Below are positions 1-64,000 of a DNA stretch of 64,000 nucleotides, one piece after another. The notes below the pieces were generated by a model. It made no database searches, had not been told where the DNA came from, and saw only the letters and a program-made list of their open reading frames with translations. Numbering within the stretch: position 1 is the first letter of the stretch; each line of letters opens with the position of its first letter. The DNA comes from Rebecca billardiae RCC1528. Lineage: Eukaryota; Protista; Haptophyta. The translations under genes and the position numbers were made by a program. The stretch spans positions 186,001 to 250,000 of the forward strand of contig OZ251242.1 of the NCBI GenBank assembly GCA_965240325.2, read 5' to 3'.

Positions 1-1459
1 CACTAGCAGTTAGGCAAATCGGCGACGCGAGATGCGGAATGATAATACTATACGACCACGACGACAGCAGCAGATGACGAGAGCCAAGCTACATCATCTC
101 AGAGGCCTCCTGGGTCGTCTCGGGCCAGCACGCCGGACTCGCCGGCCGCCCGCCCGGAGCGCAGCCCTGTCCGCGGAGCGCAGCTGCCGGCGAGCCGCTG
201 GCCGAGCGGCCTGCTCCAGCGTGACCACCTGCAGCAAACGGATAAGCGGGCAGTCATCGGATATATGGCCTGAGGCGCCTGACCACCCGAGTCTGACGGA
301 TAGCGCCCGTGTGGTGGCAGCGCGCTCTGCCCGTCTGGGCTGACAGGCCAGCTGGCTGGCCGCGCGCCTGGCCTCGTTCGTGCGCGCTCCCAGCAGAGTG
401 GCACATGTTCGGGCACTTAGTCCTGCGGGCCGCCCGTGCCTGATGCATCAGCAGCTGCCGTGTCGTGGTGGCGAGGCCATCACGGGAATCCCAATCACGT
501 GTGCTGCGCAGCCGATGCGACAGTGCCAAACTGCGCATACTGCGGTGGCATGGCGCGCATGCAGTGGCACGCCTCACGTCGCCCGGCCGCTCGGCCAGCT
601 CCATGCATGCACCATGCATGGATCGGGCAATCTACTGGCACCCGCCTGGCATCTATACAGCCTGTAGACGACAGGGCAACAGCGCGCTTCGGATGCACAG
701 CTTCCTCCCACCACACAACGAGCGGGTTGCAACGCGGAACGCCCATGCGCGCTCCAGTTGCTCGAACCTAGCCGTAACGACGGCGTGACGCGCGGATCTG
801 GCGAACGGCGGGCCGCCCGCCCGGCGATTGCATGCGGCACTGCGGCACCGCGTTGTCGTCGCAGCACGGGCAGCAGCGTCTCCCTCACTCCACAATCGTG
901 CTCGCAGCATCATGTAGTGGCGGTCGTGCGCCGCGGCAAATCAGCACCACCGCCACTCCGCCACTCAACGTGGCCGGCACGGATGCACAACGATGACCGT
1001 CGGCGGGTCGCCGACAGTAGCTTCACGAATATCACAGTCGAATCTTCGTCAGCTTCTTTCAGCTTGATCGGATTGGTTGGGACTTGGGCGGCCCGAATCT
1101 GCTTAGACATCTATTAACGGCGCAGGTATGCTGATTGAATGTTGTTTCATCAAGTGGTACGCCGGGAGAGATCTCGCTCTAGTAAAACAAAATATATGGT
1201 TTCAGTACTTGGTATTACGCCATGCTGAGCGATCTCGCTGTGCCCACAAATATATGAGCTGGTTAAGTCGGTTGGCGGCACCCCTCATCGTTGTGAGTGC
1301 TGCTTGAGTTCCACTCACCGTCCCGTCGGGCGCCAAGCTCAGGGTATCAACACCTCACTTGACATCATCGCCATCGGTCGTCTTTTCGCCGTGGGGACGC
1401 CGGCGGGGCGCAACCTCCGCACGCTGCCTCGAAGCTTTGGAGTCCCCAACAGGGCCGGC

Positions 1460-3926
1460 ATGGCTCCGCCCGCCCCGGTTTGCCTCGAAGCACATGCCAA
1501 AGCAATAAACGACGACCGCGTAATTGGGGACGGCGACGGCGAGCACCCCGCCGATGCTTCTGCCGCAGCAGCCGACGACGAGGTCGGGCTCGCCGCCGGC
1601 AGCAAAGGTCAGTCGAAGCGACGCACGTGGTCGGCAGGAGAGGACGCGAACCTGAAAGAAGTATGTCTTGCTCATTGCAAAAGCCCCACGCACATCCGCG
1701 GCGAGTGAAGCCCTGCGGCCAGGGTGCGCGCGCGGAACCATCCTGACGCCGCCGCTCCGCCGCGCGGTGGACGCGTCACCCCCACGATCGCACGTGCATG
1801 CGCACGCGCGCAGGTGGTCGAACGGCTCGGTGCCGGGCAGTGGGCGCTGATCGCCGAGAACATGGGTGTGCGCCTCGCGCGAGCGCGCCAGGTGCATGGT
1901 AGGGCCAATTCCAGAAACCCCCGGCCCATCGACCGCTCACGCGTGCGCTCGCGCCTCCCGCTCGCCTGCCTCGCGCGCTGACTGACTACTGCGCTCAGGG
2001 GGGAGTCGCAAGGGCTGGCAATGCCGCGAGCGGTGGCTCAGCCATCTCTGCCCAGCGGTGAAGAAGGGGGACTGGTCGACGGACGAGGACCAGACGCTGG
2101 TGCAGGCCTTCGAGCGCTATGGGCAGGTGCGCGCGTTCATTCCCGCGTCGTGCGACGCATGTGATCGAATGTTCGTGCGAGCAGCGCCGAGCGCAGCACC
2201 GGCAGCGCGTGCGCCCACCGTCCGTCCGTCCATCATCATCTGATCCACGCGTCCTCGCCACCCCACGTGCCCGCAGCAATGGGCGCGCATCGGGCAGCTG
2301 CTACCCGGGCGAACGGGGCACGGGATCAAGAACCGATACCACTCGCTCAAGCGGCGCGGCTTCAGCCTCCACGGGCGAGGGGTCGAGCAGGCGATGGCGG
2401 TGGCGATCGGAATGCCACTACTCGGTGGCGGCGGTGTGGGCACGTCCGTCGCTGGCGTGCCGCCCGGCACAGTGGTGGGCGGCGTGGCGGCCGACACCGT
2501 GCCGCCCGCGCTCCCCGGGCTGGGCGCGCCGCTAGTGTCGGCGCTGCCAGCGGGAGCGGATGAGCTGCGCGTGATGCCCGGCGCTGGCACGGCGGCGGAT
2601 GGTTCGTCGATCACACCGCACAGCGCGAGCGTGCCCGGCGCGGCCACCCTGCAGGCGGCGCTACACGGCGTTGCCGGCCAGCAGGCGCAGTCGGATGGCG
2701 CCGTCAATGGCCTTGATGTGCCGATGATGGGCCCGTCCGAGATGATGGCGGTGCTGGAGCAGCAGCAGCAGCTGCTCGCGCTGATGTCTGACGCATGGTC
2801 CCAGCAGATATTGGGGCTGCACCAGCAGATGCTGCCGCTTGCCGCCTACGGGCCAGGGCAACAGCAGGGTGCATACGGCCTCTCCCATGCCGGGCAGGAG
2901 CAGCCGCGGAACTCCGCGCTGCAGCCGCAGCCGCAGCCACAGCGCCATGGCATGGGCGCAGGTGCCGTGCGCGCGCACGCGCGGACCCCTCTGGACGTAA
3001 ACATCTGCTGCGGCATCAACAACGTCGAGGGGCGCACGATGCCAAGCGGCTCGCCCTAGCTGCATGCACGCGATGCGCTGGCCATTGCGAGTCCCGTGCC
3101 CACCACCGTCCCGGCGGCGCCTCGGGCGGGTGCGCATGCGGACACGCAGCACGGCGCCTACGCATCGGCCAGCGGCGGCGCGCACGGCAGCCTGGTCAAC
3201 CCCGCGACGGCGGCGGCGCAGCGGGCGGAGCAAGCTGCCTGGGCGGCGCCGTCGCGCGCGGCGAAGCGCGGGCGCACTGAGGACGACCGCGTGGATCAGG
3301 AGCAAGATCCGCACACGCAGCAGCTGCTCCGCTCGCTCTCGCCGCGCACGCACCTCAACCTGCTGCTCGGCTACACTCTTCAGAGCATGCCATCGCTGCC
3401 CGTGACGTCGTCGGCTGCGCGCCATGCTGCGTGCCTCCAGCACGAGCCTGCGGCTGCGGCGGTCGTGGCGCAGGCTCAACGCGACGACACCGACGGGGGT
3501 GGCGGGGGCGCGCGCGTGGGCGAGTGGGTTGGCGGCAGCAGCCGCGGATCAGCACACCGCGTCGGTGGGATGCATCCTTCGCCCACCGTGATGCAGCAGC
3601 AGCTGCCGCAGCAGGCATGCGTGCATCGCCTCTTCGTGGAGCCCGCGGACAGGCCACCTCCGCCCCGGCCACGCACCCTCAGCTCAGCCCAGCCGGCGCC
3701 GGCACGCGCAGCTGCAGGTGCACCGCCGCAGCCACCGCCGCCGCAGGATGGCTTGTTTTCGCTCGCACCGAGCTCCGACGTGCGGCAGCGAATTGTCGAG
3801 CTCTCCTGGCAGCTGAGCACGCTCGCTCGGATGGACGGGCAGCCCGAGCGTGACGAGCTGCTCGATGGTGTGCTCGGTGAGCTACGCATGGCGGTGCTCG
3901 CGCAGCCGCGCGCAGATGCGCACTGA
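1460..3926 (+). pseudogene. R2R3-MYB transcription factor, copy 1; premature stop at 3057-3059 (pseudogene or truncated allele)
   Basis: Exons 1460-1660, 1814-1865, 1999-2126, 2277-... joined at GT-AG introns give RRTWSAGEDANLKE/VVERLGAGQWALIAENM/GGSRKGWQCRERWLSHLCPAVKKGDWSTDEDQTLVQAFERYGQ/QWARIGQLLPGRTGHGIKNRYHSLKRR (two Myb repeats). TAC in copy 2 is TAG here, and the downstream ORF 3096-3926 is in the same frame. Confidence 0.8.
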
Positions 3927-4879
3927 TCACGCGTCGGCTTCGGAGCGGGCCCGCAGACTCGCTCGGCATCCGACGGACGAGCCAGGGTCAAGAGTGCACA
4001 TCAAGGAGTTCCGCGGGGAGTCCGCGGTTTCAGCTAATGCATGCCACGTATTGACTGTCGTCTGCTACCGCGTCAATAGCCGCGGTCAGTGGCAGCATAT
4101 GAGCACGCCGCGTCTGCTCACCAGTCGCAGGTCGTCGCCCGGCGGCCCGACCGGGCCGGCACTGCCGACGTGAAGAGTAAGTAAGCTGCTGCTTGGTGCA
4201 GCGCCGGTGTGATCACTCACTGATCACATCACGCGTTCCTCATGTACGTAGCAGACCATGCGCCGCTTGCCAGCAGCGCCAGACATCAGTACGAGTCTTG
4301 GCACAGTAGCTAGTGAGTGCGCCACTGCCCGTAGCAGCGCACGGCACCGCGGCCGTGGCGCGCCGTAGTATGAGTATCGCCGCGTGACAGCCATGCCGAC
4401 GACTGAAGGCACCTTGGTGCGGTCGGCGTGATCCGGCACTTGCGCGTCTTCACGTCGACGACCATGCCTGCCAGCGTGTGATCAATCAGTGCACTGGCTG
4501 GCGCGCGCGTCGCCCGGCATGTCGATCGATGAAGAGTGACCCGCGTGTCATTGCTGCTTCGGGCTTGGCCGCAGCTACGCCAACAGCCACGCGTGCTGCG
4601 CTACAACTACTCCGCGAGCGCCGAGCGGTACTCAACGTACACCGCCGCGCCGTGGCCCGCGGCACTGCGCGCCGCGCTTGATTATTCAAGTCGTCATCGT
4701 ACAGCCGCGTCACCATCGCGCCCGGCGGCGCTGCTGCTGCGCGGACGCGGGGACCGCGCTGGATTCGCGGCGCACAGTTTGAAGTTTGATGATGACGATA
4801 CGATCGACGATGTTGCTTTCTTATCGCTGCTGCGATGATTCGTCTTCAGTACTACTGTACAGTATACATTACTGTAGAT

Positions 4880-4978
4880 AGAGAGAGCGAAAGAGAGAGT
4901 GAGACTAAGAGAGAGAGAGAGAGAGTCAAGAGAGAGAGAGAGAGAGAGAGAGACGAGAGAGAGACGAGAGAGAGAGCT
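4880..4978. repeat. (GA)n microsatellite
   Basis: Imperfect GA dinucleotide run. Confidence 0.95.
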
Positions 4979-5547
4979 AGCTAGGTGGCAGAGAGCTAGA
5001 TCCCAATCGGTGCCAACGGTTTTCCGTGTGGCCCTTCATTCACCTCGCCCCGGCCGCCCGCCCGTAACCCCCGCGCCGCAACCGCTCAGGACACCGCGCG
5101 GCGTGCCGTTCGCCGGCGGCGCTTTCGTCAGCCGCTACTTTGCTGCCAGTGAGGATGCTCCTGCTAGCTGCTGCTTCCTCCTTCGGTCGAGCTGCTGTCT
5201 GGAGGCGGAAGCAGCAGCTTAGGGGCTGCTGCCTCGGAGCACGAGTGTGTAGTAGGAGGAAGCGGCAGTAAACCGCCGCCCGCGCGCGCCGTCGTCGCCC
5301 AGCCCACCACCACGTCCACGGCCGTCGCCGCGGCCGCCGCGCGCGCCGCGCTGCTGTCAGCCCCGCCGCACGCCGCGCCGGCGCCCCTACGGCGCCGTGG
5401 CCACCGCGCAGTCGCCGCCGAGCTCATCACTCTCTTCGGCACCTCCGCGCCGCCCAGCCACGGCTGCCCAGCATGCCGCCACCGCGGCTCCCGCCGCCCG
5501 CTCGCGCTGTCGCCGCCCAGCTCGCCACCGCACCGCACCCGCACCCG

Positions 5548-5900
5548 CCCACTGCTCCCACCTGCGCCACTGCTCCCACCTGCGCCACTGCCCCCACCTG
5601 CGCCACTGCCCCCACCTGGCCCTGCGCCACTGCTCCCACCTGCGCCAGGCCGTGCCGTCCCACCTGCTGCGCCACTGCTCCCCGACCTGCTGCTCCCGCA
5701 CCTGCTGCTCCCTCCCACCTGCTGCTCCCACCTGCGCTGCTCCCACCTGCTGCTCCCACCTGCTGCGCGCCCACCTACTGCGCCCACCTACTGCGCCCAC
5801 CTACCTTACCTTGCTGCGCCCACCTACCTTACCTTGCTGCTGCGCCCACCTACCTACCTCCTGTCCTTGCCTAGTGCTGTGCCCACCTACCTCACCTTAC
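5548..5900. repeat. Minisatellite: 18-bp unit cactgctcccacctgcgc degenerating into ccacct(g/a)ctg variants
   Basis: Directly visible tandem array. Confidence 0.9.
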
Positions 5901-7387
5901 CCAGATCTGGGGGGCCACCTGGTTCTCGACCGCATACGAGAGCCCGCATCCCGTTCACCACCTCTGCCTCGGCGTGCAGCTCGGCAGGCTGCGCCCTGCC
6001 GTTCACGGCGGGACGGTGATCGTCCCGGCGTTGGCACGAGGGTCGTGCTCGCCGCCGGCCTTGACGTACTAGTGGCGTGTTCGGCCTAGAAACGCGCCCG
6101 GTCGGTGGCAGCAGCATCGTCGTACTTCTTGCCGCTGCGTCTCCGTCAGGGCGTTCCAAACCCGCTCGCGCTCCGCCTTCTTCTCCTTCTGCCCCATGCC
6201 GTCCGTACGCACTGATCTGCCGCCAACTTTTAGTCCATCGCCAACTCGCCGAGTACCAACGCGCCGTCCTCGCATTCGACGGCGCCCGCGCTCGCAGCGG
6301 GATTGGGAACTCCACTGCTGGAGTAGCTACCCGCTTGGCCACGCCCGCCGCCGCGGGCTTCGAGCTCGAGCCACGCGTGGGCACGGGCGTCCCCAACACC
6401 GCCGCACCAGTGCCCTGTGAGTGTGACACCTGCCAGCGACTGCGCGAGCTGCACGTCGGCCGTGTTCAGGACAGTTGGTTAGGGCGTCAGGCCACCGTAA
6501 GTGACTGGACGAGCCATCTGGCGCGTGCACTGCTCGTCTTGGGCGGCTCCGACGCCATCGGCGCGGAGCTGCCGGCACGCGTCGCGCCAGCAGCGCTGTC
6601 GCCGCCCACGGACGCGTCGGATCGCCCAGCATCCTCGTTCGAACACGAACGGCCTGTGGGAGTGGGACCCCGGACTCTCTTGGTTTCTACCCTTCCTCTC
6701 TGTACTGGACCCTGGTGAGATTACGTTGTACAGCAAAGGAATCAAGATGATATGAATTATAACAGTCTGCAGTAACCTGCTGTGTCGAATCAAGAATCTT
6801 CGCAGCTTCTTTCAGCTAATCGATGACTTGGTCGAGCTGTGAAGGGCCCTGCTATCAGGCTACTACCGATACTGAAATGATGGGACGATTGGTTTCATCC
6901 AACTCATTCTAAGATTCATTGATTTAACGACACAGGTAGGACGACGAGGTATGATACGCCAGGCCCCGGAGCGATCTTATTTTATCACCTGATTATCGCG
7001 CCTGTCGAATCTTCGTCAGCTTCTTTCCGCTTGATGAGTTTAGGTTGAGCTGTACCCAGTTGTGTGCAGCCCCGGCGGCCCGAATCTGCTTTAAACTTAT
7101 TAATATATATCTGAAGGGCCCCTGATGCTCTACAAATACTGAAAAGATGATGAGATGTGGTTTCATTAATTGGTACGCCAGGAGCGATCTCGCTGCACCC
7201 ACATATATGATCTGGTTATGTTGGTTTACACCCGCCCTTTCCGCGCGTTGGGGGTGAGTTCCACACCGGTTCGGGGCCGCCAACGACAATCAACGCGAGG
7301 CAGCACGAACCGCCCATCGCACAGTGACGTCACCGCTCGCCGCGGGGACGCGGGGGCGCAACCTCCGCACGCCTCGAGCGGGTCGAC

Positions 7388-9796
7388 ATGGCGCCGCCTG
7401 CCCCGGTTTGGCATGCGAACGACGACCGCGTGATTGGGGACGACGACGGCGAGAATCCCGCCGATGCTTCTGCCGCAGCAGCCGACGACGAGGTCGGGCT
7501 CGCCGCCGGCAGCAAAGGTCAGCCGACGCGACGCACGTGGTCGGCAGGAGAGGACGCGAACCTGAAAGAAGTATGTCTTGCTCACTGCAAAAGCCCCACG
7601 CGCATCCGCGGCGAGTGACGCCCTGCGGCCAGGGTGCGCGAGCGGAAACATCCTGACGCCGCCGCTCCGCGTCACCCCCACGATCGCACGCGCATGCGCA
7701 CGCGCGCAGGTGGTCGAACGGCTCGGTGCCGGGCAGTGGGCGCTGATCGCCGAGAACATGGGTGTGCGCCCCGCGCGAGCGCGCCAGGTGCATGGTAGGG
7801 CCAATTCCAGAAATCTCCGGCCCATCGACCGCTCACTCGTGCACTCGCGCCTCCCGCTCGCCTTCCTCGCGCGCTGACTGACTACTGCGCTCAGGGGGGA
7901 GTCGCAAGGACTGGCAGTGCCGCGAGCGGTGGCTCAGCCATCTCTGCCCAGCGGTGAAGAAGGGGGGCTGGTCGACGGACGAGGACCAGACGCTGGTGCA
8001 AGCCTTCGAGCGCTATGGGCAGGTGCGCGCGTTTATTCCCGCGTCGTGCGACGCATGTGATCGACGAATCCTCGTGCGAGCGCGCGCGCCCACACCGTCC
8101 GTCCATCATCATCTGATCCACGCGTCCTCGCCACCCCACGTGCCCGCAGCAATGGGCGCGCATCGGGCAGCTGCTACCCGGGCGAACGGGGCACGGGATC
8201 AAGAACCGATACCACTCGCTCAAGCGGCGCGGCTTCAGCCTCCACGGGCGAGGGGTCGAGCAGGCGATGGCGGTGGCGATCGGAATGCCACTACTCGGTG
8301 GCGGCGGTGTGGGCACGTCCGTCGCTGGCGTGCCGCCCGGCACAGTGGTGGGCGGCGTGGCGGCCGACACCGTGCCGCCCGCGCTCCCCGGGCTGGGCGC
8401 GCCGCTAGTGTCGGCGCTGCCAGCGGGAGCGGATCAGCTGCGCGTGATGCCCGGCGCTGGCACGGCGGCGGATGGTTCGTCGATCACACCGCACAGCGCG
8501 AGCGTGCCCGGCGCGGCCAACCTGCAGGCGGCGCTACACGGCGTTGCCGGCCAGCAGGCGCAGTCGGATGGCGCCGTCAATGGCCTTGATGTGCCGATGA
8601 TGGGCCCGTCCGAGATGATGGCGGTGATGGAGCAGCAGCAGCAGCTGCTCGCGCTGATGTCTGACGCATGGTCCCAGCAGATCTTGGGGCTGCACCAGCA
8701 GATGCTGCCGCTTGCCGCCTACGGGCCAGGGCAGCAGCAGGGTGCATACGGCCTCTCCCATGCCGGGCAGGAGCAGCCGCGCAACTCCGCGCTGCAGCCG
8801 CAGCCGCAGCCACAGCGCCATGGCATGGGCGCAGGTGCCGTGCGCGCGCACGCGCGAACCCCTCTGGACCTGAACAGCTGCGGCATCATCAACGGCGCGG
8901 GGCGCACGTTGCCAAGCGGCTCGCCCTACTTGCAAGCAGGCGGTGCGCCGGCCGTTGCGAGTCCCGTGCCCACCACCGTCCCGGCGGCGCCTCGGGCGGG
9001 TGCGCATGCGGACACGCAGCACAGCGCCTACGCATCGGCCAGCGGCGGCGCGCACGGCAGCCTGGTCAACCCCGCGACGGCGGCGGCGCAGCGGGCGGAG
9101 CAAGCTGCCTGGGCGGCGCCGGCGCGCGCGGCGAAGCGCGGGCGCACTGAGGACGACCGCGTGGATCAGGAGCAAGATCCGCACGCGCAGCAGCTGCTCC
9201 GCTCGCTCTCGCCGCGCACGCACCTCAACCTGCTGCTCGGGTACACTCTTCAGAGCATGCCATCGCTGCCCGTGACGTCGTCGGCTGCGCGCCATGCTGC
9301 GTGCCTCCAGCACGAGCCTGCGGCTGCGGCGGTCGTGGCGCAGGCTCAACGCGACGACACCGACGGGGGTGGCGGGGGCGCGCGCGTGGGCGAGTGGGTT
9401 GGCGGCAGCAGCCGCGGATCAGCACACCGCGTCGGTGGGATGCATCCTTCGCCCACCGTGATGCAGCAGCAGCTGCCGCAGCAGGCATGCGTGCATCGCC
9501 TCTTCGTGGAGCCCGCGGACAGGCCACCTCCGCCCCGGCCACGCACCCTCAGCTCAGCCCAGCCGGCGCCGGCACGCGCAGCTGCAGGTGCACCGCCGCA
9601 GCCACCGCCGCCGCAGGATGGCTTGTTGTCGCTCGCACCGAGCTCCGACGTGCGGCAGCGAATTGTCGAGCTCTCGTCGAAGCTGCGCACGCTCGCTCAG
9701 ATGGACGAGCAGCCCGGGCGTGACGAGCTGCTCGATGGTGTGCTCGGTGAGCTACGCATGGCGGTGCTCGCGCAGCCGCGCGCAGATGCGCACTGA
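7388..9796 (+). CDS. R2R3-MYB transcription factor, copy 2 (intact, 3 introns, long Q/A/P-rich C-terminus)
   Basis: Same exon structure and Myb W-x19-W motifs as copy 1 (CRERW, WSTDED, IKNRY); the last exon is open to TGA at 9794-9796. Confidence 0.88.
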
Positions 9797-10281
9797 TCAC
9801 GCGTCGGCTGGAGCGGGCCCGCAGACTCGCTCGGCATCCGACGGACGAGCCAGGGTCGAGAGTGCACAGCAAGGAGTTCCGCGGGGTCCGCGGGGTTAGT
9901 GCCACGTACTGACTGACGTACGACTGCCGTACCGCGCAAATAGCCGCGGCCAGCGCGTGAGCGCGCGGCACGGCCTGACGGCGCCGGGCCGCGGCGCCGC
10001 ACGGCGGCCCGACGGCGCGGCGCCGCCTCCTGCGTCAGCAACACCGTCGGACACACCGCGGACAGCCGCTGCCAGTCGGGTCGGCGTCGGCGGCCCAAGC
10101 CGGCACTGCCGAATTAGGAAGGCTGCTGCTCGGCGAGACGAACATGCCCGCCAGCGTGTGATCAGTGCACGACTGGCTGGCGCGCGCGTCGCTCGGCGCG
10201 TCGATCGATGAAGACCTGTCATCGCGGCTTCGCCCGCAACGGTGTGTTCGGTGCAAGCCGCTGGGCGGGCGTGGACGAACG

Positions 10282-11238
10282 ATGGCTCCGCAGATGCACG
10301 CCACCCGGCGACACGGCCGCCGCGTGCGCACGGCGGCGCTGTGGGCGTCGTTCGCGTCGCTCACCGCGCGCGGCGCGCGCGCGCTCGGCGTCGCCGCCGT
10401 CCCACGCGCGCCCACGCCGACCGAGCTCGTCTTCTCGCGCGTCGGCCTGCGCACGCTGGAGGTGCCGCTCGGCGGCGCGCTCGGCACCGCGCGCCTCGTC
10501 GCGCCGGCGTGCAGCGACCGGCTGCTCGACGTGTACGTCGAGCACGCGGGCGAGATGGAGGAGCGCACGCCGTACTTTGGCGTCGTGTGGCCCTCCGCCG
10601 TCGCGCTCGCGCGGCACATTGGCGCCTTCGCGCGCCCGTCCGACCGCGTGCTCGAGCTCGGCTGCGGGCTCGGGCTCGCCGGCCTCGCCGCCGCGCTCGC
10701 GGTGCCGGACGCGCGCGTGACGCTGACCGACCACGACCCGGTCGCGACCGCGCTCGCGGCGCGCTCCGCCGCGGCGAACGCCGTCGCCGACCGCGTCGAC
10801 GCGCGCACGCTCGACTGGACGCGCGCGGGCGCGTGGGAGGAGGCGTGCGCGACGCTCGTCCTCGCGGCTGACGTGATCTATGAGCCCGAGGCGGCGGCGC
10901 ACGTGGCGACGGTGCTCGCGCGCACGCTGCGGCCGGGCGGGCGGTTCGTGCTCGCCGACTCGGAGACGCGGGCGCACCGCCCCGTGCTGCGCGAGCGGCT
11001 GCGCGAGCTCGGCTGCTTCGAGCCGTGCGCCCTGGACGCGCTCGAGCTGCCAGCGGCGGCGCCGCCGCTCGGCGCGCTGGCACCGCGAGCGCCGGCGCGG
11101 GCAGCCGCCTCAGCATCCGAGGCTGCGGGCTGCGCGGCGGCTGCCGAGGCTGCCGTCGGCGAGCGGCGCGTGAGTGTGACGTGGGAGGGCGCGCAGCACG
11201 CGGTCGTACTCGCGGCGTGGGAGCGGCGTCGCAGCTAG
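10282..11238 (+). CDS. Class I SAM-dependent methyltransferase, METTL21/Methyltransf_16 (protein-lysine MTase) family
   Basis: PYFGVVWPSAVALA, motif I VLELGCGLGLAGL, VTLTD, LDW, VLAADVIYE motifs; ATG 10282 is in frame and is followed by a possible targeting peptide. Confidence 0.88.
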   Translation: MAPQMHATRRHGRRVRTAALWASFASLTARGARALGVAAVPRAPTPTELVFSRVGLRTLEVPLGGALGTARLVAPACSDRLLDVYVEHAGEMEERTPYFGVVWPSAVALARHIGAFARPSDRVLELGCGLGLAGLAAALAVPDARVTLTDHDPVATALAARSAAANAVADRVDARTLDWTRAGAWEEACATLVLAADVIYEPEAAAHVATVLARTLRPGGRFVLADSETRAHRPVLRERLRELGCFEPCALDALELPAAAPPLGALAPRAPARAAASASEAAGCAAAAEAAVGERRVSVTWEGAQHAVVLAAWERRRS

Positions 11239-11494
11239 GCCTCCGACGGCTGCCGAGCAGCGTGTTCGCCGAGGCCGCTTCATTGCCAACTGTCTTCCGC
11301 TCTGGAGCTGCGTGCCGCGTTTGTGCCTGTCCAGACGGAGAGGTCCGGCCCGGGCGGCGGCCCCGCGCGGCCCGGAGCTGACGGTTGGCCGATTTCGGCA
11401 GCACTTATTATTGGGGCGCCAAGACGCGCCTCTGCGCTCGCTCGACGCCCGCGCGTTCCGCTAGCTCGGCACCCGCGCGGCGACGACGCACGCG

Positions 11495-14247
11495 ATGGCG
11501 GAGGATCCCGAGCACGAGGCGCTCGCGCCGGGCTCGCTGCGCGCGAGCGCGCCCGCGTGGCAGCCGCGCGTGGACGCACCCGTATGGCACCCGCCCGCGC
11601 CGCCGCCGCCGCCGTACGGAACGCCGCCGCCGCCGCCGCCCGGCGGCTGGCCGCCGCCGCCGTTCGCGCCCGCGCCGCCGCCGCCGCCCGGCGCAATGCT
11701 CATGGCGCAGACGCTGGCGCACGGCATCGCGCCGGGTGGGCTGGCGCTGCAGCCGCCGCCGCCGCTGGGCGCGCCGCCGCCGCCGCACTACGCCGCGCCC
11801 TACTACGGCGGCGCGGGCTACGTCGGCGGCGGCGCGTACGCCGGCGCGGGCTACGCGCCCCACGGCTTTGCGCCGGGCTACGCGGGCGCGGTTGAGTACG
11901 CGCAGGAGGCGGGCGCGTACGAGGACGATGCCGACGACCCCGAGCTGTACGACGACGACGACGCCGAGCCGCCGCCGCCCGCGCGCGTCTGGCCGCGCGC
12001 GCGCGCGCCCTGCGGCGCGTTCCTCAACGGCACGTGCGATCTCGCGCGCCGAGATTGCGATCTGGTGCACGACGCGCTCGCCGCCGTGCAGCTGCGCACG
12101 GGCGTGACGGCGGCGGTGGACGCGTGCGAGGTCGCGCTGGGCCGCGCGCCGCCGCCGGAGCCCGCCGCCGCCGCCGCCGCGCCCGCCGACGCGGCGGCGC
12201 CCGCGGCGGACGCGGCCGGCGGCGGCGCGGCCGGCGGCGGCGCAGCCGGCGGCGCGCTGTGCGTGCTCGACGTGAGCAGCCGGCACTCGCGCGAGGCGGA
12301 GCGCGTGCTCAGCGTGCTCGGTCTGCCCGCCAGCGTGAGCGACGCCGAGCTCCTCGCCACGCTCGGCGCGTACGGCGCGCCGCCATCCCGACTCCTCTCG
12401 CGGCCGCACGCGTCGCACGCGCGTGTGCTGATGGCCGCGCGCGCGGACGCGGCCGCGGCCGCCGCCGACCTCGACGGCTCGGCGCTGGAGCGCTGGTGCC
12501 GCGAGCCGCCGCCGCCGCCGCCGCCGCCGCGCGCCGAGCCGAGCGGCGCGCCCGCCGCCGCCGACGCCGACGCGGACGTCACGGCCGTAACGGTCGCGGT
12601 GGGCGCGGCCGCGGCGGGCGCGGCCGCGCTCGCGAGCGCGAGCGGCGCTGTGGAGGTGGCGTGGGTGGCGCCGTCGCGGACGGTGATCGCGAACCTGTAC
12701 GCGACGAAGCGCGCGGTGGCCGAGCGCGTCGCGGCCGCGTGCGACGGCGTGCCCGTCACGCCCGGCGGCGCGCCGGTGCGCGCCACGTGCGAACCCTCAC
12801 CCACGATCCGCGGCGCGTTTGCAATTCAGCTGCACGGTGTTGCAGAGGCTGCGGGGCAGGAGGCGCTCGGCGCGTTCGTCGCGGAGGTGGGCGGGCGGAA
12901 GCCGGACGCGCTGCTGCTGCCGCCGCTGCCGTTCGACGAGGCCGACGCGCCGCGCCTCGTCCAGAAGGCGCTCCTCGCCTTCGGCCCGCTCGCGCGCTAT
13001 GACGCGCACGCCGCGCGGCGCGCGGCCGTCGCTGAGTTCGAGAGCGCGGCCGACGCACGCGCGGCGTGCGCGGCGCTCGGCGGCAAGCCGCTGGCGCAGC
13101 TGGGCGGGAGCAGCCTCGAGCTGCGCCGCGTGTGGGCGCGCAGCTACGTGCTCCCGCGCGAGGCGCACGCCGCCGTCGCCGGCCGCGTGCGCGACGCCCT
13201 CGCCGCGCTCGCCGCCGAGTCGCCGCCGGCGCGCGCCGACGCGGCTGCGCCAACGGCTGCGCTGCCGGGCGCGCCGCCGGACGCGTCGCGCCGCCCGCCG
13301 CCCGCCGTGGCGGAGCTGCTGGGCGGCGGCGGCGACGACGAGGACGAGGGCGCGGTGACGCTCTCGCTGCGCGCGTACACCGCCCTCGACGCGGCGCGCG
13401 CCGCGGCGCGCGTCGAGCCGCTCGCGCTCGGCGAGCCGCTGCCCTCTCTGTGGCACGGCCGATGGGCACATCCGGACGGCAGGCGCGCGCTCGCCGACGC
13501 GCGCGCGGCCGCGGCCGCCGCCGCTGCCGCCGCCGCCGAGGCCGGCGGGGCCGACGAGGGCGTGGCGTACGCGTGGTGCGACGCGCGGCGGCACGAGCTC
13601 CGGCTGTGGGCGCCCTCCGACGCCGCGGCCGCGCGCCTCCGCGCCGCGCTCGCCCACGCGCACGCGCGGCTGAGCGCCGCGCCTCACGCCGAGCTGCAGT
13701 TGAGCGAAGCTGAGTGTCGGGCGCTGCTGCGAGCTGGCGGCGGCGGCGGCGGCGGCGGCGGGCTGGCGCGCGCGCTCGGCGGCGTGCGCGCGGCGTGTGG
13801 CGCGCGCGCGGCGTACCTGCACCTCTCGAGCCGCGTCCTCTCCCTCGAGCCCCCCGGCGCGAACGGCGACGGCGGCGGCGACGACGTGGCCGACGCCGCC
13901 GACGCGCCGCCAGCGCTCGCCGCAGCGGCGCGCGCGCACCTTGCAGGCCTTGCTGCGAGCCGCGCCGGCGGCGGCGGCGGCGGCGGCGAGGCCGAGGCGG
14001 CGGGCGCGTGCACGCTGTGCGGCCGGCGCGCGGCGGGCGAGAAGGGCGGCGCCGCCAGCGTCGCCCTCGAGGGCTGCGGCCACCGCTACTGCACAGGCTG
14101 CTTCGGCAACTGGTTGGAAGCCGCGGCGACTTGGAGTGCGGACGGCGGCGCGGGCGCGGGCGGCGGCGGTGGCGCGGACGGCCTCGGCGCGCGCTGCCTG
14201 GCGGACGGCTGCGCCGCGCAGCTGGCCGCCGCCGACCTGCGCGCCGC

Positions 14248-14280
<33 letters not shown>

Positions 14281-14848
14281 CGGGCGCGGCGGCAAGGCCG
14301 GCTCGGCGCAGCTTGCCGCCCAGCTCGCGCGCGTCGCGAGTGCTGCCCTCACCGCGCACGCGCGCGCGCGGCGCGCGCGCGCCGAGCGCGGCGTGGCATT
14401 CTGTGTCTCGCCCGCGTGCGCCGGTCTGGCGGTGGCGCGCGCTGACGCGCGCGTCGCGCGCTGCTCGGCGTGCGACGCGTGGCAGTGCGTGCCGTGCGGA
14501 CGCGCGGAGCACACCGGAGTGACTTGCGCGCAGGCGGCGGCGCTCGCGGACGGCGGCGCCGCGCCCGACGCCCACCGCTGCTGCCCCTGCTGCGCGCACC
14601 CGCTCGCAGACCGTGAGCCTGGCTGCGCGGTGCTGCGCTGCGCAGAGTGCGGCGCGCATGCGTGCGGCTGGTGTGGCGACGGCGGCGGCGGCGGCGACGA
14701 CGCCGCGATGCACGGCCACGCGTGCGGCTGCGCCGCGCGGCCGCGAGCCGCGCGCAGCGCGTGCGCGTGCACGGCCGCGCAGCTCGACGCGGCCCTGGGC
14801 GGAGCGGGCGGCGTCGCGCGGCGTTCGCCCCAGCCGACGTCCGAGTAG
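11495..14848 (+). CDS. RBR (RING1-IBR-RING2) E3 ubiquitin ligase with N-terminal Pro-rich region, CCCH finger and RRM-like domains
   Basis: CGAFLNGTCDLARRDCDLVH (CCCH); LSVLGLPASVSDAELL (RRM); CTLC..GCGHRYCTGC..CLADGC (RING1); FCVSPAC..CSAC..CVPC..H..TC (IBR); CPCC..EPGC..C..CGAHACGWC (RING2). Confidence 0.82.
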
Positions 14849-15241
14849 GGCGGGCGGTGGCGGCAGCTGCGGTCTCCGCCACCGGGCTCGTCGTCCTTCT
14901 CAGCTGAGACGACTGAGCTCGCGGCGCTGTGCTTCCGCGGGCGTGGCATCGTCAACGACAATAACAGCTCGTCGCACGCATTTCGTGCGTCACTACTGTC
15001 AGCTGCAGCATCGCCATCGTCAACGGTGCATCATCCGCGCACTACTGCTGCTTGCCGCGCGAGCCCGACGATCAACAAATAAGCAGGCGCCGCGTCGAAT
15101 AAAGTTCATCCGCGTACTGCTACTGCGTACTGCTATAATGACGACGCCGACCGCGCCGTGCGTGCGCGCGGTCCGTCCGGTCGCGCCGAGCTCACGACGA
15201 GCCACCGCCGCACACGGGCCCAGGCCGGCCGGGCGCGCCCC

Positions 15242-15244
15242 TCA

Positions 15245-15281
<37 letters not shown>

Positions 15282-16961
15282 TCCGCGCCCGCGCCGTCCG
15301 CGCACGCGCCGAGGGCCGCCGTGTCGAATTCAAACTCGTTCGCCTCTGCGCCCCTCGGCGGCAGCAGCTCGCGCGCGCCCGCGGCGAGGACCTCGTCGAA
15401 GCGCGCCTCAACGTTCTCGAGGTACGCGCTCCGCTCGATCGTCTCGTCCACCGCGGCGTGCAGCGCGGCGCGCAGCCGCCCCACCCACGCGGCGCGCGGC
15501 TCACCGCCCGCGCGCACCGAGCGTCTCTCCTCGACCGATCGCTCGGCGCGCGCCGACACCGTCTGCGCGAGCGCGCGGAGCAAGAAGTCGTGCGCGGGGA
15601 TGCCGGGCGCGTCGCGCGCGCCAAGGACCCAAGGAAGATGGAACGCGTCGGTCGCGACGGCGAGCGTGAGGTGCAGCGACGGGGCTGCCGCCTCCGCCGC
15701 CTCCGCCGCCTCGCCCTCGGCGCACGCCGGCTGCTCGGCGGCGCCGCGCCGCGCTGCGCTGGCCGCCGCACCCGCCGCACCCACCGCCGTCGCCGCCGCA
15801 CCCGCCGCCGCACCCGCCGCCGCACCCGCCGCCGTCGCCGCCGCACCCGCCGCGCCCGTCGCCGCGGTGGACGTGAGGTGCACGGCGCCGCGCGGCACGT
15901 AGAGGAGGTCGCCCGGGCGCAGGACGACGTCGGTGTGCGGCGGCCCGAGCGCCGCGACGTCGAGCTTCGCGTCCGCCCGCGTGCCGAACGAGTGCCGCGG
16001 CTCCTGCAGCGGCAGCATCATCGGCGCGTGCAGCCACAGCCGCCACCGCTTCCGCCCGCCCAGCTGCGCAATGAAAAAATCGTGCTGGTCGTTGTGCGCG
16101 TCGATGCCGACCTCGAGGCCAGGCGGCGCGAGGTACGCGTTGACGTTGACGCGCCGGCCGAGCGAGGCCGAGAGCGCGCGGCACAGCGCGCGCACCGACC
16201 CCGCCTCCGCCCACTTCTGCACAGAGTTGAAGACGGCCGTCAGCCCCTCGCCCAGCGCGCGGCGCACGTGCGCGCCGGTCGCCGCGGCCGGCGGCGCCGG
16301 CAGCCATGCTGGCGACGCCGGCCGATAGAAGGCGCCGTCGAGGACGCGGAACTCGCGCCGGCTGCCGGCGCTCGAGGCGGGCGCGGACGACTCGCCGTCC
16401 TTGCCCGTGTGCGTCGAGAGGCCCGTCGCGCTGAACTCGGTGCGCTCGTCGAGCAAGTGCGCCACCGTCATCCGGCGCGCGCCGGCGCGGCCGCGGCTTG
16501 CGGCGCGCCCGCCGCCTTCGCCGCCACCGCCGCCTTCGCCGCCGCCCGCCGGCTCGACGGCGTCGACGAAGAAGCCGTCGGTCCGGATGAGCGCGGGCGC
16601 GCGCTCCCACCAGCGCGCCGCGAAGCCCTCCGACGCGAGCCAGCCCAAGACGCAGCCGGGGCCCGCGCCGTCGGGCAGCGGCGCAAGCGGCGCCGGCGGC
16701 GCGTCGGCCGCGGCCTCGGCGGCCGAGCCGTTGGCCACACTGCCAGAGCGCCGCGCCGCCACCGCCACGGCCTCCGGCGGCTCCGGCGGCGTGGCGGCGG
16801 TTGGCGCGGCGGCGGCGAGCGCCGCCTCCGCGCGCGCCACGTCCGACTCCGCCAGCGCGCGCAGCTCGGCGTACCGCGCGTCGAGCAGCAGCCGCGCCGC
16901 CTCCCGCGCCTCCCAACTCGCCTCCGCCTCCTTGCGCGCCGTGTCATCCGTCCAACGCGCG

Positions 16962-16992
<31 letters not shown>

Positions 16993-18175
16993 TGCCGCCG
17001 CCGCCGCCGCCCTGCTTGCGGCGCTCGCCCTTGGAGTAGACGGCGCCGACGTCGAGCATGCGCGCGCGCTCGCCCTCCGCGCCGCCGAGCAGCGCCGCCC
17101 CGAAGTGCGCCTCGACGAGCGCGGGCATCGAAGCCGGCAGCTGTGAATAGTCAACGACCGCACCCGCGCCCGCGGCCGCGGCGGCAGTGTGGCCGGCGCG
17201 CGCCGCGCGCTCGGCCGCGCGCGCGCGCAGCGCGCCGTCGCAGAGCGCGGCGACGTGCGCGGCGCAGTACGCCTCGTCCGCGAGCAGCGAGAGCCGCCGC
17301 GCCGCGCCCGCCGCCGCCGCCCCCTTCTCCTCGCCGCCGTACATCGCTCGCAGCGCCGAGCGCACCGGAGGGATCGGGTCCTCACGCCCGCGCAGGCACG
17401 GGGTGACCCAGCCGGGCGGCAGGCCCGCCATCCCGACCGTGCGGAGCTGCGAGACGAGGCTGGGCACGGGCGCGCGCGCGACGAAGAGCCAGGGCGTGCG
17501 CGGGAACACGCGCGACACGAGCACGTCCAGCCGCGCCGAGAGCACGCTCTGCATTTTGACGAAGCACGCGGCGGGCGCGCGCGCGGCCGTGCCGAGCTTG
17601 AGGTACGGCCCGCCGGTGTCGACGGTGAGCGTCGAGCAGAGGAGCGTGCCCACGTCGCGCGCGAGGGTGAGCAGCGCGGGCGGGCACGCGCGCTCGTCGT
17701 CCGGCTCGCGCACGCACGGCCTGAGCACCTCGGCCAGCGGCTCGGGCTCGCTGAGCACGCGGAAGCGGTTGACGCTCGCGAGCATGTTGGCGACCGCGGT
17801 CGACGCGGTGCGCGCCGGGTGGAAGACGAGGCCGTGCGGCCCGGCGTGCCGGCGCGCGTCGGCGGGGCCGAGCGCGTCGAGCGCGATGTCGAGGGGCAGG
17901 CTCGCCTGCCGCCCGTCCGCCTCGCACCGCGAGTGGCGCACGAGGTCGGAGAAGAAGGAGAGAGCCGGCGGGTCGGCCGCGTGCGCGTCAAAGTCGAGCG
18001 GGCAGAGCGTGACGAAGAGCGCGGCGCGCGGCGCGGCGTGGAGCGCGGAGCCGTCGGCGGCGTGCACGCGCACGGGCACCCACGCCGCCGGCGGCGGAGA
18101 CGCCGGCGCTGCCGCCGGCTCCGCCGCCGCCGTCGCGAGCGCCACGCCGAGCGGGAGGGCGAGCGCCGCCGGCAT
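15242..18175 (-). CDS. Predicted secretory-pathway fusion: sulfotransferase-like P-loop domain + JmjC/cupin_4 (NO66/YcfD-like) 2-oxoglutarate oxygenase
   Basis: Hydrophobic N-terminus MPAALALPLGVALATAAA; GLVFHPARTASTAVANML, VLSEP and PWLFVARAP..LVSQ (PAPS-binding-like motifs); NAYLAPPG..IDAHNDQHDFFIAQLGGRKRW and LRPGDLLYVPRGAVH (HxD...H). The ORF-track start at 19756 is an antisense extension. Confidence 0.78.
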
Positions 18176-18301
18176 CCTTCGCGATCCGGACGACGCACGG
18201 GCCGGACAAAGCAACCGACGACGACACCGGGCAGAAGCCCAGGAAGGCATCCGCCGCGTTATTGCATGATGACCAGGTGGCACGGCACCACCACAAGGGC
18301 G

Positions 18302-19786
18302 ATGGCCGCGGCACGGGCGCGCGCGACGGGCCAGACGCTCTGCGACCTGCCGGCCGAGCTGATCGAGCGCATCGTCGCGCTGCTGCCCGCCGTCGACCTC
18401 GCCCGCCTGAGCGCCGTCTCGCGCTTCTTCCGCAGCGCGCAGCTGATCGAGCACTTGCTGCGCGAGCGCGCGCGCGCGCGCGGGCACGCGCGCGCGATGC
18501 CGGACGCGCTGCCGCCGGATGCGCGCACCTGGCTGGAGGAGCTCCTGCTTCGCGAGCGCGTGCACGAGCTGGCGGGCGCGCACGCCGCCGTCGTCGCCGC
18601 CGTCGACGCGCAGCTGGTGACGAAGAGTGCAATCGTCGGCGCCGACGGCGCGCTGCTCACGTGCGGCGAGGAGGCGGTGCTGGACGAGGAGGGCAACCCG
18701 ACGGGCGAGTTCCGCTCGCCGGCGGCGATCGACCAGCCGTCGGCGCCGCGCGCGCTCGTGCCCACGCGCGCGCCCTCGCTCGGCGCGGTGCGCGTCGTCT
18801 CGGTCGCGGCGGGCGTCGACCACCTGCTGGCGCTGAGCGAAAGCGGCGCCGTGTTCGCGTGCGGCGTCAACGCGCAAGGGCAGCTGGGGCGGGGGCACCG
18901 GCTCGAGTGCGACCGGTTCGTGCCCGTGGTGCTGCTCGGCCCGGAGCACGCGCACTCCGGGCCCGTCGTGTGCATCGCCGCCGGCTCGCGCCACAGCCTC
19001 GCGCTCAGCGCTGGCGGCTGTGTGTACAGCTGGGGCTGGAATTGGTATGGCCAGCTCGGCCACGGCGACACGAAGGAGCGGTGGGTGCCGACGCGCGTCG
19101 AGGCGCTCGAGGGCGTGCGCGTGGGCGGTATTGCCGCGGGGAGCGCGCACACGCTGCTCCTCTCCGCGAGCGGCGCCGTCTACTCGTGCGGCCACAGCCA
19201 CTACGGCCAGCTCGGCCACGGCGACCAGCAGCACAGGCGCACGCCGAGGCGGGTCGGCATGCCCGCGGGCGTGCGCGCGGTGCACGTGAGCGCGGGCGCC
19301 GAGCACAGCCTGGTGGTGAGCAGCGCGGGCGACGTGTACTCGTTCGGCCGCGGCGAGCACGGCCGCCTCGGCTACAGCGTCCACCTCGCGCAGAACATCT
19401 CGGCGCACGCGCCCAAGCGCGTGCTCAGGCTCGCGGGCATGCACGCCGTGCGCGCGAGCGCGGGCGCGGTCGGCAGCGCGGTGCTGGGCGCGGACGGCAG
19501 CGTGCACGCGTTCGGGCACAACGGCGCGCTGCAGCTCGGGCTGGGGAGGGCGCACAAGTACGTGCGCCACCCGGAGCGCGTGTGCGCCTTCGGCGCCCGG
19601 CGCGTCGTCGGCTGCGCGCTCGGCCGCCACCACGCGCTCTTCGTGACGGCCGACGGCGGCGTGCACGCGTGCGGCGCGCGCACGGCCGCGCTCGGCCTTG
19701 GCGAGACCGCCGCCGTCGCCGGGCTCCCCGCGCGCGGCCCTGAGCGCATCGCGCACTGCCCGCTCGCGCGCGCGCCGGCCGACTAG
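18302..19786 (+). CDS. F-box + RCC1-repeat (beta-propeller) protein
   Basis: LCDLPAELIERIVALLPAVDLARLSAVSRFF (F-box); repeated VAAG..H.LAL..G.V.s.G...GQLG.G RCC1 units. Confidence 0.88.
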   Translation: MAAARARATGQTLCDLPAELIERIVALLPAVDLARLSAVSRFFRSAQLIEHLLRERARARGHARAMPDALPPDARTWLEELLLRERVHELAGAHAAVVAAVDAQLVTKSAIVGADGALLTCGEEAVLDEEGNPTGEFRSPAAIDQPSAPRALVPTRAPSLGAVRVVSVAAGVDHLLALSESGAVFACGVNAQGQLGRGHRLECDRFVPVVLLGPEHAHSGPVVCIAAGSRHSLALSAGGCVYSWGWNWYGQLGHGDTKERWVPTRVEALEGVRVGGIAAGSAHTLLLSASGAVYSCGHSHYGQLGHGDQQHRRTPRRVGMPAGVRAVHVSAGAEHSLVVSSAGDVYSFGRGEHGRLGYSVHLAQNISAHAPKRVLRLAGMHAVRASAGAVGSAVLGADGSVHAFGHNGALQLGLGRAHKYVRHPERVCAFGARRVVGCALGRHHALFVTADGGVHACGARTAALGLGETAAVAGLPARGPERIAHCPLARAPAD

Positions 19787-19941
19787 CGGCTAGACTTCGT
19801 CCAGTGGCAACTGACACTTGAATAATCGAAAAGACACAACTGCTGCCAGTTTGCATCGTGCATGCTCCGCAGCCGGACGACCACGACTGCTCCGCGAAGC
19901 GTCGCGGCCGCCCGCCATCACTCAGCCCTCTCACGCCCGCC

Positions 19942-20527
19942 ATGCCGAACGCCGCCAAGCTCGTCGCGCCGCAGACGCTCACGTGCGCGATGGGATGATT
20001 CTGGGTGCGCGCCGCGCCTCGCCCGCGCCCGTCGCGCGCGCGCCCTTCATTCCCACGCCCTCCCGCCGCTCGGCCCGCCCACCCGCGCCGGCCGCGCCGG
20101 CCGCCCGCCGCGCCATCAGGGCCCCCAGGAGCTGTTCGATCGCGTGGCCGGCGTGCTGAGCACGCGCGTGGGCTACACGGGCGGCTCGAACCCGGCGCCA
20201 ACGTACCACTCGGTGTGCAAGGGCGACGGGCACTACGAGGCGATCCGCGTCGAGTTCGACCCCGCCGTCATCTCGTACTCTCAGCTGCTGCAGTCCACGT
20301 TCCTCAGCCGGGGCCACGCGCCCAAGGCGAAGCGCCAGTACGCGTCCGCCGTCTTCGTGCACGACGAGGCGCAGAAGAGCGCGGCGGTGCGCGCGCTGAA
20401 GGCGGCCGGGATGGAGCACGCCGTCACCGTCACCGACGCCACCGAGTGGCACGACGCGGAGGAGTACCACCAGAAGTATTATGCGCGCGCGGCCGGCGGG
20501 CTCGCGTGCCCGCGCCCGCGCCACTGA
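19942..20527 (+). CDS. msrA: Peptide methionine-S-sulfoxide reductase A, selenocysteine-containing (Sec at TGA 19996-19998)
   Basis: Exon 1 19942-20004 MPNAAKLVAPQTLTCAMG-U-FW, intron 20005-20119 (GT..CAG), exon 2 GPQELF..RVGYTGG..TYHSVC..GHYEA..AEEYHQKYY. TGA occupies the catalytic position of GCFWG, and there is a SECIS downstream. 156 aa. Confidence 0.93.
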
Positions 20528-20564
20528 CGAGCGGGCGCGCTGCGCGCGACACGCTGCGGCCGCG

Positions 20565-20656
20565 GCGGAGCAGAGATGACGCGCCATGCCGAACACGGTA
20601 CGTCACCCGCCTCGGCGGGCGACCGTAGGCATCGTGCTGAGACCCGACTGCTCCGC
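20565..20656 (+). promoter_or_regulatory. SECIS element (type II-like) in msrA 3'UTR
   Basis: Helix I gcggagcag/ctgctccgc; core ATGAC (20576)/TGAG (20638); helix II gcgccatgcc/ggcatcgtgc; unpaired GAAC; apical ministem acggt/accgt. Confidence 0.88.
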
Positions 20657-21195
20657 GCGCCGCGCCGACGTGTCGTCGTGCTGCCTAGTGCCTGACGTCG
20701 TCGTTTACTTGAGTGATGATCGCCTAGGGCTGGTCGGGCAGCAGACTGGCGGCGGCCGGCGCTGCTCGCCTGCTGCTGTCTGTCGCGCAGCAGACTGGCC
20801 CCCGCGGCCGTGCTGAGGCGAGTCATCAGTTCGATGCTGACGATGATTGAACAGCAGCAATTGATTCAGTCATGTCATCCGAGTGACGCTGTGACGGCAA
20901 CGGTGGCACTCACGGATGTCGTCGAAGAGTCTCAGCATATTATGCGCTATATATAGATATATTGCAGACGATGACCGTAGTTGTATGACAGTGTCATCAT
21001 CAATGTTGCCACCGGCACAGCGACACTGCGACACCGACCGCGCCGCTCGGCGCGTCAGCGCGCCGCTCGGCGCGTCAGCGCCATGCCCATGGCCCGCAGC
21101 CACTGCCAGCGCCGCGCCGCGCAGCACTCGTCGAGTCGTCGCGGGCTCACCGACGCGCGCGCCGCACCCACGGCGGGCGGCGGCGGCGCGCGCGG

Positions 21196-21537
21196 TCATG
21201 TCTGCCCCTTGCACACCGTCGAGTCCACGCGGTTTGGGCTCGCGCACGGCATGAGCCCATAGTCGCCGTTGCCAAAGGCCTCAACGAGCGGCACCTGGTG
21301 CCCCATCGTCTGCACGAAGGCGGAGGCGCCCGTGAAGGCGTTCGAGTCGAGGAACTTGGGGATGTACCCGACCCGGTCGGTGTGCCGCCAGTCGAACCCC
21401 GCGTCCACGCCGTAGTCGACGCCGAGCGACACGCCCTGCTCGGGATTGCCCCACAGGTAGTATGTGTCGGCAAAGATCGGGTCCTCAGGCATCTGCTCCT
21501 GGTAGGGCGTGCCGCCGTGCGCGCCCACGCCGGGCAT
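21196..21537 (-). CDS. Small hypothetical protein (113 aa), divergent from HSP70
   Basis: ATG-TGA ORF with GC3-biased codons and a normal, non-low-complexity composition (MPGVGAHGG...STVCKGQT). Confidence 0.65.
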
Positions 21538-21746
21538 GACGGCGGGGCGCGGCGGCGGCGGGAGCCACGGCCCGAGGCGGCGTCGGCGCGCGGCCGGGCG
21601 CGAGCGTCGGCGAGCGGCACCCGCACTGGGTGCTGGTGCGCCGTCCTCGTCTCGGTTTGCTTGCTTGCTTCTCAACAATGGCGGCGCCGCGTTTGCGCCC
21701 GGACGAGCTTGGAGAGCTTCAACCCGGACGCCGAGACTGGTCGGCG

Positions 21747-21765
21747 AGAAGATTCGCAAGATTCC
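21747..21765. promoter_or_regulatory. Possible heat-shock element upstream of HSP70
   Basis: aGAAgaTTCg followed by an imperfect caagaTTCc, upstream of a likely 5'UTR intron (21923-22173, GTGCGC..CAG). Confidence 0.35.
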
Positions 21766-22224
21766 GGGTCCAGGCGGTACAACGGCGGCCCCGCGAGTGC
21801 GCAGCGAGGCGCGACGCGCGCCAACGGCTCCGGACCGGGAACGCGCGTCTTGGCTGCGCGTCTCGACCGCTCGAGCGGCGGAAGGGCACGCGGCGCCACC
21901 ACAAGCGAGCGCGTTGCTGAAGGTGCGCGCGGGATCAACTGCCGCGCCCGCCTCGCCGCGCGCGGCGGCGGGGCGGTGCGCGCGCGCGCGGGGGCGGTGC
22001 GTCGGGCGGGGGCGGGCGGCACGTGTGCACGGGACGCGCCGTGCCCGCCGCGCCCGCGCCGCGCGCCGCTCGCGCCGCCCTGTGCGCGCGCCCGCGCATG
22101 CGCAGCCGCGCATCCGCCGCCGCTCACGCGCCGCCGCCGCGCGCGCGCGCCCGCCCCGCCCGCCCGCCCGCAGCCGGCACCGCGTTCTTCCCCGCGCCAC
22201 CACACTCGCACTCCACCAGCCACC

Positions 22225-24204
22225 ATGGGCAAGGACGACAAGAAGGTCGAGGGCGCCGCCGTCGGCATCGACCTCGGCACGACGTACTCGTGCGTCGGCA
22301 TCTGGCAGAACGACCGCGTCGAGATCATCGCCAACGACCAGGGCAACCGCACGGCGCCGTCGTACGTGGCGTTCACCGACTCGGAGCGCATGATCGGCGA
22401 CGCGGCGAAGAACCAGGCCGCGATGAACCCGCGCAACACCGTCTTCGACGCGAAGCGGCTGATCGGCCGCCGCTTCCAGGACGCGCCCGTGCAGTCCGAC
22501 ATGAAGCACTGGCCGTTCAAGGTGGTGCCGAAGGAGGCGGACAAGCCGTACATCCAGGTGGAGTACAAGGGCGAGACCAAGGAGTTCGCCCCCGAGGAGA
22601 TCTCCTCGATGATCCTCGTCAAGATGAAGGAGGTCGCCGAGGCGTACCTCGGCACCGACGTGCCGAACGCGGTCGTGACCGTGCCCGCCTACTTCAACGA
22701 CGCGCAGCGCGCGTCGACCAAGGACGCGGGCTCGATCGCCGGCCTCAACGTGCTGCGCATCATCAACGAGCCCACCGCCGCCGCGATCGCGTACGGCCTC
22801 GACAAGAAGTCGGAGCAGGAGCGCAACGTGCTCATCTTCGACCTCGGCGGCGGCACCTTTGACGTCTCGCTGCTCACGATCGAGGAGGGGATCTTCGAGG
22901 TGAAGGCGACGGCGGGCGACACGCACCTGGGCGGCGAGGACTTCGACAACCGGCTCGTCAACCACTTCGTGCAGGAGTTCAAGCGCAAGCACAAGAAGGA
23001 CATCACCGACAACCCGCGCGCGATGCGCCGGCTGCGCACGGCGTGCGAGCGCGCGAAGCGCTCGCTGTCGTCGTCCACGCAGACCTCGATCGAGATCGAC
23101 TCGCTCTTCGAGGGCGTCGACTTCTTCTCGTCGATCACGCGCGCGCGCTTCGAGGAGCTCTGCATGGACCTCTTCCGCGGCACGCTCGAGCCCGTCGAGA
23201 AGGTGCTGCGCGACTCGAAGGTGGACAAGCGCTCGGTGCACGACGTCGTGCTCGTCGGCGGCTCGACGCGCATCCCGAAGGTGCAGCAGCTGCTCTCGGA
23301 CTACTTCAACGGCAAGGAGCCGAGCCGCTCGATCAACCCGGACGAGGCGGTGGCGTACGGCGCGGCCGTGCAGGCGGCGATCCTCGCGGGCACCGGCTCG
23401 GAGAAGACCTCCGAGCTGCTGCTCCTCGACGTGACGCCGCTCTCGCTCGGCATCGAGACGGCGGGCGAGGTCATGTCCGTGCTCATCCCGCGCAACACGA
23501 CCGTGCCGACGAAGAAGTCGCAGACGTTCTCGACGTACTCGGACAACCAGCCGGCGGTGACGATCCAGGTCTTCGAGGGCGAGCGCTCGCGCACCAAGGA
23601 CAACAACAAGCTCGGCGAGTTCAACCTGACGGGCATCCCACCGATGCCGCGCGGCGTGCCGCAGATCGACGTCACCTTCGACATCGACGCAAACGGCATG
23701 CTCAACGTCTCGGCGGTCGAGAAGTCGACGGGCTCGGAGAAGAAGATCACGATCGCGAACGACAAGTCGCGGCTGTCCAAGGAGGACGTCGAGAAGATGA
23801 CCGCCGAGGCCGAGAAGTACAAGCGCGAGGACGAGGAGTTCAAGGCGCGCGTCGAGTCGAAGAACGCGCTCGAGAACTACGGCTACCAGATGAAGTCTGC
23901 GCTCGAGGACGACAAGGTGAAGGACAAGATCTCGGCGGAGGACAAGGAGAAGGCGCTCGGCGCGATCAAGGAGGCGCTGGACTGGCTCGAGAAGAACCAG
24001 ATGGCCGAGAAGGAGGAGTTCGAGCACAAGCAGAAGGAGCTCGAGGGCATCTGCAGCCCGATCATCCAGTCGCTCTACGCGGCGGGCGGCGGCGGCGGCA
24101 TGCCGGACATGGGCGGCGGCATGCCCGGCGGCATGCCCGGCGGCGGCGCGCCGCCGCCGGGCGCGGGCGGGGGTAACGCACCCAACATCGAGGAGGTCGA
24201 CTAA
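22225..24204 (+). CDS. HSP70: Cytosolic heat shock protein 70
   Basis: [34 protein letters not shown] signatures; GGMP repeats and a C-terminal EEVD; no intron in the CDS. Confidence 0.99.
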
Positions 24205-24309
24205 GCCCATGGCCCGGCGTGCGCGAACGCGCTGCGGGGCTAGCCCGCGCAGACGTCGCGCACGAGCGCTTCGGTGCTCGCACGCGGGTCAGGCCCCGCC
24301 GGGCGCCGG

Positions 24310-24687
24310 GGCGGCCCTGACTCTGGGCGGCCTGAGCCGCTGCGCGGGCGATCACGCGGTGGCGCGCGCGGTCCGAGCTGCCTGCCTCAGTAGTCCTGCA
24401 GTCTAGGCAGCGCATGATGAACATGAGCATCGCATAACTCGCGCATAGAGAGGAGGCATAGTCGTACGCTGGCGGCCCTGAGCGCGGCCTGAGGCAGTTG
24501 CCAGCCTGAGGGCTCCGCTTATTGGCCGGTCCGCGCTGCGCGGCTGCGCCGGCTGCGCGGGCGATCAGGCACGCGGTGGCGCGCGCGGTCCGAGTTGCCT
24601 GCCTCAGTAGTCCTGCAGTCTAGGCAGCGCATGATGAACATGTGCATCGCATAACTCGCGCATAGAGAGGAGGCGTAGTCGTACGCT
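24310..24687. repeat. Local tandem duplication (~160-bp unit, second copy with an internal insert) downstream of HSP70
   Basis: gcggtccgag..cctcagtagtcctgcagtctaggcagcgcatgatgaacatg..gtcgtacgct occurs twice. Confidence 0.85.
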
Positions 24688-24911
24688 AAGGCTGCACCGA
24701 CCTGTGCGGCTCGCTGCTGCGAGTTTCGGCTTATTCAGTTTCGGCCACGGGCCGGTCCGCCAAGCCCGCAAGGCGCCAAGTCGCCAACTACCGCCAAACG
24801 GGCAAACGGCAAACCGCGACGAAATAAACTGCGGGGGCCTGGCGGCCTTGTCCCGGTGGGGCTGGTCGAACACACACGAATTAATAAAATTGTTTAAAGC
24901 TGTGTTCACCA

Positions 24912-24913
<2 letters not shown>

Positions 24914-24955
<42 letters not shown>
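24914..24955. repeat. (TA)n microsatellite
   Basis: Perfect TA run. Confidence 0.95.
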
Positions 24956-24958
<3 letters not shown>

Positions 24959-25358
24959 ACGACGTGGCAGCATCGGACAAGCGTCAGGCTCAGAGTGCAA
25001 CAGAGTACAGACACATAGATAGAATGCGTCCGCGCCTTCCGTCCAGGTCAGACAGTGCGCCACACCCGCAGCCCTGCCCCCCTACGGGAGCGGGGCCGGG
25101 ATGGAGCACCGCCTCGGCCTGGGGCGGCGCGGCGGCGACGGCAGATGCCGCCGCGGCCGAGCGCCTTCCGGAGCACTTGGATTATGAGGGTGAGCGGTCG
25201 TAGTCGATCACGATGTCGCCGCCCGCCGACCTAACGGCGAGCAGCTCCGGCAAGCGGCAGCCGCGGCTGTCGCCCCCGTGCGCCCGCGTGGGCGCCTGGA
25301 TGAGGATGAGGTCGTAGTACGCGTCGCCGCGCGCCGGCCAAGCCGCCAAGCGGCCGCG

Positions 25359-25360
<2 letters not shown>

Positions 25361-25389
<29 letters not shown>
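25361..25389. repeat. (TA)n microsatellite
   Basis: Perfect TA run. Confidence 0.95.
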
Positions 25390-25395
<6 letters not shown>

Positions 25396-25705
25396 CAATA
25401 TTCACGCAATTTAATAAGAGCGAGTCGCGGCTCCGCCGCCTGAGTCCCATTGGTCGGTTGGAGGGGGGATCGAAAAATGAGCACCTGCCAAAGTGAGACA
25501 TATGATCTCAATACCATCAGCGTAGACGAAATACTGGACGGAATCAGAAAGAAAACCAGCCAATGGTCGTCCCGGAAGGCATGATGGCTTAGCCGCAATC
25601 TCGTTAGCATCTCAGCAATGTTCGCTGTGCGTTTTTGTGTCCTTCTCCACCTCCACGAGGCCTGGACGAGATCGCTTGCGGAAGGCTTCGGGTCGAGAGA
25701 ACGCG

Positions 25706-26167
25706 TCAAAGCGAAGGGGAGCCGCTGGCTCCGTGAGGTTCAAGGCAGCTAGCCCCCGACGCTGATGGCGAAGACGGCGGCTGGCGATGGCCGCAACTCA
25801 AGTCAATGGGATTGGGGATTGGAAGATGGGCTGAAAGACCAGGCACGAATGGATCGTGCCATCTGGCGAGCGCCAGCGGACGATGCTGACTGCGACCAGC
25901 GGCGGCGGGGGCGATGGCGGCGGCGTGACGCCCAAAACAGCCGCAGTGCTGCTGGTGTGCTTGCTGCTGCTGTGCTTGCGCTGTCGCTTTGTGGGGGCGC
26001 TCGTGGCTCGTGCCCGGGTCGCCAGTGCCATGATCCAGCCTCCGCGTGGCGAGCCGATAGCATACCATGCCGGCCAGCTTGTGCGTAGCGCACCGGTTGG
26101 CGCGCGCGTCGCCCGGCATGCCGAACGAAGGCACCTTGGTGCAGCCGGCGTGATCACAGTGCTTGGG
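25706..26167 (-). other. ORF or gene fragment with one EsV-1-7-like cysteine-rich repeat
   Basis: Minus-strand frame reads PKHCDHAGCTKVPSFGMPGDARANRCATHKLAGMV, matching the C..GC.K.PSFG..G....C..HK..GMV pattern; no clear ATG start. Confidence 0.55.
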
Positions 26168-26291
26168 TGGGCGTGAATGAAGCGATTTGATGGGCGCCGT
26201 GGTCCGTTCGATCGGTCCGGTCCCAATCCCACGTCCCCCACGCCTCGTCGCGGTTCACGGGCTCGGCGGAAGGGCTGAACGCAAGCGGAGG

Positions 26292-27029
26292 ATGCGTACC
26301 TTCGCTCTCGCCGCCCTCACGAGCAGCGCGCTCGCGCTGTTGTGCATGCTGATTCCCCTCAACGGCGCCGACACGCCAAGCCCGGCGTTTGCCACGGGCT
26401 CGTGCGAAGCCGACGGGTGCGGAGCGGCGGCGATGCCACCGCATGACGCGAGCATCTGCAACTGGGGCGCTGGTGGTGGCCCTGCGGCGCACAAGCCCCC
26501 CGGCTGTGCCTATTGCGCGGGCGGCCAGTGCGTCGACAAGCTGCCCAACGGCTCGCCCGCAGGCGGCGCAAACGACTGCCAATCCAACCAACTCTTCACG
26601 CATGATGAGCTCTTCGGGTCTGGCCCCCGTACCGACGTTTGCGAGGCGGTGACGTGTGTCGACGATGTCAGCTCACCCCGCAACCAACCTTACCGCTGCG
26701 ATACGTGCGTCGACGAGGGCGCAAGATTGTGTTGCATGCGCAGTTACAGCGAAGATGGCATGACTGTTATAAATTGTGGGAGCCAGCCAAGGACAAGGAC
26801 AGACAAGGCGGACCAGGACATGATTTCAGATTCCTGTCCGCAACCAGGGCCTCAAGCTCCAACGATGCTTCTTCCTGATCCGGCGGCCCATCGCGACGAC
26901 CCGGCGCGCTCCAAAGCCACACGGTGGGCGCCGGGTGGGCCGAGCAGCCTGGGCTGGCATTATCGCGGCGCCCCCGGCGGCGCGGTCAGCTCCGGCAACG
27001 CTGCCGAGAGTGACGAGCAGACAGTGTGA
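26292..27029 (+). CDS. Secreted cysteine-rich hypothetical protein
   Basis: Signal-peptide-like MRTFALAALTSSALALLCMLIPLNGA followed by many Cys (CAYC, CDTC, LCC); 245 aa. Confidence 0.6.
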   Translation: MRTFALAALTSSALALLCMLIPLNGADTPSPAFATGSCEADGCGAAAMPPHDASICNWGAGGGPAAHKPPGCAYCAGGQCVDKLPNGSPAGGANDCQSNQLFTHDELFGSGPRTDVCEAVTCVDDVSSPRNQPYRCDTCVDEGARLCCMRSYSEDGMTVINCGSQPRTRTDKADQDMISDSCPQPGPQAPTMLLPDPAAHRDDPARSKATRWAPGGPSSLGWHYRGAPGGAVSSGNAAESDEQTV

Positions 27030-27421
27030 GACAGATGTGCATGTGACTTTATTTGGCTGTCGATCGCGCGTAGTCACTCGTCATCAGCGACTGCCATATC
27101 CATGTACTGACCCGCTGTCTGGTCCGAGCCACACGAGTTGATGCCCCATCATCAGCAGACGATAGAAAGGGATACGAGAGCGAGAGCGGACGCGACAGAT
27201 CGAGCCCGGCGCGCGACGAGCTGAGTCTGACTGCAGGTAGTCCGATACGGTCACACGAGCTGCCCACCCATGCACCGGTAGCAGCGCCCTGCTGCCTGCA
27301 GGTGCGGTACGCGGACGTAACTAGTATATAAGCTGCTGCGATACGAATCGCGACTGCGCTATACGATGCGGCTCCTAGCTCTGATGACAGTACTCTTGCG
27401 TAGTATATCGTTGCACGCCAC

Positions 27422-30400
27422 TCAAGTGCGCGCAGCCGTCAGCATCTGCGGGCCGCCGCCGCCGCCGCCGCGCCCCGCCGCGCCGTGCGCCTGCTGCGCT
27501 GCCAGCCGCTGCCGGTAGCGCGTCATCTCGACGAGCACGGTCTCGAGCGCCGCGCGCGGCAGCTCAAAGGTGACGCCCAGGTAGAACGGGGCGGTGCCGT
27601 CGGCGCTGAGGCACGGGTGCAGCGTGAGCAGGTTCCAGAAGCCCCGGCCGGCTGCGTGGGGTATTGCATGCGGCACGGCGCGCGCGAGCAGGCACCGTCG
27701 GCGTGTCAGGGCGTGCGCGCATGCACACGCGTGCACGGCCGGCCGGTGTTGCCAGACGCAGCGCATCGCGCGCGGCCAACGGTCGAGTGCGGCGCGGTGG
27801 CGGTCGCGCAGCGCCAGCCACACCTCTGGTCTCGTTGTAGAGGTGGACGCGGCAGCCCTGGCGCGCGCCGATGGAGAGCTTGAGCAGCTGCACGCTGGAC
27901 GGGTCGGTGCACTCGGCCTGCAGGAAGCGGCAGTTGCGCCCCGTGCACTCGGCCGCGCTGAAGCCCGCAAGCTCCTGCGCGCGCAGCGCCGGGCGCGCGC
28001 GGCGGGCGGCTCATGCATGGAGTGAGGAGCAAAGCGATGGCGCGGGGCGCGCAGGAGGGAGCGGCGATGGGCGGCGCGCGAGCCGGGGAGGAAGGCGCGG
28101 GCCGCCACTGCGCCCCACGCGCGCCGCGCGTCGCACCAGGAAGCCCGGGCTCGCGTACACCAGCGGCGTGTCCCGCTGCTCGGTGGCGGAGACGACCACC
28201 CCAAAGCCGCGCGCGCCGAGCACCGTTCGCACGAGAAGCCCGCGGGGGATCTGCGCGGGGCCGTGATCGGCGTCGTCGTCGCTCGCGCCGTCGGAGTCGT
28301 CGGCGTCGTCGCTGCGGGCGGCCGCCGCGGGCGCGTCGGGGGGCGTCGGCTGCGGCTGCGGCGGCGGCAGCGCGATGGCGGCGGCGCGCGCTCGCGCCTC
28401 GAGCGCCGGCGGCAGCGGCCCCATCCGGCGCCCGACGCCCAGCAGCTGAGGCTTGCCGCTGTGCGCGCCGCCGAGCCGAGCGGAGGGCGTGGGTGCGGCG
28501 GCGGCGGCTGCGGCGGGCGCGCGGTGCGTGGGCTCGGCCGGTGTCCCCACCACCGCCAGCCCCGCCGTCACGGCATGCGGCGAGCCGTCCTGCTGCTGCT
28601 GCTTGCCGCCGCCCACGCGCGGCTCAGACCCGCGGGGCGCCGCGCCGCCGCCGCCAAACGCGGGAGTGTTCGGAGTGACGCCCACGCCGAGCGAATCGTG
28701 CGCGCGGTGTGGCGGGGCTGCCGTCGCGGCCGCCGCCGCGGCCTCGGCGGCGTCCGCCTCCGCCGCCTCCGGCGTCAGCCCGAGCTCAAAGTGCGCGACG
28801 GCGAAGAGCCGGCCCGCCTCGAGCGCGCGCTGCAGGTGCGCGACCGCTCGGCAGCGTGCGAGCTGCGCGGCCGCGTGCGCGTCCGCGGCCTCGTCGTCCG
28901 GCGCGGTGGCGACGGCCTCGGCGGCGGCGGCGGCGGCGCGCACCGCGGCGCGGCGCCACGCGGCTCGCAGCTCGTCGTCCGGCTCGACGCGCGAGACGGC
29001 GCACAGGTCGACGAACGCGCGGCCGCACTTGGCGTGCCGGATGATGAGCGCGTGACGCGCGCCGGCCGCGCCGGCCGCGGCCGGCCTGTTTTATTTCTAC
29101 GAGAGCCCAAAGGCGACATTCGCCAAAACGCGGTACAATGGCGGCTTGCCCGCTGGTGCGGGCCCCGGAGCTAGTCCGGAGAAGTGATGGCACGTCATTC
29201 GCGCATTCTCGTGTTGAGGCGCTGCGCTGTGGCGAAGGATGTTGTCAGACATGCTGATTCGCCTTGCCGTGGTGCTTCGCCTTGACACAGGGGTCACTCG
29301 CGGTGCACGGCAGTGTGCACGATGCAGCGGCGGCGAGCGGCGGCAAACCGCTGCAGCTGGAGGCCCTCTGCAAGCTGCAAGCACTCTGCCTTGGCTGCTG
29401 CGTCGCACCCGTGTCAGTTAGCGACCAGTTCACAGCCAGATGGACTGCAATCGCCACCAGCTCTAAACGCTCCGCCGCCACTACCTTGTCGAGCTTGAGA
29501 TGCTTCCGTTCGGCGTGCGCTTGCTTGCAGCTTGCCGCCTGCATTTGAACGTGATCGCGGAAGGTTAGTAGGCCGGATGCTCAGGCCTCCTCGGCGTATA
29601 ATATTACAAGGTGCGTGCCACGCGCACCCATGACGCGCGGAAAGGCGTGCACACGCGTCCTCGCGCATCTTTCAGGCTGCAGTCTTGGCCAAGATGATGA
29701 GAACAAGCCTGCCAGTGCCGCGCAGGCGCGAGCGCGCGGAGAGTTCTGGGATCCGACCCATGGTGTTGGGTGTACCTCGTGTGCGACAACGACGAGGCGG
29801 ACGAGCGCCGCAACTGGATTCGTGCACTCACCGGTCACCGAGGAGTGCACGAATCGCATTCCTTGCGCACGTGGGGGCCGCCATCGGCCGTGAGAGGTAC
29901 ACCCAACGGGGCGTGACACCGATTCCCACTGGCGAGCACGGGTTTGTCGCCGTGACATAGTAAATGGAATCTGGTAGAAATAAAACAGGCCGGCCGCGGC
30001 GGCGGGCGGCCGCGCGCCGACCGCGCCTTCCGCCGCCTCCTCCTCCGGGGGCGGCGGCGGCGGCGCGAGCAGCGCGGCGTCGAGCTCGGCCTCTGCCGCG
30101 GCGGAGGTGAGCGGCCCGCGCAGCAGCCCGAGCCCCGCGCGCGCGGCGCACAGCTCGGACTCGGAGTAGCCGCTCATTCGCTCGAACGCCGGGCTGGCGT
30201 AGAGGACGCGCGCGGGCTGCGCGGGCGCGCACGACGCGTCGAGGAGGGTGAAGCCGTCGCCGCACTGCGCGTGGAAGAGGCGGCGCGCGAGCGCGGGGTC
30301 GAGCGGGCCGCACGCGGGCGGCGGCACCGCGTGGAGCGGCCGTGGCGGCGCGCACTCCGCGCCGCCGGGCGCCGCGCCGAGCCTGGTCATCTGCGCGCGC

Positions 30401-31044
30401 AGCGCCGCCTCGTCGAAGAAAGTGTTGTGTCGGACCACGCGCGCGGCGCGCACGCTGTCGATCGAGACGCCGCGCACGTGGACGGGCGCGCCGGTGGGCT
30501 TGAGGGTGAGCGGCGAGCCGTCGTAGTCGAGCGTGTGGTACTCCCCCTCGTGCGTGCCGCGCACCGCCCAGTGCGTCGTCACCGCGCCGCCATCGTCCGA
30601 GACGGCCTGCGAGAGAATCTCGAGCTCGAGATTGCGCGGCAGCGCGCGGCGGAAGCGCAGCACTTGCGCTGCGAACGCCTGTGCGCCCGTCGCGTGCGCC
30701 GCAGCCGCACCCTGCTCGGGAGTCGCAGCGGCGATGCCGCCGCTCCGAGCCGCGGGCGCGAGCGCGAGCGCCGCCGTGGACGCCGAGTCGGCCACCTCCG
30801 CGCCGGGCGCGAAGAACGGCTCGAGCTCGGCCGCGCTCGGCGGCGGCGCCGCGCCGTAGGCGCACGCGTCGCGCGCGCGCACGAGCGCGGCGCTCAGCTC
30901 GGACTCGGTGCGGTTCTCGGCGGTGACGACGAGGCGCACGCCTTCGGCCGCGCCGCCACCGCCACCACCGTCGGCGGCGCCGGGCCACATGCACAGCCGG
31001 AGGAACAGCGGAGGCAGCGCCGCGCGCCACGCGGGCCATGCCGA

Positions 31045-31088
<44 letters not shown>

Positions 31089-32709
31089 GGTCGTCGCCGT
31101 CGGCGGCGGTGGCGGCGGCGGGCGGCACGTGCACGCCGAGCTCGAGCGTGCCGAGCTTGAGCTCGCGCGAGAGCGCATGCGCCTGGCGCCGCCACATGCG
31201 CGAGTGCGCGACGAGCGCGGACGACGCCTCCGCCTTCGCCGCGCGCCGCGCCGCGGCGGCGAACGCCGCGCGCGCGCGCTCGCGCTCAGCCTGAGTGCTG
31301 CCGAGCATCTTGAGCGAGCACAGGTCTCGGCCGGCGAGGCTCGAGTCGACGTCGGTGGTCTCGAAGCCGAGGAGCGCCTCGAGCTCGATCGACGCGCGCG
31401 TCACGATCACCGCCGGCGCCGCGCCCGCCCCCTCCGCCGCCTCCTTCACGAGCGCCTCCAGCCAGAGGCCGTCGCGAGCGGCGGCGGCGGCGGCGGCCCG
31501 CAGCGGCGGCAGGGGCGAGGCCGGCGCGCTGCCGCCGCTGCGGCGCGCGAGGCGGTCGGCGGCCTTGGGCGAGGCGTACGGCTTGAAGCCGCGCTCGAGC
31601 TCGGAGAGCTTGTGCACGTGGCGCTCGGCCAGCCCACCACCGCCGCCGCGCGCGCCGCTCGCCCCCGGGCGCGCCGTCGCCGCGTCGATGGGCGGCGGCG
31701 CGCGCCGCTCCGCGACCGCCGCCCAGTCGAGCTTGTCAAACAGCGGGTGCGCCTTGATCGCCGCGGCGCCGCCGGCCTCGGCGCTGCCGAGCCGCGCGCT
31801 GGGGTCGACGACGAGCAGCGCGCTGATCAGCCCGCGCAGCGGCGCGCACATCCACCACGGCATCTCCACCTCGCACGCCGACACCTTGGCGACCAGCTCC
31901 GGCAGCGACTCCGCTGCAAACGGTCCCTCGCCGGTCGCCAGCTCAAACAGCAGGCAGCCGAGGCCCCACCAGTCGACGCCGAAGGAGTAGGGCTCGCCGC
32001 GCAAGGCCTCGGGCGCCATGTACACGGGCGTGCCGCACGACGTCTGCGTCGTGAGCGCCTCCTCCCGCCGCGCGCGCCCGCCGCCGCCACCGAAGCCGAA
32101 GCCGAAGCCAAAGCCGCGCTCCTGATCCTTCTTCTCTCGCTCGCGCTCCGCCGCGGACGGCGCGATCCGCTTCGCGAGCCCAAAGTCGGTGAGGAGGAGG
32201 TGGCCGTCGACGCCGACCATGACGTTCTCGGCCTTGAGATCGCGGTACACCACGCCCGCCGCGTGCACGTGCTCCAGCGCGAGCACGAGCTCCGCCGCGC
32301 ACGCGCGCACCGTCGGCTCGCCCAGCGTGCCGCCCGGCGCGCGGTGCAGCACTTCGAGAAGGTCGCCGCCGCCTGCAAAGTCGAGCAGCATGTAGAGGTG
32401 GTCGTCGTCCTGGAAGGCGTAGTGCAGCGAGACGACGAAGGGGTGGCGCATCGAGCGGAGCAGCTCGTTCTCGCGGATCGCCTGCGCGATCGACGTCTCG
32501 CCCTTGGTGACGACGTGGTTCTTGTCGATGCACTTCATCGCGTACACGCTCGCGTCCGACCGGTGCCGAACGGCGAAGACGCGGCCAAAGCTGCCCGCGC
32601 CCGCGACGCCGACGATCTCAAAGTCGTCGCGCCGCACCTCCGCCACCGCCGGTGCCGACGCCCCCGCCTCCGCGCCGCGTGCCGCGCCCTGCGTCGTGAA
32701 CGTCCACAT
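27422..32709 (-). CDS. AGC Ser/Thr kinase-PAS-SnoaL-PAS-LOV multidomain protein (candidate blue-light receptor kinase), interrupted by a TIR element at 29083-29991
   Basis: Kinase motifs GAGSFGRV, AMK, YRDLKAEN, DFG, CGTPVYMAPE and an AGC tail; two LOV-like PAS domains; SnoaL motif W..RGTHEGEY..PTG.PV.VRG. Segments 32709-29992, 29078-28137, 27974-27824 and 27651-27422 join in frame (introns 28136-27975 and 27823-27652) to give PLVYASPGFL/ELAGFSAAECTGRNCRFLQ..LYNETR/AGRGFWNLLTLHP..YLGVT. Confidence 0.85.
29083..29991. mobile_element. Non-autonomous TIR DNA transposon (909 bp), copy 1, PIF/Harbinger-Tourist-like ends
   Basis: 18-bp TIR GGCCTGTTTTATTTCTAC/GTAGAAATAAAACAGGCC with 4-bp TSD GGCC; near-identical inverted copy at 40474-41385; removing it restores the host reading frame. 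Confidence 0.93.
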
Positions 32710-33283
32710 CCTTGATTCCTTGGCCGGGTTGGGACTTGGGCGTGCGTGCGTGTGATGTCGCTCGTCTGGACTCGGGAGACAGTGATGACGCGAGGCGAAG
32801 TGAGAAGGAAGATACCAGCTCGAGGACCCATCACTACGATCTTCGCTCGCAGGGAATCTTGTGCATTTTCACCTTGGGTTTTGACGTGACGCAGTATGCC
32901 GGCTGGGTATCCAAGCGGTAGGAGAGTGCAAGGTCGTATTTTAGTACTATACGCAGCTTTACCATGTTACCCAGTGCTCATCTATGTCATCACTGCACTC
33001 TGCAGCAGGTGAAATATCAAACTTGTCGTGAGGATCTGACCCCACCTATGAATAATGTCGACCTCGTCATATCAATGTATACGTAAAGGTACAATGAGGC
33101 ATTTTGACGTGATGACGTCGCAAACTTTCTCGAAGGCATTCGACGATACCTTACCTTTCCATCTCGTCTCTGATATACCAATCGTCATGTTCTCGCGCGC
33201 CAGAAATACCGCGTAGTAATTATGAGAAGATTAATACCGATGCTGCCCTACCGTACATGCGCAGTATTACAAGCCGTTACTTA

Positions 33284-34430
33284 CACGGCACCCTCCGCCT
33301 CCGGCGGAGGCAAGGGTGGTCAGGGTCGCCGACTCCAGCGGAGGCCGGCGCCGAGCTTCGCTTCCGATTTTTTGCAGCGGCGCGGCGCGCTGGGCCGCCG
33401 CCGCTGTGGCGGGCCGCTCGGGGCGTGCACGGCGTGGGCTCGTGCGGCCGCTGCCGCGCACGCCGAGCGATCCGGCGCGGGCTCGCGGCTTGTCGATGGC
33501 CTCGCGCGCCGCAGCGCGACGCGCGCCTTGCCTAGCTTCGCCTGTCTCGCGCCTTGGCCGCCGTGCACGCGTGCGCCGCCATACCGCAAGCTCGGCATAC
33601 CTCTCAGCCGAGCGTGCACGTGCCTTGCGCGACGCGACGCGGGCATTGCCGCCAGGCGATGTAGCCGTAGTGCGAGCGCGCGCCGTGAAGCCTCGGCGCG
33701 GATCGAGAACAATGAAATGATGCCGCGTACGCGCGTGGACCGTCTGTTCGTTGAGCAGTGCTGAAAGCTGCACGACTGACTCTCTTGCTGGGGCGATCGT
33801 CACGTCGCATCGTCACGCAAGGCTCACACACACGTCATAGTGGCGTTCATCGTTTTGGCTACCACGCTCGACTAGTCTTCACGAGTCGCAGCGTCGCGAT
33901 AGCCCATCGTTCAACGGAGGACCGTGATGTCCATTGGTGGTTGATGCGTCAGCAGTTGTCGACAGCTGACCGAGACGTTGAAGACACTCTCGATCCGCGC
34001 TGAGGCTTCACGGCGCGCGCTCGCACTACGGCTACATCGCCTGGCGGCAATGCCCGCGTCGCGTCGCGCAAGGCACGTGCACGCTCGGCTGAGAGGTATG
34101 CCGAGCTTGCGGTATGGCGGCGCACGCGTGCACGGCGGCCAAGGCGCGAGACAGGCGAAGCTAGGCAAGGCGCGCGTCGCGCTGCGGCGCGCGAGGCCAT
34201 CGACAAGCCGCGAGCCCGCGCCGGATCGCTCGGCGTGCGCGGCAGCGGCCGCACGAGCCCACGCCGTGCACGCCCCGAGCGGCCCGCCACAGCGGCGGCG
34301 GCCCAGCGCGCCGCGCCGCTGCAAAAAATCGGAAGCGAAGCTCCGGCGCCGGCCTCCGCTGGAGTCGGCGACCCTGACCACCCTTGGCGGAGGGTGCCTC
34401 CGCCGGTCGCCGGAGGCGGAGGGTGCCGTG
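33284..34430. repeat. Small TA-flanked palindromic element (cacggcaccctccgcc...ggcggagggtgccgtg) split by foldback element A
   Basis: Inverted ends at 33284-33306 and ~34408-34430, flanked by TA on both sides. Confidence 0.55.
33311..34386. mobile_element. Foldback element A: ~400-bp inverted arms, ~280-bp spacer, 7-bp TSD GCGGAGG
   Basis: Arms 33311-33708 and 33988-34386 are nearly identical; ends CAAGGGTGGTCAGGG..CCCTGACCACCCTTG; TSD at 33304-33310 and 34387-34393. Confidence 0.9.
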
Positions 34431-34455
34431 TATCTTAACGGCTTGGCTGCCAGAC

Positions 34456-35595
34456 CAAGGGTAGTAAGGGTGAGCAACTCCGCTGGCGACAGCCGCGGAG
34501 GTCGGTCGGGCTCTGTTTGCCTCGGCGCCCGGTGCGAGCGGAGCGGAGCGAGTACTATCAGCGGCGGAGGGCGCTGAGGCCGCGCACGGCGTGAGGCGCG
34601 GCGTCGGCCGAGTCCGTCTGCGGAGGATACGCGGCGCTCGGCCCGCTGCGCAGCAGCAGTGTGCCTCACTTTGCCCCGAGCGCCGTCCTCCGCGTCGCCT
34701 CCTTCCCGCCTTGGAGCAGCACGCATGTGCGCGCCGCCACCTCGAAGGCGGCACGGGCTTGCTCAGACGACCGCGCGCGCGTGGCGCGCGACTCGGTCGA
34801 CTGCGCGCGCGTGCTGCCGCGGTGCAAGGTAGCGCCACCGCATACGCGCGCCGTGGCCTTGCGAGAGCGTGTGCGCGGACGTGAGTGCGAGCTCACACAC
34901 ATGTCTAATGCTGCTTGCGCATCCGACTAGTGCCGAGTGACGTGAAGCTGGAAAAGACAGCGGCGTGAGTGTTTGTACCATCGATGCGGAGCCATAGCGT
35001 CCGCTTGCATTCGTGCCGAGAAGGGATACACACGGCTAGGCCTTCGTCATGGGTATCCAATGTCACTCAACACCTCGCTGATCGACCGACGAGCGCTGGC
35101 GTGAGGCACAGCGAACCATTCGTGAGAGCAAGCAGACAAACGAGCACTACGCTCATGAGATGGCCGTAAGCAAAGGCACGCGCGGGCACGGCGCGCGTAT
35201 GCGGTGGCGCTACCTTGCAACGCGGCAGCGCGCGCGCGCAGTCGACCGAGTCGCGCGCCACGCGCGCGCGGTCGTCTGAGCAAGCCCGTGCCGCCTTCGA
35301 GGTGGCGGCGCGCACATGCGTGCTGCTCCAAGGCGGGAAGGAGGCGACGCGGAGGACGGCGCTCGGGGCAAAGTGAGGCACACTGCTGCTGCGCAGCGGG
35401 CCGAGCGCCGCGTATCCTCCGCAGACGGACTCGGCCGACGCCGCGCCTCACGCCGTGCGCGGCCTCAGCGCCCTCCGCCGCTGATAGTACTCGCTCCGCT
35501 CCGCTCGCACCGGGCGCCGAGGCAAACAGAGCCCGACCGACCTCCGCGTGCTCCGCGGCTGTCGCCAGCGGAGTTGCTCACCCTTACTACCCTTG
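34456..35595. mobile_element. Foldback element B: ~400-bp inverted arms, ~330-bp spacer, 7-bp TSD GCCAGAC
   Basis: Arms 34456-34855 and 35187-35595; ends CAAGGGTAGTAAGGG..CCCTTACTACCCTTG; TSD at 34449-34455 and 35596-35602. Confidence 0.9.
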
Positions 35596-36044
35596 GCCAG
35601 ACTGACTACATGCGCTATGGGGGTACTCACTTAACGAATTAACGATGCTAACTCTGCCCGCGTGCCGCCGCACCCCGCCGTTCGGCGCGACGCGCGGAGT
35701 TCCGCCGCACGGCCTCGGCGCCTCGCGGCCGGCCGACAGCCATTCAGCCAGGCGGGTCCGAGACTCCGAGCGGCCACACGGACTCCGAGTCGGGTAGAAC
35801 ATCACTCATCAGGCTCTGAGTGAATCAGGCGTCGGATCCGATGGGCTTCCCAGCTGGCGGCGGGCGCCGCCCGCGGCAGCGGACCGCGTCACTCGACGGG
35901 TCCGGCGCAAGCCGATCGCTGCGACACGGTGCGAGGGCAGCGCCGCGGCCGTTCGAGCGCTGGCGCCTGGCTCGCTCGGCCGCGCCGCGCGCGGCGAGGG
36001 CGTCGGCCACTCGCGGGCCCGCCCGCCGCGCGCCCGCCCGTCCG

Positions 36045-37999
36045 TCAGCCCGACGCGAGCATCTCCGCGGACGGCGGTTCTTGCCAGCGCGGCACCTTGC
36101 GCGGCAGCTCGGCGATCTCGTCAAACGCGTTGGGGCCGTCGACGAAGCCAGCTACGTCGATGTCCTCGTCGGCGTCGAGCCCCGACCCGTCTGCGCTGCC
36201 CTCCTCCACCTGCTGCTGCTGCTCGTCGTCGTCGTCGTCGTCGTCGCCCGCGCCCGCCGCCCCTGCTGCGCCCGCGCCCAGCATCGCCGCCATCGCCGCC
36301 ATCGCCTCCGCCGCCTCGTCCGCGTCGGCCGCGCGCGCGTTGGACGCCGACGGCGAGCCGCCGTCCGTCGTCGGCGCCTCTGGCAGCTCGTCCCACTCGA
36401 TGGAGGGCGCGAGCGAGCGGTCGCACGTGACGAGGTCGGCAAGCGTTTTGAGGCCGTACCGCTGCGGGCAGCGCGTCTCGCCTAGGTCGCGGCCTTGCAG
36501 CGAGCCGTCGTCGCACAGGTACTCCTTGCCCATCATGCGCTGGCACCAGCGGAGCAGCCGGTCGACGGTGGGCGTGGCGACGCCCGCGCACAGCGCAATC
36601 CCCTTGATCGGCACGAGACCGAACGGGATGTCCTCCGTCAGGTAGCGCACGCTCAGGTCCGGGACGAGCCCGCCACTGCCACCGCCGCCGCCGGGCGCGG
36701 GCTTCATGTAGTGGCGCAGCCCCTGGTACGCCCGGTTCGAGCGCAGCGCGCTCGCCAGGTTCGTCCAGTCGCCGATCTGGTCCGGGTAGAGTGAGTAGTA
36801 GAAGCTGGGGAGCGCGACCACCCCTGAGAGGTCGAGCGCGGGGAAGGCGGCCTGCACCGCCGCCTTGATGGCCAGGTGCTCCACGCTGCGCGCCGGCGGG
36901 GCGGCGGGCGGGAGGGGGAAACGGCCGCGCGTCCCGGGCGTCAGCCGGGCCGCCGCCACCGCGACAAGCGCGTCTCTCTCTCTCTCTCTCTCTGTGTGCG
37001 TGTGTGTCTCGCGCGCCTGGGCGCGCGGCTGCGCACCTCAGCTGCTCGAGCAGCTCGCCCACGCGCTCCTGCGTGACGCCCTGATAGAAGAGGGGCGGCT
37101 GCTCGTACGGCGTGCTGCCGTCCCAGCCGGCGAACTGGCCGTGCATGATGGCCGGGTGGTAGTACGCGTTCGCGTTCATCAGCGTCGTCGACGCGTACCC
37201 GCCCGCCGCGCGCTCGTACCACGGCAGCGCGCCAACCGACAGCGCTGAGTTCAAGAAGCAGAGCACGGCGTCGTAGGAGCCGGGCGGCGTGACCGCGACG
37301 TGGATGAGGACCTTGGTGCCCAGGATCGAGGCCGAGCGGCCCATCACGGTGCGCCGGCACGCCCTGCGCGGCGCGGCGCGGGTGCGGTGGAGCGAGGGGG
37401 GGCGCGCGGGGATCCGTCAGGCTGGCGGCGCGAGCGGGGCGCGCGCGCGCGCGCCCAAGCGAGCCGCGCAAGCGCGCGCGCGCGCGCGCGGCGGCGCACC
37501 ACGGGAGCGTCTCCATGCCGAACGTGACCATCCGGTCGACGCGATCGCCGTACGCGTCGCGCAGCGCCCACTCGAAGCCGCCCGCCGCCACCATCGTGCC
37601 GACGACCGTCGAGTCGGTCACGAACGGCGCCGAGCCCTTGAGATACGCCTCGTGCGCAAACGCGGGCGCGGCGATGATGATCATGTCGGCGCCGGGGACG
37701 ACGTCGGCGGGATCGTCTGAGACGGCGGCGACGCGCCCCTCGATCGGCCCCGAGCCGTCGCCCGACGCCCCCTCGTTGGTCACGGCGACGGTGCCGCCCG
37801 ACGCGCCCAGCTGCGCTCGCCACGTCGGCAGGTGGTGCGCGCGCGAGTCCCACAGCTTGACGGTGTACAGCGGGTTGGAGCCGAGGAGGCCGAGGAGCAC
37901 GTGTGCCGCGTGCCCCCCACCCGCCACGACGATCGTGTGCGGCCGCTCGGGGTCGAGCAGCCGCGCGGTATTCTCGAGCTCAATCTCGGCCGGTGCCAT
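36045..37999 (-). CDS. NAD-dependent opine (octopine/tauropine-type) dehydrogenase 1, with acidic C-terminal extension
   Basis: VVAGGGHAAH, FGMETLPW/ACR, ILGTK, NAYYHPAIM, RYLTEDIPFGL motifs; introns 37499-37364 and 37036-36886. Confidence 0.88.
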
Positions 38000-38607
38000 G
38001 CAGCCAGGCCGATGTGAATTGCGTTTGCGTTTGGGTCGCGTTTGCAGCCGGGCGTCTGAGCGGGTACGATCGTTCCGTTGGCTGTCCGCGCGGAGTTGAT
38101 GACCAGGGCGGAGAGGAAAGCGCCTGGAATATGTGCGCACATCCGCCCCATCGACCAATCAGAGAGGCGTTCGCGTTTCGTGAGTACAAGCCGACAAAGG
38201 GCGGCGGCGCTTGCCGCGAACCGATTTGAATATCGGAAACACCTCCTGGGTAATCATAACTGGCGGATTGATAGCCTGACAAGATGCCGAAATGCCTCGC
38301 GATTTGGCGAAGAAGCTCGCGCGGCTGGCCTTGACGACGCAACATTCGACCAACCAGGGCGCGGCGCGCACCGGCCCCGACCTAGGCGTACGTCTCTGCC
38401 GAACCTGATCACTAGGAAGGGACTTCCGCGAAGCGCCGCGGCGCGATGTACGTAACTCGTAAGCGGGTGGTCTCACGAAACTTCAGCTGATCACGAGCGT
38501 GCTTGGCCTGCGAGCTTGCCGCAAGTAGGGCGCCCCACAGCGCCGTCCAACCGCGCGCACAGCACGCGTAGAGGCATCCCCAACCCCGACGCCCGCGGGC
38601 CCGCGGC

Positions 38608-40206
38608 ATGGTGCTCGCCAACCTAGCCGATCCGAAGCACAAGCTCACAGTCGTCGTCGCCGGCGGCGGCAACGCCACGCACGTCCTCTGCGGCCTGCTC
38701 GGCGCGCACGCGCAGTACGTCGTGCGCGTGTGGAACGTGGTCGAGGCCGAGGTGGCGGTGTGGAAGGAGCGGCTGCACGCGAACGGCCGCGCGATTGTGG
38801 TGCGCGATTTCGGCATGCCCGGCACGCCCGAGACCACCGGCTACGTCTCGCTCGTCTCCTCCGACGCCGCCGAGGTGCTGGTCGGGGCAGACATGCTGAT
38901 CATCGCCGTGCCCGCATTTGCGCACGAGACGTACCTCACGGCGGCGGCGGCGCACGCGCCGGCGGGGATGGCGGTGGGCGTGATGGTCACGGCGGGCGGC
39001 TTCGACTGGGCCGTGCGCCACGCCTTCAAGCACGCCTTCGCCTCGATGGTCACCTTCGGCATGGAGACGCTGCCGTGGGCATGCCGGCTCTCCGAGTACG
39101 CGACAACTGTCGACATCCTCGGCACGAAGCGGAGCCTGCACGTGGCGGTGTGGCCGCCGCCGGCGGCTGAGGGGATCGTCGGCTTCTTCTCGCGCGCCCT
39201 CGGCGAGCACGTGCACTACGTGCCCTGCCACTCCTTCACCTCGCACACGCTGATGAACGGTGCGCGCGGCGGCGGGAGCGGACGCGCGCAAACCGCGGCC
39301 GGCGGGGCGGCCGTGGGCGCGCTGAACCCCGTTCCCCGTGCGCGCGCCCGCCCCCTCCCCGCCTTCGCCGCGCGCCGAAACCCCCCATCCTCCTCCGCCG
39401 CAGGCAACGCCCACTTCCACCCCGCGATCGTGCACGCGCAGTTTGCAGACTGGCGCGAGGGTGAGAGCGCGCCCTACGCGCACAAGCCGCTGCTGTACCA
39501 GGGGGTGACGCAGGAGGGCGCGGGGGACATGATCGAGGGGCTCAGGTGCGTGCGCGTGCGTGCGTGCGCCGCGGGTGCGTGTGCGCGTGGCCCCGGCGCG
39601 CGCGGCCCGCGTGAGCTAACGACGACGACGACTGCCCGCGCGCACCGGCCGCCCGCGCCGCGCAATCTCGCGCCAATCTCCCGCCCGCCCCGCCGCCGCC
39701 GCCACCGCCGCTGCTGTTGGCGCGGCTGCAGCAAGGAGAACATGGCGATCAAGGCGGCGATCCACGCGGCCGACCCGGACGTCGACCTCTCCACCGTGAT
39801 CCCGCTGCGAGACTTCTTCCAGAACATCTACCGCGACGACATCCGAGACACGTCGTGCCTCGCCAAGATGCTCAACTCCAACTCGGGGTACAAGGGGCTG
39901 ACGCACGCGATGGTGGCGGTGGAGGGCGGCTGGGCGCCCGACTTTGGCTCGCGCTACCTGTGCGAGGACATCCCGTTCGGCCTCGTGCCGATCAAGGCGC
40001 TCGCGCTCGCGCTCGGCGTGGCCACGCCCCTCGTCGACCGCCTCCTGCTCTGGGGCCAGCAGAAGCTGGGCAAGGAGTACCTCGTCGACGGCGAGCTCGC
40101 CGGACGAGATCTCGGCGAGACGCGCTGCCCGCAGCGGTACGGGCTCAAAACGCTCGCGGAGATCCTCGCCGTCGACGACCAGCTCAGCCACGTCGCGCAG
40201 GCGTGA
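38608..40206 (+). CDS. NAD-dependent opine dehydrogenase 2
   Basis: VVAGGGNATH, FGMETLPWACR, NAHFHPAI, RYLCEDIPFGL; introns 39260-39403 and 39546-39731 (both 3n and stop-free, so the ORF track reads through them). Confidence 0.88.
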   Translation: MVLANLADPKHKLTVVVAGGGNATHVLCGLLGAHAQYVVRVWNVVEAEVAVWKERLHANGRAIVVRDFGMPGTPETTGYVSLVSSDAAEVLVGADMLIIAVPAFAHETYLTAAAAHAPAGMAVGVMVTAGGFDWAVRHAFKHAFASMVTFGMETLPWACRLSEYATTVDILGTKRSLHVAVWPPPAAEGIVGFFSRALGEHVHYVPCHSFTSHTLMNGARGGGSGRAQTAAGGAAVGALNPVPRARARPLPAFAARRNPPSSSAAGNAHFHPAIVHAQFADWREGESAPYAHKPLLYQGVTQEGAGDMIEGLRCVRVRACAAGACARGPGARGPRELTTTTTARAHRPPAPRNLAPISRPPRRRRHRRCCWRGCSKENMAIKAAIHAADPDVDLSTVIPLRDFFQNIYRDDIRDTSCLAKMLNSNSGYKGLTHAMVAVEGGWAPDFGSRYLCEDIPFGLVPIKALALALGVATPLVDRLLLWGQQKLGKEYLVDGELAGRDLGETRCPQRYGLKTLAEILAVDDQLSHVAQA

Positions 40207-40473
40207 TGCAGCGGACACGGCCGCTCTTTCGACTTTCTGAATCGGCCGTCGGCCCGCCGCGTCTCCGCGCGTGCGATCATCCGTCATTGATAGCGCAGAA
40301 TAACTATCTAGCGGTAGCAGCCATGCATTGCTGAGTATATAGCGCAGGAAAATCATCGTCGCGCGTTATATTGCCAGCCAGCATCATCATCGTCATCACT
40401 CATGATCAGACTCGCAGAGTGATGGCCTGCCGCGCGCCGGGCCGGCGGCGCCCGCTGTAGCCTCAGTCGGTAC

Positions 40474-41385
40474 GGCCTGTTTTATTTCTACCAGATTCCA
40501 TTTACTATGTCACGGCGACAAACCCGTGCTCGCCAGTGGGAATCGGTGTCACGCTCCGTTGGGTGTACCTCTCACGGCCGATGGCGGCCCCCACGTGCGC
40601 AAGGAATGCGATTCGTGCACTCCTCGGTGACCGGTGAGTGCACGAATCCAGTTGCGGCGCTCGTCCGCCTCGTCGTTGTCGCACACGAGGTACACCCAAC
40701 ACCATGGGTCGGATCCCAGAACTCTCCGCGCGCTCGCGCCTGCGCGGCACTGGCAGGCTTGTTCTCATCATCTTGGCCAAGACTGCAGCCTGAAAGATGC
40801 GCGAGGACGCGTGTGCACGCCTTTCCGCGCGTCATGGGTGCGCGTGGCACGCACCTTGTAATATTATACGCCGAGGAGGCCTGAGCATCCGGCCTACTAA
40901 CCTTCCGCGATCACGTTCAAATGCAGGCAGCAAGCTGCAAGCAAGCGCACGCCGAACGGAAGCATCTCAAGCTCGACAAGGTAGTGGCGGCGGAGCGTTT
41001 AGAGCTGGTGGCGATTGCAGTCCATCTGGCTGTGAACTGGTCGCTAACTGACACGGGTGCGACGCAGCAGCCAAGGCAGAGTGCTTGCAGCTTGCAGAGG
41101 GCCTCCAGCTGCAGCGCCGGTTTGCCGCCGCTCGCCGCCGCTGCATCGTGCACACTGCCGTGCACCGCGAGTGACCCCTGTGTCAAGGCGAAGCACCACG
41201 GCAAGGCGAATCAGCATGTCTGACAACATCCTTCGCCACAGCGCAGCGCCTCAACACGAGAATGCGCGAATGACGTGCCATCACTTCTCCGGACTAGCTC
41301 CGGGGCCCGCACCAGCGGGCAAGCCGCCATTGTACCGCGTTTTGGCGAATGTCGCCTTTGGGCTCTCGTAGAAATAAAACAGGCC
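40474..41385. mobile_element. Non-autonomous TIR DNA transposon (912 bp), copy 2, intergenic, opposite orientation
   Basis: Same 18-bp TIRs, 4-bp TSD GTAC; differs from copy 1 by a few substitutions and a 3-bp indel. Confidence 0.93.
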
Positions 41386-41968
41386 GTACGAGCGGACCGC
41401 GCGTTATTACTACGACGACTGCTGATGACTACTACAGACGACTAGTACTCATCTATAGTAGCTGCTAGTACGTAGTCTGCTTATAGACGAGCCGCGCCAC
41501 GCTCGGACTGATGCGGTGCCGGCGCTGATGGCGGCGCCGGCTGCACGCAGCCTGCGCTGCGCGCCGATGCCGCGCCGTGCAAATAGCTAGACGGCGGTAG
41601 ACGCCGCCGGCAGCGGCAGCAGTGGCTCGGCCAGACCGTAGTGAGTGACTCGCCATGCGCTGCTTGATTTAAGTGCGCGCGCCGAGGCCGCGGCGCGGGC
41701 TGCGAGTCCCGTGCGTGCCGCCATCATATTCCGATGAGCATCACGCCGCCGATATTCGCGCGGTGATCGAATCGGTCGTCTCTGAACGTCTGGGTCCGGG
41801 GGAGTTCGCGTCGTTCTCGTACTGCGCTCGCAGTCGCCCGTCGGCCCCGTAGCCAGCGCACGCAGCGGTATGACTGCTGCCGCCAGAATAGCAGCAGCGG
41901 CGGCCACCGCCTCGTCCTGAAGCGCGTCGTCATCCTCTGCACTGATGACGGCGAACGCAACATAGGCT

Positions 41969-43240
41969 TCACGCGCGCGCCTCGGCGCCGAGCAGCGCCG
42001 TGCGCATCGTCTCGGCAGCGGCGGCGTCTGCGTCCGCCGCCGCCGCAACGCAGTGCTCCGCCGCGGCCGCGCCGCGGCCGAGGACGGCGCCAGCGCCCGC
42101 ACCGCTCGACGGCGCGGCGGGCGTGCCGCCGGCTTCGTGCGCCACCGGCCGCGCGCGCCCACGCCCGCCGCACGCGCGCAGCCCGCCCGCGAGCAGCTGG
42201 CGCAGGCTGACGCCGATCGCGGAGACGACGATGATGGCGGCGCCGAGCGCGGCGGCGGGGTGCGAGGGCGTGTGCAGGAGTGTCGTCTGCCAGACGAAGG
42301 AGAAGGCGACCTCGAGGGTGGCGAGGACGTTGACCGGCCCGGCCTCGAGCCGCTGCAGCCCCATGATCAGCAGCGTCTGCCCGAGGAACGACACCGACGC
42401 GCCGCCGATCATCAGCGCCCAGTGCCGCGGCGCCACGGCGGCGGGCGCGAGCTCGGCGCCGCCAACCGCCATCATCGGTACTGACGTGAGTAATAGCGAG
42501 AGGCCGTACCAGCCGCTCGAGACGACGGGCGGCTGGCGGAAGCCGATGGCGCGCGTGGCGACCATCGAGGCGGCGAGCGTGACCGAGCCCGCCACCGCGA
42601 GGCAGGTCCCCAGCGCGCGCGGGCCCGCCGACGCCGCGGGCTCGGCGGCGCCGCCGCCCGCGCGCGCTATCAGCAGCACCCCGCCGCACGCGGCCGCGGC
42701 GGCGCACACGTTGGTGGGCGTGATGGGCTCGCGCAGCGCGAAGTAGGCCATGATCGTGGTGAAGACGGGCGCGGTGTACACGATCGACGTCGCCTCGCCC
42801 AGCGGCATGATCGCGTACGCCTGCGCGGGCGCGTGGCGCGGCGGGGGCTGAGGCTGGGCCGCGGCTCGCAAGAGCGCGCGCGCGCGGGCGCGCGCTCGGC
42901 GGCGCACCGCGTAGACGAGCGCGAGCGCGCCGCAGCCGACGAGCTGGCGGAAAACGACGAGCAGCACGAACCGCCAGTCGTGCCCGTTGCAGAACACGTT
43001 GTTCCGCCACTCGCGCCGCCACGGCACGAGCAGCGTCGCGAGCGCCAGCCGTGTCGCGCCCACCCAGAAAGTAACGGCCGTCGTCGAGAAGCCGGCGTCC
43101 GAGACGACGCGCACGACGCAGGAGTGGGAGGAGATGCACAGCGCCGAGGCGGCGATGCACGCCGCGCCGGCGAGCCGCGTGCGCACGCCGGCGTCCTCCG
43201 CCTCCGCCGCCGCGGGCTTGATCGCGCTCGGCGCCGCCAT
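41969..43240 (-). CDS. EamA/DMT family transporter (SLC35G-like)
   Basis: About 10 hydrophobic segments; MPLGEATSIVYTAPVFTTIMAYFALREPI and GLQRLEAGPV..LEVAF motifs; intron 42907-42821. Confidence 0.85.
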   Translation of the reverse strand: MAAPSAIKPAAAEAEDAGVRTRLAGAACIAASALCISSHSCVVRVVSDAGFSTTAVTFWVGATRLALATLLVPWRREWRNNVFCNGHDWRFVLLVVFRQLVGCGALALVYAVRRRARARARALLRAAAQPQPPPRHAPAQAYAIMPLGEATSIVYTAPVFTTIMAYFALREPITPTNVCAAAAACGGVLLIARAGGGAAEPAASAGPRALGTCLAVAGSVTLAASMVATRAIGFRQPPVVSSGWYGLSLLLTSVPMMAVGGAELAPAAVAPRHWALMIGGASVSFLGQTLLIMGLQRLEAGPVNVLATLEVAFSFVWQTTLLHTPSHPAAALGAAIIVVSAIGVSLRQLLAGGLRACGGRGRARPVAHEAGGTPAAPSSGAGAGAVLGRGAAAAEHCVAAAADADAAAAETMRTALLGAEARA

Positions 43241-43395
43241 GAAAACGCGGGCCGCTTCGGTCCAAGATTCGCCTCCGCGTTTCTGCTTTTTGCTTTATTT
43301 TTATTTCCAATAGAGCCCCCAATAACTGAATACCGCCGTCACGACGGCGGCGTGCGCGCGCCGAGGCCGCGGCGACGGGCGGCGCGGTGCGGCCG

Positions 43396-43573
43396 TCAGA
43401 ACATCGCCGCGGCGTTGGCGCTGACCTTCCGGGGCCGCGGCGGCGGCGGCTCGCCGCGGAAGAGCGGCGATGCTGACGGCGGCGGCGTGGGCACGCGCTT
43501 GGCCGACCCGCCGCCGCCGCCTCCGCCACCGCTGCTGCCTGACGGCGGCGGCGTGGGGGCGCGCTTGGCCGAC

Positions 43574-43632
<59 letters not shown>

Positions 43633-46600
43633 TGACGGCGGCGGCGTGGGCACGCGCTTGGCCGACCCGCCGCCGCCGCCACCGCTGCTGCCTGACGGCG
43701 GCGGCGTGGGCACGCGTTTGGCCGACCCACCGCCACCGCCGCCGCCATACGCCGCGCCGGAGGGTGGCGAGGTGAAGGCGGACGAGGCCGCGGGCGGCGG
43801 CCCGGCGGCGGCCGCGGGTGGATCCGTTCCCGCCCCCGCCGCGCCGCCCACGGCAGGCTGTCGTCGCGTGCTCGTGCCCGCGGGCGGCGGCGCGCCGAGC
43901 GGCGGCAGCGTCGGCTCGGCCGCGCCCGGTCCTCCCGGCTGCAGCCGCAGCGAGCGCGGCACTGCTGCTGCGGCGCCTACGCCGCCCGCCGCCGCGGCGG
44001 CGGCGCCCACGCGCCGCGGCGCGCCGCCCGCCGCGGCGTCGGCGACGAGTTCGCGCGGCGGCTGAGACGGCCGCGCGCGCGGCGGCGGCGGCCGCCCGCC
44101 GCCCGCCCAGCCGCCGTCGGCGTGGCCGTTGCCAGCAGCGGCCGCGCCGCCGCCGCCCGGGCGCGGCGGCAGCGGCATCGGCGGCGGCGGCGAGGCGCCT
44201 GCGCCAGGCGCGGGCGCGCGCGGCGGCGTGCGCTGCGCCGCGCCAGCGCACCGCGGGCTCCCTCGCTCGTTGAAGCTGCGCGGCCGCGGCGCCGCAGCCA
44301 ACGTCTCGTCATACTCTGGGCCGACGAAGCTGCGCGAGCGGGGCGCGGCGGCGAGGCTGTCCGCAGCGGCGGCGGCGGTCGCGCCGGCGGCTGCGCCGGC
44401 GGAGCCGCACGCGGGCCTTGGGCCCGGCACGCACGCGGACGTGGCGCGCGGCGGGCGCGCGTGCGCGTGCCGCGCCGAGTGCGGCTCTGTGTGTGAGCCT
44501 GTCGCTGCGTGCCGCCTGGGCTGGTGGCGGCCGTCTGAGCAGCCGCCGCCGCCGCCGCCGCGCCGGCCGGCCGTGCCGCCGCTGGCGCGGCCCGCGCCGC
44601 GCCCGAGCCCGTCCTCGTCCTCCTCCTCGTCGTCGTCCGAGTCGATGCGCAGGTCGAGGGCGCCGATGTCGCCCGGCACAGAGCGCGTGCGCCGCACGGT
44701 CGAGCGCCGCTGCTGCCCGGAGCCGAGCCCGCCGTCGAGCGCGCGCGGCGACGGCGGGGACGTGCGGAACTGGGAGAAGAAGCCCCTCGAGCGCGTGGGC
44801 GAGGGTGGGCTGCGGGCGGCGCGGCGGCACAGACCACCGCGGCGGGAAGGGGAGTGGGCGTGAGTGCGCGGCGGCGCACACCGCGCGCCAGCGCCACCCA
44901 CCCACGCCGCCGCACGCGGCCAGGCCGGCCCGCGCCCCCGCGCCGCCACGCCCCGCGCGCAGCGGCGCGCGGGTGCGCTCGCACGGCGCAGGCGCGCCGG
45001 CCCGCACGGGGCGCGGCGTCGCGGAGTGCGCGCGCACCGCAGCGGGCCGACCATGCACAGGATGGCCGGCACCACCGTCATCCCCGCCAGCAGCGCAAAC
45101 ACAATCGTCGACCAGACCATTAAGAAGAAAGTTCGAAACACGGCGGAACGCGAGGCGGCGAGGAACCCGGTGCCCAGCAGCGTGGAGAGGCCGCCGTTCA
45201 GCACGGACACGCCCACGGAGCCGAGCGCGCCCGCCACCTGCGCACAGCAGCGCCGCCGCACGCCGAGCGGGGGCAGGGACGGTGCGGCGTTGTCCGCCGG
45301 CGTAGGGTTAGGGTTAGGGTTAGGGTTAGGGTTGTGGTGGTCCGCCGGGTGCGAAGCCGCTGCCGACGGCGCGCGGCAAGCGCGCACGCGCAAGACCGCG
45401 GCGGCCACGGCAGCGCGGCGCGGCAGCCAGCAGCACCAACCCCCGGCCTGCGGCGCGCTTGCGCTCGGCGCTCGCGCGGGCACGCAGCAGCAAACCACCC
45501 CAAAAGCCACAACTACGCAACACAGCGCCCACGGCGCACCTTGCCCGCGCGCGTCGGCGCCTCCGCCATTTCGTACGCATGGCCGATGTGGCACGAGTAG
45601 TCGATGGCGAGGGCGAGCGAGATGAGCAGCGTGATGAAGGTGATCGCGTTCAGCGCGAGCCCCGCCGCGAGCAGCACGCCCACCAGCAGGATGTCGATGC
45701 ACCCGACGATGAGCACGAGCGTGAGCGAGATCACCAGAGGCAGGAAGAGCGAGGTCGACAGAGCGATCGCGCCCGCGGCCACGGCGAGGTTCGTGAGCGC
45801 GAGCCTCGGCATGCGCAGGTCGGAGTAGCCGAACTCGTACCGCGGGTGGTACACGAAGCCCGACAGCCCCGAGCCGTCCAGCACCCGCTCGAACGCGGGG
45901 TAGTGCTCCACGAAGTTCTTGTCCGTGTTCGAGTCCATCCGAACCACCAGAGGCACGCGCATCGCGCGCACGCGCGCGCGCTCGGCGACGTGCACGCCGA
46001 GCGCCTCGTGCTCGAGGACGACGTCCGAGTCGAACTCCTTGCCGCCCGCGACGATGTGCTGCATCAGCGCCGAGCGGTGCGTGCGCATCGTGATGAACGT
46101 CTGCTCCATGAAGCCGACGATTGAGAGGCGCCGCCGCCGGCGCGAGCGCGCGCCTCCGCCGCGGCCGCTGCCGCCGCCCGCGGCCGCGTCGGCGTCGGCG
46201 CGGCCGCGTCGGCGCGCGTTGGCGCGCTCGGCGAGCGCGCTGTCGGCGGCGGCCGACGCGGCGACGCGGTGTGCACCGCCCGCCGCCGCACCCGCCGCGC
46301 CCAGCGCCGCGCGCAGCCGGCGCGCGCGGCGCTCGCGCAGCCGGCCGCCGCCGCCGCCGCCGAGCGCGCTCGTCGCGTTGGCGAGCACCCCGCCCTCGCC
46401 CGCCGCATCGCACTCCGAGTAGACGCGGCCGTCGGCCAGGAAGCGCTCGAGCGAGGCGCGCGTGAGCGTGCGGAAGCCCGGCGGCGCGCCCTCCGAGCCG
46501 CCCATCGGCGGCGCGCACGCCACGCACGCGCACCAACCCTCATACTCGAGCAGCCAGTTGCGTGACACGTGCGCCACGAATGGCAGCTCGCCGATTTGGT

Positions 46601-46982
46601 GCAAAGCGCGGTGCAGCGCGAGCGCGGTGCGCGGCTCGGACATGTCCGCCTCGCGCACGACGAGCGCGACGTCCATGAGCGCGGTGCCGGACCAGAAGGT
46701 GTCCGTCTCGTCGAACCACTCGCGCGCAAGCGAGTCGTCCGGCAGCGTCGTCTGTACGGGCAGGCCCGTGTGGAGCCGCGGCGCCATGGCGATCGCCACG
46801 CCGACCGCGGTGCCGAATAGCGCGAGGCACGCGATGCGCACGGGCAGCCGCGTGATGAATGCGCCGAAGCGCTCGGAGAGGCAGCGCGAGAGCTTCGCCT
46901 GCGCCTGCTGCGCCTGCAGCTGCTCGAGCGTGAGCAGCCGCGAAGGCAGCAGCGCGTGCCGGTCGCCCGACGCGCGCTCGCG

Positions 46983-47019
<37 letters not shown>

Positions 47020-49025
47020 AACTTAGACGACGCAGAGTCGTCTGCCGGCGCGCCGCCGGCGCCGCGTCGGCGCGGCGCGCAGCGGCGGCGCACGGCGCGC
47101 GCGCAGTCGGCGGTGCACGGCACGCAGTCGGGCAGCCGCTTCTGCCGCCGCCGCGCGTCGAGCACGAGGAAGCCGCAGAAGAGCGTCATCTGCAGCAGGT
47201 TGACCATGATCACGCAGATCGCGGCGGGCAGGCAGAACAGCGAGATTGTGGGGAGATCCATCACCGCGCCGGTGAGCATGGCGAAGAAGGTGGTGACGGA
47301 GGTGACCGTGATCGCCGTGCCGGCGAACGCCATCCCGTGCTGCAGCTGCACCTCGATCGTGCGCCGCGGGTGCGCCGCCTGGTCGAACGCGTCTGTCATT
47401 ATAATCATGTCGTCGACGCAGACGCCGAGAAGCGTGTAACACACGAGGGGCGACACGGGCGCGAGCGGGATGCCGAGCGTGGAGGCGAGGCCGAAGCCGG
47501 AGGACATGGCGAGCGCGGTGGTGAGCGCGCACGACGAGCCGAGCATCACGCGCGAGCGCAGCGGGTCGCACGTGAACCCGCCCAGCACCACGCACACGAA
47601 CACGAGGATGAACCCCATCGAGCAGCCGAGCAAAGGGCCGTCTCGCTTCACGAGCGACTTGGCCTCGCGCGACGAGAGCTGCTGCGACCAGTACGAGACG
47701 CGGAGCGCGCAGCGGCGCTCCGCGTCGGGCGCGGCGGCGGAGGCCGCCGCGTCCGCGTTGATCTGCCCCATCTCGCGGAACAGCCGCGCCTCCCACAGGT
47801 CCAGGTCATCTGCCAGCGTGGTTGGCTCAAACAGATAGCGCAGCTGTAGCGCGCCGCCGCGCATGCACGAGTCGGAGCCGGGGCGCACGTCGTCGCCGTC
47901 CTCGCCGAGGCCGACGTCGAGGAGCTCGTCCTGCCACGCGCGGCGCAGCGTGCCGCACCAGTCCGCGTCGCGCTCGAACTGCGTCTCGTCGTACTCCCAC
48001 AGCCGCAGCGCCGACGTGACGAGGCACACGCGCGCGCCCGCGAGCGGTATGAAGCGCTTCGCGCACACGTCCTTGTACTGCACGCGCCGGCCGTGCGAGC
48101 GGACGGAGATGGACATGGTGCGGTTGTGCAGCGCGAAGAGCTCGCGGATGCACTCGCGCCGCACGATGTTCCCGCCCGCCGCCGGGCTCGCCACGAACAT
48201 CCCCGGCTTGGGCGCCTCGCCGAACTCCGCCGCCAGGAAGTGGCGGCGGTCCGCCATCGGCCCGTGGCGCGGCACGTACAGCGCGGTCAGGTCGGTCTCG
48301 AAGCGCGCGTTGAGCAAGCCGCAGGAGAGGCCTGCGCGGCGGCGCGCGCGCGAGGCAGGCCGAGGGAGCGCGACGCGCGACGGTCAGGCGCGCGCCGCGG
48401 CCGAGCGGGCGCTGCGGCGCGCGGCGTGGCGCGCACCGATCGCGAGGAACATCGACGCGACGACGACGGTCCACGGCTGCCACGCCACGATCTTCGCCAC
48501 CTGCACGAACAGCTTCGACGTCAGCCGCGGCGCCAGCTTGTGCGGCAGCTTGAGGTGCAGCGCCGCTGCGCGGCGCGGCGCAACGCGCGTGCGCGCGTGG
48601 CGCGGCAAGGTGAGCGCCCGGCGCACGCGGCGGCGCGCGGCGGCGCTGCCGCGCGCGCGCGCGCGCGCGGCGGGCGCGGCGCGCGCGCGCGCACGATCGA
48701 TGCTGGTCGTGCCTGGCGGCGTCGACCTCGACGGCTGGCGGTACCCGTGCGCCGAGTACGAGTGCGGCGTCTCCATCCGCGAAGAGGGCGTGACGTCGCT
48801 CAGCCGCTCGGGCCGCCCGCCGCCGCCCGTGCTCATCACGCGCTTGTCGAGCCACTTGGCCTGCGGCTTGGGCAGCGCGGGCGCGGGCGGCGTGTACCGC
48901 GCGTCCGCACCCACCCGCCCGCCCGCTGGCCGCCCGTTCGGCGCCGCCGCGCCGTTCCCATTCGCGTACGGTGGCGGCGGCGGATCGGCCGCGCCGCCGT
49001 TCGCCGCGCCCTCGTGCGCGGGCAT
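43396..49025 (-). CDS. Patched/NPC1-like sterol-sensing-domain (RND) membrane protein with repetitive Gly/Pro C-terminal tail
   Basis: LLGVCVDDMIIM and SLALAIDYSCH (GxxxDD/GxxxD-type), AGTAITVTSVT, VGVSVLNGGLSTLLG, VFRTFF; introns at ~48694-48566, ~48437-48331, 45540-45238 and near 45038; tail repeats GGGGSAKRVPTPPPS. Confidence 0.85.
45303..45333. repeat. Interstitial telomeric repeat (TTAGGG)~5 inside a Patched-like intron
   Basis: tagggttagggttagggttagggttagggtt. Confidence 0.9.
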
Positions 49026-51974
49026 CTGCTGCGAGCAGCGCGTGGCGGCGCGCGCGCGCTCACGGCCAGCGGCTGCTCGCCGTCCGCGGCGCTGCCGCGC
49101 GGCGGCCCGCCCGCGGCCGCCGAGCGCGCCGGGGTCGCGCTGGCCCCGCGCTCGTCTGACGAGCGGGGGCGCCCTTTCAAGGTGCCGCCACCCAAATGGC
49201 AGCTCCCCCGGTTGCCAGCAGCCGACACTGGCGGACCCTCCCGCTGCGTTTTCGAGTGCACGATGGCCGCCGCCCCGTCCGTGGGAGGGCCCGATCAAAA
49301 ATCAAAACGACCGCCACGACTGTGGCCCCATTAATTTTCCAGCGGCCAAGCGGGCTGCGGGCATGACGACAGTCTTGGTCACGCTGACTTTCCGGGCGGT
49401 CCGCCGTCCGCGCGAAAAGGGGGGCGCGCGTCCGCACGGCGTGGCGGGCGCGGCTCGGCGGCGGCTCGGCAGCGGCGGGCGAGGTATGCGCGAAAGCTGC
49501 CGCCCCCGAGCCAGTTGGCTCGACCGCGCCGCGCGCGCGCGCCAGCCGCGCGCGGTCGGCGGCGCACGCCGGAGTCGCAGAGCGAGCCAAGGGTTCAGGG
49601 CGCTCTCGTGCGCACACGGGCAGGCGCGGTGGGGCTGATGACCGCTCGCGCGTTCTCGCCGCACGCGCGCGCCCCGTCGTCCGCACTGCGCCGAAGTCAG
49701 GCGCGCGCTCACGCACGGAGCTGAGCGGCCACGCCGCACCTAGCCCGTAGCCGGGTTCAGCCCGCAATTTTATTTGGTCGATTGATTGGAAGATGGCTGC
49801 GCGTGGGCGGATGGCAGTGCGCGGGTTGGCTGGCGCCCCGGCGGGCGCCTCGGCGGGCGCGTGCAAGGCGCCGCCAGCCTGAGCGGCCGCCCGCCTCCGC
49901 CGGGGGCGAGCCGACTGAAGTCTGCAGAGCATGCAGCCTACTGCGCAGGCCGCCGGTCGCGTGTCCCAAGCCTCGCGCGTCGGCGGGTCTGCCGCGCGTC
50001 ACTAGCGCCACCGGCCCGAAACGTCCAAAGGCTGGCGCCCGACCGTGCCTGGCAGGGCGGAGGGACCATTCGCAGGTGTGACTATCATACATGCGAGGAG
50101 GGCGGCTTCCGCGCGTCAGGTCTGCAGGGTCCTCGTGGGATCGATCCCGGCAAATCCGCCGGGAATCTTTTCCTCTTTCTCAGAATCTCAACAAGCGGAA
50201 GCCGGGAAGCACACTGAATGTCTGATCGATTGGAGTGAGCTCAACCGTCCTGTCCCAGCTCATCAGCCGGTTTTAGGGGGTATGGATCCTAGCCATATCA
50301 CTGGCCAGCGACGAGCCGACGACTATCTGCGAATACTCATCCTGAGCGCTTACCCGGCTGACGTTTGGGGCGACACGCTACCATAATATGGGATGATCCG
50401 CCACACGCCCCCTTTACCTGCCACCGGTGGTGCCGGTGCTGCGACAGGCGCAGATGGGCCACCTCGTGCATCCGTGCTCGGCGATCCTCAGCAATGAGAC
50501 AATGGACGTGGCGATGCGCCAGGCGGCCGAGGAGCGGTGTGAGCTGAGCGCAATGCAGCCGATCCAGCGCGCCGACCCGCTCGCCGGCCGCCTGGACGAT
50601 CAGCTGTTCCCCGCGGGCATGTACTTTGCATCGGCGGACGACAGCCATTACCACCACGCGCTCCGCGCAGAGTCTGCGCACGCTGCACACAGGCGGAGCG
50701 GCGCGGCGCCCGAGGCTGCGGGCATGGTGCACACCGACCTGGCCATCCAACAGATCGCCAACCTCCTCGGCTTCTCGCATAATTCCTTGCGGCCCGAGTA
50801 CCTGCATTCCTAGGCGGCGGCCGGCCGGCCTCTAACGGCGGATGGCGCGGCGGGCCACCCGCCACGTGGGCGTGCGCACTGTTGACGCCGCCGACGGCCC
50901 TTCGAAATCAGTCGGCTGCACGAACACGGTCGTGAGCTGCGCTAACCGGGCGCCAATCGGCGAAGACAGCGGAGCGCCGCGGTCGGGGGCGCCTGATTGC
51001 GCGGTCGCCGCTGCGTTGTAAGCGCCACGGCGTGTCAGAGGACACGCTGGAAGCGCTCTAGATGTGGCACGCACAGCATGCATGTGTGTTTCTGACGCTC
51101 AGTTGTGCCGCGACATTCACGCAGTCGCGTCACTGGGACCAAGCTGATGAAGCAACTAATAACAACGTGTCCCGCCTGCTGCAGCTGGGCCGCAAAAATT
51201 ATCCGCCAGCATTCGTCCGCATACACCGCCGAACGACTGAGTGCGGAAGAGTCCTCTGACGATGAATTCCGCGGCGGTTCATCCAAAGGAATCAATATCC
51301 GAAGGCAACCGAATATTAGTTGGGCGCGGATTTTCATCAGCCTGACTGAGGCTGCAGAGTGCAGACGGCTTTTGGCGGCGCCCCCTCCTCCGCTGGCCAA
51401 GGCCGTACCTCCGCCCTGGGGGCCGTGGGCCTCCGGCTGGGGCGCCTTCGGGATCTCGGCGGCGGAGCTCCCTGCCGCCCGAGCTAGTCGCGCGCGTCAT
51501 CGATCATCTCGACCCGACGGGGGACCTCGCCGCCGCCACCGCCACCGCGCGCCTCTTCTGCCGCGCGCCGCTCGAGCTCGCGCTGCGCGAGCCGCATGCG
51601 CGGGCACGATTAGCGCGCGCTGCTGGTGCCGGTGCAGCCTGCGGGCGTGTCCACGTGGACGGAAGGGCTCTTCGCGCGCGAGCTCGCCGTGATCCGTGCG
51701 CACGCACATGCGTGCCTCATGGTCGCCGGCGGACACGCTCGTTGATTCGGCTGCTTCAGCACGTTTGATAACTGGCGCGGACGGCGACGTGCGCATGTGC
51801 GGCTGGCCGGTGGGCCATCCCGACCTCAGGTTGCGTGCCCGCTTGCTCAGGCCGTCGGGCGTAGGCTCGCTCACCGCCGCGAGGAGGGCGACGACACCCG
51901 CGCGAGTCCATCGTCGCCCGGCGCTTGCCTCCACCAGGCCTGCCAGACCACTTCGGTCGACCACTTGCGCCGTG

Positions 51975-52941
51975 CCGTGCGCTCCTGTGGCCGTCGGGTC
52001 GGGCTGCGGAGGCGGCGCGGGGCTTCAGCCGTGGCAGAGCCGCCCAGTGCCCCTCGCTGCGCCGCGCGCCTTCCTGGTCCTCGCGCCTCCTCCGCGCCTT
52101 GGAGCAGCACGCACATGCGCGGCGCCGCCACAAAAGCAGCCCAGGCGCTCGCGTGCAAGCGCGCGCGCGCAGCACGACGGGCTCGACTCCGGGCTCGAGC
52201 CGCTGCGGGGGCACGCAGTACCATCGCATGCGCACGCGACGCCTCGTCGAGCCTGCCCGTTTGAGCGTCAGTGCACTCTGATGCACGATACAAAGTGTTC
52301 TGACCTGACATCATCACACGTGCGCGTGAAGCATGCCACAACGGGCTTGAGGGCGTGGATGCGGTCGATGCGGAGGCTTTCAGCCTTTCACGCTTGCGGG
52401 CGCTTCTCGTGTGGTGAGTACACTTGCTGAGAAGCGCCACGAGCGTGGCTGTCAGCGTGTCTTGCCTAAGAAATCGTCCAGACGCATGCACGGCAGCTTC
52501 TGGTCAGGCTGCGCCTACTTTAACACGAGGACCTGTGAGCAGTTGGCGCGTGACTAGCACATCGATGCGCAGGCTCGAGGTGGCGTTGCGCGCGCACGCG
52601 ATGGTACTGCGTGCCCCCGCAGCGGCTCGAGCCCCGAGTCGAGCCCGTCGCGCGCTGCGCGCGCGCGCTTGCACGCGAGCGCCTGGGCTGCTTTTGTGGC
52701 GGCGCCGCGCATGTGCGTGCTGCTTCAAGGCGCGGAGGAGGCGAGGATGAGGAAGGCGCGCGGGGCAGCGAGAGGCGCTGGGCGGCTCTGCCACGGCTGA
52801 AGCCCCGCGCCGCCTCCGCAGCCCGACCCGACGGCCACAGGAGCGCACGGCGCGAGCGGCCCCGCCGCCGCGCGCCGCGATGACACACCGGCCTCGGCTC
52901 TGTGGCTGCGCACTGGCTGTTACAATTCCTGGACACCCTTG
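51975..52941. mobile_element. Foldback element C (left end missing), same family as A and B
   Basis: Inverted arms ~51975-52255 and ~52570-52850; shares cgccttggagcagcacgc with element B; right end ...GGACACCCTTG at 52941. Confidence 0.7.
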
Positions 52942-53113
52942 GCCAGTTGGCCCGGACCAAGCCCGGACAACAGCAGCTCGTCCGGTCGTCCCCGTCCGGT
53001 CGCAGCTCCACTTGAGAGCTGCCGACCGCCGCCGCTGTCATCCACACGCGGGGGCGGCCTCACACACCCACCCCGCACCAGGCGCGTGCGCGGGGCGCGC
53101 GGGCGGCGTCGCG

Positions 53114-53822
53114 ATGAGCGGCCTGTTCGCGCAGGCGGCGAACGCGTCGCGGCTCATCGCGTACGCGATGGACTCCTCCGCCGAGGACGAGGCCGCGCGC
53201 ATGATCGACGACCTCGCCATCGACGAGTCGCTCTCTCTCCTCGAGCGGATCAGACTGTACGCGACCGGTGGCACCGTGCTGCAGAAGGTCGTGTTCGTAC
53301 GCGAGATCCCGGCGTGCCTCGAGGAGGCGGGCGTGGAGCGCGGGCTCGACGAGCTCCTCCCGCTCTTCGCCGCCATCGCCGCCGACCCCGAGGCGTCCGT
53401 CCGCCAGGCGTTTGCCCAGCAGCTGCCGCGCGTCGCGCAGCTGCTCGTGCGAGCGGCGGAGGCGGAGGCGGAGGCGGAGGCGGAGGCGGAGGCGGAGGCG
53501 GAGGCGGAGGCGGAGGCGCGGCGCGGCGAGGGCGGCGGCGGCGGCGGCGGCGGTGGCGGCGGCGCGGGCGCGCCCGCCGTCGAGCTCGCCGGCGCAGCCG
53601 AGGCCACCGCCGCCGCCGAGCCCGAGCCTCGCGGGGCCGCGGCGCCCGCCGCGCCGCCCGCCGCGCCGGGAGCCGCCGCGCCCGCTGCGGGCGGCGCGCT
53701 GGGCGCGCGCGCCTACTCGACGGTGCTGGACAGCTTGCTGCCGCTGCTGCGCGCGCTGATCTGCTCCGAGGCACCGCCGCCGACGCCCGCGCCGGGCGCC
53801 GACGCCGACGCCGACGCGGCCG

Positions 53823-53856
<34 letters not shown>

Positions 53857-56692
53857 GCCGCCGCGCAAGTTCCTGACATCTCCGCAGGTGACAGACGCTG
53901 CGTGCGCGGCGCTGATCGAGCTGTCGGGCTGGCTGCGCGCGGACGACGTGGGCGCGCGCGTGCTCACGCTGGTGCTCACGCTCGCGCACGACGAGGCCGC
54001 CGAGGAGCAGCGCGTCGTCGCGGCCACGCTCCTCGGTGACCTCGCTCCTACGCTGGGCGCCGAGCTGTGCTCGCAATTCGTGCTGCCTGAACTTATCTCG
54101 CTCGCGGACGACGCGGTGTTCCGCGTGCGCAAGGCGGTGGCGCTGCGGCTCGCGCCGGTGTGCGAGGCGGTGGGCGCGGGCGCGCCGTGCGCGCGCGCGC
54201 TCGGCGCCTTCGAGGCGCTCGCCGCCGACCCGATCTGGGGCGTGCGCAAGGCGGCGGCCGAGGCTCTGCCGACGCTTGCGCGCGCGGTGCCGGAGGCGGA
54301 GCGGAGCGCGCGGCTCGTGCCGCTGGTGGACGCGTTCGTGGGCGACTCGTCGCGCTGGGTGCGCACCGCGGCGCTGCAGTCGCTCGGCCCGCTGCTCGCC
54401 GCGCTCCCCGCCGACGCCATCTCCGCCGAACTCCTCGCCCAGTTCTGCGCGATGGCGACGCCGAGCGCCGGCGCGGTCGTGGACGCGGAGCTGGCGTTTC
54501 ACTGCGCGTTCAGCCTGCCCGCGGTGCTGCGCGCGGTGGGCGCGGCTCGGTGGCCCGAGCTCGCGGCGGCGCACGGCACGCTCGCCTCCGACTCGCAGTG
54601 GAAGGTGCGCCGCACCCTCGCCTTCTCTCTCCACGCCCTCGCCGACTCCCTGCACGCGCACGGCGGCGCGGCCGCGGTGGACGCCGCGCTGCTGCCCCAC
54701 TTTGAGAACCTTCTCCACGATCTGGACGAGGTGCGCGTGGGCGTGCTCACGCACCTGGCGGCCTTCCTCAAGTGCGCGAGCCCCGGCGCGCGCGCCAAGT
54801 ACGTACCCGCGCTCGCCGACGTGCAGGCCGACGCGGACAGCTGGCGCGCGCGCGCGCTACTCGCCCGCCAGCTTGGCGAGCTCGGGGCGCTCTTTGGGTC
54901 GGTGCGCGCTGCGGCGGCGCGTGCGGCGGCGGCGGCTGCTGCGGCGGCTGCTGCGGCTGCGGCTGCGGCTGCGGCGGCTGCGCCGTGGGGCGGGCTGCGC
55001 GCGCGCGTGTGCTGTGCGGCGCGCTGTGCGCTAGCCGGCATGCACGGCGCGTGGGTGCGCGGCGCGGCCGGATCGGCGCAAAAAAAACCTGGGCGGTGGC
55101 GCGGCGCGCGGGCGGGGCGGCGGGCGAGCGCGCGCGCCGCAGCGGGGGCCGGGGGCGGCGGTTGGGAGCGGGCTGGGCTGCGCCGAGGGCGCGCGGGGGA
55201 GGGGTGCTCCCGCGCGGGGCGCACTGCGCTCCGTGCCCCGTGCGGCGTCACAGCGGGGCGCCGTGCATGTGCACGCGCGGCAAGGGTGGCGCGCGCACCT
55301 AACCCTAACCCCCGAACCCTAACCCTAACCCTAACCAGGCGGAGCTATCCGAGACGATCGTGCCGCTGGCGCTGGCGCTCTGCACGGACGCGGTGGCGCG
55401 CGTGCGCCAGCTCGCGTGCTCGCAGCTCGGCATCCTGCTCTGCACGCTCGCGCAGGCGGTGCGCGCGAGCGCGGCCGCGCGCGCCGCCGGGCGCGCCGCC
55501 GGCTGGCGCGCCGCCGGCTGGCTTTCCGGCTGGCGCGGGTTGCCGCGCTCACTCACGCGCCGCGTGCGCCCGCGCCGCCCGACCGCTCGCGCGCGCGCGC
55601 GCGCGCACGCAGGGCGAGAAGGACCGGGTGGGCGCGTTCGTCCGCTCCGTGGGCGCCATGGCGACGTCCGCATCATGCCACCGCCGGTGAGCGCGCGCGC
55701 CACTCCGCGCCGCCCGGCGCGCCGCCGCGCGCGCCGTGCACCCGCGCGCCGCGGGCCGCGCCGACGCGTGCGGCTGCGCCGCGGCCTCCCTAACCCTAGC
55801 CCTACCCCCGAACCCTAACCCTCCCGCGCTTGGCCGCGCGTCCGCAGCCTCCACTTCCTCGCCATGTCCGCCGCGCTGCTGCAGACGCCGCCGCTGCCGT
55901 GGCGCGAGCTCGAGCCTGTTCTCCTCGCGCCCACTCTCGCGCTCGCGGCCGACCGCGTGGCGAACGTGCGCCTGGCGGTGGCGCGCGTGCTCGTGGCCGT
56001 GCTGCTGTGCGAGAGCTCGGCGTGGCCGCCCGACGAGGACGCGCCCGAGCAGCTCGACGACGCGGACGTGCGCCGCATCGACACCGAGCTCGACGCAGCG
56101 GTCGAGCGGCTGCGTGTGGACTCGGATCGCGACGTCCTCAGGTGAGGCGGCGCCGTGCGCGCGCGTGCGGCGCACACGCGGCGGGCGGCGGGCGGGCGGC
56201 AGGTGGCCCCTGCGTGCGCGCGCGTGCGGCGCACACGCGGCCGCCGGGCGCATGGAGGCGGCGCGCACGCACGGGGCGTGCGTGCGCGCGCGCGGCGCGG
56301 GGCGTGCGCGCGCCGCGCCGCCAGGGCCGCGTCCGCCATGCGCGCGCGCCGCAGGGCACACGGCGCGCGCGCTGGCCGCGCCGAGCCGCGCGCGCCGCCG
56401 GCGCGACCCCGCTCACCCGCGCTCCACCGCCTCAGCCGGCCCCCGCCGCGCGCCGCCAACACCCAACCGCGCCCGCCGCCGTGCCCGCCGCCGCCGCGCG
56501 CGCCGCGCGCCGCCCTGCGTCTCCCCCAGGCTGATCGGCACCTACTCGGATGAGAATTACGAGCCGCCGGCGTACACGGCGCGGCCGCTGCCGCGCGCCG
56601 CGCGCCGGCGCAGCAGCCTGCGCAGCGACACCTCCGCCTCCTCCGAGAGCGCGGGCGGCAGCGCGGCGGCGAGTCCGGTGGGTCCGGGCGGC

Positions 56693-56747
<55 letters not shown>

Positions 56748-57781
56748 TTGGGAGCGGTGGCGGCGGCGCGCTGCAGGTGCCGCCCGCGCGCGGCGGCACG
56801 GGCGGCGCCGCCTCGCGCGCGCACGCCGCGCACTCGGGCGCTCGGCAGCGGCTCGATGCCTTTCTGGACGCGGAGGACGACACGTCGGCAGCGGCGGCGC
56901 TCGCGGCCGACGCGGCCGACGCGGCGCGCGAGCACGCGACCGAGCTCGCGGCGGCGGCGGCGGCGGTGGCGGCGGCGGGCGGCCTCGACGCTCCCGAGTA
57001 CAGGCGCGCGAGTGACGCGTCTTCCGCCGGAGACTCGACCGACTCGGCCGGGCTCGAGGCGATCCTGGCGGAGAGCACAGCGAGCGGGCTGAGCACCGCA
57101 GGCTGGAGTGATGACGCCGACGGCGGCGGGAGCGGTGGCGGCTGCTCGGAGGAGTCCGGTGGGTCCGAGTCCGACGGCGGCGGGAGCGGTGGCGGCTGCT
57201 CGGACGAGGAAGTGAGCGCCGACAGCGACGATGACGAGGCGGAGGCGGAGGAGGGCGAGGGCGGCAGCGCGGTGCTGGGCGGCGCCGCGCCCGCCCCCGC
57301 GCCTTCGCGCCTCCCGCCCCTGCCCTTGCTCGCCGCGCACCGCCCAGCGCCGGACAGCGCACCGCCCAACGGCGGCGCGCCGCCCGCCGGCTCGCTCGCC
57401 GACACCCCACGCCCGACCGCCGCGCCCGTCGCGCTTGGCGTGCCGCCGTCCTCGCTCAAGCCGAGCGGCGGCGCGGCGGCGGTGGCGGCGGGCGCGCCGG
57501 AGCGCGACGCTGACGTCTCCGCCGTCTCGGAGCGCGTCGCCGGCCTCGGCCTCGGCGAGGGCCCGGGCGGCGCCATGGCCGCGGCCGCCGATGCCGCCGC
57601 CCGCAGCCAGCGAGAAGCAGAAGCGATGGCGGCGGCGCTCGGCGCGCCGAACGGCGGCGACGCCGGAGGGGCGGGCACGCAGGCGGCGGCGGGCGGCGCT
57701 GCCGACGCCGCGGCGGCAGGCGCGGGGACGACGGCTGGCGCGGCGTCGGCGGACTCTGACGACGATGACATCGTCGAGTAG
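53114..57781 (+). CDS. PPP4R1: HEAT-repeat protein phosphatase regulatory subunit, PP4R1-like
   Basis: LSLLERI..LQKVVFVREI, DAVFRVRK, DPIWGVRKA, DSSRWVR, HCAFSLPAV, DSQWKVRRTLAFSLH, DLDEVRVG, DRVANVR, DSDRDV; exons 53114-54901, 55339-55458, 55613-55686, 55848-56141, 56530-57781. Confidence 0.85.
55298..55336. repeat. Interstitial telomeric (CCCTAA)n abutting a 3' splice site
   Basis: cctaaccctaacccccgaaccctaaccctaaccctaacCAG. Confidence 0.9.
55788..55822. repeat. Degenerate telomeric (CCCTAA)n ~25 nt before a 3' splice site
   Basis: ccctaaccctagccctacccccgaaccctaaccct. Confidence 0.85.
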
Positions 57782-57962
57782 CTGCGCACGCGGCAAGACG
57801 CAACGGTGCCGCGCCCGCAGGTGCAATGCTCCGTATCGATATATCGTAGTTATTATAATAATGCTGCGCACGGCAAGTGCCCCTCTGCTGCGCCGGCGGA
57901 CAGTCTATTATTGAGAAACTGATATGACGACGCGAGAAGTCGATATCCTATACGAACTATTA

Positions 57963-59892
57963 CCAGGTCGTTCCCCCTGCACTGGGAATCCGCGGTTTCG
58001 CACTATTCAGAGCACGAGGCCGCGGCATAGCAACGCAGATTTATTCTTCCGCTTGCTCTATCAGACCACTTGAACGATCTAATCGAGGTTTCCAATTGAA
58101 AATGACGAAAGTACATCCATCCATTAGAGAACCCAAATCCCGAGCGCGGCAAAGCCGTGGAACGCAGTAATCAGCCTCGTCAGCGATAGTCCGCTCACGA
58201 AATCGAGGCGCTGGAAATGAGTTCTTCGCGTGCAACCGCGGAGGCGGGAGCCCTCCCGCGGGTGCGGAGCACCGATTCTGACCCGCCCCCTGCGCCTGCG
58301 GCCGGGCGGCGAGTGCGATGCAGCTGGCCCGGCGCTGGGGGGCGCGGATGTGCTTGCGGAGCCGGCGTGCGTGGACGGGCTGTTGCGGGAGAGTATCTGC
58401 CGCCCTCCTGCGCCGCGCGACTTGCGCCACGCCTCTTTCGCCTCGGCTCAGGGCAGCGCGCACGCGCGCGCCGCCTCCGGGGCCAGCCTTCGGCCTGCGC
58501 CGCAGGCCGACCGCGCGCGCGCCGTGCGCGGCGTGGTCGGGAAGGAACGGGCGCGGCTGCCGGGCGAGATGGCGATATCATGTGCGCACGCCATGCCGCC
58601 CCGCCACGCCTTGCCGAGCGTGTCGCTGGTCCATTTGCACGCCTCTTCGAGTTGTCACAAATGGTGTGCACGCGGCCTCGCGGTCCGGTGACCGCTGGGG
58701 GCCGCGCCCGGGCCAGGGCGCTGCGGGCGCGGATGTGCTTGCGGAGCCGGCGTGCGTGGACGGGCTGTTGTGGGAGAGTATCTGCCGCCCTCCTGCACCG
58801 CGCGACTTGCGCCACGCCTCTTTCGCCTCGGCTCAGGGCAGCGCGCACGCGGCGCGTCGCCTCAAGGCCAGCCTTGCCTGCGCCGCAGCCGACCGCGTGC
58901 GCGCCGTGCGCGGCGTGGTCGGGAAGGAACGGGCACGGCTGCCGGGCGAGATGGCGATATCATGTGCGCACGCCATGCCGCCCCGCCACGCCTTGCCGAG
59001 CGTGTCGCTGGTCCGTTTGCACGCCTCTTCGAGTTGTCACACTATGAATGGTGTGCCACGGCCTCGCGGTCGTGACCCTTGCCGGGACGATCATTGAGAC
59101 ACAGAACAGTGCCAAGCGGGCACGCGGGATACTCTTACATGAATGTTCATCACCACGTGGTCGTGTAGAAGTGCTGGGTGCGACGCTTTCCTCGCGCGGA
59201 TGCACTTTCATCATCTTCTTCGAGCTCCGAGGTCTGGCTTCAGGCACGACAAGAAATCAGCACTCGTCAACAGCTGTGCGGATCCGTTATCGTGCCCTTT
59301 CGCGGCGCCGCGGGGCGGCATGGCGTGCGCACATGATGTCGTCATCTCGCCCGGCAGCACCCCCCGTTCCTTCCCGACCACGCCGCGCACGGCGCGCGCG
59401 CGGTTGCGGCTGCGGCGCGGGCACGGTGCGGCCCTGGCCTCCGAGGCGGCGCGCGCGTGCGCGCTGCCCTGAGCCGCGGCGAAAAGAGGCGTGGCGCGAG
59501 ACGCGCGGCGCAGGAGGGCGCCATATACTCTCCCGCAACAGCCTGTCCACGCAAGCCGGCTCCGCGAGCACATCCGCGCCCGCAGCGCCGTGCCCCGGGC
59601 GCGCCGGCCGCCAACGGCGCTCGGCCGCCTTCGCCTGCCCGCCCTGCCGCCGAGGGCAAAGGTCAAGATTTGGTCGGCCCTCGCCTGCCGAGCCGCCACC
59701 GGCCGGGGGCTCCCTGCACCATCTATCTCATTGCGGCTCAATTTTGGGATTGCGAGACCAGCTCATCGATTGACGCACATCCGCACCCGCGAGACCTGAA
59801 AATCTTATTCGCGGGTAGCGACGGGTGCGTCCTGCGGCTGTTTTTCTCGTATGTCCAAACCGCGGATTCCCAGTGCAGGGGGAACGACCTGG
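57963..59892. mobile_element. Non-autonomous Tc1/mariner-type element (1930 bp, TA TSD) with internal direct and inverted repeats
   Basis: 36-bp TIR CCAGGTCGTTCCCCCTGCACTGGGAATCCGCGGTTT flanked by TA on both sides; internal block at ~58330-58660 and ~58722-59041, with an inverted copy at ~59305-59590; no transposase motif seen. Confidence 0.87.
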
Positions 59893-62337
59893 TATATACG
59901 TAGGCGCTCGTCGGCCAGTCGGGCTGCGCTAGTGCCGCCTATTCCGTGGCTCACCTAGCTAGGCAATCGCTGGCAATAAGCATCAGAAGTCAGAGATCTC
60001 ACGGCTACTAGCCTCGGTTTCTTATATAACCCGGTTCGGTATAGCCCGCCGAGCGCCTGTGACGGAGTCTCATCAGTTTCTTATTAGCGCTAGGTCCGCC
60101 CGCCGCGCACGGCGCAGGCGCGGGGCGGGCGCACAGGGGGGCAGAGCCCCCCGCTGAGTCTTTAGGCCCGGCCGGCGAGGCCGACTGAGAAAATTTTGGC
60201 GGGCCTTTTTGGAGCAAATCTGGCATGATGTTGCATGGATGCTGCGGTGCACTGGCCAGGAGTCAGTCATCAGGAGAAGTCGGGACTTGGCCTGTACTCG
60301 TAGTCGGGCCGCGCGCCGCGTCCCCGACGGGCCGACTGCGCCTCGCCCTCGGCGGACCACTCGTCAGCCGGGACGACGTAGTCCCGGTTTCTTACTTACA
60401 TAGTGTGCATGACTATGCGTATAGCGAACCAGCCAATCGCTAGTCTCAGTTTCTAGGCCAGATCCGCAGATAGCAAGCCCCAGTTTCTTAACGTGACAGC
60501 TCCTTATTGTTACCGCCCTGCCTGGCGTGTGCCTCGCCTCCTCGCTGCCGATCTGGATGGCGCAGGCGCTTCGAGGACGGCTAGACATACATGTATGTAT
60601 ATATATATACATATATATATATCAATAATTATTCGCCACTATATGCTCCGGCGCGCATCGGAATGAGGGCACGTTTATTATTATTATTATTATACATAAT
60701 ATTTACGACCCGTCAGGGGTCCGCCTGACGCCGGTCCTCAGCCGCCTCTCAATATTCAGGCAATCGCGGGCAATAACCGCGGAGCCACGCGGCGAGATAC
60801 CAGACTTTAGCAGCTTGGAAGGCGCAGCTCGAGAGCCGCCAAGCCGCACGAGAGCAAGGCACGAAGCACCATCGTGCAGAGGGCATCGCGAAGATGCAGG
60901 CCGGAAACAGCTGCAGCCATCATGCCCGAGTGGGCACTTCCGAAGGGCGTTCGCTGCGAGTGAGCGAGAGGCACTGGACTGCGTCGGTTCGCTCGGCGCC
61001 TGATGAAAAAACCCAGTTCACCAATTGGCCGTCCTGTGCCGCCGCCAACCTTGCCTATTTGCCTAAGGCCCAGGAGCATCACAGCGAGTAGGTTGTTCGG
61101 GGTCGTTGTGCGAGCGCACAGAGCAGGCTCGAAAGTCCCTCGTGGCACGAGAAGAGGGTGGCCAAGATGGCAGCCGGACTTGAGCTCGGCCGCCTGGCTC
61201 GGGCCGAATGGTAGGCAGGTGTTGATACGGCGCATTGCGCTCCCACCGGCCTCTTAGACAATCAGTTATTGTGCGCCAATAACCCCACATATATATATGG
61301 ACGAGATACGAACCAGCCGACGCGGCGACGCATACCCCCAGCATAGTATAGCAGTCGTATATATATTATATACATATATATTTACATCATGTATCAGCAT
61401 CAAACTTTACTATCGGACGATGATCAGATGATCGTTGTCATCATTATATATATTATCAGCACGCACCATTATTATTGATCACGACGATTGTGACCGTTAT
61501 TCATCATCAACTTGTCGTTGTCGTTGATGCTGCTGATGCCATCAGTAAAGTACTGATGACGACTCCGCGCTCGCCAGACGATAACGTACTCACCGACAGA
61601 TGTCAGATGTGAGATAGAGCGGCCGCGCTCACGGCGGCTCTGCAGCCGGCCCCGCCGCGGGCGGTTGGCAGCAAGCCTTCACTAGACTGCAAGCGCCGGC
61701 CGTGCGACGCGTTATCCCCTGCCGGCTTCATCCGGCCTAGTCGGCTACTAGTGCTAGTGCTCGGGCTGGCGTGGCGCAGCGGTTGGCGGGTCGGCGGGCT
61801 GGCGGCGCCGCGGCCAGGCCGCGCTTGCGCTGCCTTGTGACTCCGCGCGGGCGACGGCCCCGGTCCGCCCGTTCGAACGCCAGCGGGCGCGTGCAGCTAT
61901 GAGTTTTCCACGCAAGCGGGAGGCGCAGAGTAGCATGGGTGTTCGGCCGCGGATGGCGCACACAGGTCCTGAGTGCGGCTGTCCGCCCACTACAGCGGAA
62001 GGCGTGTGGCGCGCCCCAGAGCCGCTGCTTACAGGCCGGTTCCCTGGCCAGGACCGAGGACGGTCGGTGACTTGGTGAGGGCGTGAGGCTCCTGATGATA
62101 AATTGACGAACGCCGAGGTGAGCTTGTATCTAAAGTAGCAGTGATGACGATGCCCATTATTCGATGATGAACAAGACCAGAATGTTTGACGTTCAGGCGG
62201 GATTGTACAAGTATTTCATTACAAGTACAGCAGCTGTTACATACTGTCCAGTAAAGTAAGTGTTTACCGTACCCACTCGGCTCGGGCCAAGCAACCCCAA
62301 CGAGACCCATACGTAGCCCCTCATCTTGGCGCACGCC

Positions 62338-63698
62338 ATGGTGGCCCTTGACGCCGACGCCGAGGCGCGCGCGGCGACCACGTTCGAGGCGACGGAGGAG
62401 CTACTCGACGAGACGCTCGTCGTCGCGCGGGCCGACTACGCCATCCTCTGGACCTTCCGCCCCGCCGCGACCGAGGACGAGAAGGACATGCTCACGTGCG
62501 GCGCGTACCGATCCGTCGGTGCGCGGCCGCGGCTCGCGCGGCGGTTCGCGCGGGATGGGCGCGCGCGCGCGCGCCCGTCGCCGTGCCGACTCGCCCGCCC
62601 TTCCCTGCGCCCGCGCGCGCGCGCGCCGCGCCCGCAGACGGCGTGCTGATGGAGGGCTCGAGCACCGTGACGTTTGCGCCCGCCGAGGGCGTGCTCGGCC
62701 AAACGTGGAGCCTGGGCTCGCCCTTCTTCGCGCCGGTGGTGAGCGCGCTCGACGAGGTGCGCTTCCCGCGGAAGCAGCTCGCCATGTTCGAGCGCGTCCG
62801 CTCGATCGCCGCCTTCAAGTTCGCCAACGGCGTGCTCGAGCTCGGCTGCAAGAAAGGGTGGGCGGAGCCGCCGCACCTCGACCGCGCGTCCGTGCTCCGC
62901 GTCGAGAAGAAGCTGCCGCTGGCGGCGCAGCTCACGCTCGACCTGGAGCGGCCGGGGCTGCTCGAGCGCGTGCTCGCCGAGAGCGGCGCGCACTACGCGC
63001 TCTTCTACCTCTTCTACGAGCAGGTCGAGGAGCTCAAGTGCCGGCTGTACGCGTCGGAGGACGGCGAGCTGATGCGCCAGTCCCGGACTTTTCCGTTCAC
63101 GTCCGGAATGGGCGCGATCGGGATGGCGTGGGAGGCCAAGTCGAGCTTCTTCATCGCGGACGCGGTGGCGGCGGACCCGCGCAAGTTCCTGCGCCAGCCG
63201 CTCGCCGAGGTCTACGCCGTGCACTCCATCGCCTTCATCTGCTTCAAAAACGGGATCCTCGAATTTGGCAGCCGCGGGCGGTGGGAGGGGCACCCTGGAC
63301 TGCCTGAGGCGCTGATGCGCGAGCTGAGTGTCGAGGAGGGCGGCGGCGGCGGCGGCGGCGCGGCGGTGGCGGCGAAGGGCGGCGCGGCGGAGGGCGGCGC
63401 GGCGAAGGGCACGGACGCGCGCCCGCCCGGCGCCGAGCCGCGCGCCGAGGGCGCCGCGGCAGACGGCGACGCCGCGGCGGCGCAGGCGGCCGCGCCCGAC
63501 GCGCCCGCCTCGCGCGCGGAGGGGGCGGCGCCGGCGGCGGGGACCGCCAACGCGCCGGGCGCGGGGGCGGCCGACGCCGACGCTGCCGCCGGCGATACGG
63601 TGGTGGGCGCCGAGGGTGCGGCGGGCGCCCAGGCGGCGGCGGGCGGCGCTCTGGGCCCAGAGGCGTTGGCGGCGGCGGCGGCGGGCGCGCCAGAGTGA
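62338..63698 (+). CDS. Protein with two tandem bHLH-MYC N-terminal-like (GAF-like) domains and no bHLH
   Basis: Intron 62519-62637; twice-repeated pattern YA(I/L)(L/F)(W/Y)..F..(AEG/GMG)..G..W..F..R..LA..V.SIA..F.NG(V/I)LE(L/F)G. Confidence 0.72.
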
Positions 63699-63896
63699 GC
63701 GCGAGTTGCAATTCGTCAGTCAGAAATCATTCGATCTGAGAAATCGCGCGAGGAGCGTTTTCTATTTTTCGCGGCGCGGCGGCGGAGATTTAAATTAGTA
63801 GCAGGTGCGCAGATTCGTCGATTTATTGCGCGAATCCGCATTCAAACGGCATCACCAGCGCGCTGCGCGCTCCGAGCGTGCCCGCCGCGCGAGACG

Positions 63897-64000
63897 ATGC
63901 CGACGCCCGCGTCGCACCACCTGGGCGAGCTGGAGGAGCTGCGCCGGCTGACGGCGCTGTGCCGGGAGGAGCAGGTGGCCGAGCCCGCGCGAGTCGTCGA
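63897..64000 (+). CDS. 5' end of a hypothetical gene running off the window
   Basis: ATG followed by GC3-rich codons MPTPASHHLGELEELRRLTALCREEQ. Confidence 0.45.
   Translation, partial: MPTPASHHLGELEELRRLTALCREEQVAEPARVV

What the first reader, a model, noticed from the sequence alone, without database searches (positions are those of the whole stretch)
27422..32709. Hidden 'inverted phototropin': AGC kinase-PAS-SnoaL-PAS-LOV candidate blue-light receptor
Seen: joining four segments across a transposon and two GT-AG introns gives one ~1346-aa frame. It has an intact AGC kinase at the N-terminus (with an insert between DFG and the T-loop), a degenerate LOV-like PAS, a SnoaL/NTF2-like domain, a second LOV-like PAS without the photoactive motif, and a C-terminal LOV with GRNCRFLQ and both flavin-binding Asn. 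The LOV exon is missed by the ORF track. Established: phototropins are LOV1-LOV2-AGC kinase, aureochromes are bZIP-LOV and helmchromes are RGS-LOV. I do not know a characterised receptor with the kinase first, LOV last and a SnoaL pocket between. Inference: an independently assembled light-regulated kinase that may integrate blue light with small-molecule binding.
Basis: partly seen in the sequence, partly recalled or inferred. Interest (0 to 1): 0.9.

Follow-up and report, generated by a model that had tools for sequence, protein, structure and literature searches.

The report
Kinase-first, LOV-last blue-light receptor candidate
A haptophyte alga carries a gene that joins a protein kinase at the front to a blue-light-sensing LOV domain at the very end, the reverse of plant phototropins and apparently assembled independently; in this copy a transposon must be spliced out for the full protein to be made.

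Summary
On the minus strand, four segments (32709-29987, 29085-28137, 27974-27824, 27651-27422) join into one 1350-aa frame. The order is AGC-type kinase, an unassigned PAS-like region, a SnoaL domain, a cysteine-less LOV-type PAS, a roughly 230-aa low-complexity linker, and a C-terminal LOV with GRNCRFLQ.

It is a real gene family. Pavlova sp. CCMP459 (haptophyte, Pavlovales) has a complete 1193-aa transcript with the same order, assembled three times independently. Two further genomic contigs carry the gene collinearly and share the intron after PGFx.

The kinase falls outside the phototropin kinase clade (AU p 0.011) and has DFG rather than DFD. The LOV sits on its own branch. The fusion is therefore independent of phototropin.

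The window's LOV has all nine hallmark flavin and adduct residues but Thr in place of the active-site Gln, which the relatives keep.

Open points:
- No RNA data were available, so splicing of the 909-bp TIR element (intron 29986-29086) is unproven. If it is not spliced, this copy ends inside the element.
- The first "LOV-like PAS" is only weakly supported.
- Nothing supports small-molecule sensing by the SnoaL domain.
- Light regulation is inferred, not shown.

The scan's earlier unchecked notes report two or three more such genes elsewhere in this genome. I found no published description; one 2026 survey lists "SnoaL + LOV" as uncharacterised.

The parts
29987..32709 (-). Exon 1, with the ATG at 32709-32707: kinase, PAS-like region, SnoaL and the N-terminal half of the LOV-type PAS (residues 1-907 plus two bases of codon 908)
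   Evidence: Open frame. Collinear with P0001.
31720..32628 (-). AGC-type Ser/Thr kinase domain (residues 28-330). Motifs present: GAGSFG, YAMK, YRDLKAEN, DFG, T-loop TSCGTPVYMAPE, DWWGLG.
   Evidence: Pfam Pkinase E 5e-55. Best solved relatives are PKA, RSK1 and S6K1, E 4e-59. Motifs read.
31576..31590 (-). GFKPY (residues 374-378), the counterpart of the conserved LExGFRxF(E/G) in relatives. It resembles an AGC hydrophobic motif (FxxF).
   Evidence: Alignment A2; coordinates.
30910..31473 (-). Conserved region of unknown family (residues about 413-600), possibly a PAS fold with low-complexity inserts
   Evidence: Conserved patches in four relatives. No Pfam, PDB or hhalign match. Low-confidence model with PAS-like strand and helix order; Foldseek top hits are PAS domains, best E 0.014.
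30391..30900 (-). SnoaL / NTF2-like domain (residues about 604-773), the best-conserved part outside the kinase
   Evidence: Pfam SnoaL 45 bits against a cut-off of 28.4, and SnoaL_2. Nearest solved structures are a predicted ester cyclase (8ysb) and IdmH (6hnn). Many invariant columns in A4.
29987..30261 (-). LOV-type PAS without the cysteine motif, N-terminal half. AGLGLLRGPLTS stands in place of GxNCRFLQGxxTD.
   Evidence: Aligned to P0001 residues 760-830. The P0001 domain hits LOV structures at E 2e-8.
29086..29986 (-). Predicted intron 1 (901 nt, GT..AG), lying almost wholly inside the transposon. Removing it leaves 12 extra in-frame bases.
   Evidence: No RNA evidence was available.
29083..29991 (.). 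909-bp non-autonomous TIR element (ends GGCCTGTTTTATTTCTAC), flanked by GGCC duplications at 29079-29082 and 29992-29995
   Evidence: Higher contig depth over the element in a DNA run.
28137..29085 (-). Exon 2: rest of the LOV-type PAS (ALIIRHAK...AAWRR), a low-complexity linker with a conserved KPQLLGV..MG motif (from 28454), an A'alpha-like LLVRTVL stretch (from 28238) and the first LOV strands up to ASPGFL
27975..28136 (-). Intron 2 (162 nt, phase 0, holds an in-frame TGA). Its position after PGFx is shared with the genes in L001, L005 and L006.
27824..27974 (-). Exon 3: LOV core ELAGFSAAECTGRNCRFLQAECTDP...LYNETR, with the adduct cysteine codon at 27932-27930
   Evidence: E 3e-7 to 1n9l on this exon alone.
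27652..27823 (-). Intron 3 (172 nt, phase 1). It is needed to reach the FWNLL frame and is absent from the relatives' genes.
27422..27651 (-). Exon 4: GRGFWNLLTLHPCLSADGTAPFYLGVTFE (Thr 1302 at 27571-27569 in place of the active-site Gln), a conserved C-terminal Jalpha-like helix (27491-27559) and the stop at 27424-27422

Best explanation
The locus encodes a member of a small family of candidate blue-light receptor kinases found in Pavlovales haptophytes.

Shown:
- One reading frame of 1350 aa can be assembled from four exons.
- Its order is an N-terminal AGC-type Ser/Thr kinase with all catalytic motifs, a conserved PAS-like region, a SnoaL/NTF2-like domain, a LOV-derived PAS that has lost the cysteine motif, a long flexible linker, and a C-terminal LOV followed by a conserved helix.
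- The same order exists as one mRNA in Pavlova sp. CCMP459.
- The kinase and the LOV do not descend from phototropin.

Inferred:
- The C-terminal LOV binds FMN and forms the cysteine adduct in blue light.
- This loosens the flanking A'alpha and Jalpha-like helices.
- That change either releases the kinase from inhibition by the C-terminal sensor block, or drives LOV-LOV pairing as in aureochromes so that two kinase heads phosphorylate each other's T-loop.
- The SnoaL and PAS domains act as the scaffold or oligomerisation core.

In this copy a 909-bp transposon sits in a loop of the cysteine-less PAS. The full protein is made only if the element is removed as a 901-nt intron that uses GT and AG inside its own inverted ends.
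For: - Gene model: a single 1350-aa frame with GT..AG introns.
- Domains: Pfam Pkinase and SnoaL.
- Kinase relatives: PKA, RSK and S6K are the nearest solved kinases.
- Relatives: P0001 is collinear over its whole length, with no gaps across either LOV splice junction.
- Taxon: P0001 and P0274 come from Pavlova sp. CCMP459.
- Transcripts: three separate 3.87-kb transcript contigs carry the whole ORF.
- Genomic copies: L005/L006 and L001 hold the gene collinearly with the same intron position.
- LOV fold: the relative's LOV aligns without gaps to Chlamydomonas phototropin LOV1, E 1e-23. The window's own exon 3 hits the same structure.
- LOV residues: the window's LOV has 9 of 9 residues in the published LOV filter (G, N, C, R, F, L, Q, N, N; PMC9098866).
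- Conserved flanking helices around the LOV.
- Independent origin: DFG rather than DFD, and the kinase lies outside the phototropin clade. Forcing them together costs 29.7 lnL, AU p 0.011. The LOV lies outside phototropin LOV1/LOV2.
Against: - No RNA run holds this locus. The one holder is low-coverage DNA.
- The element's donor CT|GTTTTA is unlike this gene's other donors (GTGCGA, GTGTGG). A consensus G|GTGAGT donor inside the element, at 29831, would be out of frame.
- The two element copies are about 99% identical, so the insertion is recent. Intact downstream exons therefore do not prove continued use.
- The active-site Gln is Thr here and the second phosphate-binding Arg is Lys. The window's LOV also has a long branch (1.03 against 0.36 for the relative), which could mean relaxed constraint.
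- The LOV is about 900 residues from the kinase across a poorly conserved linker, so direct allostery is uncertain.
- No photochemistry or kinase assay exists.
Confidence: 0.55

Rival explanations
1. This copy is a recently transposon-disrupted allele or paralogue. The element is not removed cleanly, so the mRNA yields a 1042-aa kinase-PAS-SnoaL protein that ends in transposon-coded residues, or it is degraded. The LOV exons are then silent here, and the full receptor comes only from the other copies in the genome.
For: - The exon-1 frame runs 135 codons into the element and stops at 29581.
- The donor at the element's edge is weak, and a stronger out-of-frame donor lies inside it.
- The element copies are 99% identical, so the insertion is young.
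- The second copy lies in ORF-free DNA, so there is no sign in this window that the element usually lands in exons.
- The window copy is the most divergent member of the family.
- Earlier scan notes report more such genes of about 4.4 kb, the size expected without the element, on other pieces (unchecked).
Against: - GT and AG sit exactly inside the inverted ends, and their use leaves 12 in-frame bases in a loop that already carries a 33-residue insert absent from relatives.
- Among the in-frame donor and acceptor pairs listed, this is the only one that neither adds transposon-coded residues nor removes the conserved ALIIRHAK strand.
- All downstream exons are intact.
Confidence: 0.3
2. The protein is made and the LOV is photoactive, but light does not switch catalysis. 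It controls where the kinase sits or what it binds, as RGS-LOV proteins bind membranes in light or aureochromes dimerise. The kinase itself would be regulated by T-loop phosphorylation like other AGC kinases.
For: - A long disordered linker lies between the sensor and the rest of the protein, and it carries a conserved short motif (KPQLLGV..MG) that looks like a docking site.
- The T-loop Thr and a hydrophobic-motif-like FxxF are kept, as in kinases controlled by upstream kinases.
- Effector-first, LOV-last receptors known from the literature act by association rather than by a rigid lever (PMC4937327, PMC6099885; titles and abstracts).
Against: Nothing in the sequence separates this from direct control of catalysis. 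Dimerisation would itself be expected to change trans-phosphorylation.
Confidence: 0.2
3. The C-terminal domain of this copy no longer works as a light sensor. It would be a flavin or redox sensor, or an inert PAS, because the signalling Gln is lost.
For: - Thr replaces the active-site Gln and Lys replaces one phosphate-binding Arg, while all three relatives keep Gln.
- The window's LOV has a long branch.
Against: - All nine hallmark residues, including the adduct Cys, are kept.
- Natural LOV receptors without the Gln, some with Ser or Thr, exist. Tested ones still signal, if more weakly (PMC9098866).
Confidence: 0.1
4. The kinase part and the LOV part are two neighbouring genes, and joining them is an artefact of reading long stop-free stretches in very GC-rich DNA.
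For: In DNA of about 80% GC, stop-free frames of 300 codons occur on both strands and in several frames. There is no RNA evidence for this locus.
Against: - The Pavlova transcript is one complete ORF covering both parts, assembled independently three times.
- The window's linker aligns to it, including conserved motifs.
- The cysteine-less PAS is itself split between the two parts by the transposon, so neither part is a whole gene alone.
Confidence: 0.04

Closest known systems
Phototropins (LOV1-LOV2-AGC kinase; plants and green algae)
   Same: A flavin-type LOV with GxNCRFLQ joined to an AGC-group Ser/Thr kinase in one polypeptide, with a helix after the LOV core. The likely output is light-dependent phosphorylation.
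   Different: - The order is reversed: kinase first, LOV last.
- There is one photoactive-type LOV rather than two.
- SnoaL and two PAS-type domains lie between the kinase and the LOV.
- The kinase has DFG rather than DFD and lies outside the phototropin kinase clade (AU p 0.011).
- The LOV lies outside the LOV1/LOV2 clade.
- The LOV is about 900 residues from the kinase instead of directly upstream.
Aureochromes (bZIP-LOV; stramenopiles)
   Same: The effector is N-terminal and the LOV C-terminal, with flanking A'alpha and Jalpha helices. This is the best model for how a terminal LOV can act, namely by light-driven pairing.
   Different: The effector is a DNA-binding bZIP rather than a kinase. 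Aureochromes are much shorter, have no SnoaL or extra PAS domains, and belong to a different algal phylum.
Glutamine-deficient LOV receptors (Dietler et al. 2022, PMC9098866)
   Same: The window's LOV meets their filter, with 9 of 9 conserved residues present and the active-site Gln absent. Thr is among the natural replacements they list.
   Different: Their tested examples are bacterial and engineered receptors. The relatives of this protein keep the Gln, so the loss is specific to this copy.
'SnoaL (PF07366) + LOV' transcripts in ocean metatranscriptomes (PMC13737086, 2026)
   Same: The same pair of domains, listed there as a previously uncharacterised combination seen once or a few times. 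These may be fragments of this family.
   Different: That survey mentions no kinase and gives no full architecture, taxon or gene model. The link to this family is my inference and was not checked, because its supplementary data are not held.
CaMKII (kinase - regulatory segment - linker - NTF2-fold hub)
   Same: An N-terminal Ser/Thr kinase tethered by a linker to an NTF2-superfamily domain. This suggests the SnoaL domain could be an assembly hub rather than a ligand pocket. The comparison comes from my own knowledge of CaMKII, not from a tool result.
   Different: No sequence match to the CaMKII association domain appeared in the Pfam scan at E up to 10. CaMKII is a CAMK-group kinase and has no PAS or LOV domains.
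Introners (transposons that create spliceosomal introns; PMC12130899, PMC9860276)
   Same: A short non-autonomous element with inverted ends and a target duplication, present in several copies. It sits in a coding exon with GT and AG at its ends, and its removal keeps the frame.
   Different: Splicing is not shown here. The only other copy in the window is not in a gene. The donor is weak. I found no report of introners in Pavlovales.

Membership tests
LOV photosensor domain | GxNCRFLQ motif with the adduct-forming cysteine | tested here: met
   GRNCRFLQ is in exon 3, with the Cys codon at 27932-27930. Relatives have GHNCRFLQ.
LOV photosensor domain | Nine conserved residues of the published filter (YtvA G59, N61, C62, R63, F64, L65, Q66, N94, N104) | tested here: met
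   9 of 9 by alignment: G-x-N-C-R-F-L-Q, the N of LYNETR and the N of FWNLL. The filter is as quoted.
LOV photosensor domain | Active-site glutamine on the last strand (GVQ) | tested here: not met
   The window has GVTFE (Thr 1302). P0001, L001, L005 and L006 have GVQ. This places it in the glutamine-deficient subset (PMC9098866).
LOV photosensor domain | Full-length PAS core alignable to solved LOV structures | tested here: met
   The P0001 LOV aligns to 1n9l without gaps over 103 residues, E 1e-23. The window aligns to P0001 without gaps across both splice junctions.
LOV photosensor domain | Binds FMN and shows the blue-light photocycle | not testable with these tools
   This needs expression and spectroscopy.
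Phototropin | Domain order LOV1-LOV2-kinase | tested here: not met
   The kinase is at residues 28-330 and the LOV at about 1195-1305.
Phototropin | AGC VIII-type kinase (DFD in place of DFG; membership of the phototropin kinase clade) | tested here: not met
   The window and P0001 have LTDFGL, while all 12 LOV-first kinases have DFD. The trees separate the two groups, and AU p is 0.011 against one clade.
AGC protein kinases | Complete catalytic motifs and the AGC-type T-loop TxCGTPxYxAPE | tested here: met
   GAGSFG, YAMK, YRDLKAEN, DFG, TSCGTPVYMAPE and DWWGLG are all present. The nearest solved kinases are PKA, RSK1 and S6K1.
AGC protein kinases | C-terminal tail with a hydrophobic motif FxxF(S/T/E)(F/Y) | tested here: inconclusive
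   A conserved LExGFRxF(E/G) lies about 45 residues after the domain in relatives; the window has GFKPY. Pfam Pkinase_C was not detected.
SnoaL-like / NTF2-like superfamily | Match to the family profile above the curated threshold | tested here: met
   PF07366 scores 45.0 bits (cut-off 28.4) and PF12680 27.3 bits (cut-off 27) on residues 620-790. The same holds in P0001 and P0123.
SnoaL-like / NTF2-like superfamily | A ligand or catalytic pocket in use | not tested
   No confident model could be built, because the relatives are too few for a deep alignment.
PAS fold (region between kinase and SnoaL) | Recognisable PAS sequence profile or fold | tested here: inconclusive
   Against:
- No Pfam hit at E up to 10.
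- No PDB sequence hit.
- hhalign probability 0.1 against a 55-sequence LOV profile.

Weakly for:
- AlphaFold models were poor (pLDDT 34 and 49), but the strand and helix order is PAS-like.
- Foldseek's top 19 hits are all PAS or LOV structures, best E 0.014.
- Language-model neighbours are PAS clusters at 0.84-0.86, below the tool's 0.9 line.
Introner (intron-generating transposon) | Inverted ends, target duplication and several copies | tested here: met
   18-nt inverted ends. The target duplication is GGCC here and GTAC at the second copy. Contig depth over the element is higher in a DNA run.
Introner (intron-generating transposon) | Removed from mRNA by the spliceosome | not testable with these tools
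   No RNA run was listed for this locus, and the only holder is DNA.

The most novel reading that the evidence does not exclude
Pavlovales haptophytes independently evolved a blue-light-switched AGC kinase that works on a different plan from phototropin. A SnoaL/NTF2 and PAS core would assemble the protein into dimers or larger oligomers, as the NTF2-fold hub does in CaMKII. A tethered C-terminal LOV-Jalpha would then use light to gate contact between kinase heads. This would be a natural light-controlled kinase holoenzyme and a new scaffold for optogenetic kinases. In this copy the gene would also carry a working transposon-made intron.
Probability: 0.2. Interest if true: 0.8.

Novelty: new variant of a known kind. 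Interest (0 to 1): 0.62.

Why it matters
Only a few natural designs couple a LOV sensor to an eukaryotic Ser/Thr kinase, and phototropin is the one that has been studied. This would be a second, independently built design with the opposite polarity. Comparing the two would show which features of light-to-kinase signalling are necessary and which are historical accident.

It would give haptophytes, a major group of ocean phytoplankton, a candidate blue-light kinase pathway. It would also offer a new template for light-controlled kinases. The Pavlova protein, which lacks the low-complexity inserts, is the better one to express.

The transposon in the coding loop is a ready test of whether such elements create introns in this lineage.

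Tried and rejected
- RNA evidence: no RNA run was listed. The 'any' search gave one sample of three runs, and only X1 held the stretch (17% of words). Its contigs are genomic, since one crosses the intron 3 acceptor unspliced, and coverage of unique parts is near zero. It says nothing about splicing.
- Same-species transcripts or more relatives in JGI metagenome contigs: 600 pattern matches, none confirmed.
- Exact look-up of the 1042-aa ORF in public assemblies: not on record, so the organism could not be named directly. Pavlovales is inferred from the nearest relative, from about 71% GC and from literature on Diacronema (73% GC, 43.5 Mb; PMC8379373).
- Full-length relatives: two word-index searches and one exhaustive HMMER search found only the Pavlova cluster and fragments (P0123, P0280, and the P0165 kinase-fragment cluster). 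The other top hits are phototropins, double-kinase proteins or giant multi-LOV proteins.
- First PAS: Pfam, PDB sequence search and hhalign were all negative, and two AlphaFold runs on 4-5-sequence alignments were of low confidence.
- Alternative splice pairs around the transposon: 22 in-frame GT-AG pairs exist. All others either add transposon-coded residues or remove the conserved ALIIRHAK strand.
- Second element copy as support for intron behaviour: rejected, because no ORF crosses it.
- The Glantz 2016 LOV catalogue could not be read, as it is not held.
- An early guess that the genome was a pelagophyte (Aureococcus or Pelagomonas) was dropped once the nearest relative proved to be a Pavlova.

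Full report
**What is in the sequence**

The window is very GC-rich, about 60-84% per kb. The feature lies on the minus strand.

A 1042-aa ORF (32709-29581) starts with a protein kinase. Reading the three minus-strand frames downstream shows the pieces of a LOV domain in two frames:
- ...GFGVVVSATEQRDTPLVYASPGFL
- ELAGFSAAECTGRNCRFLQAECTDP...LYNETR
- GRGFWNLLTLHPCLSADGTAPFYLGVTFE...

Joining 32709-29987, 29085-28137, 27974-27824 and 27651-27422 gives 4053 nt and 1350 aa with one terminal stop. The three introns (901, 162 and 172 nt) all begin with GT and end with AG.

**The transposon**

The first intron lies almost wholly inside a 909-bp element (29083-29991). The element has 18-nt inverted ends (GGCCTGTTTTATTTCTAC) and a GGCC target duplication. 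A second copy, about 99% identical and in the opposite orientation, lies at 40474-41385 with a GTAC duplication.

Because the ends read ..CT|GTTTTA and TAAAACAG|G.., either orientation offers GT and AG. Using them removes 901 nt and leaves 12 in-frame bases.

I listed all in-frame GT-AG pairs nearby. The other 21 either add transposon-coded residues or delete a conserved strand.

Against clean splicing:
- The donor is unlike this gene's other donors.
- A consensus G|GTGAGT inside the element, at 29831, would shift the frame.
- The second copy lies in ORF-free DNA.

If the element is not removed, the frame runs 135 codons into it and stops at 29581.

**Is it one gene?**

No RNA run holds the locus. 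The one holder found is low-coverage DNA. The answer therefore comes from relatives.

The best database match to exon 1 is P0001 (E 2e-134), a complete 1193-aa ORF from a transcriptome. Pfam finds in it Pkinase 16-263, SnoaL 583-716, PAS 760-837 and PAS_9/LOV 1071-1155. It ends ...GHNCRFLQ...FWNLL...GVQ....

Its cluster includes the EukProt entry for Pavlova sp. CCMP459, a haptophyte of the order Pavlovales. Three separate 3.87-kb contigs from three JGI samples each carry the whole ORF with short UTRs.

My spliced model is collinear with P0001 from the kinase to the last helix, with no gaps at either LOV splice junction. ASPGFL|ELAGF aligns with NPGFEDLTEY, and NETR|AGRGFWNLL aligns with NVTRKGRTFWNLL.

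Two more genomic contigs of 70-74% GC (L005/L006 and L001) hold the same gene collinearly. Both have an intron at exactly the position of the window's intron 2, after PGFx.

The family is rare. An exhaustive HMMER search of 1.8 billion representatives and two word-index searches found only these sequences and fragments of them.

**Domains**

*Kinase.* All catalytic motifs are present, along with the AGC-type T-loop TSCGTPVYMAPE. PKA, RSK1 and S6K1 are the nearest solved kinases, at E 4e-59.

About 45 residues after the domain, the relatives share LExGFRxF(E/G), which resembles an AGC hydrophobic motif. The window has GFKPY there.

The insert between DFG and the T-loop is 47 residues here and 20-21 in relatives. 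The extra part is a low-complexity run peculiar to this copy and is not the phototropin-type insert.

*SnoaL.* It scores above Pfam's threshold in the window and in the relatives. It is the most conserved non-kinase part. Its first helix is the ALVRxR..AY segment that I first counted with the preceding region.

*Second PAS.* In P0001 its nearest solved structures are LOV domains, at E 2e-8, and it aligns from the first to the last strand. The motif is AGL(R/G)(I/L)L(G/R)G..TS, so there is no cysteine and no flavin-binding set.

*Linker.* It is poorly conserved except for an AAEAVA helix, a G(R/K)(L/M)F.VAH patch and a P.L(L/M)GV...MG motif.

It is conserved in patches but has no Pfam, PDB or profile match.

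Two AlphaFold runs were of low confidence, with pLDDT 34 and 49. The better model has a PAS-like order of strands and helices, and Foldseek's top hits are nearly all PAS or LOV structures, with a best E of only 0.014. Language-model neighbours are PAS clusters below the tool's reliability line.

I call this region PAS-like but unproven, with no evidence that it is specifically LOV-like.

**The C-terminal LOV**

The relative's LOV aligns without gaps to Chlamydomonas phototropin LOV1, at E 1e-23. The window's 50-aa exon 3 alone hits the same structure at E 3e-7.

The window has all nine residues used as a published LOV filter (PMC9098866). These are G, N, C, R, F, L and Q of the motif, plus the two Asn.

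Two changes stand out:
- The active-site Gln on the last strand is Thr (GVTFE). All three relatives keep GVQ.
- The Arg that pairs with the flavin phosphate in LOV1 is Lys, both in the window and in P0001.

According to PMC9098866, about 350 natural LOV receptors lack this Gln, some with Ser or Thr in its place. Tested ones still signal, often more weakly.

After the core comes a conserved helix (PRAALETVLVEMTRYRQRL, matching ELAAVMVEVNRWQNEI in P0001). Before it comes a conserved LL(V/L)RT stretch. These sit where the Jalpha and A'alpha helices lie in other LOV receptors.

**Independent origin**

In a tree of 201 kinase domains, the window and P0001 are sisters (97). They sit with LOV-less AGC kinases. 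The 12 LOV-first kinases, all with DFD, form their own clade (100).

In a 64-sequence IQ-TREE analysis, forcing the two groups together costs 29.7 log-likelihood units, with AU p 0.011.

In a tree of 54 LOV domains, the window and P0001 form a long separate branch (99). This branch lies outside the phototropin LOV1/LOV2 clade (96) and outside the arrays of the giant multi-LOV proteins. Aureochrome LOVs were not in that sample.

**How it probably works**

This part is inferred. Blue light would form the flavin-cysteine adduct in the terminal LOV and loosen its flanking helices.

Because the LOV is terminal and tethered by a long flexible linker, I favour one of two routes:
- Light-driven LOV pairing, as in aureochromes, that brings two kinase heads together for T-loop trans-phosphorylation.
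- Release of an inhibitory contact between the sensor block and the kinase.

The SnoaL domain is as likely to be an assembly core as a ligand pocket. NTF2-fold domains oligomerise, and CaMKII pairs a kinase with such a hub; that comparison comes from my own knowledge. Nothing here supports small-molecule sensing.

**Literature**

Coesel et al. [quoted passage not shown] Their LOV-plus-Pkinase references are chlorophyte phototropin homologues.

A 2026 survey lists 'SnoaL (PF07366) + LOV' among previously uncharacterised combinations seen once or a few times, and mentions no kinase (PMC13737086). It is the only paper in the library that holds both terms.

A 2025 preprint lists a 'LOV-NTF2' protein in another alga without detail.

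I found no description of a kinase-first, LOV-last receptor.

**Earlier notes from this scan**

These notes are unchecked. They report two or three further genes with the same order on other contigs of this genome, each about 4.4 kb, which is the size expected without the element. They also report another transposon that might splice in frame. If true, this locus is one paralogue of a small family, and its own integrity matters less for the biology.

**Verdict**

The architecture and the family are real and independent of phototropin. Photoactivity is likely from sequence. Regulation of the kinase by light, and production of the full protein from this transposon-bearing copy, remain to be shown.

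Noticed in passing
window 33311-33708 and 33988-34386: A perfect inverted repeat of about 399 nt (100% complementary, 279 nt between the arms) lies roughly 600 nt upstream of the gene's start codon. A second pair at 34742-34863 / 35179-35300 is 96% complementary.
   Followed up: no
window 40474-41385: A second copy of the 909-bp TIR element, in the opposite orientation, about 99% identical and with a GTAC target duplication. It lies in a lower-GC stretch with no ORF across it.
   Followed up: partly
window 29581-29988 (minus strand): The element carries a stop-free run of 135 codons in the frame of exon 1. An unspliced mRNA would therefore give a 1042-aa protein with a transposon-coded tail rather than stopping at once.
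   Followed up: partly
window 24900-25400: Several (TA)n microsatellites appear as YIYIYI stretches in the mechanical ORF list.
   Followed up: no
P0121 (4197 aa), P0122 (3055 aa), P0133 (1611 aa): Giant proteins with 6-10 or more LOV domains each were among the best hits to the relative's LOV. Earlier scan notes describe LOV/RGS arrays fused to K+ channels in this same genome.
   Followed up: no
L005 1488-2612: In the related genomic contig, a PfkB-family kinase gene lies just upstream of the kinase-SnoaL-LOV gene on the opposite strand. I did not look for such a neighbour near the window's copy.
   Followed up: no

What the first reader, a model, noticed from the sequence alone, without database searches (positions are those of the whole stretch)
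29079..29995. Transposon in a PAS exon whose ends could splice out frame-neutrally (introner-like)
Seen: the element sits in a low-complexity loop of the second PAS domain. Exact removal with one TSD restores ...PAAAA|AAGAAGARHALIIRHAKCGRAFVDL, and the downstream exons show no decay. The TIR reads GGCCT^GTTTTA... and ...AAAACAG^GCC. Using this GT and AG leaves 5+3+4 (TSD) = 12 nt (G-L-P-A) in either orientation and any phase. Established: Introner elements are TIR transposons that create spliceosomal introns. Inference: this family may be tolerated in exons through splicing. Otherwise it truncates the protein (read-through stop at 29581), uncoupling kinase from LOV. Caveat: GTTTTA is unlike the host's usual GTGCGC donor, so a recent knockout is equally plausible.
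Basis: partly seen in the sequence, partly recalled or inferred. Interest (0 to 1): 0.75.

Follow-up and report, generated by a model that had tools for sequence, protein, structure and literature searches.

The report
Fresh transposon insertion breaking photoreceptor-kinase gene
A 909-base jumping gene from a currently active family of about 120 copies has very recently landed inside the coding sequence of a light-sensor kinase gene of a GC-rich alga; the family otherwise avoids coding sequence, so this is most likely an ordinary new gene-breaking mutation and not a self-splicing "introner".

Summary
Window 29083-29991 is a 909-bp protein-less TIR transposon with ends GGCCTGTTTTATTTCTAC...GTAGAAATAAAACAGGCC and a 4-bp duplication, GGCC. 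It sits in a long minus-strand exon of a kinase-SnoaL-PAS-LOV gene. Removing it with one duplication copy restores the frame. Read-through stops at 29581-29583. GT and AG inside the ends would leave 12 nt in either orientation.

A paralogue and a transcript-derived homologue are uninterrupted at this point, which lies in a variable loop of a PAS domain.

The introner reading is not supported:
- The genome holds about 120 copies. Of the 70 I could read, only this one lies in coding sequence, against about 30% expected. The other copies lie a median of 300 bp from coding blocks, in lower-GC DNA.
- This copy has no private substitutions and differs by 1 nt from three others. Intact downstream exons therefore say nothing about splicing.
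- The host's inferred introns start GTGCGC and end GCGCAG, with a median length of roughly 150-215 nt. The element's CCT|GTTTTA donor scores below all 114 inferred host donors, and the intron would be 901 nt.

Best reading: a very recent disruptive insertion, possibly buffered by the paralogue. Splicing was not tested, since no RNA data were available; I give it about 7%.

The parts
29083..29991 (.). 909-bp non-autonomous TIR DNA transposon; no recognisable protein or RNA gene
   Evidence: boundaries shared by at least 66 copies; no Rfam match at gathering score and no Pfam family in its ORFs.
29083..29100 (+). Left terminal inverted repeat GGCCTGTTTTATTTCTAC (candidate donor GT at 29088-29089 on + strand)
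29974..29991 (+). Right terminal inverted repeat GTAGAAATAAAACAGGCC. In gene sense the candidate donor GT is at 29986-29985.
29079..29082 (.). Target-site duplication GGCC, left copy
   Evidence: the 4-bp duplication is family-wide
29992..29995 (.). Target-site duplication GGCC, right copy
29996..32709 (-). Upstream part of the interrupted exon: AGC-type protein kinase, SnoaL-like domain and the N-terminal half of a PAS domain
   Evidence: ORF; Pkinase aa 33-321, SnoaL aa 671-773; alignment to homologue P0001 up to its residue 812
29581..29583 (-). Stop codon reached by reading through into the element (about 137 element-encoded residues)
   Evidence: ORF 29581..32709
28137..29078 (-). Downstream part of the same exon, in frame once the element and one duplication copy are removed: C-terminal half of the PAS domain, a linker and the start of the LOV domain
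   Evidence: codon-position GC 0.86/0.64/0.93
27975..28136 (-). Host intron, GTGCGA...GCGCGCAG, 162 nt
   Evidence: read directly; recovered by the intron finder
27824..27974 (-). LOV exon carrying GRNCRFLQ
   Evidence: phototropin and LOV chains of the PDB, E about 3e-7
27652..27823 (-). Host intron, GTGTGG...CCACGCAG, 172 nt
27422..27651 (-). Last exon (end of the LOV domain, ...GFWNLLTLHP...FYLGVTFEL) with its stop codon
40474..41385 (-). Second copy of the same family in the window (912 bp, 99.5% identical, duplication GTAC), in non-coding DNA
   Evidence: L006

Best explanation
A protein-less cut-and-paste (TIR) DNA transposon has very recently inserted into the long coding exon of a kinase-SnoaL-PAS-LOV gene. 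It belongs to a recently active family of about 120 copies that duplicates 4 bp of target. It splits a PAS domain at a variable, low-complexity loop.

Shown: the element, its family, the insertion geometry, its youth, and the family's avoidance of coding sequence.

Inferred: the transcript retains the element, and translation ends at 29581-29583. The product would be a kinase-SnoaL protein with half a PAS domain and no LOV domain, or an mRNA removed by nonsense-mediated decay. On this reading the insertion is a new loss-of-function or truncating allele that selection has not yet removed. An uninterrupted paralogue on another contig may buffer it. It is not an intron-generating element.
For: Real mobile family:
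- 235 termini against 0 in the control.
- 74 paired ends plus 47 single ends.
- Variable 4-bp duplications.

Youth:
- The subfamily's mean pairwise divergence is 0.35%.
- This copy has no private difference from its sub-lineage, and three copies differ from it by 1 nt.

Avoidance of exons:
- A codon-usage classifier gives the true frame at least +9 and wrong frames at most +8.5 per 60 codons.
- It places 2 of 66 copies inside exons, against 32% of window positions and 28.5% of flank positions.
- The second 'exonic' copy, L038, is flanked by another repeat and not by a gene.
- A second test with coding blocks finds only this copy inside a block. None of the other 65 lies within 50 bp of one; the median distance is 301 bp.
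- Four copies with damaged ends also have non-coding flanks.
- With p = 0.29, one or fewer of 66 has a probability of about 4e-9 (my calculation).
- Insertion sites have a median GC of 0.58, against 0.73 for the window. This site has 0.81-0.87.

Poor splice signals:
- Donor score -3.5, below the minimum (-0.4) of 114 inferred host donors.
- T at +3 was never seen among the inferred host donors.
- The acceptor falls at about the 1st percentile.
- The intron would be 901 nt, against a host median of roughly 150-215 nt.

Domain really split:
- The paralogue L072 gives one contiguous PAS/LOV-fold match.
- In the transcript-derived homologue P0001 the two halves are 19 residues apart.

[quoted passage not shown] This family shows the opposite.
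Against: - No RNA data: splicing at the terminal GT/AG, or at other sites, was not tested directly.
- The 12-nt, orientation-independent, frame-neutral geometry is real. It has a published precedent: Aureococcus introners add 12 nt (PMC9860276).
- Avoidance of exons could reflect where the transposase inserts rather than selection. In that case it says little about whether this one copy is tolerated.
- The host splice-site matrices come from a crude intron finder of my own and contain false introns.
- A gene broken in the sequenced strain is somewhat surprising if the organism is haploid, although a paralogue exists.
Confidence: 0.8

Rival explanations
1. Introner-like behaviour: the spliceosome uses the GT at element base 6 and the AG at base -4, inside the symmetrical ends. 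It removes 901 nt and leaves 12 nt (Gly-Leu-Pro-Ala) in a tolerant loop, so the protein stays functional.
For: - The geometry is confirmed on the sequence.
- The insertion lies in a loop that varies in length: about 11 residues in the paralogue, about 19 in P0001 and about 46 here.
- Aureococcus introners add 12 nt, and 4-bp-duplication TIR introners exist in Symbiodinium (PMC9860276).
Against: - Only 1 of 70 copies lies in an exon, whereas introners are enriched in genes.
- The donor GTTTTA lacks the G at +3 and the G at +5 that mark the host's GTGCGC donors, and it scores below every inferred host donor.
- 901 nt exceeds the reported range of family median lengths, 30-654 nt.
- The copy is too young for intact downstream exons to count as evidence.
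- A CTGT motif in a terminal repeat, with the retained length divisible by 3, is not improbable by chance.
Confidence: 0.07
2. Partial rescue or neofunctionalisation without the terminal sites. Either other cryptic sites splice out most of the element, or the locus now yields two products: a truncated kinase-SnoaL protein, and a PAS-half/LOV fragment transcribed from within the element.
For: Host-like GTGCGC-type donors and GCAG-type acceptors occur inside the element and in the flanking exon. The downstream frame is open.
Against: The best-scoring internal pair I checked (donor at +52, acceptor at -14) leaves 70 nt, which shifts the frame. Nothing indicates a promoter in the element. Half a PAS domain is unlikely to fold.
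Confidence: 0.05
3. The insertion is real but not fixed in the organism. It may be heterozygous, or it may have arisen in culture, with an intact allele present in the cells but collapsed out of the assembly. The gene would then still function.
For: The copy has no private substitutions, and the family is clearly active now. Exon insertions are otherwise absent from the family.
Against: The assembly holds no second, empty copy of the flanks. The only other match is a 71-76% identical paralogue. Ploidy is unknown and raw reads were not available.
Confidence: 0.08

Closest known systems
MITE-like non-autonomous TIR DNA transposons that live next to genes
   Same: Short terminal inverted repeats, a fixed-length target duplication, no coding capacity, about a hundred near-identical copies in several young subfamilies, and a position in lower-GC DNA a few hundred bp from coding sequence.
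   Different: At 909 bp it is longer than classical MITEs. The 4-bp duplication has no target consensus and the ends read GGCC...GGCC, so I could assign no superfamily. No autonomous partner was found.
Introner elements (Gozashti et al. 2022, PMC9860276; 2025, PMC12130899)
   Same: A TIR/TSD transposon of a marine-type alga. GT and AG near its ends would give frame-neutral removal. The 12 nt added match the Aureococcus case.
   Different: Copies are not introns of many genes: 1 of 70 lies in an exon. The family is depleted in coding sequence, not enriched. The splice-site context is unlike the host's. The length lies above the reported family medians. No splicing evidence exists.
PIF/Harbinger (Tourist-type) elements
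   Same: From memory only: their terminal repeats often begin GGCC/GGGCC and are followed by a GTTT run.
   Different: Their defining 3-bp TWA duplication is absent; here it is 4 bp and variable. The two DDE_Tnp_4 genes in the genome lie nowhere near this family's unpaired ends.

Membership tests
Introner elements | Many sequence-similar copies that each form a spliceosomal intron inside protein-coding exons of unrelated genes | tested here: not met
   Only 1 of 70 copies lies in coding sequence, and 0 of 65 others lie within 50 bp of a coding block.
Introner elements | Enrichment in genes relative to random placement (161 of 175 genomes, PMC9860276) | tested here: not met
   3% or less by the classifier, against 28-32% of control positions; literature figure.
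Introner elements | Carries or co-opts functional splice sites | tested here: inconclusive
   GT and AG are present at the right places. Donor context scores -3.5, below all 114 inferred host donors, and the acceptor falls at about the 1st percentile. The matrices are crude.
Introner elements | Insertion plus splicing keeps the reading frame | tested here: met
   5 + 3 + 4 = 12 nt are retained in either orientation.
Introner elements | Removal from mRNA is observed | not testable with these tools
   No RNA-seq was available, and the genome's own gene models are not in the protein database.
Non-autonomous TIR DNA transposon (MITE-like) | Terminal inverted repeats | tested here: met
   18 nt perfect, conserved in all copies.
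Non-autonomous TIR DNA transposon (MITE-like) | Target-site duplication of fixed length | tested here: met
   54 of 66 copies have a perfect 4-bp duplication of variable sequence.
Non-autonomous TIR DNA transposon (MITE-like) | Multi-copy, with no transposase of its own | tested here: met
   About 120 copies; no Pfam family in the element's ORFs.
Non-autonomous TIR DNA transposon (MITE-like) | An autonomous partner with the same ends | not tested
   One candidate pair of ends lies 12.8 kb apart at G000:C10:1378703-1391495, and there are 47 single ends. None could be fetched. The longer copies I could read are ordinary copies with nested inserts.
PIF/Harbinger | 3-bp TWA target duplication and a DDE_Tnp_4 transposase | tested here: not met
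   The duplication is 4 bp and variable. The PF13359 hits at C15:1907816 and C7:714907 are not near any end of this family.

The most novel reading that the evidence does not exclude
The family's symmetrical ends (GGCCT|GT...AG|GCC) work as weak splice sites, so an exonic copy is removed from the mRNA in either orientation and adds four codons. That would make this a transposon caught at the very first step of becoming an introner, before any enrichment in genes, in a lineage where introners have not been reported (my literature search found none).
Probability: 0.07. Interest if true: 0.7.

Novelty: new member of a known kind. Interest (0 to 1): 0.2.

Why it matters
As it stands, this is an ordinary event: an active MITE-like transposon has just broken a gene. 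It has three modest uses.
- It shows that the family is transposing now. Six of the copies read are identical to the subfamily consensus.
- It provides a natural truncation allele of an unusual kinase-SnoaL-PAS-LOV candidate blue-light receptor, with an intact paralogue for comparison.
- It is a clean negative example for introner screens: correct GT/AG geometry alone does not make an introner.

Only if RNA data showed precise removal would it bear on how introners originate.

Tried and rejected
- **Word-based protein search on the SnoaL/PAS part.** No hit. The words came from low-complexity sequence, so the blank is uninformative.
- **Search with the kinase part.** No self-hit, so no public gene model shows how annotators treated the element. 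It did find the transcript homologue P0001.
- **Metagenome scan for the 18-nt end.** It returned 35 contigs. Local BLAST showed that only the 18-20-mer matches, so these are chance hits and not relatives.
- **Rfam and Pfam on the element.** Nothing meaningful.
- **Harbinger transposase search.** The two hits are unrelated to this family's ends.
- **L038.** It first scored as a second exonic copy. I rejected it because its flank is a repeat that also occurs at window 25182-25709 next to a (TA)n tract.
- **'Part-coding' calls with flank GC of 0.03-0.43.** These are classifier artefacts in AT-rich or simple-repeat flanks; the GC-filtered coding-block test found no copy other than this one inside or within 50 bp of a coding block.
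- **Longer copies of 1.05-2.8 kb as possible autonomous elements.** They are ordinary copies with nested insertions.
- **Joined protein models.** No search or fold was run on a joined model, whether element-excised or spliced. The pieces were searched exon by exon by reference.

Full report
**What is there**

The window comes from contig C25 of a 72-Mb, 41-contig eukaryotic genome. Its exons are extremely GC-rich, about 80%, with 93-95% GC at third codon positions. Earlier notes of this scan call it a probable pavlovophyte alga; I did not test that.

At 29083-29991 lies a 909-bp segment of lower GC (about 62%). It is bounded by GGCCTGTTTTATTTCTAC and its reverse complement, and flanked by GGCC on both sides.

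**It is a mobile family**

- A search of the whole genome found at least 40 full-length copies at 85-100% identity.
- The 18-nt end occurs 235 times, against 0 for the control pattern.
- Exact 19-mers gave 195 ends. They pair into 74 elements, 66 of them 894-938 bp long, and 47 single ends remain. That makes about 120 copies.
- In 54 of 66 copies the four bases outside GGCC are repeated exactly, and they differ from copy to copy (gatg, attc, tatt, gtac and so on). The family therefore makes a 4-bp target duplication without a strong target consensus.
- The element has no Pfam-recognisable ORF and no Rfam match at gathering score.
- Longer copies (1.05-2.8 kb) are ordinary copies with nested inserts.
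- No autonomous partner was found.
- A Harbinger-type transposase search gave two hits, neither near this family's ends.
- The 18-mer has only chance matches in metagenomes.

**The host gene**

On the minus strand an ORF runs from 32709 into the element and stops at 29581-29583. Up to 29996 it encodes a protein kinase (Pfam E = 3e-55) and a SnoaL-like domain.

Codon counting on the sequence shows that deleting 29079-29991 joins the frame...PAAAA | AAGAAGARHALIIRHAKCGRAFVDL. The frame then stays open to 28137.

Two GC-rich introns follow, GTGCGA...GCGCGCAG and GTGTGG...CCACGCAG. Between them lies an exon carrying GRNCRFLQ, which matches phototropin and LOV structures at E about 3e-7. A last exon closes the LOV domain.

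Pfam did not call PAS on the separate pieces. Two comparisons nevertheless show that the element splits one PAS domain:
- A paralogue on contig C26 (L072) is uninterrupted across the equivalent point...LLSGPLTSAAAEGQLCAAASRAAGPSSRVLLVQYAKGGRPFVSLCAVSRVEP.... It gives one contiguous match to PAS/LOV-fold structures at E = 2e-7.
- A transcript-derived homologue with the same architecture (P0001, 1193 aa, MMETSP) aligns to the upstream piece up to its residue 812, and to the downstream piece from residue 832.

The insertion point is therefore a loop of variable length: about 11 residues in the paralogue, about 19 in P0001 and about 46 here.

I did not search or fold any joined (excised or spliced) model. 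Pieces were handled exon by exon, by reference.

**The splice geometry**

The ends are symmetrical and contain CTGT. Both orientations therefore read GGCCT|GT...AG|GCC, and using these sites leaves 5+3+4 = 12 nt (G-L-P-A). The arithmetic is right. It has a published precedent: Aureococcus introners add 12 nt (PMC9860276).

**Test 1: do other copies sit in exons?**

I trained a codon log-likelihood score on 21,114 codons from ORFs with the coding GC pattern. In 60-codon windows of the kinase ORF the true frame scores at least +9, and all wrong frames score at most +8.5.

I reconstructed the empty site for 66 copies and required coding signal in one continuous, stop-free frame on both sides.
- Only this copy (L001) and L038 passed.
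- The same test% of window positions and 28.5% of positions 400-1300 bp from the insertions exonic.
- L038's flank is not a gene. It is a repeat that also occurs at window 25182-25709, next to a (TA)n tract.
- A second test with coding blocks found only L001 inside a block. None of the other 65 copies lies within 50 bp of a block; the median distance is 301 bp.
- Four copies with damaged ends also have non-coding flanks.

So 1 of 70 copies lies in an exon. With p = 0.29, one or fewer of 66 has a probability of about 4e-9. Within the youngest subfamily alone, 1 of 18 gives about 0.014 (my calculations).

Insertion sites have a median GC of 0.58, against 0.73 for the window. This site, at 0.81-0.87, is an outlier. 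Published introners show the opposite pattern, being enriched in genes in 161 of 175 genomes.

**Test 2: age**

The 61 alignable copies fall into at least six subfamilies with internal divergence of 0.1-2%. The youngest has 18 of the copies read and 0.35% mean divergence, and six of its copies are identical to its consensus. The copy in the gene has no private difference from its sub-lineage, and three copies differ from it by one base. The insertion is too young for downstream decay to have happened, so intact downstream exons do not argue for splicing.

**Test 3: splice signals**

A crude intron finder looked for frame-compatible GT...AG between coding blocks and was refined iteratively. It gave 114 candidate introns.
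- GTGCGC is by far the commonest donor (22 of 114).
- T at +3 never occurs.
- Acceptors are typically GCGCAG.
- Among the 39 introns with GTGNG donors the median length is about 150 nt; over all 114 it is 215 nt.

The element's donor CCT|GTTTTATT scores -3.5, below the minimum (-0.4) of all 114. Its acceptor falls at about the 1st percentile. The intron would be 901 nt. These matrices are noisy, so I treat the result as supporting evidence and not as decisive.

**Conclusion**

The mechanism proposed in the title is not supported. The best-supported reading is a very recent, probably disruptive insertion by an active, gene-proximal, MITE-like family into a GC-rich exon, which is an atypical target for it. 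The predicted result is a truncated kinase-SnoaL protein or a decayed mRNA. The paralogue on C26 is a possible buffer.

The assembly holds no empty second allele. Heterozygosity could not be tested without reads.

Splicing remains formally untested. I give the introner-like reading about 7%.

Noticed in passing
window 40474-41385 (minus orientation); duplication GTAC at 40470-40473 and 41386-41389: A second copy of the same transposon family lies 10.5 kb away. It is 912 bp long, identical to the young-subfamily consensus, and sits in non-coding DNA of about 58% GC.
   Followed up: partly
L072 = G000:C26:172941-176488, minus strand: This is an uninterrupted paralogue of the kinase-SnoaL-PAS-LOV gene, 71-76% identical in DNA around the insertion point. 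It has the same intron position after ...EGFL and a LOV exon with GRNCRFLQ.
   Followed up: partly
window 25182-25709, and the flanks of the L038 copy (G000:C7:~71.4-75.3 kb): Another repeated sequence carries a long (TA)n tract and a GC-rich stretch that reads ...AWPARGDAYYDLILIQAPTRAHGGDSRGCRLPELL... in one frame. It mimics coding sequence in codon-usage scores.
   Followed up: no
window and locus flanks in general; for example introns at 27975-28136 and 27652-27823: Host introns have an unusual, strongly constrained signature: GTGCGC(GC) donors, GC-rich bodies and GCGCAG acceptors, mostly 100-300 nt long. The commonest donor is far from the usual GTRAGT.
   Followed up: partly
P0001 (MMETSP transcript, 1193 aa): A transcript-derived homologue has the same kinase-SnoaL-PAS/LOV order, with 45% identity in the kinase and 49% across SnoaL and PAS. 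The 'inverted phototropin' architecture is therefore expressed in at least one other marine protist.
   Followed up: partly
L039 and L067 (inserts at element position 877); L043 (1157-bp insert at position 21); L059 (1859-bp insert at position 45); L050 (630-bp insert at about position 818): Several copies carry nested inserts. Two independent copies have an insert at the same internal position, 877, which may mark a variant subfamily or an internal hotspot.
   Followed up: no
target duplications of 54 copies (L001-L070): There is a weak excess of palindromic 4-bp duplications: 8 of 54 against about 3.4 expected. The target site may be weakly palindromic.
   Followed up: no
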